Part shown: positions 1-64,000 of the stretch, in pieces | How the letters are laid out: each line of letters opens with the position of its first letter | Numbering within the stretch: the first letter of the stretch is position 1 | Source: Octopus vulgaris | Lineage: Eukaryota | DNA: 64,000 bases | Assembly: GCA_951406725.2 (NCBI GenBank) | Contig: OX597827.1 | Coordinates: 33,604,001 to 33,668,000 of the forward strand | Direction of reading: 5' to 3' | The notes under the pieces: model-generated | What the model was told of the DNA's origin: nothing | Database searches by the model: none | The model's input: the letters and a program-made list of their open reading frames with translations, nothing else | Program-made: the position numbers and the translations under genes

Positions 1-244
1 GACGCAAAGGCACACACACAGACATGATAGGTTTCTATCAGTTTCCATCTACAAAATCCACTTGCTCAATCTATGACTGTAGTAGAAGACATTTTACCTG
101 AAGTGCCACACAGTGAGACTGAACTCAAAACTGTGTGGTTGGGAAGCAAACATCTGACCACACACCCACACCTGTGCCTATATGTGTATATATATATCAT
201 CATCATCATCATTGTTTAACGTCCGTTTTCCATGCTAGCAGAGG

Positions 245-434
245 TTACTCTTTTACTTGTTTCAGTCATTTGACTGTGGCCATGCTAGAGCACTGCCTTT
301 AGTCGAGCAAATCGACCCCGGGACTTATTCTTTGTAAGCCCAGTATTTATTCTATCGGTCTCTTTTGCCGAACCGCTAAGTGACGGGGACGTAAACACAC
401 CAGCATCGATTGTCAAGCAATGCTAGGGGGACAA

Positions 435-505
<71 letters not shown>

Positions 506-692
506 TACATATATATATATACACACACATATATACGACAGGCTTCTTTCAGTTTCCGTCTACCAAATCCACTCACAAGGCTTTGGTCAGCCCGGGGCTA
601 TAGCAGAAGACACTTGCCCAAGATGCCACGCAGTGGGACTGAACCCAGAACCATGTGGTTGGTTAGCAAGCTACTTACCACACAGCCACTCC
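245..692 (-). mobile_element. tRNA-derived SINE family A (CORE-like CTTGGGCAAGTG motif, internal CA/TA microsatellite), near full length
   Basis: Head GGTTCAGTCCC and tail CAAATGACTGAAACAAGTAAAAGAG. Related copies lie at 1-178, 972-1336, 20268-20415, 25372-25503, 43785-43916, 48890-49016, 53160-53323 and 56345-56550 (all minus strand). Confidence 0.85.
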
Positions 693-971
693 GGGTTATA
701 TATATATTTATTTATTTGTTCTAAATTTGAAGCTGGATTTAATGCTCAGTTTGATGACTAAAAAAAAATTGAAATTCTGGGTCACAGTAGTGAGAAACTT
801 CTGTTTGGGATGAATATATAAATTTATGTATGGAGTACTTTTGCCTCATGTTTGTTAATTCATATATCTGTACATACACAGACATTATTTTTATTTCCTT
901 CATTTCTTCTATACATTAGTAGTAGTACAAACGCCATAACACTACATCAACATTGGTTACTCTTCTTTTAA

Positions 972-1336
972 CTTCTTTTACTTGTTTTCAGTCATTGCAT
1001 TGCGGTCATGCTGGGGCACCATAGTGAAAAGATTAGTCAAACAAATTGAGCTCAGTACTTATTTTCTAGATCTGGTACTTATTCCCTTGGTCTCTTTTGC
1101 TAAACCACTAATGTTACAAGGACATAAACCAACCCCAGTTGTGAAGTGGTGGGAAGGGACAAACATAAAATCACACTCACATATACAACAAGCTTCCACA
1201 CTGTTTCCATTTACCAAATTCACACATTAGGCAATGACCAGCTTGGAGTTTTAGTAGAAGACACTTCCCTACAGTGCTGTGCAGGGGATTGAACCCAAAA
1301 CCATGTGATAGCAAAGTGAGTTTCTTGATTACACAA
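972..1336 (-). mobile_element. SINE family A, diverged copy
   Basis: Colinear similarity to 245-692. Confidence 0.75.
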
Positions 1337-1880
1337 ATTGTGATGGAAACCATTTTATTATGGAAAACATTAGTGGTTATTTAAAGTTTTAATTTTCACT
1401 TTCTTTGTTTTACATTTTGAAAATTCAAATTGATCAAACTGTAATACTGGTTTCACATACTGAAATTTTAAGTATAATTGTAACGGAATTGAAAAATAAA
1501 CTCAAATGAGACTAAAATTTCTTAAGTCTGAAATTTGATCAATGTAATTATTTAATAATTCTGAGTTAGAAAAACAAAACTTAAAACAAAATTAGTTTTA
1601 GTTACTTCTTCTCTCATTCACACATTTTTGCTTTATGAAAATTTCTCTCTTATTTATTTATTTTTTCATCAAGCTGACATTTCATATAGAAAAACCTGTA
1701 AAAACTTGAAAAGTAGACCAAGAAACTTGCAGTCGACAAACACATTTCTTAATTTGTGATACATATTTATTGTCAGTATATAGTGAAAACAATAGTCTAC
1801 GGTTTTGGCTATATATATATATATATATATTGTTTGCACACACACATCATTTTAGTTTTGACTGGGATTTCAAGTTACAC

Positions 1881-2116
1881 TTCTTATTTCTTTATTGCCC
1901 ACAAGGGGCTAAACATAAAGGGGACAAACAAGGACATACAAAGGGATTAAGTCAATTACATCGACCCCAGTGCGCAACTGGTACTTAATTTATCAACCCT
2001 GAAAGGATGAAAGGCAAAGTCGACCTCAGCAGAATTTGAACTCAGAACGTGATGGCAGATGAAATACCACTAAGCATTTCGCCTGGTGTGTTAACGTTTC
2101 TGCCAGCTTGCCACCT
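1881..2116 (-). mobile_element. tRNA-derived SINE family B (GACTTTGCCTTTCATCCTTT core), long-tail subfamily
   Basis: Reverse complement of 51921-52131, with A box TGGCAGAAACGTT and B box GAGTTCAAATTC. Confidence 0.85.
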
Positions 2117-2975
2117 TCTGTAAGCCATTTGGTGAGACTACAGTCCCAATCAAATTCATTATATATAATACACACACACATATGCATTGGCCAAGTCTCT
2201 TGCTACTCTGAGATTTGCCTGTAGGTGCACAAGGTCCTCAGGCAAGTTGAAAAATGATGGCATTTACACACACACACACATATAGGATTCAAAATAGAAT
2301 TATTAATTTCTACTTTGATATCAACTATTCTTTGTGTTGGCAGTCAACACTAAATGTGTGTGTGTATTGGTGGTAAAATATTAAGAAATTAATTTTTGAT
2401 TGAGTGACGAATGTAGCTGTTCAGTGAGGAAGTCTCTGAGAAAATTTTCTGCTGCATTGCCACCTTATCTATAATTGAGCAGTAGTAGACGTTGCTGCTC
2501 CAGGTCACCTGCCAGGTGCTACGTAACTCCCCCCCCACTCCATATATTGTTCCTTATATACCAAATAACTCATTAATGGTATAGTGTCCAGTGGGACAGT
2601 CTGGCCATGTAGTGTTCTCTCCATTGTTCACTCTGTTTCTGTACATTTCTTGCTATTTATTCCATGTTAAGCTCCTACTGAGCAGAACTGTGATCTGAGA
2701 CATTCCTGTTTTGACCATCCTATCCAGGACTAAAATGTCTAATTCATCCTTTCATTATTTATAGCAGTAGGGTGTTATTTGAGGTAGATGTAGCTGGTAT
2801 TTCTAGCAGATTGAGTCGCTGTATATTTGCTGATTTTTCTGTGCACCGTAGAATCAGGTAACAGGCCAAGGTATTATCTCAGTGATATGTATTCACGTCT
2901 TGTTCTGTAGAATCTGGTGGTTAGCCAAGGTACACTTGGACAGAGTATGATTTCAATGATAAAGTTGAAGAATAA

Positions 2976-3367
2976 TCTCTATATATATAAAGCTGAAGTA
3001 ATCTGTGTATGGCAGGTTTGGTAGCCTTCAACTAACACTATCTCCTCCGAGACCCTGCGGCGCAAGTTGACCAAAATTGAGAGTATGATAGAAGAAGGCT
3101 TGCTCTTCCTTCCGTAAAAGAAAAAATTCAAATCGGACCATGTTAACACCAAAAATTATTTACATCAAAAAGCTGCTTTTTTTCTATGAAAATCCCTATT
3201 TTTTATGATTTTTTGACTGCTGTGTTGCCATTTTTCGGTGTATTTCAACCAGAAAAATGTTCACTTAAAGAGAATAACAGGCTACATAATGCAAAATTTT
3301 TACTTTTCAAAAATTCCAATTCTAAAGGGTCAAAACAAACCCGAGCAATGCCAGGCAATACTGCTAG
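2976..3367 (+). mobile_element. Non-autonomous Helitron
   Basis: A|TCTCTATATATATAAAG start, GC-rich subterminal CCCGAGCAATGCCAGG and CTAG|T end. Highly similar to 45970-46359. Confidence 0.85.
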
Positions 3368-4894
3368 TAAAATAATAAGATTGAAGAATTATTCTGTTGC
3401 TTTTAAGAGATTGATGTTTGAGCTATTGACTATTTCTCCCTAGTGCAGCTCAACTTACTGTTGTATTGAACTAACACCTGGTTAACTGTACTTTTGTAGG
3501 CTCATTGTAAGGTTATTGCTTGAGTGATTATAAGACATTGACTTTAAAAAGTTCATCAACCTAGATGTACAGATATAAAACATCTGGTTTGTATGTATGT
3601 CAGCTTGACTTAAAACCCCATTATTATATCAAGTCTTATGGTTAACAAGTTTGCTTCACAACCACATGATTCTAAGTTCAATCCTGCTGTACTGCATCTT
3701 CAGCAGGTTTATTTTAGCAGGCTTGGTTGTAAATAAGAAGCATATTTCCCAACCATGTAAGATGTAAACACCCACCACATTGTTAATTAGTGTCAAATAT
3801 TACATTATGTGTATGTGTCATAGCTGGCTGGGTCAGCAGAACTTCAGATGATTGACAAAAGAATATTGTCTTTACACCTGTCACTAGCATAACACATCCA
3901 GTGGAGCATGCTTTCTTCATTTCTCTCCAACCTATTGTTATCTACTGTACTACAGATATAACCAAGACACCTAGCACTAGCTGATTCAGCACACTTTCTC
4001 ACTCTGCATTCCATGTCAGTTTCTCTACTAAATCCAAGAACTATAAGTCAAAGTAGAAGAAAGTACCAGTGGCATGAATTTGTTTAAGGTGGACCTCAAC
4101 TTGTCAGAAAGTGACCCACACACTTGATTTCATGACCTTCCTCTGTGGCATACATAGAATGAAACATGCAGGATTCAGTTATGAAGCTGCAACAGACTTC
4201 CACTAACCTGGTTATAGTTATGAGTGGCACCTTCTGTAGCATGTCTGTCATGCGTAGCCCTCATCTGTTCATTCAGCTGTTGAAATTTGTTGTACTCATC
4301 ATCCACTTGTTCCATTGTTCGTTATCTACAGCATAGGCATCTTATAATCAACCACATACAGGAGGTGGTTAAATGTCATACTATAACAATTGCATATGTA
4401 TCTATTCCTGGTTTAACATGTTGTTAATTCAAAACAGGTGTTAGTACCAGGATTAAATTGGAATAAATAGAAGGTTCCATGAAGTATTTTTCATTAAAAA
4501 TCAGTTGCATTTTTACAGGGTTTATTTTTAATCTATAAAAATATCTTTCAATCAGTGGTAGATTATTTTTAACACCTGTTTGTTATTGGAACTTATGTTT
4601 CTAGAATCTTCAACAGTAAAATTCTTAGGCTCCTATTTTTCTTGAGTTATGGAATTGTTAATAAGCCACTATCATCAAATTCATTTGCAGTATTTTTTTT
4701 TTTTGGTGTTTGTGTGTTCTATTTTTCTCCCCTGCTCAATATAGAGAAACAGTTTTAGGATCTGTAGCGTTATGTGTTGGCTCTTATATTTCTTCAGATT
4801 CTTGAAGCATATGTATGTATGTATATATTTTTTCTAAAATTCACTTTCAGAGTCTAGAAGAAAGGGCTAGTGGCTTTTACAGGCAACCATCTGG

Positions 4895-5200
4895 TGATGA
4901 TGATGATGATGATGATGATGCAAGTGTCTTCACAGACTCTGAGGCTAGAGAGCTTGATGTCATTAATGATCTCCTTAAACAATAGCAAGTCAACAACAGT
5001 TACAGGGAAAGACTGAGCAGGGAGGGCGTTCCAGAGGGGGGACATTCTGAGGAAGATGGACAGTAGTAGTGAGTGTGGACCTAGTAGGATAGGTGGATGT
5101 AACTAGAATGATGAGAGAAGGAGAGACAAGTAGGCTGGGAATACCTGAGTAAAGCCGGTAAGAGTCCAGCAAACTCTGTGGATCAGAAGAGTTATACAAG
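4895..5200 (-). mobile_element. CR1/L2-like LINE extreme 3' fragment
   Basis: PLWNALPAQSFP..DLLLFKEIIN followed by (CAT)n. A similar relic lies at about 11700-11990 (+). Confidence 0.55.
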
Positions 5201-5209
5201 TTTTGTTTC

Positions 5210-7130
5210 TGTTATTTCACTTAACCATTAAGTATTTTTGCCAGTCCTTTGTGGATACCTGTCTGATAACTTAGCCAGAAATTCAGAGCTTTATTACTGG
5301 TTATTTTCTGTTTCTCATATTCTGTCATACCTTGATTACTTCTTGGGTTAATTTTTTTTAGAATTACTTTTCAGCTATACTTGTTTTGAACATTCTCACC
5401 CATGGGACTCCACTTATTGTCTGTACTCCTCCCTAAATATCTTCTTATTGGTGTTGCATTGCTTTTTATTTTGGTATTCTTGATAAATTATTTTGTATTT
5501 TTATTCCAAACATTGTTAGAACTTTCCCTAAGAATGAGTGGATTCTTCACAATTTAGTGAAGATCTCTTCTCTGTTTTTATTCCAGGTATAACACCTTGA
5601 TATTTTGTATTTTTCTAGTATTTGTCTGTCTGTCTTTTTATCCTTTTGTGTCTCTTGACAATCTCATTAAGAATTAAGAAAACTTTCAGTTTAATTTCCA
5701 CTTTTCTGTCTTGGTTTTTTTATGTTTAAGATTAGATTTTCTTTTATAAAAAGCTTGAAATTTAGGTGGAAGGAAGTTGGCATTCTTCTTTCTGACTACT
5801 GCAGGTAACTACATAGATTAACTGTTATTGTGGTGAAAACCCAAGTCAGCCTTATAGACCTATAATCAAAAATATCCAAAGCTTTGACCATCCTGCTTTC
5901 TTAGGGCTGTATCTTTCATCTTTTACTTGTTTCAATCATTATGCTGGGGCAACACCTTGAAAATTTTTAGTCAAATGCAGCAACTCCAGTACTTATTCAT
6001 TTGTTAAGCCATATTCTCTTTTGCCAAAGGGACTGAGGGGGCTTTTACTTGTTTCTTTTTTATATTCTTTTCTTGCAAATTGCTTGACAACCTCACTCCT
6101 ACTGGTGGTATGAGAAAATCCCCCAGTACATTCTGTAAAATAGTTGGCATTTGGAAGGGCATTCAACAGTAAAACCCATGCCAACGTTGTCATAGGGTCT
6201 TGTCACAGTGGCATTGCTCACTAGATCCTGTCAAACTATCCAACCTATGCCTGATGGAGAATGGAAACTAAATGATGAGGATGCTTGAAAGTTCTACCTT
6301 GTAGCTAGACTCCTTCATAGACTTGGCATAAATTGACTGATTTTTCCTGGTGATATTAATATCTTTGATTGTTTTCAGAATATCTGATGGCCAAGTCTTT
6401 TTCTTTTTCCATTGTTGTGATTTTTATCTTCTAAGTTTTAGAGGGAGGCTGGGATCATTTGGTCCAAAAGAAGATTCCATCTTTAGATTATTCATGTATT
6501 CAAAATAAAATAACTAGCTTTAGATCTTCTTTTTAGATCTCTTCCATATTCTTCTGTTCCTGTTTTTGTGTCTGTGTGTATTGGCCTTTGTTTAGTCAAT
6601 ATTCTTAAAGTATGTTACTGTTTTTTTGTTTTTTTTTACTTCTTTTGTTTAAACTTTCAATACTTCTCTTCTAATCCTTTACATTCTCACTATTTATCTT
6701 CTGTCTGTCTTTTTATATTTTATTTTTATTGTTTGTAATTTTGATGTCTGTTTTTGTTCATTGTTTGAGGTTTTATTGCTTATAGTCTTTCTTTCTGTTT
6801 TTTGTAAGTGTTCAGTTTTCTATGCTTGATAGCTTTTTGATTTTTAAGTATGCATTTGTTTAAATTAGCTCATCTGTTGAGATCCAGAGTTACTTCTAGG
6901 TCAAGGTTATTTTCTCTTCAGATATTAAACATGTACAGTATGTGTCATTTTCTGTGCTGGTATACAGCTGTAAAATATGCATGTTGGAATGTATTTGCCT
7001 TGGTACTGTTCATGATTTATTGTTTTATTTCCAAGGTTTAAAGAGTCAATTCTGACCTTTTAGTCAGATTTGCATCATTTTTATTGAATATTCCTGTATC
7101 CATTACTGTTGAAGCAACATTTTCCATAAT
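5210..7130 (-). mobile_element. Possible heavily decayed LINE ORF (N-terminal/RT-proximal part), interrupted by SINE fragments
   Basis: Strong T-skew and weak relics NKWSP..NFWL near 5270-5420. Confidence 0.35.
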
Positions 7131-7598
7131 TAGGCTATAAGATGATGTATTAAATGCTGTGTGCAAAAAATTCCTAATTAATGTAAATTTCCCTCTTAGT
7201 TGAAGAAAGAAAACAGAATCTAGTAGTGACTGTCAAGGGAGACTCACATCCATATAAATATAGAACTTGTAAACTTGGAAACAAACAGACTTGGAGTGGG
7301 GAGGGCATGTCATTGATCCAGTCAATAACAGCAAATAAAGGACTTTGACAAACCTGGCTAACTGTTTGAATGACTGAGTGATTAACAAGCAGGGAAGTTA
7401 AATGGTTAACCATAGTGAAATATAACTAGTGCATGTGTTTATTACTAGCAGAATGACCTTCCTGAGATACAACAAAATATGTTTCAACACACAATTTCAC
7501 ATCTTGCAATCCAAATGCAGAAACAAAGAATTAATTTCTCAGATTTAACTTTCATACTCAGAGGAAGGAAAATCTGATGTTTGAGGGCAAGGGAGATG

Positions 7599-7640
7599 AC
7601 TATGGACATGTTTCAATCTGTTAGACCTCATCAGTACAGC
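7599..7640 (-). ncRNA. Minimal hammerhead motif with intact core and partly decayed stems
   Basis: Minus strand: GCUGUA CUGAUGA GGUCU-AAC-AGAUU GAAAC AU GUC CAUAGU. There are several G-U wobbles and one mismatch next to the cleavage site. Confidence 0.6.
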
Positions 7641-8137
7641 CTACTGAAGCCTGCTAATCAGTTGACATATTTTTATATATAAAAAATAAAAACAAAAGTT
7701 ACGAACATTTTTGGGACAGTAAAGATAATTAGATTAAGAAATAATCTATTGAATCCACTATACATTGTTTTTGTTTTGTTAATTGAAATTTAGCATATTC
7801 TGTCATTCTTGTTATCAAATTTAAAGCACACATTCTCCTTTTAAACTGAGGTTGAATATGATTATAGTTTTTTTTGTTTGCATTTGACATGCTTTGTATT
7901 CAGTTAGCTTTTTTTTGTCTGGTATTGGGATAAGTTGTTCTGTTAATGTTTTTTATAAATGGCATCCTGTTGACAGTGCAAATTCTCAGAATACGTAGTT
8001 TATGTGAGGCACACCAAAATACCTTATTATTTTACATAGCTCTCCTTAAACCTGTAAGTCAGTTGTTTGTGGGGTTGTTTTTGCTGTTAATTCATTGATG
8101 CTTAAAGATAACTTTTTCAAACTTACTGCTGCTGCTG

Positions 8138-8480
8138 TGAGCTGGTAAAATCATTAGCACACTGGACAAATTGTTTAGTGGCATTTTGTCTCTGTCGTTA
8201 CATTCTGAGTTCAAATGCTGCCAAGGTTAACTTTACTTCTCATCCTTCCATGATTGATAAAATAAAGTACTAGTTGAGCACTGAGCTTGATGTAACCAAC
8301 TAGCCCTCTCTGCCAAAGATTTTCTGGCCTTGTGACCAGAGTAGAAAGGATTATTATTATTAAGGTGATGAGCTGGCAAAATCATGAGGACACCAGGCGA
8401 AATGCTTAGTGGTATTTCGCCTGAATTCAAATTCTGCTGAAGTTGACTTAGCCTTTCGTCCTTTCAGGGTCGATAAATTC
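8138..8480 (+). mobile_element. Two tandem SINE B copies
   Basis: GAGCTGG(T/C)AAAATCAT heads at about 8140 and 8370, separated by (ATT)n. Confidence 0.8.
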
Positions 8481-9020
8481 AGAGTGACTCTGGGGTAAAA
8501 TATACAAAGCCCAGTATACCCATCATGACTACCCATTTGATAAGGGTATACCAGGCACATGCATCACAACCATATGTGTGAGACATAGTGATCTCATATT
8601 AAGATAAACAGCGCATGACTTTGCAGGTGGGGCCCAGTTAGGATTTTTTTCAGGTTGAGTAGCCCATCCTGCTCAAAAAGTCCCTGAATAAGAGTTGTTT
8701 AAAGAATGTTGAACAAAACAGCCATGTTTCGAGAGGTGAATTATCCAAATCCCAAAGAATTCCTCACAACACATGGCTATGATGCTGCCCCACTACTTCT
8801 GCTCGTGATCAGAGATGCACATATCATCAACCACTAAGGGACATGCTCAACCGGTTACGGTCGAACAACTGACAAGCAAATCTGTAGTATTGAGCAAAAT
8901 ATTTGCTGTAGCCCATCTTTTATACCAAGACAAAACAATGTACATGATAACACTTGCAACCAGTTAAGATCAAAGGCCATGAGAGCCACTGTCTGCTACT
9001 GCATCAGGGCTTTTATTATT

Positions 9021-9550
9021 ACCGCCTTTAACTGGGAGGGCAAGGCAGTTTTCTTTTGCCTAGTGGCTGTAGCGAAAGAGGTTGTATGGTGGACCCGTTT
9101 GAAAGGGCTAAGGTCAGACACTTTCCTCTTTGGCCCAGGCCTCATCAACTTTTTCAAGTTCCACTTGAAAAGGAAGGTGAGAGTAGAGAGGGAAGTGCTG
9201 TCCAATAGCAAGTTTGCTGAAAGGTGGATAAATATTGCAAGAATGGCTAGTATGAAAGGAGCCATTCTGAGGTTACAATTGTGATTTAAAAAGGTAATAT
9301 AAAAGGAGAAAGGGGCTCTCTACCCACCTTTTGACCAGTCTCCCGTTGGCTTTTATGGATTTTTTCCACCAGGAACCTTTCGTAACGCCTCCACCTATTG
9401 GGAGTTTTTCGTTGTTATAATTTTGATTGTTACACTGTTTTTACATGGTTTTTTTAGAAATAGACAAAACCCTTTGTAACCTTTCGTCCTGTTTTGTCCC
9501 TTTTGTGTTATAATTAATTTTTGTCAGCCCTTGTAGCCAATAAAAGAATT
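9021..9550 (+). mobile_element. 3' end of an L1/Tx1-like LINE (ORF2 C-terminus plus 3' UTR)
   Basis: CLVAVAKEVVWWTRLKG..LINFFKFHLKRKVRVER..KFAERW with stop at 9284. The tail GCCCTTGTAGCCAATAAAAGAA is followed by (ATT)n. Second copy at 61201-61745. Confidence 0.7.
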
Positions 9551-9590
9551 AATTATTATTATTAATTATTATTATTATTATTATTATTAT

Positions 9591-9623
<33 letters not shown>

Positions 9624-12600
9624 ATTTGGTAGATAGATACTGAAAGACGCCTGGTGTGTGTGTGTTTGGTGAGACATGTTTTTCATAGAAGACTGGAAAT
9701 GAACAACACCACTTGTAGGATAATGATTCCTATTTACAACCATCACATAGTCTAGACATGGGTACACACACACACACAAATGATAATGATATTCATTCCA
9801 TAGTATATTATGGTATAGTCAAAAGAAAGCACTGTTTGGTTAACTGTTGTTAAGTCTACTTAAAGCTGAAGCTTTGAGGGACTCTGCCAAACACAATACA
9901 TTAGAAATCACCCAGATTTTGTTCACTTGTATCTTATCAACAATATAAAGAATAAGAACAAATACTGTCAGCTTTACCATGATTTGAACCCTTCCAATTC
10001 TGAACTGCTTGAGACCGCCCTTGGTCCTATGATAAAAAAAATCTGTATTAAAGTGATTTCAATTTTACCCCTTCCATAAAAATGTTCTGGTAATTTATGT
10101 TCTAAACACCAGCGGAATAATGACAAAATTATTTTACTAAATTTTTCATTATTTTCAAAATTAATTGAAACAAAATCAGCATATTTCAACAGAAATAGGG
10201 TAACAAAAAGGTTAACCCATACATAACAAATTTATAATAAATCATAGATGTTGGTTAGATGATTACTCTAACAAATATGCCTGCTGCACTTTGATATCAA
10301 ATATTCATCAAACAGTTGCCTACAAATGATTTATTTAATATAAAGTGTGTGAAAAAATTATTAACCAATGATAGTATTCATTGCACCAGTAGTAATAGTG
10401 TGTGTTGAGCAGTAAATACAAAAGTAATTTTGGAAGACAAGCCAAAAGGCAAAAACAGAAAACAATGCTACAATGGACTTTGTGTAAATCATCACTTTAA
10501 GATGTGGGCCTATAGTTGGCCACTTCAGCACCAAAATTGCTTGTGGGTATCTTTGGAATGAGAAACTGCATGTACTACAAGACAAGACAAATGATACCAG
10601 AGGGAGAGAAAGCTGTGCTGAGCCCCAATTGACTGGAGTAGGGAGGTTCCCCACATGTGTGTGGGTGGGTTACCTTGTCTGTTTAACATTTCCAGAACAT
10701 ATCTTGTTTTAATTGCTTTATATAATTTTGTGTTTTTAAATCATCATCAGCACCATTCACTTTTCCATGCTTGTATGTATCAGTCAAAATTCATTGAGGC
10801 AAATTTCCTCTAGCCAGATGCCCTTCTGGTTGCCAACATCCAGCAATTTCCAAATTAGTTAATATTTCCTCTTGTCCTTTAAACACAGACATCTATGTAT
10901 GTAGATGTTTATATCCATGCTTATAGGGGTGAGAAGGTTTTTGTTGGAGCAGTAGTTTTCAAAATTGGATGCTCCTCTTCTTAGTGCCAACCAATGAACC
11001 ATGAAAGCAACTGTTTAATCAGCTAAACTGAATGGAGCAGGTAAAATATGGTATTGGTTGCAAGATTTGAACCAATTAACCTGTGGTCATTAATTCAGTA
11101 ACCTCACAATCATGAGCTATACACACACTAAAACCTTCAGGCTCATCACAAGCTTTAAATTTCCACAATCCCTGATGATCTGTCATAGTGATAATTAATA
11201 TTTCTAAAGTTGTGCATTACATTACATTGCTAAAGCTGTGTTTTCTAAAAGACTAATTACTTTTTCATGTACAGCTCTGATTATTTCAGTGATGTGCTAC
11301 AAAAATTTCAAAAGCTTGAAACTACACCTTGCATATCAGTATTGTAACTTCACAGGCATGTACACTCACAGACACAAACAGTACACACACATACACACAC
11401 ACTGCAGTCATTAAAAGTGAAGTAAAATGGATTATCTCTATTGGTTTCAAAGATGAATGTGTTACTTTGATCAGTTGAATTACCATTTAAGTAGCTGAGT
11501 TTTCCACAGACAAGTGTTCCCTGAACATAATCTGAGCAAAATCAACATGGCACAGTATATGTCGAAAAAGCTGAGCCCTTGGTTACAGCTACAGTCCACC
11601 CAGAAAGCTTCCCCACAGTTTCTGTGTACTTAGTCATAATGCTAAGACTTGGGTTAACCTAACAAAAGATACTTGCTCAAATGCTATGTAATGGGATTAA
11701 CCAAAGACCTTGTGATTCTAATTAAATCCACAGATGTGTTCTCCCCATTTCTCTGTTCCTTCTATCAGAACTACTATAATGACTCTCTTCATTTGAACTT
11801 CCAAGCTATGTGCCCTTCCATCTTCACCTCTGCTGAATTTCCCCTCATACACCCACATCTCTTCTCATCCTGAAGCGTGGTACCCAATCCTTTTTACCCT
11901 GGACTACAAACCTCTGCAACTCCCCCACTGAGCTGTGTGTTTCCTTACAGCCATTACAGTAGTTCACCAAGTTTGACATTAGTCACTTAAATGATTTTAA
12001 AAAACAAAAAAAGAATCTTTAAAAACACAATTTTGCCTCCACTTACAACAAGTAACACCATGTTTACAGCAGTCATTTACAGTTAAGTGGACTGGACAAT
12101 GCTCTAGAGTTAAGTGCCTGTGGCTGTGGTTACATCATTACAACATTGGTGACAGGATACTTACTGTTGAGCTTCCTGTCACTTTAGTGACAGGGACAGA
12201 AAAAGGGATGAATGGGCAATTGGCTGGCTAGCTGGTTGTCTGTCACTCCTGATTTAATGACCATCTACAACTCTCACCTTCATTCCCACTTCAACATTTC
12301 TCAGAGTAAAATAAGCAGACAATATTTACAATACATTCCTCGACCCTTCTAACTACGGCACTATTTACTCAGCTGCTGTAATTATATGAGAGCAGAATTA
12401 CCCATATTCCTCTCCTTTCTTGTGCTACTAGTTATCCCTCTCCTTGAAACCACTTCCCTTACCACCCATCTTGCTCCCCTATCATCATCATCCTTTTTTT
12501 CCCATTGAATGCCCTTTTCCCCTGAACACTCTCTTATATCTGTCCAACACAGCCCTCTGTGGATCCTGTCAAAACTGTCCCATTCATGATAGTATGGAAT

Positions 12601-13500
12601 ATGAGTATTAAATGAAAATGATGGTGATTATTACATGTTTGTACAAGGGTTCAGCAAGGTACAGGCATGACTGATTAAGAAGTTTGCTTTGCAAACAAGT
12701 GGCTTCAGGATCAGTTCTACTGCATGGTGGTTTGGGTGGTGCACGGATGTTGATATTCTATGTTGTTACCATTTGGACAAACTGGTGGTGGTATTGACAT
12801 TTTTCCTTGACAGACATTATAACCAGTAGCTCTGTGTTTTCAAAGACCTGGAATGAAAAAAAAAATTCCTTAACTTTAAAATTAGGGTTGATGACAGAAA
12901 GTGCATCTTACCATAAAATCCTGCCTCAAAATAGCTTTCATCGAACCCATTCTTGAATGGAAAAATAGATTTGAAATTAACAAACGTGTAATAGTATTAC
13001 ACGAATAATAGTTTCTGATTTGGACACAAGGGTAGCAGTTTTGAAGGAAGTGGGTTAGTTCATTCCGTTGACCCTATAGTATCAATTATTGTTTGGTGAC
13101 TGAAAGATGTTATTGTATTATTTGCTCATATTAGTTCAAACTAAGTGAAAGACTTTAATCAACATTTCTGGGCTGAACACTTTATTACACATTCTCTCAG
13201 TTTATTCAGTTGTGTACAATACAGACCAGATCATTAGAGAAATGTTACTAGTCGACTATCCTGGAGAAGTTTCATGAAACTAGAGCAGTAATACTTCACT
13301 TACATCCTCACAAAGGACAAAACTTACACCTATTTTCTCACAACAAATAAACTTTAACCAGGTACTTGTGAGCTCACAGGGAACATTGAGTGTTTTGAGG
13401 GGTTGTGATTTTTCTAAGAAATAAAATATTTAAACAATCTTCAGTATTTAATTTTAAACCTTTTGTTACCATATTTCTGTTGAGATACATTTTGTATGTT

Positions 13501-13895
13501 TCTTTTACTTGTTTCAGTCATTTCACTGTGACCATGCTGAGGCACCACCTTGAAGGGTTTTCTTAGTCAAACAAATCAACCACAGGACTTATATTTTTAA
13601 GCCTGACACTTATTGTATCAGTCTCTTTTACCCAACTGCTAAGTTCGTGGACATAACATGCCAACACTGGTTATCAAGCAGTGATGGTGGGGGACAAACA
13701 CAAAGGCACACACACATAGATACGTGTGTGTGTATTTATTTATTTATACGCACACTTATATATCGGGCGTCTTTCAGTTTCCATTTACCACATCCATCCA
13801 CAAGGCTTTGGTTGAACCAAGGTTATAGTGGGTGACACTTGCCCATGGTTCCATGCAGTGGGACTGAACCTGGAACCATGTGGTTGGGAAGCAAA
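13501..13895 (-). mobile_element. SINE family A inserted into a TTAA-type MITE (13455-13995)
   Basis: Colinear with 245-692. The two flanks join to match the MITE at 53708-53934. Confidence 0.8.
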
Positions 13896-15736
13896 ATAAC
13901 TGTCATTATTAAAATGGTGTTTGGTACATAAATTTGCATGAAATTTTGATGGAAGGTTTTAATGTAGATTTCTTTAAAACAAAAAGTTTGCATTACAGAA
14001 ACAAGTTCAAAACATTTTTGCTAGGATTAAGATAAACATAGGACAATGTGTTATCAGTGATCAGAAACATGACATGTTGTGCCAAGGACCAGTATATAAT
14101 TTCATTGATAAGTTCTTACCTTCTTTAATAATTTCTACATAAATTTAAAACAGAAAGCACCAGTCCATGTTATAAGGAGTATGGATAACAAACCACTGCA
14201 CAAAATTAGCTTCTGTTTCATTACATTTTATTTGCTTTTTTTTTTTTGTTTTCTTTTTACAAGGTAAAGGACTGGGGGGTATATGTAAATCATTAATTTG
14301 TGGAAGGAGGTACTAAGGAACCAAAAAGTTGAGAGCACTGGACTGGAATTTCATTGTGATTCTTAGCAAGATATTTAATTCTTCATTACCTCTGTTCAGC
14401 TGTGAAGAAATAGACACAAGGTTTGTGTAGAAAAGTTATCTGAAATAGGACCATGCACCTATCTGAAGTGGGTGTGGGTTATTGAACTGAGGACTAAATT
14501 TTTAGGTTCATCTATTATGTAAAAGGTTAACTTCACTATGTTAGCTGTGTAGGTGGAAATGGTCATGGGAATGTGGATCTAACTTTCTCTGTCTTCAACA
14601 TTATTAATGTTAGTAAGGTCCTGGGAAACTAGTTCTGGGCTTCGTGTTTAATTCTCTATCATTGTTATTATTGTCCTAACTTCACCCAGTAGTGGGGCCC
14701 TGACTTGGTAGTTCCAGGTTTTTGAGGAGTGTGGAACCACCTATTAGTCATTAGTGTTTCTGGGCCTTCTCTGACTTGGAGTAGTAGCACTTGTCAGGGT
14801 CCTGGTTACGGAAAAATTCCAAGCACAACCCTCACTGCCTTGTGAGTGCCACAGGAAAGGAGGTTAGGGAAGTCAAAGTTGACAGCAAATCTAGGAGTGG
14901 AGTACCTCAGGTAGTCCAGTGTTCTCTTTGATACCCTTCTGGCAACTCCAGAGTAGGTGGGGGCTCTCCAGCCCTGTAGGGCAATTCATCTGGAAGGCCA
15001 CTCAAATGTAAAAGCTAACAGCTTGCTGCTCACAGCAGCCATCTTAGCCTGTTGAGTCATTATGATGAGATCTCTAAGATTAAAGAGAGATCAGATTGTG
15101 TGGACTGAGTTTTTGCTTTAAACTACTAAGCACAAGCAGGAAGAAGAGCTCTGCAGTGATGGAGATGAAAATGACAGGTGCTAGATGATCTTGGCAGTCA
15201 TTGCCTCATCTTTGCATATGAGCAGCTTCTCTTCCACTAGCCTTTGTTTAATTAAGATGGTATGGTGTGATTTGGTTGATATTTCTAGTAAATTAAAGAA
15301 CTGTATCAAAGCTCTATCATTGTAAGTGCCATTGGTTGCATAATTCACTAGTGTACATGATATCACTGCAAAAATGATGAATGTTTGGGTAGCTTGGAGA
15401 CCAAACACATCTTTTGACAGGCAAAGTTACCCTCTAGTAGCCAGCATGTTATCTCTGGGGAACTTATCTTTCATCTACTAGGAAAACCAGAAATAAGGAA
15501 CAAAGGATCTCATTATTTCGAAAATATGATTTTAAAATTTGAAATCTGTGAAACCAAAATTATTTTCACTAACTTAGAGTGTGTATAGGTGGGTTGGTAT
15601 TCAAATTTTAAATAACAAATTAAAAAACGAAACAGAAATCTAACTCAAATTAGGAATAAGTAAACTAGTTTACAATTTGTCTTTGAATTTTGGTTCAAAT
15701 TTCTATTTTGGATTCTGTTGATTTTTACTTGAGATT

Positions 15737-15944
15737 ATCATCATCATTATTGAATGTCCACTCTTTCATGCTTGCATAGGTCACATGAAATTTGTTGAGG
15801 CAGACTTTCTATGGTTTGATGCCCTTCCTATCACTAACCCTCACCTGTTTCCAAGCAAGGTAATACTTCCCCATGGCCAGACATGTTTTCCATAGAAGAC
15901 TGTAAATGAGCAGCATCACTTTTATGACAATGATGATCATTTAT
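15737..15944 (-). mobile_element. SINE-like family D (RTE-type tail ending in (GAT)n)
   Basis: GAGGCAGA.TTTCTA.GG...GATGCCCTTCC...CACCTGTTTCCAAGCAAG recurs at 10741-10870, 19975-20200, 24980-25125 and 51515-51735. Confidence 0.7.
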
Positions 15945-16221
15945 AGTTCTATATTTAACAGATGAGGAATTATCTACATTATTTACATTCGACAGATATT
16001 TGTCCTCATCTTGTTTGTTGTTAACACGTTTCAGCTGATACACCCTCTAGCCTTCTTCAGGTGTCTTGGGGAAATTTCGAACCTGAAATTCCTGAGGTAT
16101 TCTTCGATGTTATTATTATTATTATTATTATTGTTGTTGTTGTTGTTGTTCAGGTCACTGCTTGGAATTGAACTTGGAATCTTGGGATTAGTAGCCCGCG
16201 CTCTTAACCACTACGCCATAT
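15945..16221 (-). mobile_element. tRNA-headed SINE-like element with an internal (AAC/AAT)n tract and a hammerhead-bearing tail
   Basis: Minus strand: A box TGGCGTAGTGG (16218-16208), B box GTTCAATTCC (16173-16164), a microsatellite, then GACAC CTGAAGA AGGCTAG...CAGCT GAAACGT (16065-16025). Confidence 0.7.
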
Positions 16222-17451
16222 GTTGAAACATAAATTTTTTTTTTTTTGCCTTTTGGTGCAAAATGCATTCTTTATATCACTAGCTGGGAGATAAATCCTT
16301 GTCAATGATGGACACTTAACCACTAGAAATAGCAGTGATTTATCTCCCTGCCAGGGAGGGATAAGTAAAGGCACCTTGCTGTAAGAGATAAAAGGAAGGT
16401 TGTGCCACCAGTATGAAAAATGCACCCAACAACTCACAAAACTATGAAGCATGGGGTAAGGTGGGGTAAAATTCAGTTTTATTCTAGGTAATGAAGTATT
16501 AGAGTATGAGCAAGGTGGGGATGGAGCAATGCAGGTTGTTGTAGAGGATTTGGCTACTCATATATCTGCTGACTAATTAAAAAAAAGAAATTTAATTGAA
16601 ATTTATTTCAGTTTAAGTAATTTATAACTGTTTACTTATAAGATTTTGAGACTAAAGTGTGATTTACATTTTATTGGGTTCCTCCACCACCCATCTTAAA
16701 TGTTTTTGCTAAAGTATATTGAAGCATAGGAAAGTTTTTTATTCTGAATATAGCAATTAAATATAACAGAAATAAGTGATGTAAAGTGGATGGTCTATTG
16801 TAAATAAATGGTTTAAATTGGTCCACTTGAGAATTATGTGATCCAGTAAGATGATAAAATTATAGGAATAAGTAATAACGACAATGATAGTGACCTATTG
16901 TGAATGAAAGTCTTTAATTGGTCCACTTATGAAATACTTGTGAAATACTTAAAGAGAATTAAGGAAGTTTCACACACATGTACACACATACATGCCGATA
17001 CATGTACATGCACACACACACACATATATTTATATATATATAAATATGCATGCACATGCATATATGTATTATATTAATAAGAATGAATGAACATTATATT
17101 TAACTTTGAACATATACTATCAAATTTAGTAAGTTGTATGTTTATATTGGTAATGCTATAACTCTGTAATTTCTACATGCTCTAGACTTTTGTTTGCTTC
17201 AGAAAGGCTTTAGTTGTGGTAACTAAAGACAAAGTTAAGAACCAGATTTCATCTAAATAGTAAAGTATATCTCCTGTAATATTGTAGGTAGACACAGGGA
17301 GAAGGTGTTCCACATGGTTACTTGGTATGTGAGAAATAGTAGTTAAGTCTACCTCATCACACACAAAGATAGACGGATACATTGGGTATTGTAGTCCCTT
17401 GATACACCAAAAGGTAGGATAGTTACTAGATGAACACTTAATAAGACAGTG

Positions 17452-18022
17452 AACTAGCAGAACCATTAGCACATTGGACAAAATGCTTAGCAACATTTCT
17501 TCTGGTTTTACATTCTGAGTTCAAAATCTGCCAGGGTCGGCTTTGCCTTTCATCCATTTAGGGTTGATGAAATAAATACCAGTTGAGAGCTGGGGTTGAT
17601 GTGATTGACTATTTCCCCACCCCCAAAATTTCAGGCCTCGTGTCTATAGTAGAAAATATTCTTATTATTATTTAAAGCAGTGAGCTGGTAGAATTGATAG
17701 CACACCAGGCGAAAAATGCTTAGCGGTATTTCATCATCTCCATGTTCTGAGTTCAAATTCTGCTGAGGTCAACTTTGCCTTTCATGCTTTCAGGGTCGAT
17801 AGAATAAGTACCAGTTGAGGGGGGGGTCAATGTAATTGACTATCTCCCTCCCCAAAATTTCAGGCCTTGTGCCTGTAGTGGAAAATATTGTTATCATCAT
17901 TATTATTATTATTCGGATGGCAAACTGGCAGAATCAATAGCATACAGGGCAAAATGCTTTGTAGCATTTCATCCGTCTTCACATTCTGAGTTCAAATACC
18001 ACCAATAGTAGAAAGTATTATT
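17452..18022 (+). mobile_element. Three tandem SINE B copies
   Basis: Heads at about 17450, 17680 and 17920, each with TTCTGAGTTCAAA, joined by (ATT)n linkers. Confidence 0.8.
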
Positions 18023-18024
18023 GT

Positions 18025-19215
18025 TTGATTTGACTCAAATTTGTTCTTATTCTTGGTAGAATTTATGTGGATAGTGGATTACTGCTTGTGGCCTCAAGCT
18101 CTCAATAACTTTTAAGTGCTCAAAATTTTTCTGATAATCTTCCCCATTTCTGAGAAGCAGACTTTCTATAAAAGCTCTACGGGACATTCTATTCCAATCT
18201 CCTTCAACCATTTCTCTATATCTTTACTCACAATTTCTGATGTACCAATTATTACAGGCACAATCTTACAGTTTTCATATTCCAAATTCTCGCAATTTCA
18301 AATTTTAAAGGATTGTATTTTTTAAAATTTTTTCATCATCTTTCTTTACAATCCAGGAATCAAATGGATATGATTGATTAATTAGTGAGCAACTTTGCTT
18401 CTCCTGGTCTATTATTGTTATGTCTGGTTTATTATTTTCTGGCTTATCCATTTGAATAGGAAAATCCCATAAAAATCTTGCATTTCTTCAACTTAAACAG
18501 TCTTTCAGGTTGATTATCATACAAGTACTTCCAGTGGAAAACTTATGCCTCCATTTCTTATATTCACCCTGAACCAATTTGGAACATTCTGAAACAATGT
18601 GTGCCATTATTTCATCTCAAATTCCACACACCCTACATTTTGCTGAAGCCTCCCCATACACTTATTTTCTCAAGTTTGTTTTTAATACTTGTTCTTGAGC
18701 TGCTCTGTTTCTTTATTCCAATGCTCTTTTTTCAACCAAGCCCTGGTTTTTGTTTCACATTCATCTGTGGTTTTCCAAAACTGACCATGCAAAGGTTTCT
18801 CTACAATCTCTTTAACATGCTCTTTTCGAATTTCATTTTTGCCCTTTTCTTTTATTCCACACTCGATCTGTTCTTTATTCGTTGTCTTCAGTAATTTTTC
18901 TGTGCTGTTCTGTAAATATTCTACTAGGTTTTTTTTTTTCTTTCCATCTATGCACACTCTTTCACAGCAATTAAGCTCCTTCCACTCTGGTCAAGTATAA
19001 CTAGTTATCAGCTTTGGGGCAATGGGCTCTATACAATACCAATAGCTTTCTAGTTTTTCTGTCAAGTTTCTGTAATTAGCTGTTTGTCCATTCTACAATT
19101 CCAACTCCTTATCTGATTACCAATACTGCTCTTGAATTTATTGTTTCAATAGCATTTTTAAAATTCAGCTTTGTAATATTTTTCTCACATTTCCTACTTG
19201 TAATTTACTCCATCT
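18025..19215 (-). mobile_element. Decayed RLE-type non-LTR retrotransposon (R4/Dong-like) 3' part
   Basis: Minus-strand relics LDRKTRK, KPLHGQFW, AQEQVLKTN, CRVC..E..AHIVSECSKL (CCHC) and WDFPIQMD..NKPDITIID (PD..D endonuclease). Confidence 0.8.
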
Positions 19216-19234
19216 CTTCATGTTTTATTTTGAA

Positions 19235-19718
19235 CTACATGGTTCTGGGTTCAGTCCCACTCCATGGCACCTTGGGCAAGTGTCTTCTACTATAGCCTCA
19301 GGTCAACCAAAGCCTTGTGTGTAGATTTGGTAGACGGAAACTGAAAGAAGCCCATCATATGTATATATATGTGTGTATATATATATAAAGGGTAAAGACC
19401 CCTTTCGGTCATGAATGACCATGGGATTGCACCTAGAAAGTTACCCTCCTAGACACAAGTCCGGGCAAGGTTGTTTATGGAAGACCAGCAGTCGCCCATG
19501 CATACCAGCCTCCCCTCTCCACACCACCAGTGTTATCCAAGGGAAAGACAAAGGTCAATACAGCTTGGCACCAGTGACGTCGCAACTCATTTCTACAGCT
19601 GAGTGAACTGGAGCAACGTGAAATAAAGTGCCTTGCTCAAGAACACAACATGCAGCCCAGTCCAGGATTCGAGCTCACAACCTCACGATCGTAAGCTCGA
19701 CACTCTAACCACTGAGCC

Positions 19719-19749
<31 letters not shown>

Positions 19750-19960
19750 TTGTGTGTCTGTTTGTCCTCCCCAACATTGCTTGACAACTGATGCTGGTAT
19801 GTTTACGTCCCCATAACTTAGCGGTTCAGCATAAGAGACCGGTAGAATAAGTACTAGGCTTACAAAGTATAAGTCCTGAGGTTGATGTGCTCAACTAAAG
19901 CCGGTGCTCCAGCATGGCCACAGTCAAATGACTGAAACAAGTAAAGGAGTAAAAGAGAGA
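19235..19960 (+). mobile_element. SINE family A, interrupted by a family C SINE
   Basis: Head 19235-19360 and tail 19745-19960 match the reverse complement of 245-692. Confidence 0.85.
19388..19718 (-). mobile_element. tRNA-derived SINE family C nested in the (TA)n of SINE A
   Basis: Minus strand GGCTCAGTGGTTAGAG...CTCGAATCC...TTCTTGAGCAAGGCACTT...CCAGTTCACTCAGCTGT. Related heads at 56575-56792 (-) and 29520-29660 (+). Confidence 0.8.
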
Positions 19961-20414
19961 GTATCATTGTCACTATCATTATTGTTTTAAATGTTAACAT
20001 TTGTTTTACTGTGTTTGCATGCAGCAAATGAAATTTGTTGAAGCTGATTGTCCATACTGGATGCTCTTCCTCTCCCCAACCGTTACTTGTTTCCAAACAA
20101 ATATTTTCCCATAACCAGGCATGTGTCATGGACTGTTAAAAAGAAAGTGACACCACCTATATGGTGACACTTGTTTACTACTATAGCTTGTCAAGAAAAG
20201 AATACACAAGTGCACATAGACACACATGCACACACACACATGTATGTGTTGTGTATATGTATACAATAGACTTCTTTCAGTTTCCATCTACCACATCTAT
20301 TCATAAGGTTCCGGCCAGCTGGGTCTATAGTAGAAGACTCTTACCCAAGATGCCATACAACAGGACTGAACTTGAAGCCACAAAGTTGGGAAACAAACTT
20401 CTTAACCACATGGC

Positions 20415-20445
<31 letters not shown>

Positions 20446-20591
20446 AGGTATGCGTGTGTATTTGTGTGTAAATGTGAATATATATATATATACCGGAGTA
20501 AACACATAAATGTGAAACAAGGTGGAAAAAAGAGTACTCAAATACCAGTGGTAGAGTAATATGCTTTATTTTAAGCAGCAGAAAATTCAAC

Positions 20592-20638
20592 AAAATCTGT
20601 TACTCTGAGTTTCTCGTTGCCATTCATCAGACAGTTTT
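20592..20638 (-). ncRNA. Type I hammerhead motif in the left arm of the same inverted repeat
   Basis: Reverse complement of 21228-21274 with one C>U change in stem II (UG-GCAA-CG). Confidence 0.65.
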
Positions 20639-21227
20639 TGCTAGAATGGAACCGATACATCAATTCAATCTAGACTCTTACAAACGCTACACCTTTAAAA
20701 AAAAAATGGACTTGTTTGATTGGCCCTTTAGAAAAAACGGTCAATCTTCGAGCGATAAAAAAAGGTCAAAAATATATGTATATATATATAAAAACTTATA
20801 AAAATTTATAAAAATTATAAAATTCGAGGAAAAAACCTTACATTGAATAAAATACATATTGACGTTAATGAAGAAAGTATAATTAAAGCATAGAAATTAA
20901 AACCTATTATAAATATTACACTGCAATACATATTTATATCAAAGTGTACATATATATATCAACATACACAGAAGGATGTGTGCAAACGCCATACATGTAC
21001 AGACGTATACATATAAATCTAAAATATACACATAAATGCATGCGTACATATATGCATGCAATCCATCTCGCACGCAAGTTAAAATCATCTATGTAGCGAT
21101 TCTCATATACTGAGTAAGGGGGACGTAGAGTTGCATCAGTATCAGTTAGAGAAAAAAACGACAGAAAGGAAGAGAGAGAAAAAGGAACGAAGAAGGGGGA
21201 AGGAAAAAACGAAATAAGAAAAAAGAA

Positions 21228-21274
21228 AAAACTGTCTGATGAACGGCAACGAGAAACTCAGAGTAACAGATTTT
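21228..21274 (+). ncRNA. Type I hammerhead motif (GUA triplet) in the right arm of an inverted repeat
   Basis: AAAACUGU CUGAUGA A-CG-GCAA-CG-A GAAA CUC-A-GAG UA ACAG(A)UUUU. Confidence 0.7.
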
Positions 21275-21537
21275 GTTGAATTTTCTGCTGCTTAAAATAA
21301 AGTATATATATATATATATAAGAGTTGTAGTCTGTTAGGAATGTGGTAGAGTACAGTCTAAAGCTCATCCATATTCAAATACATACATGTATATCCATAC
21401 CTATATTTAGGCAACTATGTATATATATATATATATATACCCTCTCGGATTTGTGGGTATATATACATACCCACATAGATAAGTAAGTAAACCTACCACT
21501 TTGACTTGCGCATACATATAGCAAATCACATGTGTAT

Positions 21538-21580
<43 letters not shown>

Positions 21581-21581
<1 letters not shown>

Positions 21582-21814
21582 TATAAAATTTATGAATAAA
21601 TGAAAGAATGGAGTTGAACGACAAATTAACAAATTTCCTTTATTTTCGACATGTTTCGAAGGCTGCATATTCCTAATTGTGAAGGAATAAGGAGTACATT
21701 ATGCCGCTTTCTCATCAGGAAAAACAAGGAATTTATGTCAACATCAAGATTCACAAAAACTTTTGTTGATTTGTCGTTCAACTCCATTCTTTCATTTATT
21801 CATAAATTTTATAA
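21581..21814 (-). mobile_element. Small fold-back element: ~53-bp inverted arms enclosing a hammerhead
   Basis: TTATAAAATTTATGAATAAATGAAAGAATGGAGTTGAACGACAAATTAACAAA (21581-21633) versus its reverse complement at about 21762-21814, with 1 mismatch. Confidence 0.75.
21635..21731 (-). ncRNA. Type I hammerhead ribozyme motif, canonical core, GUC cleavage triplet
   Basis: The minus strand reads UUCCUU-GU-UUUUC CUGAUGA GAAAGCGGCAUA...UAUGCAGCCUUC GAAAC AU GUC GAAAA-UA-AAGGAA. Stem I has an internal loop, stem II is long (10/12 paired) and stem III is palindromic (ACAUGU). Confidence 0.85.
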
Positions 21815-21956
21815 AAATACACACAAATTTCCACACGAAAACACGTAGTCTCTGCCCTAGGCACATAACTTCAACCGTGTTATTTCTGATGTGAATTTGC
21901 TACCCAGGTATCGGTTAAACGAATTATCCATAAAAAGATATTTCATTTTTCTACTC

Positions 21957-22004
<48 letters not shown>

Positions 22005-22182
22005 CCATATCCATATCTCTCTTCTTATCTCCAACTTTGCATGCTGACTCTCATACAATCACTCCCATAGATGTAAGTGTGTGTGTATGTATATATATAT
22101 ACCTACACATCTACACATTCGTACATAAATACACATATTTTTAATAATAAATTCATACAAATATACACAGACCTGGACTTAT

Positions 22183-22248
<66 letters not shown>

Positions 22249-23249
22249 GCACAAATGAGTAGATACTTTCATGGTCTATAGAGATGTAGGTGGGCACCCG
22301 TACATATAAATAGCACAATCCAACTAGAAGTTTACTGAATTATTATTAATTATTCACAATACTATTATTTGATAGTGCTGGGTCTAGAGATTATGTATAT
22401 ACATATATAGAGAAAGAGAGATAAAGAGAGGTACAACCAGAGACTCATACTTATATATATAGAGAGTAAAGGGAAAAATATATATACACAGGATACTTAG
22501 GTAGGGTGTGTATATGTGAGTATGTATCCAACCACTTAATACTAAAGGTCAGCTTAAGAAGTTCACATGTGTAGCCAACCATGAAGAACAGATCAGAGAT
22601 ACAATCAAATAGCAGACCAATCCCATTTGAATGCCAGCCAGTACCATCTTCTACCATTCATAGCAGTCCAACAAACACTATCTGTGGCTTCTGAAGTCAT
22701 TTGACTTCTATCTCTACCAAAGCTGATATTCTCCCAGTACCACCATATCATTTTAACTTGGCAGCACTGTTCACTCTTTAGTTAACCACTAGTATTATTA
22801 ATTTTATTATTAATAATATACTTATATATTTATTTGTAAATTATTCACTTAGTTTGTCTATGTATGTGCCTTGGGCCATCAAACGAACAAGCAAGCATGG
22901 TGAGGAGAATACGTTTAAATTTCACTTCTCTTACGTAAGTTTAACTGAAGATGGGATAAGAATATTTAATTCAGAGCCCAAAATTGGTATTAAGCTATCT
23001 GCTATTTCCTCTACAACCTCTGCAAAGGTAGGAGCCTAATTTTTATTCCTTGCCCGATTTTCACTATGCTTGTTCATAAAGTGAGCTATCTGTGTATTCC
23101 GAAGTCATTTGACTTCTATTTCTATCAAATGCTGGAGCACCATTGTATTTTTACACTTTTACATATGATTCTTTATTGACTGATTTCTTCAGGGTGGTGG
23201 GATTTCATATTACCACCCCTGTATGTGCCTTTACTTTGGTCATTAGCAC

Positions 23250-23900
23250 CTTTAGTATATGAGGGAGTTTGATTCTGCTGCCTTCATCTGTACCTCTTGC
23301 TGGGCTGTTAATTCATCCAGTATTGTTGAAAGGAGAATGTCCAGTTCCTTTTTGAAGACATCCACATCTACATTGTGTAGGTTTCTTAGGACATTGAAGA
23401 GCTGTTGCAGTATCCCATCCTCACTTTTGGACAGTATCCTTGGTACAATACAATGGCACCCAGTTCAGGCTCAATGCTGAAATTAGGTACTAACCCTTCT
23501 AGAATTTTCCATATGTAATTATTACATATCTATCATGTCTTCACTCTAGGGAATAAGGTCATAGTTTTTCAGCCTTTCCCTGTAACCCATCTGCTGCACT
23601 GTTCCAATATTTTAGTGTAGTGACACTGAACCACATCAAGCTCCATTGTTAGTTGGGTGTGCTGTGTTGACCACAGCTGAGAGCAGTAGTCCAGGCAACT
23701 GAGAACAAAGGTCCTCCACAGGGCTAGGACGACTTCTTGATTTCTTATCTTGAAGGACCGTATTATCCATCCTGCCTGTTGTTTGTATTTTGGTGCCATC
23801 TTGGTAATATGCATATGAAACGATGCATCATTACACATACTGATCCCCAAGTATCTCACTGCTTGTGACTCTGGGATTGCTGTGCCTTTGAGTCCTCTGT
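23250..23900 (-). mobile_element. CR1-group LINE RT 3' fragment
   Basis: VRYLGI...GWIIRSFKIR..LWRTFVLSCLDYCSQLWS..ELDVVQCHYTKI, and downstream VDVFKKELDILL. Confidence 0.85.
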
Positions 23901-24006
23901 GTGTGTGTGTGTGTAGATTAAAGCACAAATGAAAAGGCAAATGGTTTGGCAAAACTTAACAAGGGCATTTAATTTAGCTATATAATAAAACGGTTTGCAT
24001 AGAAAC

Positions 24007-24093
24007 ACAGCTGTTTCTAGAATATCCCAGCTATTGGATCATCGTGTCAAGCAAGGATTCTATCGGCCAGAGTATTCCATCATCAGAGAGAAA
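24007..24093 (-). ncRNA. Truncated hammerhead motif (3' strand of stem I missing)
   Basis: Minus strand: UUUCUCU CUGAUGA UGGAAUA...UAUUCUA GAAAC AGCU GU, then unrelated sequence. Confidence 0.5.
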
Positions 24094-26004
24094 TAGGTTA
24101 AATGTGTAACAGTGGAAGAATATTCCTCATCAATGATATTATTGTGGCTCGTTTTGTCTAGAAAGGGAGGAAAAATTTAACTAAACGTTCAATTAAGATA
24201 GGTATTCGTTAGGTAAATCCATGAACAATTGAAGAAAATTGATGATGTCTATTTACAGAACTAAAACAGAGAGAATGGTTTGATTGAATTCCATGGTGAG
24301 GGAAAATGGATGTTAGCAATTCCAATGTTGGATAGATACTCGTATATATGTGTGTGTGTGTGTGTGTATACACATACACACATATATATGTATATATATA
24401 TACATACTACATACATATATATTGCTTGTGATATAAAAAAAGTTATTTTTATGCCTGGATGCACATTCTATAACTAACCACTCGACTGTGAAATTGGTAG
24501 TGGAGCTTGTATTTTTTTCTTTTTTTTTTCAATCAAAGTTGAATTACAGTTACAGCAGTGAAATTTAGTAATTATTCCTTTATATGTTTCCCTCTCTCTA
24601 CTGAGTAGAGGTTTATGTCTTTTGCCCCTGTTGGGTTTATAAAAATATTACAAATGTAAAACTCACTTGCTATGATTCAAAGCCAACCTTGAAAACAAGC
24701 ATGAAGGAAAGAAACCAGCAAATTGTCTACATGAGTCAAATTTCCCTCAAATCATACCCTGTTGTTTGGGGGGAAAGAAACAAATACATTAGCTAATGTA
24801 ATCCTAGATGTACATCCAAATAGTGGACTTAGTGAGGATCATGGCTTGACTATCTTTGGTCATGGGGGTCAGGGATAAACTAGGAATACAATATTAACTA
24901 CAGTATGGAAAATAAAGCTTCTTCTTGGTTACTCAACTTGCTAGAAACAGCAGTCAACTCTCCCTCATATCCTGTCTTGTCATCATCACCATTGTTTTAA
25001 TATCTAACTTTCTATGCTTGTATGGGTCATTTGAGAATATGTTAGGGCAGAGTTTTTTACAACTGGACGCCCTTCCTAATGCTCACCCTCCACCTGTTTC
25101 CAAGAGAGAAAAATCTCCCTGTCTATTGCACAACAAACAGCTCAGGTTTGTTAACACATAGAGCTGGAAACAAAAGGGCACCATATGAATGATCTATTTG
25201 TTTACAGAGATTGCACAACATTCCAAGTCATGTCAAGAGGCTTGGATATTCTTTCACAGTGGACTGTAAAGAAATGACAGTCTGACACCATCAGCATGGT
25301 CAAAGCGGATACATGTGAAGATGAAGGAAACAAAAAACTTCCTCTCCTCCCCCACACATAATAATGAGGGGCTACCAAATCTACTTGCCAAGCTTTGATT
25401 GACCTGGGCTATAGTAGAAGATCATTGCCCAAGTTGCCATGCAGTGGAACTGAACCTGAAACCATGATTGAGAAGTAAACTTCTTGACCACATAGCCATG
25501 CTTGTGCTTCAGAAAAATTGACCATGTCATAACTGAGATATTTTTTGATTTTTATGTTTTAATTAGGAGGGGATATAGTTCCCATAAGCCTCTACAGGGT
25601 CTCCTAGACTGATAGGAGGTGTTGGGGGCCAAAGAAAGGGAAAGTATCTTCAAATTGAATACCTGGCCCTAATGTTTGCTAAGGAGTGGACTGTAAAATT
25701 TACCCTAGTAGCCAGATAATAATGTTTAACCAGGTGACCATAACTCTGCTAGAGCTAACTTGGAGGCTTGGATAACAGCAGCAATATGGAAAATGTATGT
25801 AAAATAGTATTTTCTCTCATTTGTTTTTATAGCTGGATAACTTCCTCTCACTTGACCACTCACTAGTGAAATTGGAGTGGTACCTGTTTGTTAATCAAGT
25901 AAACCTGAGACAAGAAGTATCCTGTGTTTGGAGTATTATATATATATATGTAATTATAAATGTTTTATTATGTATCATATAATATTTTAGTTGCTATTTA
26001 TTTA

Positions 26005-26021
26005 TTTATTTATCTTTCCAG
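26005..26021 (+). promoter_or_regulatory. 3' splice acceptor (phase 0) of the ZNF terminal exon
   Basis: T-rich tract plus TTTCCAG immediately before the zinc-finger frame. Confidence 0.85.
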
Positions 26022-26720
26022 ATATGTAAGAAAGCTTTTTCACGGAAAGACCATCTGAACAAACATGAGCGCACCCATGCAGGCGAGAAACAACACAAAT
26101 GCACAGTTTGTGGTAAGGAGTTCTCACAGCGAGCGCACCTTGAGAAACATCGCAGCACTCATGCACATTCACACAATGAGCTGCACAACCAGCAGCATCT
26201 TAACACCACTGGTGCAACACTTCTACCAGCAGCCTCCCTCTCGTTGCAGCTGACAACACCACTGCCCAGCCTTACAACACAGCAACAACAGCAACAGCAA
26301 CAACATCAGTCCACAACCGCAGTGGTTGCAGCTGCTGGCGTGAATTCCAACAATGCTAACCTGACTGCTAATGCTGCATGTCTGCACCACCAAATCGTAG
26401 CTTCGGGTAACCAGCAACAGCAACAGCAGCAACAACAACAGCAACAACAGCAGCAGGGTTTGCAGGCAACAACAATGATTACATCAGCCCCTTTGGGCAT
26501 TGTCACCACAACTGGTTCATACCGGCTGGAGAACAGCTATGTATGGGCTGGAGGGTTACCAGTGGCCACAACATGGAATGCTGGCTGTGCGGTGGGGACG
26601 ACAAATAGTTCAATGCCTTGCTACACAGTTGGCCAAATCAAGTGTGAGTACCCTGATTCTGCTGAAGACTTCCAGACAGCCTTGCAGTATGGCACCAACT
26701 TGGACTACATATCTTTATAG
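26022..26720 (+). CDS. Terminal coding exon of a C2H2 zinc-finger protein (end of one finger, one full finger, His/Gln-rich C-terminus with Q8 and Q15 tracts)
   Basis: A pyrimidine-rich acceptor TATCTTTCCAG ends at 26021. The frame from 26022 reads [47 protein letters not shown] and continues in frame into track ORF 26244..26720, ending at TAG. It is 232 codons without a stop. The first Cys of the first finger must lie on an upstream exon. Confidence 0.93.
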
Positions 26721-29700
26721 TCTCTCCCTCTTCCCTCTCTCGCGCTCTCTCACTCTCTCCCCCTTCTGTTTAAATTTTCTATTCTTTTTTAAAATTTTTT
26801 TATACAAATCACAGTAGTTTTACAGCAATCACAACAACAACAAAAAATGGAATTAAACTTCCCTTTCCTGCAGGTTGGCAGGGAGAAAAAAAAAATTTTT
26901 AAATTGATGAAATTATAAAACCCAATCCTAACAAAACTACGAAATTCCCCCCACCCACCACTACCACAAAAAAAAAAAACTACAACATTCACAAATAAAA
27001 AAAGTATTGAATCAATGTAAAACAAACAAATTTGAAGGAAAATAACTGGAAAAAATCCAAAATAACAACAAAAAACATGAAAGAAAAACAAAACAAAATA
27101 CCGTCCGGCGTCTCTGTCTAATGTTTTTTAATTGATCTTCGTTAAAGCCAATTATATCCTCCTGTGTTACAACAACTACTACTACTACCACGACAACTAC
27201 CACTATTACTACTACTGTTGTTATTGAGGACAGGCTGCTGTTTTATATTTTTATTTCTTTATTTTTTTTTTGTTTGTCTTTTGCAGCTCTCCTGGACAAC
27301 AATCATCTCAAAAACCCTTCCCCACCATCACCATGACCCTATCAACACAACCACCACCACAGCCTCACATCACCTTTAGTCATCTTTTACCTTCCCTTTT
27401 GTTTTGTTATTGTTGCCATGGTTGAGACACAAACACACATGCACGTACATAGTTTTGAGTTAGCTGATGCCGTTGATCTGAAATTCCTGACTTTGTACAT
27501 CTAATGATGACACATTTCTTCGGTCAGCCTTGCTGAAAGTTCTGCCATGGCTCACTGATGAAGTTCTATCATTGCACATGGAAAGGTAGAGTATCAACCT
27601 GATGGCATCATTTCTACATGCATATTGTGCATTGTTTGTTTATCTTTGGTTGGTGATCTACAGAGGGCAATGACTACCACTACACCACCCAACAGCACAT
27701 ACAGATGCCACCAAAAGCATTGCACTACCATTACCATCATCATCATACACTATCAGACAAGTAAAACTCTCTCTCTCTCTCTCTTTTTCTCTCTCTCTCT
27801 CTCCTCTCCTTTTTTCCTCTCCACTTTATATTTTCAAACCCTATCACATCTTTAAGCTTGCAATCTTTGACTTTCCTTTTCATTGTTACTTTATGATATT
27901 GATAACATCTGAAAGAAAATACTTCATCATTCACCTTTGGTGAATGTAAATCAGTTCATCATCTCCTGGCTTCCAGCTTTAACTTCTCTCTCTTATTCCA
28001 TAACCAGCTAGAAGTTCTTTCTGCTCCTCTCATATCCTCTACAAGCTACCTTTTACCCTTTTCTTCTTTTTCCAGTGGCTGTAAGCACACATACTGGCTG
28101 GGCAGGGAGTCCTCTACAGCCAACGAATGTATTCAGTTCTCTCCTTCAGATAGTCATACTTAGTACACTATACCTATTCTTCCTATCTGTCTATATATAT
28201 ATATTTCAAATTTTGTTTCTTGCTATTCTGGATATCGCATAAAAGAAAGAAAAGCAATCACTTTGATTTGAAGACATGCAAGAAAGTGCAAACCATGCAA
28301 AACAAAATCCAAACTAAAATTTCAGACATGAAAATCAACAAACGTTTACAATATTATGAACATTATCCTTAAGACACAGATGAACACGAAGATGGTTGGG
28401 TAGGTTAAATGTGGTCTTGATATTCTTCTACGAAAATGACTACAACAACGATGACGACAACAGCAACAGTAGCAATAACAACAAAAGTCATTTCAACTTC
28501 CAGATCTTTCCTTTTTATATTCTATTATTTTAATATATTTTTAATATTTTTTTGCATCATGAGTGATTTTTAAAAAATTGTTTTTAATTTTTTTTTTGTG
28601 TGTGTGTGTGTGTATTATGTTGGGGGGTGGGCAGACTGGGGGGAGGGAGTTTTCCAAAAAAAAAATTGAGATTTTGAGGGGTGGGGATTGATTTCTTCAT
28701 TTTTATTTATTTTATTTGATTTTTATTTTTCAAAAATTTGCATTACATTTTTTTTCTCCATCTTTTCATCATCAAACATGAACAATAACAGCATCTTTGC
28801 ATCTTTTTTTAATTTTCAATTATCTTCATATCAGTAGTCAATAATGAAACATCATTCCTATCATCTCATTATCTCCATCTTTGATTCTAATAACTTCTGA
28901 AAGACCTTTTTTTAAATGTCTTTGACCATAGAAATAGTAAATACCAGTTCAGAAGGTTTTTCTTTTTTTTTATGAAAGAGTATAAGATCTTTTGGGGTTA
29001 CTTAAAGTTTCTTTAAATCTTTCGTCTTTACAATTTAAGCTGTGTATGTGTGTAAATGAAGATCTGAAATTTTGGCCTAGTTTGGTTGTTTATTGATCTT
29101 GTCATCAGTATTGAAGGTGGTGGTAACAAACCATTGACTTACAGTTTGTCAGCCAAAACAGAGAATAGTGATGAAACTTAGAAGGTGGTTGATGCACCAA
29201 GAGGTGATAACTGAACCGACAGGATAAAGTGTAGACAGAGAAGGACATACATGATAAACAGTAGTTGGACAAACAAGCCAAATAAGGTCTAGTCAGATAG
29301 ACACACTGAGTTGAGAGTAGTGAAAGATATTAAGAAAAAATACAGGCAGATAGAATAAGACAAAGTCTGCTGTCAGTTGGAACATGATGGGGGAATAATT
29401 GAAGAGACAAAGACAAGAGATTAATCAGATTGGGGTGGGGGGATATAGTTGTTATAAATACAAATAATGAGGGACCATTTGGGTGGATAATAGTTGAATT
29501 AGAGGAATGAAGGTTCATGACCACATGATTAGGGTTTTCAGCTTATGTATCAAGTTGTGGGATTAATCCCTGGATCAGACATCACTTAGTGTCCTTGAGC
29601 AAGGCACTTCATCTTGTGTTAGTCCAGTCTAGTCAGCTGTAAATGAGTACTGACCAGATGCTGATTCATCTCTCTCCCTCGATTTGTCACATCTTGGATG

Positions 29701-30600
29701 TGTTGCTAGGCCAAGGGTAAGGGGCCAAAAGAGTGTCTGTGTCTGCCCATGACTACATAGAGACCTAAACCAATTAGCAAAATCATGGTAAATGTTACCA
29801 AACCATATCCACTTATGAGTGATGACTGGTTGTACTGCATTGGGTGGATGAGCTGGACAAAACAGGGAGTTGGGCAGACCAACAAATGAAAAGGGACCAG
29901 TTCTACTGATAGATAAACTAACTGATAATATAGTAGATAGTGGAGCAAGGGAAATAAAATGTTGGACAGGTAAACAGGAAAACCAAGAAAGGGATCAATA
30001 AATATAAATTGGACCAATAAATAGACAAGAGAGGAATTACACAGGAAGGGGCTGATGAAGGTGGGGTTAGTCTGACACAACTGACAAAATATCAAAATTA
30101 AAATGATAGACAAAGACAAACAACTAAATTAAGTTGTTGATGAAATCCACTATTCTGCCAGAGTATCCCTTTGGTTGACTGAATTTCTGTATCGTCCTAA
30201 ACTGTGGTCTATTTCCTTTTACTTCTGTGCCTTCCCCATCTAGTTTAACAATAACAATGATGATGATGACTGATGATGATAAACATCACATTCCTCTCTT
30301 AGTATTTTACTCTTTTCATGTGGACTGTTTCTCCATTATTTATACTGCAATTTATTTTACTTTCCTTAAATATTGCTGCTGGTACAACTTACTGCTACTA
30401 CAACTACTACTACCAATAAAATTGCTGCTGCTGTGATAGATATTATTAGTATTAGTATTATGGTGAGACATGACAGCCAGGTGATCGTAGACAACCCTCA
30501 CAACAACACACACATACACACATACTCAGTGTTTTGTCCTGTGCTGTACTTAATGTTTTTCTTAATGTAAACTTTTTGTAGTTAAAGAAATTATTATTTT

Positions 30601-33600
30601 TAAAGTGGTAAACTGGCAAAATCATTAGAACATCAGAAAAAATGCTTTGTAATATTTGTCCTGGTACTTTACATTCTGAGTTCAAATTCCTCCTACAACA
30701 ATTTTGCCTTTCATTCCTCTTTAGTTGTGGTAATCGACTGACCAACTCCCCTTAAAATTGCTGGCCTTGTGCCTGAATCAGAAATTGTTATTATTACGTG
30801 GAACAGCCAGCTAACAGAATTGTTAGTGTTCCAAAAAAAAAATGCCTTGTAGTATTTGTTCTGACTTTACATTTTGAGTTCAAGTCCTATTTAGGTCAGC
30901 TTTGCCTTCCATCTCTTCAGTACTTAATGAAATAAACTACTAGTTAAGTATTGGGTTGATGTAATCAACACCCTCCCCCCAAATTTTTGGACTTGTGCCT
31001 AAATTAGTGTCTAAATTAGAAACAGCTATTATTATTATTATTATTATTAAGGTGGTATCCTAGCAAAATCGTTTACATGTTGAACAAAATGTTAGTGGCA
31101 GTTCACCCATCGCTACATTCCGAGTTGAAATTCTGCTGAGGTTGACTTTGCCTTTCATCCTTTTAGGGTCAGTAAATTAAATACCAGCGAAACACTGAGG
31201 TGAGTGTAATCAACTAGTCCCCTCCCCCTAAATTTCAGGCCTTGTGCCTTTTGTAGAAGGGGTTATTATTATTATTAAAGCAATAGATTGACAGAATCAG
31301 CTGAGTGATGGGCAAAAGGCTTTGATCATATTTAGTTCTGGGTCTTTATGTTCTGAGTTCAAATCCTGCTGAGATCAACTTTGCCCTTCATCCCTCAAGA
31401 TTCAATAAAATAGAGTACCAGTCAAGTACTGGGATTGATGCAATCAACTGTACTCTTCTCTGAAAACTGCTGGCTTACATTAGAAGCTATAGGCATTTCA
31501 TCGATCTCTATGTTCTGAGTTCAATTTCTGCTGAAGTTGACTTTACTTTTTACCCTTTCAGGGTCCATAAAGTAAGTACTAGTTGAGCACTGGGGTCAAT
31601 GTAATTGACTTGCACTCCTCTCTAAAAGTTTCGGGTCTTGTGCCTATAATAAAAAGGATTATTATTATTATTACAGAACAATGGATAAAATATTTTGCAT
31701 TATTTAGTTATGTACCTTGTCCATTTGAGTTCAAAACACCATGTTAGTCCACTGAGTTATTCAATATTACTGTGGTTGATTTAATCATCTATACCGCCTC
31801 CACCATTGTGCCTACATTAGATAAATTTATTAATATTATCATTACTCAGATTTTGGACCAGTAGAATTGGTAGATAAAATGCTTTGCAGTATTTATTTTA
31901 TCAAACTCAGTACTTGACTAGTACTTATCAACTCCAGAGGAATCAGTAAAATAATGTACCAGTGACCATCCTGTTTCCCTCAAAATTGCTAGCTTTGTGC
32001 CTGAATTAGAAACAACTGTTATTATTAAGGTGGCTAACTGGCAGAATCATTAGCATGCTGGGTGAAATGCTTAGCAGCATTTCATCCGTCTACGTTCTGA
32101 GTTCAAATTCTGCTGAGGTTGACTTTACCATTCATCCTTTCAGGGTTGATAAAATAAGTACCAGTTGAGTACTGGGGGATCAGTGTAATCGACTAACCCC
32201 CTCCCTCAAATTTCAGGCTTTGTGCCTATATTAGAAAGGATTATCATTATTATTAAGGTGGTCCGCTGAAAGAATTGTTAGCGCACTGGGCAAAATGCTT
32301 AGTGGCATTTTGTCTGTCTTTACATTCTGAGTTCAAATCCTGCTAAGATCAACTTTACCTGTCATCCTTTCAAGGTCATATGTCCCCCTAACTTGCTGAC
32401 CTTGTGCCAAAATTTGAAACTATTATTATTATTGATGACACTCACATAAAACTTGCAGACCACCATACTAAAATACTTTATATTTAGATTTCAAGTTTAT
32501 CCACATTCAAAGTTTAAATTCTGCTAAGATCAACATAGCCTTGGTTTCCCCCACCCTTCACAATCTGGGCTTGGTAATAATGTTGACTAAGGTGAAGTAT
32601 TTTGTTTACATTGTTGCAAATATGTATGTAGCATATTCGTTATTATTGTTAAAGCAAATGTTTTTTACAACTGGATGTCTTCCCCATTCTCTACTGTCAA
32701 AACTATTATTTGATGTAGAGATGGAACCTGTTCTTGCTGTTTCAGACTGAGACAACCTCAGTGCTGTTGCCTTGCTTCAGGGATTTTCAAAATATCAGCT
32801 GTTAGTAGTAAGGTTTCTACCTGATGATGATTGTACAATTGCCTCACATGAACTGTGCCTCCCTTTACTAACTACTACTAGTATTAATTATCATTAATAG
32901 TTATTAAAGCAACAGAATTATTGAAACTGGCTAAATTACTTTGGAGTTACATTCCTCTGAATTCAATTTGAAATCCCAAGCTAACTTTGACTTTTCATCT
33001 ATTTTTTTTGAGTACCAGTAATATACAGGGCTCCATCCAATTAACTCTATCCCTCCACAACATATATATGACAGTGGTAGTAATGGTATATATCATTACT
33101 ATTACTAGTATGTAAAGCAAGAGTTGACCTCATACCTGACTTCAATCCCTGGTTGTGCCCTTCTCATTTTGTTTCTACAGATTCTTTTTAAAGAGTCTAA
33201 GTGTTAAACCTTTCCACTATGTTCAGTGCGTAATTTGAAAGTGTTTTATGATATTCCCTTTTTTTTTTATTTTGTTATAAATTTGTGACAACTGACATAA
33301 AGTTTGCCTTTCATCTTTTCAGAAATGTAATGTTCTGACGTACCAGTCACATTCAAGGGTCAATTAGATCAGCTATACTCTCCCTCTAAAATTTGTGGCC
33401 TTTTACCTATGTTAGAAATTATTATTATTATTATTATTAATATTTTATAAGTGTGGTGGATTAGCAGAATCGGTAAGTATGTCAGATAAATTGCTTTCTT
33501 AAAAATTCTGAGTTCAAATCCCACCGAGGTAAACTTTGTCATTCATCCTTCTGAGGTTGATAAAATAAAATACCTGTTAAGTCCTGGGGTCAATTTAAGC

Positions 33601-36600
33601 AATTCTTCTTCCTTCCTTAGTGCCTAAGTTGTAAACAGTTATTATTAACAGAAAGTTGGAAATCTGACAGGTCTGTTACAATGTCAGAAAAAATGCTTTT
33701 GCTGTACTTGTTCCAATTCTGTTCTGAGTTCAGATGAAACATGCTGAAGTTAACTTTACCTTTCACCCTCCACTGTTAATAAAACAAAGTACAGTCAAAT
33801 GGGGCATTGGTATTGACTCCCTTCCCTCAAAATTGTTGGCCCTGTGTCTAAATCAGAAACGATTATTATTATTAACAGAGAAGATTGTCAGAGTTTGTGA
33901 AGCACCAGACTAGATGCCTTACAATATTTAATTTTATCCCTTTATTGTTCTGATTCAAATCCTGTTGATGATTTTTTTTACCTTCCATCCCACCATGACT
34001 GTTGTAATGACCATCAGTAATGTGCTGAGGGTTATTTTAATAAAAAAATCTTTTGTTTTGTGCCAACATAGAAATATCATCATCATCATCGTTAATAAGC
34101 ACTGTAGTTGATTTATTGTCAAAATTTAGTGAATTTAGTTTCAATTCCTAATTTGGTTTCTTCAGTTTATTTACTTTTCTTAAGTATCGTTGTAAAAAGC
34201 ATGTCATCCATATCTCCTCTCAAAAAAAAAAATGTATAAATTCTTTCACTTTAGATCAGTGTTTCCCAACCTGCTTTCTGCCCAGGCCCACTGATGGTTG
34301 GGAAAAAAGTTGTAATATGCTTGCTGTAAAGAAAAAGATTTTTACAATTCCATGTCCCACTAAAAAAAAAAAAAAAAAATGGATCCCATTCCCTACCACA
34401 ATTTTCCCAGGCTCCACTTTGGAAATCACTGCTTTAGATTTACTCTGAAAGATGTGGCTAGTGGCTTTGGCTGTTGTGCTCACAATTGTTAGGTCATGGG
34501 TTTGATTTCATATTGCTCCAGTTCGCTATGAGTGCCAATGGTTACTTCGAGCTTTGCTCTGTGACTGGCTGGTTTCTTGAGAAATCTTGTACTCTCAGTC
34601 TGAATACCTTGAAAATCTAGGTAAGCTCTGGCTTTGTAAACCACCTGCTGGATTGAGGCAGACTCTATGTCTACTAAAAAAATTTACTGCTGTTGCTAAG
34701 ATAGAGAAGTGGGCACAGCTGGAGTGGGGATGCAATATTACACTGCTTTATTTTAATACTCAAGATGAAATATATACTAGTGATACACTGGTATCAGTTT
34801 AGTCAACTATTTCCACTCTGTTTCTTTCATAAGTTGGCCTAGTGAGTGCCTCTGAAAGAATTTACTATTTGTAAGAAATAATTACAAACTGTATTGAATT
34901 AGTTTTTAATCAGGATTGATGCAATGACAGAAATGGTATAATGCCAGACTGGATACCTTACAGTATTTATAATTTCTTCCACCACCATCACCACCACTAT
35001 CCCTTCGAATTGATCCTCTGGGATTGTTGATAAAGAAAGAGAAAGAAATAGATATCACAAACACATACACACACATGTACAGATGGGGAAGGGGTAAGGG
35101 TCAATCTAATCAACTCTAATGTCTCTAATAAATTTGTGGCTTTTGGCCAATGTAAAGAAAGAAAATCGTTATCTTTATTACTCAACTGCTGTTATATTTT
35201 CCTGTTTCGAAATTATTTCCACCTCAATAATATTTTTTTAAACCATTTTTCTTCCCCACTTCCTCCCTCTCTCGACTTGCTTTCAAAGGTGGCCTTTAGT
35301 ATTGGACCTGTTACATCTATAATAAGATTATGTGGATGTGTATGAATATTTATGCACATCCGTGTGTGTGCGCGGTTACTATTCATATTGCAATCATTGT
35401 TATAAGTGCACTGGAGATGGTTTGGACTGTGGAGAACTAGTTAGATGCTCTTTACACTCTCTGGTTCAGTAGTTCTGGGTTCAAATCATGCCAACCTTGA
35501 CTTCACCTTTTATAGCCCAGTTACTCCTTCCCCTACCATCACCTTCTTTCATTGCCTGATAAAGTGGAGAAATATTTACAGAGTAAATACCTGTAATTAA
35601 CAAAGTTAATATTAAATATATCTTTCCCTTAAAATAATACAGGAATTTGTGCCTATGCAAAAAAAAAAACCTATCATCATTGCTATTATCAACATCATTG
35701 TTGTTATGCCATACTGTATTTGTTCCAATTCTTAGTTCTGAGTTCAGATCCTACCAAGATCAACTTTTTGGGGTTAATAAAATAAGTACCAGTTAAGTGC
35801 CAGGGTTGATGGTATTATTGACTAACCACTACCCATAAATTTCAGGTCTTGCACCTATATTAGAAACAATTATTGTTATTATTTGGTAGGATTGTTAGAG
35901 CATCCTACCATTGTCAACTTTGCTTTTCATCCCTCTGGAGTCAATATAATTGACCAACCCCTCCCCCTAAAATTGCTGGACTTGTGCAAAAGATTAAAAA
36001 TTGTTGCGAGCTGGCAGAATCGTTATTGCACTGGGCAAAATGCTTAGTGGCATTTCATGCCTCTACATTCTGAGTTCAAATCCCACCAAGGTCAACTTTG
36101 CCTTTCATCCTTTCAGGGTTGATGTAATCAACTTACCCCCTCCCCTGAAATTGCTGGCCTTGTGCCAAAATTTGAAATCATTATCATCATCATCATCATC
36201 AAGGCAGCAAGCTGGAAGAATCATTAAATGTGCCAGACAAATGCCTATCAACATTTCTTCCAGTTCTGCATTCTGAGTTGGAATGTCATTGAAGTTACCT
36301 TTTGGGGTTGATGTAATTGTCTAGCCCTCTTCCCCAAAATTTCAGGCCTTGTATCTTTAGTAGAAAGAGTTCTTGTTATTATTATCGTCATCAGCACGAT
36401 GGTGAGTGGCAGAATCTGTGCTGTGTTAGAGAAAAATACTTTGTTATATCTATTTCTCAGTTTGGATTGAAATGGAATTTGGTTTTTGTCCCTGCAAAAT
36501 TGATATAAAATTGTACCGGTAATATTCTAGGAGTTGACTGGATTGAGTAAATCCCCTTCCCTTAAAACTAGTATATAAACAAAGACAGTAGAAGTTTATT

Positions 36601-36672
36601 TTCTGTTTAGTGACTCAAAGTTTTGTGTTCAAATAACAGCAGAGTAGAATTTGCATCTCATTACCCACCTTC

Positions 36673-36717
<45 letters not shown>

Positions 36718-39700
36718 GCAATCTATTTCCATCATATACTGATCTTTTACCAAGTCATAAAACAATTATTTTATGTTTTTGTCAACCCTTGTGGTAAAAT
36801 AAAGAAAGCATTTTTATTATTATTGTTATTATGGCAACAGAACTAGCTTAATCATTAGTATGTTAGATAAAATGCTTACAGCATTTCTCTTGAGTTCTAA
36901 GTTCAAATACTATCAACATCACTTTTGCCTTTCATCCTTTCAGGATAAAATAAGTACCAGTCAAGTATGGCGAGGTGGGGGTTGATGCAATAAGCTTATA
37001 TTCTCTTAAAGTTGCTGACCTTTTGCCAAAATTTGAAATAATTATTATCATTATTACTGTTATTAGGACAGTAAAGTGCCAGAATAGTTTAGCACATCAG
37101 ACAAAATACCTTGTGTTATTTGTTACAGGTCTATATGCTCTAAGTTCAAATCCTACTGCAACTAACTTTGCTTTTCATACTTCTGGTGGTCCATAAAATA
37201 ATGTGTATCAGTCAAGTACTATCCCTTTCTCAAGAATCTATTTTTGTTTTAGGGTAAGGGATTGGCAGAATCAATATGCCTTCTGGTATTTACATTTTGA
37301 ATTCAAATCCTGTGAAGTTTAACTCTGCCAGCCATCTTGTTTCCAGAGTTGATATATGATCAATTAGCTACTAAGTTCTCAAATTGACCAAAACTGTGTT
37401 TTCTCATTTCCTCCTCTCCTCCCCCATCGCATGTTTAACTTTTTTATTATTAAGTCAATGGCTATATCTGCATTGACAACACCTCTCTAAATGTATTACG
37501 GTTATTTTAGCTTCATTTTTTAGGGTCCCTGCATTCAGATGCTTTTCACAATCCATTTTAATCTTCAACAACAAACAACTGTTTTGTTTGCTTATCATCA
37601 TCATAATTATTTAATGAATCTTGTTACATTTTTTATTATACAACAAATTGCTTTTTCTTTGTCTTTTTTAGTTATTGATTTTGGTTTACTTATATCTCCA
37701 CTGTCCCTCTTCCACTTTAAAAAGATTTTCCCCCTGAAGTCAGTTCTAAGTCCTTTCCAGGGTAACCATGGCAGTAAGAATCATGAAATAAAATAAAGGT
37801 ATATGTGAGGGTGGGGTTATTTTGATTTTATTTTTTATTTATCCAAGTAAGTTCCTTGGTGATATCAGTTTTGGAGTTTAATACCCACCTATTTTGTTTG
37901 ATTTTAAAGCAACATGTAGCTGGGTCTTTTTTTTTTTTTTTTTTTTTTTTACCTCCATAATTCAGTTTAGTGCCTGTCTCAGTTGGTCGGGATATTCTGA
38001 GTGTAATTTAGTGCCTAGCTAATTTATTTGGTGTTTTGTTTTGTCACCATTTTTTATGTAAACATTAAATTTATACATTCAAAAGACTTGTATCCATAAC
38101 CTACAGCTACAGATGACAACAACAACAATCCCATCCCCTGCCTCCATGCAATATGTTTGTGAAGGCAGGACAGTTCTTTTCTGGATAAACTGAATCAAAT
38201 TTGTTTTATCCCGAAACTCAATACTTGCAGTAGATTTGAACTTAAAGTCTTATAGTTTGTAGTCCAGTGCCTAATTCATTTAAGCATTTCAACATTTTTA
38301 TTATATTTTATTGAATCTGAAATATCAATGAAGCTGTTGTAAATCTTTATTAGTGTGTCTTCTTATAGTCATAATCATAGATATTATTATAGTTAGGGCA
38401 ATGGATTGATAGAATTGGTAAAACTTTGGCCAAAATTTTTTGGGGTATTTCTTCGAACATTGCATCCTGGGTACAAATCCTGCCATGGTCAGCATTGCTC
38501 TTCTATTCCACTGGATTCGATGTAAATTGACTAACCTCATCTTCCAATTTTCAAGCCTTGTGCCTATTTTTAACAATTTTCAAGTGGTGAATTTGCAGAA
38601 TCATTAGAGTGTTGGAGGAATAATGTCATGCATTATTTGTTTCAGCCCTTTACGTTCTTATTTTAAATCCCACCAAGGTTGACTTTGCCCTTCATCCTCT
38701 CGGGGTCAATAAAATAAGTACCAGTTGAGCACTGGGGTTGATGTAATCAACTTACATCTTCCCTTGGAATTGCTGTCCTTGAGCCAAAATTTGAAACCAC
38801 CACCACCACCACCATCATCATCATGAGGGCTGTAGATATGCAGAATTGTTAGAGCAGACAAAATATTTTGGAGGATTTAGTTATTGTCCTTTACATTATG
38901 ACGTCAACTTTTGAGTATTATTCTTGATAAAATAAAGTACCAGTGTCATACAAGGGTTGATATCTTTATATATCCCACTGCCCCAATAATTTCAAGTCAT
39001 GTACACTATGTTAGATATAGTTATTACTATTGCTAAGATGAAGTGGCATATTGAGAACTAGAGGTAATGTCTTAGTAACTTGGTTTCAATTTTCACTTGT
39101 TTGAAATAATAGCATTTCACTAAATATCCATAGTAAAAACTATAACTTGACAACTTTCATTTCAAATTCCATTTCACTCTGATCCTCACCATTTTTTTTC
39201 CAAATCTCATGCATCTCTGTCTTTGCCAATACAAACATCATCATCATCGAAACCACATTGCCTTTCATCCTTTCTGGGTCTATAAAATAAAGTCAATTTC
39301 ATTAACTAACCCTCCTACCCTCATATTTTGGCCTTAGAAAAAGTTATTTAAGGGCAGTGAATTGGCAGAATTGTTAGAATAATTTACATGTGGTATTTCT
39401 TCTAGCTCTATGTTTTGAGTTCAAATCCTGCCATGATCAACTTTGCTTTCCATCCCTTTAGGGTTAATTCAATTGACTATTTCTTTCTTCCAAATTTCAG
39501 GCCTTGCACCTATGTTAGAAACTATTATCATAAACATTACGTACACTGCCACCAACATTTTAGTGTTGGCTGGTGTAGCAGATGTAAAACTAGAGAGATA
39601 TCATTTCCTCCCCTGTTTGATCTACAGCCAGGGTGGGTGGGAAATCCAAGTAAATCTGACTCTATTATTACTTCCATTTCATCACTCTTTTGGGAACAAA

Positions 39701-40780
39701 TGTAAGGATTCCATTTTTTTGATTACTTTCCCACCTTTTATTGTGGGCTTTGTGTGCATGTGTGAGTGTATACAAACATATATACACACATTAACTGACA
39801 AGCAGGCACTTATGAAATAAACACACACACACACATGACATGTATGTTTGGATATAAGGACATTGAAAGTAATTTTTTAATGTTTTTCCTTTTCAAATTT
39901 TTAAAATTTCCTAAAAAAAAAGTTCCTTAAATTGTCTTTGGGTTGATCTATACCAATGATTACCATCTGTATAGCAGGTTTCCTCACCCATGTGTTTTAT
40001 ATGTATGTGTATATGTGTTTGTGTGTGTATATATATATATATATGCACACATATCTATGTATATATATATTTACACACACATCCTTACATGCATGTGTGT
40101 GTGTGTGTGTGCATATAAACTGAGCAGAAGACAAGAAATGGCTGGGGAGTTTAATGATGTGGAAATAAAATTTTAAACTATCAGTTTAAAAAAGAACTAG
40201 TAAATATTCTTCTGGTCTCTGGTAGTTTAAAAAAAAAATTATTGTTATTATTGTTATACAGTGGCCTTCAGCCAACTTCAAGTGTGAAATTCATTATTAA
40301 TGTTGCCTTGTGCCTAGTCAGAAGAAAATATTTCTATTATTATTATTATTATTATTAAGGTGGTGAGCTGGCAGAATCATTACCATGCTGGGAAAAATGC
40401 TTCGTAACATTTCTTCTGGCTTCATGTTCTGAGTCCAGGTACCACCAGGGTCAACTTTGCCTTTTATCCTTATAAGTACCAGTTGGACACTGGGGCCAAT
40501 GTAATCAGCTTATCCCCTCCCCTGAAATTGCTGGCTTTGTGCCAAAATTTGAAACCATTATTACTTATAGGCAATGGACTAGCAGAATCAGTGGAGTATT
40601 GGACAATACCTTGTTCTATCTTTTTTATGTTCTTAGTTCAAATTTCACAAAAGTCAACTTTGCCTTTCATCCTTCTGGGGGTCAATAAAATAAAGTACTA
40701 GTCAAGAACAGGGGTTGATTTCATCGACTTTTCTCTTCCCTCATATTTCTGGCCTTGTACCAATAATAGAAACAATTATA
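30601..40780 (+). repeat. Head-to-tail array/cluster of about 25-30 diverged SINE B units (~200 bp), all on the + strand
   Basis: Recurrent GGCAGAATC..TAG / TTCTGAGTTCAAAT / ACTTTGCCTTTCATCC / AATAAGTACCAG / GGCCTTGTGCC / (ATT)n. Clear heads at about 30602, 30795, 31049, 31277, 32027, 32254, 33450, 36003, 36201, 36830, 37065, 38395, 38582, 39350, 40357 and 40568. Confidence 0.85.
34257..34431. mobile_element. hAT-type MITE with a perfect 8-bp TSD
   Basis: CTTTAGAT|CAGTGTTTCCCAAC ... CTTTGGAAATCACTG|CTTTAGAT. Confidence 0.88.
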
Positions 40781-42990
40781 CTTTTTTTTTCCACACACTG
40801 TGTCTTTGGTGAAACACAAGAATGGTTGATCTGTATGTATACGTGAGTGAGGAGGGCAGAGGGTGGTTATTTAGTGACCTGCTCAACCAAGCTGATTGTA
40901 TAATGTGAATCTAGCTTTTTTTTTTTGTGTGTGTGTGTGTATGTTGTTTTATCTCCATATCATCTCTTGAGATTGGTACCAGCGATGCCTTAAGGGGCTA
41001 CTTATGGTGTGCAGCCAGCTGTGCACAGCAGACATAAGTATGTATACATCTCTATCTCTATTACTTTATTACCTGTGTAAAAAAAAATTATTATTCCTTC
41101 TTGGGCTCTTCAATGCAGGTGCATTTATTGCATTTTTGATATGTTTGTCATTACATGTAGATATGCACACATACATTACATATAGTTAAGTATACATATG
41201 TATACACACACAAACACACGTTTTGACCTAAATTCCTGCAGCATATGTAAATAGATTAAATTAATGGGAGAGCCCATATATATATATATATATATGATGG
41301 TTCTCTCGTTAATATGAACATTCAGTTGTTTGATCGATTGGATGAGTAGTCATTGAATCATCATCATGGCTGAGTATTATACAGACAATTGTACCCTTAG
41401 CATGACATGAGTGATACAAGGTTGAACCATTGAATTACAGGTACAATCAATCCAACAGGCTTTTACATAGTTTCCATCAGCTTAAATTCACTCCCAAGTT
41501 TGGGGTGAAGCTGAGATATGAAAGCCACTAGCCTAAGATTGATCTCATGGTTGTAAAGCGAACTTCTCAGTCACTCAGCCATATCTGCATCCATAATATA
41601 TGTATTCATTCCATTCTGCTGTTTTCAATCCACTATGAGTGAAGATTCAGTATGCCATTGTGAGTTGTCTATGCTAGTTATAGGCCTACCTATCCACACC
41701 AGGTTGAATGGGATGCTCCCCAAGCCAAGTGATTAGAGCCACTGGCATCTGATTCAATATATATGCTAACATAAACACATACAAATATCAAACATCTTCC
41801 AGACTTTGTTTATCAATTGTAATGAGCACTTTGACATTTATTTCTGCAAGCACCTACCTTTTTGGCATAGTACTAAGCTATTAGTAGACCTACTCATATT
41901 TATAATTAGTATCCACCTACTATTAGTTGACAAAGATACTACTGTAGTCAATAAACCCTTTTATATCATGCTGAGTTTATTTTAATGAAACTTAGATAAA
42001 ACCTTTGCGAATATCTTCGAAAATTTTGCATAAGTCTATGTATGTACATGAAATGTGTGTGTGTAGAAGAGAGAGAGAGGGAGAGATGTGATTTAGGATG
42101 TGCTTGTGCATATGCATTTGTGTGTGCGTGCATGTGTGTGTGTGTGTATATGTATGTATATACACACATACATGGCTATGTCTGCTGAAACTTGACTGTT
42201 TTTAAGTAACAGCACATTAGTGTACCCATTCTCTAAGTACATAAACCATATCAGGGTACTCTATTGTAACTAGTTCACCATGTAGGAGTAACCCCTCAAT
42301 ATTGAAATAACCTAGCTTTCCTCCCCCTCCTGCCTACCTGCTCACCCCTCTCTCCATAGATGGGCATATTCATAAAAAGTCAACCAACTGACCATAGTAG
42401 AAACTCTCAGCATCGCTTGTGTCCTTCATTGCGGTGTGTGACAGCAACAGGAGCACCGAGTACTTAATTACTCACTCTTCCCTAACTCTGACGGGTTGAG
42501 GTGAGAGCTGATAGCTCACATCCAAATGAAATGTAAGAATTGGGGTACAACACTTCAATTGTTTGAGGTTTGTGCCTTAATTTATATATATATATATAAA
42601 TATATATACACACAATTGTTTCCAAAATTTATTCAAATACACAAGCATACACTCTCACAAACAAATACATCTATGCAGTTTCTTCACGTCACATCATGTG
42701 TACTCCGGACATGCGTATTTATGATACAAATATGTGTACATTACACATTGGCAGAACCTTTTTAAACAATTTTTTTTTTTAAGTTTTTTTATATATACAT
42801 TCATATATATATGCACACACACATATATATATTAGCATGACACCTTTCAGAATGTACACTTTGTAGCCCAGCTGTAAGCTGCACACTAGCTGACGTACAC
42901 TAAGCATGCATTGGCATGTGTGTGCAACCCATGTGTTTTTTTAAAATCCTTTTTACATTTTATCAATATAATTACTTTGTAATTGTTTTG

Positions 42991-42996
42991 AATAAA
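42991..42996 (+). promoter_or_regulatory. Candidate distal polyadenylation signal
   Basis: AATAAA with a U-rich upstream region, CA about 15-25 nt downstream and a GU/U-rich tract (TTTTGTTGATCTTG). Other AATAAA exist nearer the stop (e.g. 26994), so the assignment is tentative. Confidence 0.3.
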
Positions 42997-43339
42997 CATT
43001 CATTTCAATACAATTTAACATTTTGTTGATCTTGAATTATTCATTTGTTCCTTTTTAACATCTATTTTTTCATGGGAGTTATTTGAAGTACAGTTTATAT
43101 TTGCTTGAATGCTCTTCCTCTCATCAATCATGATTTGATACAGTCAGTCTGTTTTGACAAAGGTACTTTTTGGTGCTGGAAGAAAATGCACACAGGAATA
43201 TACACAAACAGACACAAAGAGTGAGAAGGAGAGAGAGACAATATAATTTATTAATTGGCTATGATTGACATACACATTTTCCCTCTCCTCACACTCATAA
43301 ACTGAGCAAGTGGAAGAGAGAGAGAGAACATGGTAAGCA

Positions 43340-43606
43340 TTAACCCTACATCATTCAGATTACTCTGTCAAATATAGTGCTTTATTCTTTTACTTGTTTC
43401 AGTCATTTGACTGTGACTGTACAGAAGCACCAAACATTTTTTAAAATCATGTATGATCTTATAGCTTAGAGATTTCTAAGACGTGATTGCTTATTTTTAG
43501 AATGACATTGCAAGGTAGGTGTGAGATGCTGAATCTGGTCAGTTTGAATATAAAACAAGTAAAATGTTTTGGCTGAATATGGACACTTTAAATACTAAAG
43601 GGTTAA
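43340..43606. mobile_element. TTAA-flanked (piggyBac-like) MITE family 2
   Basis: TTAACCCT...TACTAAAGGGTTAA, with an inverted related copy at 49294-49499. Confidence 0.75.
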
Positions 43607-45969
43607 AATGTCTGATGTTGGAAAAGTTAGTGGAGCCAAAATGTCTCATACATTCAATATCTATTGATCAAGTAAGAGATTTCTTTATTCCGTACAATAA
43701 ATGCAGGGCATTGGTACTGCTTTGCTCAAATCGCAACGAGTGCAGAATATTCAAGCACATGCACACATGTATATATTTATAAAAGGCTTCCAAAAATTTC
43801 TATCCACCAAATTACTTGGCCCAGAGCTATAGTAGAAGACACTTATCCAAAGTGTCACAGTAGGTCTGAACCCAAAACCATGTGGTTATGAGGCAAACTT
43901 TTTAATTACACAGTCAGTGGTTGTTAATTTGTTTTATTTATCAGCTATGGTCATGCTAGAGTTAAGATTTTAATTTATCAGACAGACTTTTAACCATATC
44001 AGGGTTCACCACATGAACCAGTGACAACGCCACTTCTTCACAATGAGCAAATGTCTGAAAAGTTGAATTCTTCACCCTTCTCAATCACTGAACTTACCAA
44101 AGTGTCCTATAACTACATCAACATTGATTATTTGGCATGTCCCAGACTTGATAAAAATGTTCTGCCCATGGAGGGTTCAATGGGGGTTAATCCTTAACAT
44201 CCCTCATTCTTGTGAAAGATCATATAAAAGAGAAACCGGAGTAGAGGGAGCTCAAAGGGCCAGAAACCAGAATAGAGGAATACCAAGAAAACATCTGTGC
44301 TAGAATGGTGTTAGAAATGAAAAAGTGAGAAATTCACTGAGAGTTAGAAAAGAACATCAAAAAACCTTAATGAGAGGAAAAACATTCAAGTTAGGAATTG
44401 CTTAACATATGTATATGGTGTGAAAAGGAGAAAATATGTATACACATAAACACACATTTTCTCCAATTTAATTGTTTTTCTTATTTTACTCTTTTACTCT
44501 TATTCTATTGCATAACTTTTGTCTCAAAGTGACTTTAATTACAGGTAAATCCAGGTAAATTGAGCAAAAGGTAAACATATTAAAATTTTGTTTAAACATC
44601 ACCATAGAAAATGAATCATCAGCTAATATTCAAATGGGTATGCAACAAAATTTTGATAAAGAAGAATTGTGCACATCACTATATCATCAATTGAATTTAA
44701 TGCACAACAGGTGTACCATAAAGGTGGAATAAACTGAAATATTGGAATCCACCGTAAGTTTGACCGAACTAAAGAAATCGGTCAAAAAATAATATACGGC
44801 CCTGGTTATGGTATGGAAGTGATAAATTCCAGACCACATCGTTCCCTAGGCCATGCTGACTAACATTATTTTCCCTGTATAAAAAATAAATCCACGCAGT
44901 ACCCAGTATTTGCTTCACAAATTTTCCGAAATTTGAACCCTCATTTTGTATTTGTTTACGTTCTGCGTAAGTTTGTTTCCGCATTGATCGCTTCAAACAA
45001 TAACTTCCAGACCACATCATACCCTAAGCCATGCTGACTAACATTAGTTTCCCTGTATAAAAACTAAATCCACAACAGTACCCAGTATTTGTTTCACAAA
45101 TTTTCCAATTCGGAATCAATGCTTGATAACATGAAACTCCTATCTATTTTCAAAGTTGAAGAAAAATCAATGCCGAAAAAAATGTGGAAAAAAATCTCCC
45201 AAAATTCAGGGAATTAAAATTACACGTCGATCTTTGTACAAAACTGTAGATGAACTGTTTACGAAGCATAATCACGTGTTTTCACGAATGTACTAAAGAG
45301 ATTTGCTCTGATATTCTCATTTAAATATGAATAGGTAAATTCGGGCGGGTTTGGGCGATTTGGTCACATTAACCAAAATTTTTTCGGGCGGCTTTGGGCG
45401 GTTTGGTAACGAAAGGGTTAAGCAAAAATTCGAGAAAAGTAAATATTTTACGATTTGCCTCTCTAATTTCAACTGCTTCACTCCTGCTATTACCATACTT
45501 TCTCCTACTTTCTCTTTGCAAGTGTACCTTAAACCACTACTCAAAAAAAATACAGAGCAAACAGAAACAAATAAATACATAATGATTTACTCCTCACACA
45601 ATTTCTTCAATTGGAATTTACCTATGATTTTTCGAAGTACATTCCATTCGGTCATGGCATATAAATTTCTTTCAATTTGATCCCCAATTAAGCAAAAATT
45701 TGAAAAAACTCAATATTTTACGATTTCCCTCTCTCACTTCAAAGGCTTTACTCCACCTATTAGCACACTTTCTCTTTACACACATAGACACGCAAACATA
45801 TACATATATGACAGTGTCAATTGTTGAAAGAAAATTGTAAGCTAAGAAGGCGTGTGTGTGTAGGAAGTGAAGGATAAAAATATGGCAAGAAGTGGACAGA
45901 TGTACATATATACATACATACATCCATACATACATAGATGTGTGTGTGTGTATGTATGTGTGTGTGTTA

Positions 45970-46358
45970 TCTCTCTATATATAAAGCTGAAGTTGTCTGT
46001 GTGCGCCAGGTTTGGTAGCCTTCAACTAACACTATCTCCTCCGAGACCCTGTGGCACAAGTTGACCAAAATTGAGAGTATGATAGAAGGGTTGCTCTTCC
46101 TTCCGTAGAAGATAAAATTCAAATCGGACCATGTTAACACCAAAAATTATTTACATCAAAAAGGTGCTTTTTTCTATGAAAATCCTTGTTTTTTACGATT
46201 TTTTCACTGCTGTGTCGCCATTTTTCAGTGTATTTCAACCAGAAAAATGTTCACTTGAAGAGAATAATAAGCTACATAATGCAAAATTTTTACTTTTCAA
46301 AAATTCCAATTCCAGCGGGTCGAAACAAACCCGAGCAACGCCGCGGGCGATACTGCTA

Positions 46359-46359
<1 letters not shown>
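45970..46359 (+). mobile_element. Non-autonomous Helitron, second copy
   Basis: A|TC start, CCCGAGCAACGCCGCGGG hairpin and CTAA|T end. Colinear with 2976-3367. Confidence 0.85.
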
Positions 46360-46389
<30 letters not shown>

Positions 46390-46517
46390 TTACATATAAT
46401 CATATTTAAGATGTTCATGTACACTTGAGCATGGAAAAACAAAACACTGTGCAAATTATCTAATAGCTTATAGACAATATGGGTGTAAACACATCATGAA
46501 GTAGTGAATGTCACAAC

Positions 46518-46562
46518 TGTAAGATGCCCGCATTTCTACATTGTTATGCTTCATCAGTTACA
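46518..46562 (-). ncRNA. Type I hammerhead motif (AUC triplet)
   Basis: Minus strand: UGUAA CUGAUGA A-GCAU-AACA-AUGU-A GAAA UGC-GG-GCA UC UUACA. All three stems pair. Confidence 0.7.
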
Positions 46563-47402
46563 TATACTGAGCTATCATTTGAGACTGCTAAGAGCTGGTC
46601 ATTCTTACATTAGAATAGCAAATGACACATTTGCTTATGTGTGAGAAGCTTTATCAAGTTGGGATTAATTAATCAGAGGTGCACTAAGTGTTTCTACATC
46701 AGCTATAAATATCAAGCTGACATTGATGGTCATTAAGCTTGTATCGTACGGTCTATTCCTGGCCTAGCAGTGTGTTGACACCTATATTGTCTGTAATGAC
46801 AATTTCTTCTCAAGACAACTTACGCAGCACATTGTCTTTCCATAACTGTATGCAAACGTTAAATATGATTGTACCTAACTGTATTTCATTCAACACTGCT
46901 TTATGTATACATATATATATAAAATTAAATAATCAATAAAATTTTTTTAAATGTTCTCTAACCAGTAAATTGGCTGCTGAAATTTATTTACTGCAGAGTA
47001 ATTTCCGACCTCAGCACACCAAAGTGAAGACACTTGAAAAATTCACCCAAATATAATTTGTAGAACTTTATACATGCTTTATTTCAGTTGAACGTTCTGT
47101 ATCTAGTTCTGGAAATTGTGTTTTGTAAGCAACAGACTATGCTGGCGATCTTGCAGATATCTGCGTGTTTACATATGTAGATATTAACAAGTGAAACCAA
47201 TGGTACGTAGGTAATCGTTTTTTATTTCGTGCATCTTCATTTGTCTTGCTCATTTTTACATTTTGGCGTTTTGCTGAGATTTTTCTTGAGAACACACTCT
47301 TCGTGGTAATAGCAATTTGACATCGTGGTAATAGCAATTTGACATCAATTTGACATCTTTAGCATATTAGGTGTCCACTTTAGTGATCATTCCTCTTAAT
47401 TT

Positions 47403-47438
<36 letters not shown>

Positions 47439-47592
47439 CAAAATAGTTAGTTGTAAAATCTCAAGAAGAGCTCAGAATAGTAATTATACTACCAAGTAAA
47501 GTTAATCACCACATCAAAATGACTGTTCCATGTTAATACTAGTTTAACTCCAAACAGATCTGCCAGCTGGTTATGGGTGCAATGATGTACCC

Positions 47593-48335
47593 TATGTGGG
47601 CTGATCAATAAATATCCGGACTATTGCCATATAATAAAGCTGAAGGATGCAAAGTGAAGCCACTTGGTACAGATTGACCTTGGTCTCTGCTGTGCATGCA
47701 CACTAAGTTTTAACATTCTAGCTCACTTTTGCTGTTTATAGCAGTGCTTGGAAGGAAGGTGTGTAGTGTGTGATTGTCACATTGACCACAACAGAGGAAG
47801 TTGAGCAGAGAATCTGTATCAAATTTTGCCAAAAGCCAGCAATACCTGCTCAGAGACCTCTTCAAAGTTTTCATCGTTCTTGATACAGTCAAGGAGATCT
47901 TGTGCAACTGAAACCTGAGTGTCTTATTTTGTCAGCTGAAAGCAGTTCTGGCACAAACTTAGCAGACACACATCTCATACCCAAATCTTCAGTGATTATG
48001 GACTGAACCATAACTAATCAGCACATCCTCTGATAACCCACAGATGGTGATTTGATGATTTCCCCTCATAGCTGCATGCAATTCTGTGATGTTTTTCTCA
48101 ATTCTGCTGGTTGCAGGTCTCCTAGAACACTTATCAATATCAACATTTTTACGGCCATCTTGGAAACGTCTGAACCACTTGTACACTTGTGTATGGCCCA
48201 TACACTTTCTGCAAGTTTGCATAGGTCTCTGAGCAGGTATCGCCACGACAACTTCCTCTGTCATGGTCAGTGTGATAATTACACGCTACACACCTTCCTT
48301 CCAAACACTGCTTTTACAGGTAGAGCAGTTAGTGT
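47593..48335. mobile_element. Two convergent mariner 5' fragments
   Basis: + strand: TIR-like TATGTGGGCTGATCAATAAATATCCGGAC and EQRICIKFCQK. - strand: TQVYKWFRRFQDGRKNVD..SRRPATSR (ORF 47989..48264). 47725-47805 is inverted relative to 48250-48330. Confidence 0.8.
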
Positions 48336-49293
48336 CTTTCTCAGCTGTGCTTCACACATAGTAAGCCGTGACAATAAAACTGAGGGAATTAGGATGCTGT
48401 AGAAATTCTCTGAAAACCACTTTCAGTTTTTGCCAGAGATGTGGTAAGGAGCGGATTCCTGCTACCACAGATATGGCCTCCCAGCAGCAGCATGCCCCAC
48501 CCCAGCCAAGAATTAACCATAGTGCCCAGCAGTTTTACATAGGCTCTGAATGTGAGGTTAATTCTGGAGGATAATTCTGCTGTGTCTCATCCTCCTGGCC
48601 ACAGCTTTGTGGTCTCAGTCTTACAACTTTTACAGTGTTTACTGAGCAGCAGTCAATGAGATCAGCATTTTGATGCTCAGTTCCAAATCATCATGGTACA
48701 AGTAACTTTCTTTCAATATTCATTCAGATAGCTTCCAGTTCTCCATGCCAACTAACTTTTACTCAATTACAACTTTAATCTTTATGATCTCAAATGCTAT
48801 TGACTGTTCACCAATATATCAGGCTGTTTCTGAAAAAAAAAGACCTGAAAAATAGTCAAATTTAGCCAAGCACACTGTGTATATACACAACAGGCTTCTC
48901 TCAGTGCCCAACTATCAAATCCATTTGCAATGCTTTGGTCAGCCTGATGGTCACACATTAAGACTAAGCTCAAACCCATATCGTTGCAAAGCAACTTTCT
49001 TAACTACACAGCCATGCATATATTTATTTGTGCAACAACCCAAAAAGCACCTGCTGTAAACGCAATCTATAAGTTCAACACAAACATCAAATCAATATGG
49101 CTATTTGTATTAAAAAGGACCCTAGGTTTTCTAACTTCAATTTTGTCTTGTTAGGTATTGGCCATTCAAGAACTTTTATTTCTAATGACCTTAAAATAAT
49201 CTTTCATAATCCCAGATACAATTTGGATGTTAATACTTTCTCCTATCGTGTTTTTCCATTCCCCTCAAAGTTCTCTGTAATCTCAGCTTCTGT

Positions 49294-49499
49294 TTAACCA
49301 TGTAGCATTTAAACCAGCCATATCTGGCCCAAACATTCTATTAGCTTTATAATCAAACTGGCCAGATCTTGCCTCTCGCACTTGTCCTAAAATGACATTG
49401 TTAAAATCATGAAGCTACAAGATAGTATATGATTAATTCAAAGCAATATGACTAAATAAGCATTCATTTAACCAAGTAACCTGACTACTAAAGAGTTAA
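49294..49499. mobile_element. TTAA-flanked MITE family 2, second copy
   Basis: TTAACCATGTAGCATTTAAA...TACTAAAGAGTTAA, with internal similarity to the reverse complement of 43340-43606. Confidence 0.7.
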
Positions 49500-49930
49500 T
49501 ATTTTGCTGGTCTCTGAAAATAAGAAACCATTATTTCCCTTTCTTTCATTCATATTTTGTAGTTATTTGGATTAGATTTTCAGTTTTCCTTTACAAGATG
49601 CTAATCAAATTCTACAGTTGAAATCTTATTAAAATTTTTATATTGCAGAAGATCCCTACTGTGTGGTGTTCTTAGTAGATATAATCTTTCCCTGTTGGTT
49701 TTTCATTGCTGCAATGTAAATGCTACTTTTATTTTCATTGTTTTTCTTTGTAGTCTTGTTAATTCACATAACTTGTGTTTGAGATTAGAACGAATGTAAC
49801 TCATTATTAGAAGAGTGGGAATATAGGTAGTTTCTATGATTGTTGATTTTCAATTCAAATCAACAGATTTAAGTTGACATGGCATGTGTGTGTATGTGTG
49901 TGTGTATGTATGTATGTATGTATGTATGTA

Positions 49931-50832
49931 TGAGGCTTACCCAAAACTAACTGGAAATGTTCTCTGTGGGACAAGCCCGTCGTAGTTCAGGCTTCTGTCA
50001 CTAGAAGCTACTTGATGCAATCCTCAGGCATCAGTCTGCCGACTGGCATTGTCCACTGGGGTCATACTGCTATGTGGTGCATCTTTGTTTTGCAATGCTT
50101 CTCCCCTGTTCATTGATTTTTCCAATGGTTGAAATGAAAGGACAATATGCTTCTGTGAAATTCTATTTCCTGCTGGGGGAAACAGTGGCTGAAACAGTTG
50201 TCACACTTCAAACAGCTTACAAGGATGCTGCCATGAGCAAAATGCAAGTTTACAAGTGGTTTCCAAGCTTTAGGAATGGTCAATTGTAGCTTGAGAACCA
50301 ACCTTGTTCAAGGCAACCATAAACCTCCCTAATAAATGAAAACATCACGAAAATTCATGAACTGATCTTAGAAGACTGTCCCTGAACAATTGACAAACTT
50401 GTTGATATGGCTTGTGTGTCCTGGAGCTCCTACCAACGAATTTCGAATGAGGAATTGTGAATGAAAAGAGTCAAAGCAAAATTTGTGCTTTACTTGCTCA
50501 TAGAGATCAAAAGCAGTCATGACTGAATGCCTGTCGTGAACTGAAAGAACAGCTGGAAGTTGATCCGGACCTTGTTTTGAAGGTTATCACTGGTGATGAA
50601 AGCTGGAGCTATGGAATTTGCAGATATGGAAGAGGTGAAGAAAAAAATGACAAAGGCATTAAAAGCCATCACTTTGCTAGAGTTCTAGCACTGCTTCCAA
50701 CAGTGGAAAACACATCTGGACCAATGCATTGCTTCAAATGGAAAATACTTTGAAGGCGATAAAAGTATAAACATGTAAAACTAAGTGAAGAAAATAATAT
50801 TGCAAAATTCCGGTTTCTTTTGGGTACCTAAC
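49931..50832 (+). mobile_element. Internally deleted mariner element
   Basis: TA-flanked imperfect TIRs (TGAGGCTTACCCAAAACTAACTGGAA / TTCCGGTTTCTTTTGGGTACCTAAC). Relics VYKWF, KVITGDESWSYG and CIASNGKYFEGD remain, with stops, and the catalytic middle is deleted. Confidence 0.88.
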
Positions 50833-50836
50833 TATA

Positions 50837-51183
50837 TGTTTGTGTGTATGTATGTATGTATGTCTGTATGTATGTATGTATGTATGTATGTGCATGCATG
50901 TGTGTGCATATGTAAGTGTTCATGTGTATATGTGTGCATGTATGTGTGTATTTGCATGTATGTGTATCTGCATGTGTGCATGTGTATGTGACCATGCAGT
51001 ATGTGTATGCATATATGTGAGAGCCACTGTGTGTGTGTGTATGTATGTACCACTGTGAATGTGTGTGTGTGTGCATGCTCATGTGTATGTGCATGGATGT
51101 GTGTGTGCCTACATGTGTAAGTGTGTGCATGCATGTGTGTGTGAATGTGTGTTTGTGTTTGTGTTTGTGTGTGTGTGTGTGTT
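50837..51183. repeat. Compound (TATG)/(TG)/(CATG) microsatellite
   Basis: About 350 bp of near-alternating purine-pyrimidine sequence. Confidence 0.9.
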
Positions 51184-51920
51184 TTCAAGTGAGAAGGAAA
51201 TAGTTTCATCGTAGTTCATAGCAAGTTCAGACTCTGGATTAACAAAAAACAAACTGTTTGATTGACAAGAAACAAGAAGTTCAGGTGCAGAAAAGCGGCT
51301 AATGCTAGATGCAGAACCAATCAAAGAGGGTGTCAGCCATGTTATTTACCAGCAAAATCATTGCTAGCTTAAAAAATACGTTACAAATTACAGAAAAGAC
51401 AAGTCTATTATAAGTGATTGATATAGTTGTATGTATGTATGTATGTGTGTGTGTGTGTGTGTGTGTGAGTTATTTGTGTGTGTGTAACAGTTACTTGTCT
51501 AATACACATCCTCCTTATCATTACCATGCTTGCAATGGATTGACTGGAGATTCTTGGGGCAGATTTTTGATAGATGGATGCCCTTTCTTTCACTGGCCCA
51601 CACCTGTCTCCAAGCAAGATAATATTTCCCCTTGGCTGAACATGTTTTCACAGAAGACTGGAAATGAAGAACACTGCTTGTATGACAGTAACATTCACTT
51701 TACAAGAATCATATGATGTCATGATAAGGAGACACCAATTCTCTCAAACATGCATATTTTTCAATGAAAGCAGCCATCCACAATCGATGAGTTTTGTAAT
51801 ACTTGATGATACTGGAAATATTTTTATATATACTAGAAATGGGGATCTGACTTGGCTGTCCACATCAGAGGGCATATGCAGATGAAGAGGGAGAGCTCAA
51901 ATGATTTTACTCAAAGAAAC

Positions 51921-52131
51921 GTTAGCACGCCGGGTGCAATGCTTAGTAGTATTTTGTTTGTCGCTACGTTCTGAGTTCAAATTCCACCGAGGTCGACTTT
52001 GCCTTTCATCCTTTTGGGGTTGATTAAATAAGTACCAGTTACGCACTGGGGTCGATATAATCGACTTAATCTATTTGTCTGTCCTTGTTTGTCCCCTCTG
52101 TGTGTAGCCCCTTGTGGGCAGTAAAGAAATA
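51921..52131 (+). mobile_element. SINE B long-tail subfamily, CpG-retaining (young) copy
   Basis: GAGTTCAAATTCCACCGAGGTCGACTTTGCCTTTCATCC with tail GCCCCTTGTGGGCAGTAAAGAAAT. Confidence 0.85.
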
Positions 52132-52188
52132 GGTATTAAAGATAGAGTAGTTGATGGCATTGCAACATGATGTTTGAAGAAAATTCTA

Positions 52189-52578
52189 TCTTTTGCTTGT
52201 TTCACACAGTGGACCATGGCCATGCTGGGGCACCACCTTGATGAGTTTTAGTTGAACAAATTAACCTCAGTACATATTTAAAGTCTGTACTTATTGCATT
52301 GATCTCTTTTGTTGAACCACTGGGTTACAAAGGATGCAAACCAAGCAACACTGGTTGTCAAGTGATGGGATAGGGGACACAAACACAGACACAAAGATAT
52401 ACATACACACATAAACATATACAATGGACTTCTACACAGTTTCCATCTGCCAAATTCTCTTATAAAGTACTAGTCAGCCTTGGTCTATCATAGAAGACAC
52501 TTGCCCAAGGTGCTGTGCAGTAAGACTGAACCCAAAACCATTTGGTTGCAAAGTGAGTTTCTTAACCATACAGTCATG
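52189..52578 (-). mobile_element. SINE family A, diverged full-length copy
   Basis: Colinear with 245-692. Confidence 0.8.
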
Positions 52579-53330
52579 TTGACCTATTTGTTTCTTTTTT
52601 TTTTTAAGTTTTGTTGTCTTTGATTGTTTAGTGATATCAGATAGGAGAGCACCTATGATCCTTTTCTAGGGTCTCCATTACTGGTGAGATGGAAGAATGG
52701 GTACTCTTATCCTCAGTCTAGAAACCTGGTTTGAAACCTTGTGACAGAATGGACTCCTCCATCAAAGACAGTCATAGTCAAGGAGATAGTGTTAAACAGA
52801 TGGACTAAGTTTGCCAAAAAGAGGAACAGAAACAGTGTTATTGGCAGGCATAAACAACAACTACTGTTGGTTTGAATAGGAAGTGTATTATTTCTGCTTG
52901 ATAAAACAGCATACATCTAGTTATATATTCAGACCAATGAGTCACAAATATCTGTCCTATCACCCCAAATTAGTAGGGCTTATATGACAGATATTTCATC
53001 CTCCCTAGATCCTGGACTAAATGCTAACAACTGTAATCTTCTGGAACTATCTCCCTTCAGACACTGATCTACGCAGGTTGACTGGGGGAAAAGAGCACAC
53101 ACATAGACATACATACATACACTCAGAGTTCATGAATACATGTGCACACACACACATTTACGATGTACTTTTTTCAGTTTCTGACTACCAAAACCACTCA
53201 CAGGCTTTGGTCAGCCTGACATTATAGCAAAAGACACTTGCCCAAGGTGCCACGCTGTGAGACTGAACCTAGAATCATGTGGTTGGAAAGCAAGGTTCTT
53301 ACCACATAGCCACACCTGTGCCTATATATA

Positions 53331-53534
53331 CAGGGTGTCCCAGAAGTCACGCACCATTCTGGTTTTCATTTAAAATAATTAAAGCATTTTATTATATATT
53401 TTCTGCATGTTTTATTGTAGAGGGTGTTCAATTTGAGGATTTGTTACGATTAATTTCAATAAAGTGTTTTTGAAATCAATAAGGGTGTATTCTTTTAAAA
53501 AACCACAGTGGTGCACAACTTCTGGGACACTCAG
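53331..53534. mobile_element. Tc1/mariner-type MITE
   Basis: TA|CAGGGTGTCCCAGAAGTCACGCACCA ... TGGTGCACAACTTCTGGGACACTCAG|TA. Confidence 0.85.
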
Positions 53535-53707
53535 TATATAATTGAGTCAGATGAAGAAGGACAATATCCAAACCCTTGCAGTCTCTCTCTTCTCTCCTTC
53601 CTGACAGGTGGTACTGATAAAGCTGCAACCTTGCACGAACATCTACAAGTTAAACATGGTTGATATGGAAACTTTACTGAGGGACATCAAACTACCAGGT
53701 AGAGGTA

Positions 53708-53934
53708 TTAACCTTTTCATTGTCCTATTTCTGTTGAAATATACTCCCTTTGTTTCAATTAATTTTAAAAATTAAGAATTTAGTTAAGTAATTTTGTCAT
53801 TATTAAGCTGGTTCTTGGAACTTAAATTAGCTTGAAATTTTGATGGAAGATTTTAATTTAGAACACTTTAAAACAAAATATTTGTATCCTAGAACCAGGG
53901 ATGCTCTCAGGTATGTTGGTAACAAAAGGGTTAA
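53708..53934. mobile_element. TTAA-flanked (piggyBac-like) MITE family 1
   Basis: TTAACCTTTT...GGTAACAAAAGGGTTAA. Related copies at about 9975-10215 (inverted) and 13455-13995. Confidence 0.75.
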
Positions 53935-54383
53935 ACCAGGTTGTGTGATGTCATATAAGTTACCATCCCACCTATGGTGGTATGTTAGACATACTTATAA
54001 ATGGGATAGTCTACTTGTTGGAGGAGTACTTTTTATAAATGGAAGCATTTCCCATGAATAACTTACTCAAGTGTGAAATAGGGTTGAGAAAACAAGTAAC
54101 AATCAAGAACAGAAATCAATGAAATAAACTTTGGACATTGCCTTGGACCAATCTAAAAAATCCCTCTAAACATTTTCACTAAGTGTCTTTTGGCTAAATT
54201 TAAGGTAGAAGAAAGCTCTTACCAAGTGAAATACAAAATTCAGTTTCCATTGTTGTGGTTACAAATGACAGGAATTGAACATTTGTACTTTTGGTCAATT
54301 ATCCAAACATTGAGTAGATGCTTTTGGACTCAGAACATAAAGTGTCAAACACAAATTCCTTATATATAAAAAAATTTTATAGA

Positions 54384-55612
54384 CACAGACATGCAGGAAG
54401 TAAATAGACACCTTTAATTTTCAATATCTTTTATTTAATACGCAAAGCGAACAATTGAAATGTAATCGATAGGTAGGACTACATACTTTAGTATTTAGTT
54501 GACATTCCCTTTGCAGGTTTTAATTCAGAAACTCTTTTTGGCATAGAACTGATGAGCTTTGTGATTGTCTCTTGTGGAATTTCTGCCCACTTTTCACACA
54601 ACAATCGAAACAATTCATCTTTAGATTCAGATTTCTGTCAAGTTTTTTGTATAGCTCTATCAAGTATGCTCCAAAGATTTTCAATTGGGTTCATGTCAGG
54701 AGATTGGCTCAGCCAAAGAAGCTTTTTCATCCCATTTTCAGTCAGCCATTGTTGATTCCTTTTCGCTGTGTGGCATGGAGCCCCATCTTCCATAAATAAA
54801 AACTCATTTTTCGTTGTTATCATGTGAATACATCAGGAAGTAGTCCTTGCTTAAGTATTTCAATGTATTTTTCAGAGTTTATAGTTCCAATACATTCAAT
54901 CAGCTCAGAATGACCATTGCTGGTGACAACTCCCCATACCATTACAGAGATAGTGCCATGTTTCACAAGCGGTTGGAGTTGTTTCAAATCAAATTCTTGA
55001 TTGGGAAGCCTCCAGACACAAACACGTCCAGTGTCTGAAAATAATGCAAATCTGGATTCATCTGAGAAAATCACTCTATCCTAAAATGAACTAGATTTTT
55101 CTGACATCTCCTTTCTTTTCATGATATTAATTGGTTGAAGGACAGGTTTTCTCCTGCATACCCAAGCTTATGCAGATATGTAACACATGTTCTTGGACTA
55201 ACTTCTAGCTGTTTTGCAATGTCAGAAGCCTTCAAATAGGGTTCGTTTTCCACAATTCTCTTCAAACAGTGAAGCTTCCTCTCCAAGGGCCCAGGTTGGC
55301 CAGGACAAGAATCTGTTGATTCTTTTCCTTGGCTTTTGAATTGCACTATAATTCTATTAACAGTAGCAAGAAGAATTTGAAGATTTTTTGCAATTTTTTG
55401 CCTCAGATTGCCCAACAATACGACTTCTTTGAAAATCTGACAGTTCTGCTGAATTTTTTGTGTGTGGCATGATTACTCTTCATAAATGTTTAATATAATG
55501 GCACCTGGAATGAAAAAGAATAATTACATTGTAAATACTACACCGCTGAAAACATATTAAAACGCTTAGATCAGAAATTTTGAAAATTAAAGGTGTCTAT
55601 TTACTTCCTGCA

Positions 55613-55620
<8 letters not shown>
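54384..55620 (-). mobile_element. Tc1-like (DD34E) DNA transposon, full length, inactivated
   Basis: ~40-bp TIRs CACA(G/C)ACATGCAGGAAGTAAATAGACACCTTTAATTTTCAA, with TA at the right flank. The transposase is frameshifted. Confidence 0.92.
54488..55470 (-). pseudogene. Tc1 transposase pseudogene
   Basis: IFSDESRF, VMVWG, FMEDGAPCH...SPDMNPIENLW (34 residues between D and E) and a GMSTKY* end, split across track ORFs 55119-55418, 54820-55074 and 54638-54823. Confidence 0.9.
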
Positions 55621-55654
<34 letters not shown>

Positions 55655-55886
55655 TATATACATATATATACACATATATAGGTTGTGTTTTCCAAAATGG
55701 AGGCAAACACCTTTCTCCATGTAATAGGCATGAAAAATTGTTAAGACATTAGGATATTTTCCTGTTTTTCTTAATATGAAACCAAAGGTAACCTTAATTC
55801 ACAAATAAAAAAAATTATATCCATCAATGCAGTGTTGAGCACTCATTTTGATCATTCAATATTTCCATTCATACATAATATGTATA

Positions 55887-56015
55887 GCTTAGGAACGAGA
55901 ACCCAGGTTTGAAATTTCCTCAAAGACACCTGGTGAAGGCTGGAGGGTATATCAGCTGAAACGTTGTGTTAACAACAAACAAGATGAGGACAAATATCCG
56001 TCAATTGTAATTAAT
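55887..56015 (+). mobile_element. Headless copy of the hammerhead-tailed repeat also at 15945-16110; degenerate minimal hammerhead at 55925-55970
   Basis: GACAC CTGGTGA AGGCTG...CAGCT GAAACGTT GTGTT followed by AACAACAAACAAGATGAGGACAAATATC, which matches the reverse complement of about 15975-16085. Confidence 0.75.
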
Positions 56016-56574
56016 TTAGATATACATACATATATCTATGTTTATTTATATTGATAACCGCAAAATTTTGTCTGTCTGTCTGGGACCTCTGTATCTTAGT
56101 CTACATTTGCTCAACATAGACATATACCTTTTTTGGAATCAGGATAATCCTGGGATTGGAAATCTGTCCTTCATTTGGTTCTTGGACATCCAGCATGAGG
56201 ATCTGATTTAAAAGCATTTTGGGTTGCTATTTCTAGCAGGTAAAACGACCACGAGAGGTTTCGGGGTCATAGTATTACTGAGATAGGTGAACAAGAGTTA
56301 CTTCCCTTAGATTAAAGTTTTACAATAGAATTGAAAGATTCTTTTATCTTTCTTAGTCATCAGACTGCAACCATGCTGGGGCACCGCCTTGAAGAATTTT
56401 AATCAAACAAATCAACACCAATTCTTTCTTCTTTTTATGCCCGGTACTTTTTTTATGGCCTCTTTTACCAAATCACTAAGTTATGTGAATATAAACATGC
56501 CAACACCTGTAATCAAGTGATAGTGAGGGACAAATAGAGACACAAAGCCATAATATATATATAAATAACAAATA

Positions 56575-56792
56575 AATGCACCCTTTTGAAGCCTAGCTAG
56601 GCTCATGTGTCCAGTTTCCCGCGGGACGCCAGTCCATCGCAGTTTTACTCATTTTTGCCAGCTGAGTGGACTGGAGCAATGTGAAATGAAGTGTTTTGCT
56701 CAAGAACACAACGTGTCACCCGCTCCAGGAATCGAAACCACAATCTTACGATCATGATGCTGATATGCTAACCACTAAGCAACGTGCCTCCA
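56575..56792 (-). mobile_element. SINE family C-related copy
   Basis: Shares CAGCTGAGTG(G/A)ACTGGAGCAA..TGAAAT..AGTG..TTGCTCAAGAACACAAC with 19596-19650. Confidence 0.75.
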
Positions 56793-57029
56793 CACACAAA
56801 CACACACACATATATATGTATATATATATATATATGTACAAAATATGGGGGTTTAGTTCACAGGTGATCTAAGCGACTAGGTATGCTGGGTAAGTGCTGT
56901 AATGGATTACCAGGGCTCTAAGGTCATAGCTGAGATGGGAATTATGGAACCATTGTAGATTTCCAATATAGCAGACACATAATTGTTAAAGAGTACAACA
57001 AACATTAAGGCAAGACAAACATCTCAAGT

Positions 57030-57620
57030 CATATACGTCATTATTAATGACAAGACAGCAAACTTCCTAGATGTTACATTAGATTTAAACTCTTCACTCC
57101 ACTTCCCATATCATAAACCCAATCAATTCCTTAAGTACACCAACACAGAATCTAGCCACCATAAATCTATCTGCCACTGAGGAAGTCTTCAATAACTACA
57201 CCACTAACTACAACCAAGCTCTAGCTACTAGTGATTTTTCCCTGGAGATTAGATTTATAACCAACATTAATCTTAAAGAACACCTCTCTAAACTTAACCC
57301 TAGACAAGCACTCCCACATACTGGATATCCAAACCCTCCAACTATGGTTAGATAATCTCACCTGCGTAGCACTCACATGTATAACACCTCCCCAAATCTG
57401 CCTGATAAAAGTGACAGGAGATCTATTCTCTAGTATACACCTCCATTTGCTCCATTTAGCAAGGGCTTTGCTAAAGCATTCTTTAAAATAGTAGACTCTA
57501 ATTTCCCACGCAACCACAAATATCATTTTATCTTTAACAGATCCACTTTAAAATTATCCTATTCCTCTACACCAAATATAGAATCTATTGTCACCTCATC
57601 TATCAAACGTAAACTTAGCT
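57030..57620 (+). pseudogene. Penelope-like element reverse transcriptase C-terminal/linker fragment
   Basis: ANFLDVTLDLNSSLHFPYHKPN..YTNTESSH, then PPFAPF..AFFKIVDSNFPRNHKYHFIFNRSTLKLSYSSTPNIESIV. These resemble PLE RT thumb/linker motifs and are interrupted by a stop. Confidence 0.8.
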
Positions 57621-57784
57621 CTTACTATCTAAATGCATACAACCCTACCATAGACCTGCACAACGAAAACACTAACACCACCCGCAATATCATGTCCAAC
57701 ACCCCTGGTCCTAACACTTTAAATAACTTAAATATACATAATATAATTCCTCAGAGGGTAATAGGTGCACAGTTGAAACCAATG

Positions 57785-58000
57785 CTAGTACTAATAGGAA
57801 TACTTATACTAACAGTACTAACTATATCATAACCACTACAACTACTAATAGTACTAACAATAATACTAATACTACCACCAATGGCAATATTACTATTATT
57901 CAAAATAATACTATTATTAACACTTTTACCACAAATGCTACTACTAATAGTTGCAATAATAATATCATCACCATCACCACTGCCGCCACCACCACCACCA
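57785..58000. repeat. Degenerate (TAC/TAA/CAC) trinucleotide tract
   Basis: Low-complexity triplet repeat between the PLE and Helitron fragments. Confidence 0.8.
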
Positions 58001-58444
58001 AGAATTCCACTGGTTCCAGTAGACATGCCCTTTGAATTCATGAGACTTCAATTTCCAGTAAGAGTTAGTTTTGCAATGTCAATTAACAAGAGTCAAGGAC
58101 AATCACTGAAAATTGTTGGACTTTACCTCATGCAGCACTGCTTATCTCATGGTCAGCTCTATGCTGGTTGTTCCAGAGTGGGAAATGGCAACAATCTCTT
58201 CACACTCTCACTAAATAGTAAAACTAAGAATATTGTTTATCTTACTGCTTTGCAGTGATCTCCAAATGTTACAGTAATACAAAATTCTCCAAATGTGATA
58301 CTCTGTGATATAAATCTGGGATGGTAGGATACCAATAAATGCTTTATTATTATTATTTCTCTCTTTAGTTTTGGGCCACAAGCCCAATTAGTCCTCCACA
58401 AAAGCTAGATTAAAAGGCTGCACGGAGTGAAGCTTTTAAGCTAG
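57998..58444 (+). mobile_element. 3' end of an autonomous-type Helitron: PIF1-like helicase C-terminus plus terminus
   Basis: PRIPLVP...RLQFPVRVSFAMSINKSQGQSL...SHGQLYAGCSRV (helicase motifs V/VI), stop at 58258, then hairpin AAAAGGCTGCAC-GGA-GTGAAGCTTTT and CTAG|T at 58441-58444. Confidence 0.9.
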
Positions 58445-58832
58445 TAATTAACAAAAACCACACAAAGACCATATGAAATTCAGCTTGGTCAGAACATTAA
58501 ATCTATTTTGCCATTTCTCCAGCTTGTAATGTCATGATGCTCTGGCATTATCAGCTTGAGAAATAGTGATATAAATTTAATATTTTGTCCATGAAACACT
58601 GGGTAGCTGGATTTCACATGGTTTTTGAGTGGTTTTTAATATCTTTACTTTCTGATCACATGAATGCTATCAGGTTTTAATTCAGAACTGACAGCTAAAA
58701 CTCAAAAATATAAAATATTATATATTTATGTCATATATTCATGTCCAAGACTGTCACTGGTGCTTGATGCAGCTCTGCAGCTTGCTGGATCCTGTCAAAC
58801 TGTTCAACCCATGCCATCATGGAAAACATGTA

Positions 58833-59310
58833 CCATAAATCCTCGAGTATAGTCCACCCTTGAGTATAATATGCAGGGGATTTTTAGGAGGCTGTACCTC
58901 TGAAAAACCTAAACCTTGTGTATAATACGCACCCCTTCTCTAACTTGAGTGAAGGAGATCTATATAAAGTCCTTGGTTTGTAAAAATGTATACAGTAACA
59001 TCCTTTATTATTATTGTATATATAACAATGCAAACGTGTAGCCTTTTTGTGCATTTTGTTTGCAGGAAATAAAGAAATAACAGTGATAACATTTAATAGA
59101 TATTGCTAACTGCAAGTTATGGATGATTTAAGGTATTTTCGTGCCTGACATCACAAAATGCATCTGAATAAACATTGCTGGACAGCAAATAAAGACTCGG
59201 ACATTACTTAGAAAATAATTTTCATTTTTAACCTCATATATAGTACGTACTAGGGATTTTGACCTTTAAATTTTGGGAAAAAAGTGTGGATTATACTTGA
59301 GGATTTACGG
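58833..59310. mobile_element. pogo/Tigger-type MITE
   Basis: TA|CCATAAATCCTCGAGTATAGTCCAC ... GTGGATTATACTTGAGGATTTACGG|TA. Confidence 0.85.
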
Positions 59311-61200
59311 TACACATTGTTGATGATGACGGCAATAGTGATGATGATGATAACGATGATGATGACGACAATGATGATGATAAGGTTATATTCCAAAGAA
59401 TCGAAACAACTTCCCAACTTACCATCCTTTCATTGGTGTTTATTCTGTCAGACCTGCAGGGGGTGCAAGACAAATTTATTCTTTGTGAGATTTGAACTAA
59501 GAAATTTTGAGAGATGAAATGAAATACTACCAAATAATTTAGTCTGCCATTTCACCATCCTTTTTTTATTACTTCAGCAACAGTTAGACAGAGGATGGTG
59601 ATGATGGTGGTGGTGGTGATTGTAAATTCTGTGTGCGGTGGTAGTGGGTGTTGTGGTAGTGGAGTGTTGTTGGGGTTGACAGAAATAACAGTCAAACTTT
59701 AGATTTAATGTCTGGCAGTATTTAGTTACATAATTTTATGGATTTGAAATCAAATCTTTCATGGGTGGTTTTATTATGTCTCTCATTGCTCTGCAGTTGA
59801 AAGTAAAATGGAAGCCAGTTGTTGCTGTTTTGGTGGTGACGGTAGTGGCGTTTACCTCCACCCCACCCCCACTCTCCCTATTCTCAGTCAACTCTGATTG
59901 AGCAGATCCATGATTAAATGTTTTCTAGTCATGACTATTCTACCCTTCTCTCAGTAGAATTTAAACTGCAAAAAAGCTTGGCTGCTATTTTTAGCAGACT
60001 GAGTGACCACTTAGATGCTCCCTCATTTGCTTAGCAGCAACTAAGGAATTCTTTGCCCATGAATGCCAGCATGTAATATGCTGAGCTTGATTCAATAAAC
60101 TATAACAACATACTCTGCCCTCTACAATGTTAGAAATGACAAATAAGTAATTACATTTTTAATTAACTAATTTTTTCCAGATTATTTAAAAAAAAATATT
60201 TTTGCTAATTAAAAATGCAATTAATTATTTGTCCTTTGCGTGTCCTATAAAAGTCTTTATTTTCTTTAATTAGTATAACTATTATTGATTTCTAACACTG
60301 GCACACATTTTCGCTAATTTTTACAAAATAATTATGTTGCATTGGTAATGAAAGCATTTGTTCCTGCTCCGACCTCACACCTCTATTTTTTTTTTCCTCT
60401 TTTCAATCTTAAATGTTTGGCATGCAGTTCAAATTGAGTTTTAATTAAATGAGCAGTTGTCCTTCAAGTATAGAAATCCTCTACTTCTAGTTAATCTGAA
60501 CTACATTGCAATTAGCTTATGAGGATAACTTTTTTCTTTTTAATGAAATAACATGAAGGTTGATATTTTTTTTAATGAATTGACATGTAGCTTAGTATTT
60601 TTAAACAAAAGGAAATTGTGGTGTTTATGTTTTTATCGATGTCATTAAATGCAAGGCAAACTTTATATTTTGTCTTAACAAAAATGTCCTAAATTCAAAC
60701 TTGCAGAATTGGTAGATTGTGAAGCTAAATACTTTGCAGTATTTCATTATGTCACTTTATAATGTGAATTCAAATCTCACTAGAGTTGACTTTTTCTTTT
60801 ATCTCCTCAGGTAGTAACATAGGTGGAGTGTGTGCTGCCTGGGGCAGCCCTTGAGTTTGCTATCCCATGCTTTCCTGCCCCTTATATAGCATGCCTGAAA
60901 GTACTGCTCAGGCTAGGCCACCCCTGTTGCCTCACCTTCCCTCAGCTACACTATAGTCTTTAGGAGTGGTAAAATAAATTTTGGGCATCATTTACTGGAA
61001 CCAGCTAGAACAACTATACTCTCCATGCAAAATTGTGATCTTACAAGAATAGTGTCAGATAAAATGCTTAAGATCAATGCTTGCTGAGGTTAACTATGCA
61101 TTTCATTCTTCTAGCTCAATAAAATAACTAACTAGTCAAATACTGGGGTTGATATAATTGACTACCAAAGTTTCTGCTGTGTGAGGAATTATTATTATTG

Positions 61201-61745
61201 TCTTGTGTGAGATGAACCCAGCTGTCCACAGTGTTTGGTGAAGATTTGACATACCATCTTCCTTTAGTAGCGAAGGAAAGCAGATCTTTCACTGTTTAGT
61301 GGCTATGGCAAAAGAGGCTGTGTGGTGGACTCATCAGAAAGGTTTGAAGACAGGCACTTCGCTATCTGACCAAGCTCTCACCAGTTTCTTCAAATATATT
61401 TTGAAGTGAGAGTGGAAAGACTTGTGAGGCTGAATAGATCTACTCTGAGTATGTTTTTCTAAGTAGGAGGAAAGTAACTAGAAGATGGCATTTCCCATGC
61501 CTTGGGAATGGTAGAATAATCTAGGAATTACCCTAAGTTTATCTCGAATTACCCTAAGTGGACTGTCCCACTATTGGGGATTCTACTAATTAAATAGTTA
61601 TTTCTATAAATTCTATTTATATATCCTTTAATGCTGTGTCTCACTTTGACTGATGTAAACTCCACCTGTTTTGTGTGTTAAATCTCATCTTTTGATATTG
61701 TTTCCATGTCTTGGGCCCTTGTAGCCAATAAAAGAAATCATTATC
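61201..61745 (+). mobile_element. Second 3' fragment of the same L1/Tx1-like LINE
   Basis: CLVAMAKEAVWWTHQKG and an identical 22-nt tail GCCCTTGTAGCCAATAAAAGAA at 61715-61736. Confidence 0.7.
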
Positions 61746-61749
61746 CAAT

Positions 61750-62308
61750 GCCACGACCTTAGAAAAATGTGCTATATCCAGTATTCAAAGCATGCTGATG
61801 AGAATTCAGTACGGAGGGGTAGGACATGTCCAAATTTAAAAATGACTGCATTCCGAAAATTCTTCTGTATGGCCAACAAATAGCGGGATATCTGACCTCT
61901 CGACCTCTCGTTAGGGAGAAAGATAAGTTGAAGCAATCACTAAAATCTGTACAGCTTAACTTGACATCTTGGGGGAAGTCATTGTCTAGATCGATCTGCA
62001 TGGAGTAAAATGTATCATGATACATCCAAACAATTTGAGTAGAAGAAAAAGAACAATAGAATTGTATTCTGCAATCAACAGACACACTAGCCCAATCCCA
62101 AGCAAAATCAAAATCATCAATGTCCCCACTGTGACTTCATAGCAAAATCATTACCTGGACTGAAATTACATTCATGCATCCATTGCAAATAGATGTAGTT
62201 TCTTAATTTTTTGTTTTTTTGCTTTCTTTCTATTTTCCTTTTTAAGTCCTCTCTTCTAACACTATATGTCAAAACCAATGGGAGTGACCATCATCATCAT
62301 CATCATCA
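61750..62308 (+). mobile_element. RTE-clade LINE 3' fragment with (CAT)n tail
   Basis: IPKILLYGQ..RPLVREKDKLKQSLK..TSW, a terminal CPHC..KSLPGLKLH..H finger and a (CAT)n tail. Confidence 0.75.
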
Positions 62309-62309
62309 T

Positions 62310-63112
<803 letters not shown>

Positions 63113-64000
63113 ATCTGGTAGGATTAATCTACCATCCTGTTTAATACCACCAAGCATTAGGGCCAGGCCTCCAATTCGAGAATAGTTTACTCCTACCAGT
63201 TTTAGAGGCCTTGATTAAACTGAATAATGAAAACTCTCCTTCCTTGATTGGCTACAAAAATTAAAGGCTTGCTCGTTTTTCATAGAAGTTATTAGTTTAT
63301 TTTTGATTAATCATAAATGTACTATATTTTAGGGAGCGAAATTGAAGTTGTAGTATTTTGTCAGGGACGTTAATATGAATGTTATCAGGGGGTACCAAAT
63401 TCCTTTCGGGTTCCTTTCCTAAAATCTAAATCTTGGTCTTAAATAAAGGCCAACATTTTCTAAAACCCCACTAAATTTCCGGACAATATACTCCACATTA
63501 TAGACCTAGAATGAACGTTATAACTTTTAGAATTCTTACTAAAACGTAGATATTACTACTAACATTTGACTATTTCCCTGGCAATACAAAATGAAACCTC
63601 TCCGAACGCAAATTGAAATCATATCTCAGGTTTGCCGTCAGCTAATTTATCTTCCGCTCTAAAGTACTCGCGACGTTCTAGATACACTGATTTCTAACGC
63701 AGACACAAAGCCATACATTTGGGGTACAGAGGGTGGGGGAAATAATCTGTGCAAGCCACCGCAGTACTTGGCTGCTAATTATTCGAGTCAACAACCAAGC
63801 CTTTTTACGTAGTCGCTCGAATTGCTAGAAATAGCCAAATTCTCTCAAATCATACACTCCGACCTAAAAAGGAAATATTGGACAACGTGTCATTGATATT
63901 CAAAAAGACTGGGTAGGCACGATTGGAAAGCCTTTCATCATAGGTCTAAAAACAAATGTACTTTATTTTATCGACCTTGACTAGATTTGAACTCAGGATG

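What the first reader, a model, noticed from the sequence alone, without database searches (positions are those of the whole stretch)
20492..21307. Element with two hammerheads in inverted 81-bp arms; the sense-strand ribozyme could be sequestered in the ZNF pre-mRNA
Seen: near-perfect inverted arms (20559-20639 / 21227-21307), each containing CUGAUGA..GAAACUC-A-GAGUA, enclose ~590 bp of AT-rich non-coding sequence. The right-arm ribozyme is the only intact-looking hammerhead on the ZNF sense strand. Inference: in the presumed intron it would pair with the earlier-transcribed left arm. That 80-bp duplex would block self-cleavage and could be an ADAR substrate in a lineage known for heavy A-to-I editing.
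Basis: partly seen in the sequence, partly recalled or inferred. Interest (0 to 1): 0.72.

Follow-up and report, generated by a model that had tools for sequence, protein, structure and literature searches.

The report
Penelope retrotransposon end with inverted arm
The two mirror-image hammerhead motifs are the ordinary footprint of a very common Penelope-type jumping gene that landed in a TA repeat inside a zinc-finger gene's predicted intron; the arms are predicted to pair, but a lone ribozyme of this kind likely cannot cut anyway, so this is likely not a gene-control device.

Summary
Arms 20559-20642 and 21224-21307 are 81 of 84 complementary and each carries a type I hammerhead motif. They lie in a predicted 38.7-kb intron of a + strand C2H2 gene. 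The element is the truncated 3' end of a ~3.4-kb Penelope-like retrotransposon with Hydra-clade motifs, joined head-to-head to a short second copy and set in (TA)n. The layout is a family footprint. The 36-nt ribozyme core has 3,553 exact copies, 28 of 68 sampled clusters are head-to-head pairs, and 19 of 20 fetched pairs have the ~72-nt tail on one arm only, as here. The arm duplex is predicted to form and could be edited like other inverted repeats; editing was not testable. The ribozyme looks dimer-dependent (active monomer fold p~1e-4) and no same-strand partner was found in the intron, so sequestration is probably not needed to protect the pre-mRNA. Ordinary locus. One side lead: about half of the family's copies have their 5' end just upstream of the ribozyme, not at its cut site.

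The parts
20478..20491 (.). (TA)n target remnant, left side
   Evidence: family ends abut (TA)n at 4,756 long-end and 4,126 short-end exact sites
20492..21224 (-). Main copy: 5'-truncated 3' end (non-coding 3' UTR / pseudo-LTR) of a Penelope-like element, reaching about 596 nt upstream of the ribozyme core, with a ~25-nt deletion near its 5' end
   Evidence: 87-96% identical to 40 other places listed; maps to the 3' end of ORF-bearing units
20492..20563 (-). 72-nt optional 'tail' (long 3' end), on this arm only
   Evidence: one-sided in 19 of 20 fetched inverted pairs
20597..20634 (-). Left hammerhead motif (type I; predicted cut after GUA at 20601); one CpG-type change in stem II
21224..21302 (+). 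Inverted second copy (short 3' end, no tail), beginning 9-12 nt upstream of the ribozyme core, at the family's 5'-end hotspot; A/T-run microhomology at the junction
21232..21269 (+). Right hammerhead motif (type I; palindromic stem III, 2-bp stem II; predicted cut after GUA at 21265)
21303..21320 (.). (TA)9 target remnant, right side
26022..26720 (+). Last coding exon of the host C2H2 zinc-finger gene; the predicted 38,710-bp intron upstream contains the element
   Evidence: Pfam zf-C2H2; phase-0 donor and acceptor with a split finger

Best explanation
This is a young, 5'-truncated insertion of a high-copy Penelope-like retrotransposon with Hydra-clade motifs: two copies of its hammerhead-bearing end sit head-to-head in a TA repeat, likely because the element's enzyme cut both DNA strands and copied its RNA from each, and the arms are likely a by-product with no role for the host gene. 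Shown: family identity, copy number, head-to-head geometry, one-sided tail, (TA)n target and an RT-fold ORF in long copies. Inferred: (1) the GIY-YIG endonuclease nicks both strands of (TA)n; (2) reverse transcription starts at two internal sites 72 nt apart, one per strand, giving one long and one short 3' end; (3) the two cDNAs stop early (about -596 and -12 from the core) and are joined through an A/T-run microhomology. In the ZNF pre-mRNA the arms are predicted to form a ~80-bp duplex that may be edited incidentally and would leave with the intron. The ribozyme is predicted to need a same-strand partner, which the intron lacks.
For: Family: 2,533 first-look candidates, 40 scored; 3,553 exact 36-nt cores, reversed control 0. 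Long copies: hammerhead-to-hammerhead unit of 3,453 nt around an ORF. The predicted fold matches reverse transcriptases including telomerase (mean pLDDT 84, E ~1e-6 to 1e-4). Motifs RWK, DKT, YRDDG, CxCX5C, GVVY..YTG, CxxC and CxH are present, matching the Hydra definition (PMC8557442 section 11). Stems I and III match the Acropora Hydra-2 hammerhead except for the loop base (supplement). Geometry: of the first 100 listed cores, 28 of 32 neighbours within 6 kb are head-to-head, with 0.7 expected by chance; 543 mini-palindromes; tail on one arm in 19 of 20 fetched pairs. Literature describes the same features: inverted 5'-truncated copy and one-sided tail, dual hammerheads 100-700 bp apart on opposite strands, both strands cut and extended from two internal start sites. 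Ribozyme: monomer active fold -0.4 kcal/mol, p 1e-4; the two-strand MFE has intermolecular stem III, -14.6 against 2 x -5.1. Of 10 stem II variants among 100 listed copies, 7 are CpG transitions and none is compensatory.
Against: The element's own ORF pieces gave no Pfam hit and no sequence hit in the PDB. GIY-YIG support is indirect: the motif, 2 of 60 aligned rows and Atlas clusters. The unit is 3.35-3.47 kb, longer than the 'generally <3 kb' of Hydra, and no tree was built. RWK is in only 48 of 120 homologs. Twin priming is not distinguished here from fold-back self-priming (PMC3846280). Folding energies ignore tertiary contacts and protein help; the Anolis PLE ribozyme cut when its protein was added. 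Whether this insertion is fixed or polymorphic was not resolved, so later co-option is not excluded.
Confidence: 0.93

Rival explanations
1. Functional sequestration: the right-arm ribozyme could cut the ZNF pre-mRNA, the left arm masks it, and A-to-I editing could loosen the duplex and tune expression.
For: Predicted intronic and on the sense strand; duplex predicted; 24 and 33 adenosines in the arms; octopus has one of the two strongest hyper-editing signals and lizard Penelope repeats are heavily edited (PMC5625713 passages); a PLE ribozyme can be protein-assisted.
Against: The freed arm is not predicted to fold into the active form; no same-strand partner found in the intron; the same geometry occurs at hundreds of loci; the copy is young (96% to its nearest relatives) and stem II decays by CpG transitions across the family.
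Confidence: 0.04
2. A MITE or other DNA transposon with ~80-bp terminal inverted repeats that happen to contain the motif.
For: Near-perfect inverted ends, non-coding interior, TA flanks.
Against: None of the other 29 fetched top copies has this short right arm at this position, and most continue 5' into more family sequence; arm lengths vary from ~80 nt to several kb; the two ends differ by the tail; long copies encode an RT-fold protein.
Confidence: 0.01
3. Two independent insertions, or a later inversion, placed two copies back to back.
For: The arms differ at 3 of 84 positions; the family is abundant.
Against: Head-to-head neighbours are far above chance and strongly oriented (28 head-to-head, 1 tail-to-tail, 3 same-strand). 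No host DNA lies at the junction, two of the three mismatches are at the arm edges, and the one-sided tail rule holds.
Confidence: 0.02

Closest known systems
Hydra clade of EN+ Penelope-like elements (Craig et al. 2021, PMC8557442), e.g. Hydra-2_Amil, Penelope-3_HM, Penelope-13_HM, Hydra-1_Obim
   Same: RWK, DKT, CxCX5C, CxxC and CxH motifs; (TA)n target; hammerhead near the 3' end with the same stem I and stem III as Hydra-2_Amil apart from the loop base; Penelope-13_HM is listed with an inverted 5'-truncated copy and hammerheads on both strands.
   Different: Longer unit (3.35-3.47 kb); stem II only 2 bp with an A-A at its base; the hammerhead differs from that listed for Hydra-1_Obim, so this is another family. 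Whether it is already in Repbase, Dfam or the O. vulgaris repeat library (PMC13282606) was not checked.
Minimal / dimer-type PLE hammerheads (Cervera and de la Pena 2014, PMC4209133)
   Same: Type I topology, palindromic short helix III, pairs 100-700 bp apart on opposite strands in truncated PLEs.
   Different: Stem II is far shorter than the 7-8 bp of the Schistosoma motifs and lacks the conserved G10.1-C11.1 pair.
Anolis Poseidon PAc (Frangieh et al. 2024, PMC11167929) and Adineta Pen2a (PMC3846280)
   Same: [quoted passage not shown]
   Different: Tail is ~72 nt here against 30-40 nt; the ATG lies about 200 nt downstream of the hammerhead, not within it.
Inverted-repeat ADAR substrates (PMC5625713)
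   Same: Long, near-perfect duplex from a repeat folding on itself inside a pre-mRNA.
   Different: Editing at this locus is untested.

Membership tests
EN+ Penelope-like element | Single ORF with a reverse transcriptase domain | tested here: met
   Long copies (ORF frameshifted in the copies read): RT fold matches incl. TERT; YRDDG in 118 of 120 homologs. The window copy is non-coding.
EN+ Penelope-like element | C-terminal GIY-YIG endonuclease | tested here: inconclusive
   GVVY..YTG motif, Pfam GIY-YIG in 2 of 60 rows, Atlas clusters with GIY-YIG at 21-47% of members; no direct Pfam hit; domain not fold-searched alone.
EN+ Penelope-like element | Partial tandems forming direct pseudo-LTRs around the ORF | tested here: met
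   Same-strand hammerheads 3,352-3,465 nt apart.
EN+ Penelope-like element | Inverted 5'-truncated copy at the 5' end | tested here: met
   This locus; 28 of 68 sampled clusters.
EN+ Penelope-like element | [quoted passage not shown] | tested here: met
   This locus; 19 of 20 fetched pairs (20 of the 28 pair-bearing clusters were fetched, mostly the short ones).
EN+ Penelope-like element | Hammerhead motif in the pseudo-LTR | tested here: met
Hydra clade | RWK, DKT, CxCX5C linker, CxxC and CxH around the conserved E and N | tested here: met
   All found in L031 against the definition.
Hydra clade | Insertion into (TA)n | tested here: met
Hydra clade | Generally shorter than 3 kb (a tendency in the paper, not a strict criterion) | tested here: not met
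   Unit 3.35-3.47 kb.
Hydra clade | Placement in the Hydra branch of an RT tree; absence of the CCHH motif | not tested
   No reference proteins aligned, no tree built.
Type I hammerhead ribozyme | Core CUGANGA, GAAA, UH and stem I | tested here: met
Type I hammerhead ribozyme | Stem II closed by G10.1-C11.1 | tested here: not met
   A-A then 2 bp and a GCAA loop.
Type I hammerhead ribozyme | Stable active fold as a monomer | tested here: not met
   p~1e-4, z~0; dimer helix III favoured.
Type I hammerhead ribozyme | Self-cleavage after GUA | not testable with these tools
   Needs an in vitro assay.
Non-LTR retrozyme | Non-coding tandem units, each with a hammerhead | tested here: not met
   The unit carries an RT ORF and this locus is inverted, not tandem.
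MITE / TIR DNA transposon | Fixed terminal inverted repeats shared by all copies | tested here: not met

The most novel reading that the evidence does not exclude
The family records the Penelope copying cycle in its ends. Each mirror insertion has one long and one short 3' end, and about half of all copies stop 5-22 nt upstream of the hammerhead rather than at its cut site. These short arms would be 'strong-stop' cDNAs: reverse transcription started inside the 5' pseudo-LTR of an uncleaved RNA and ran off its real 5' end, a start site or splice acceptor just before the ribozyme. That would yield hundreds of ~250-nt two-hammerhead palindromes per genome and in-genome evidence that the template RNA is not ribozyme-cleaved.
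Probability: 0.35. Interest if true: 0.45.

Novelty: new member of a known kind. Interest (0 to 1): 0.17.

Why it matters
For the locus itself, little: it is one of thousands of similar ends. It warns that 'two hammerheads in inverted arms' in this genome is a Penelope footprint. The family's end statistics are a cheap genomic test of how Penelope-like elements prime and finish cDNA, which has only been studied in vitro for one element among the papers read here.

Tried and rejected
Rfam: no match at gathering score, no hammerhead family among weak hits. Pfam and PDB sequence searches of the family ORF: nothing. Full-length ZNF orthologue: not found in three searches; the exon join rests on splice signals, phase and the Argonauta protein P0004. 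Sequencing runs: no holder on record as RNA was listed, and only assembled contigs were available, so editing, strand and splicing could not be read. Empty-site test: contigs of 4 runs laid on 21195-21413 were cut at the TA repeat and dominated by other family copies; no joint and no bridging record, so fixed versus polymorphic is open. No read evidence for the intron was obtained. Idea that copies begin at the ribozyme cut site: 26 junctions of the type searched, scattered, against 543 ending upstream of the core; only junctions next to a short partner arm were searched. Papers: a search for hammerhead + octopus + ribozyme gave 8 papers, 7 listed, none about such a locus by title or abstract start. 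Earlier scan notes near this place or by sequence: none.

Full report
Observation. The arms are real: 20559-20642 and 21224-21307 are 81 of 84 complementary with 581 nt between them, and the element folds far better than shuffles (z -14.7). Each arm has a type I hammerhead motif, with the core starting at 21236 on + and 20630 on -. The shared arm proper ends at 21302; the last five pairs come from the flanking (TA)n. The left copy runs 72 nt further, to 20492. Both ends abut (TA)n.

Host gene. The window holds only the last coding exon of a C2H2 gene (26022-26720). Scanning 200 kb upstream found an exon ending in a consensus donor at window -12689. It is in phase 0 with the acceptor at 26021 and completes a split zinc finger that is continuous in an Argonauta protein. 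The element therefore lies in a predicted 38,710-bp intron on the + strand; no reads confirm this. The 21236 motif is the only + strand hammerhead-like motif my descriptor found in that intron. The intron has 9 inverted pairs of at least 80 bp and 80% identity, and this one is the closest-spaced and most identical. That the host is an octopus-like cephalopod is my inference from the Argonauta match and the 2.8-Gb genome.

What the element is. A genome search gave 2,533 candidates, 40 scored; the other copies match the left 720 nt or less at 87-96% and most run on 5' into more family sequence. Ten longer stretches showed a unit of 3,453 nt between same-strand hammerheads, enclosing one frameshifted ORF. 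That protein has 2,428 relatives at E <= 1e-30, the best 120 being about 500-750 aa. Its model (mean pLDDT 84) matches reverse transcriptases, telomerase among them. It has RWK, DKT, CxCX5C, GVVY..YTG, CxxC and CxH, the marks given for the Hydra clade of Penelope-like elements, which also target (TA)n (PMC8557442 section 11). The paper's supplement lists an Acropora Hydra hammerhead with the same stems I and III apart from the loop base, and a Hydra family with an inverted copy and hammerheads on both strands. Against this: no direct Pfam or PDB sequence hit, GIY-YIG in only 2 of 60 aligned rows, a unit above 3 kb, and no tree.

The geometry is a family footprint. The 36-nt ribozyme core occurs 3,553 times exactly. 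Among the first 100 listed, 32 neighbours lie within 6 kb (0.7 expected) and 28 of them are head-to-head, i.e. 28 of 68 clusters. I fetched 20 such clusters, mostly the short ones. In 19, one outer end has the tail and the other does not, as here; one (L056) is an odd duplicate. Genome-wide there are 4,126 short and 4,756 long ends on (TA)n and 543 mini-palindromes with the two motifs directly back to back. Published descriptions agree: an inverted truncated copy with a one-sided tail (PMC3846280 and PMC8557442 passages), hammerhead pairs 100-700 bp apart on opposite strands (PMC4209133), and an enzyme that cuts and extends both strands from two internal start sites (PMC11167929).

Mechanism (inferred). 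The endonuclease nicks both strands of (TA)n. Each nick primes cDNA at one of two sites 72 nt apart. One cDNA reached about 596 nt past the core, the other 9-12 nt, and they were joined at an A/T run. Fold-back self-priming, proposed in PMC3846280, is not excluded.

The ribozyme and the duplex. The motif has a palindromic stem III and a 2-bp stem II without the usual G-C closing pair. The active monomer fold has probability about 1e-4, and the arms alone fold no better than shuffles. Two strands together prefer an intermolecular stem III (-14.6 against 2 x -5.1 kcal/mol). A single S. mansoni PLE hammerhead did not cut and tandem ones cut weakly; the Anolis one cut only with its protein. The duplex is the same on the other strand. 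Stem II variants are mostly CpG transitions (7 of 10 among 100 listed), as expected for neutral decay. Editing is plausible, since inverted repeats are the main ADAR targets and lizard Penelope is heavily edited (PMC5625713 passages), but only contigs were available, so it was not testable.

Side lead. Exact 18-mers number 3,803 at -9..+9 from the core, 1,930 at -22..-5 and 1,415 at -64..-47. About half the copies therefore end within a short stretch just upstream of the ribozyme; subfamily variation also lowers such counts. No pile-up was seen at the cut site (26 scattered junctions). The spot resembles both an initiator and a splice acceptor (consensus recalled, not tested). This explains why the right arm looks like a neat ribozyme cassette.

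Sources seen: PMC4209133 and PMC11167929, parts 1-2 of 4; 10.64898/2026.07.22.740005, part 1 of 5 (its supplement is closed); PMC8557442, passages, section 11, a supplement search and part 2 of 59 of the supplement; PMC3846280, PMC5625713 and PMC13282606, passages. The last does not mention ribozymes in its main text; its repeat library may already hold this family.

Verdict. A real feature, already explained in kind: a truncated, inverted Penelope-like insertion. Confidence 0.93, interest 0.17.

Noticed in passing
window 21581-21814: A second, unrelated insertion 270 bp away with the same design: 53-nt inverted arms (98%), a - strand type I hammerhead at 21718-21648 with a long stem II, attached to (TA)n. 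Likely another Penelope-like family.
   Followed up: partly
window 46523-46557, - strand: Another hammerhead-like motif with a 5-bp stem I.
   Followed up: no
genome-wide; e.g. L043-L052: 543 palindromic ~250-nt insertions with two hammerheads back to back, centred on a CTAG; 5' ends cluster 5-22 nt upstream of the core. Similar fold-back junction letters appear as loose ends in a presumed RNA run.
   Followed up: partly
L035, about 150 nt downstream of the 5' hammerhead core: A TATA-like TATAAAA just after the tail and about 55 nt before the ORF's ATG; a possible promoter that would compete with a start site upstream of the ribozyme.
   Followed up: no
L058 (G000:C1:64214100-64222500): A fully mirrored double insertion: two ~3.36-kb units head-to-head with four hammerheads.
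   Followed up: partly
L070:3400-4360, about 96 kb upstream of the window: Another multi-finger C2H2 exon on the + strand, a neighbouring ZNF gene.
   Followed up: no
window 57434-58258: ORF pieces resembling a PIF1-type helicase end (weak Pfam helicase hit), possibly a Helitron remnant.
   Followed up: no
window 62359-63021: About 660 bp of (CAT)n followed by (CAG)n.
   Followed up: no
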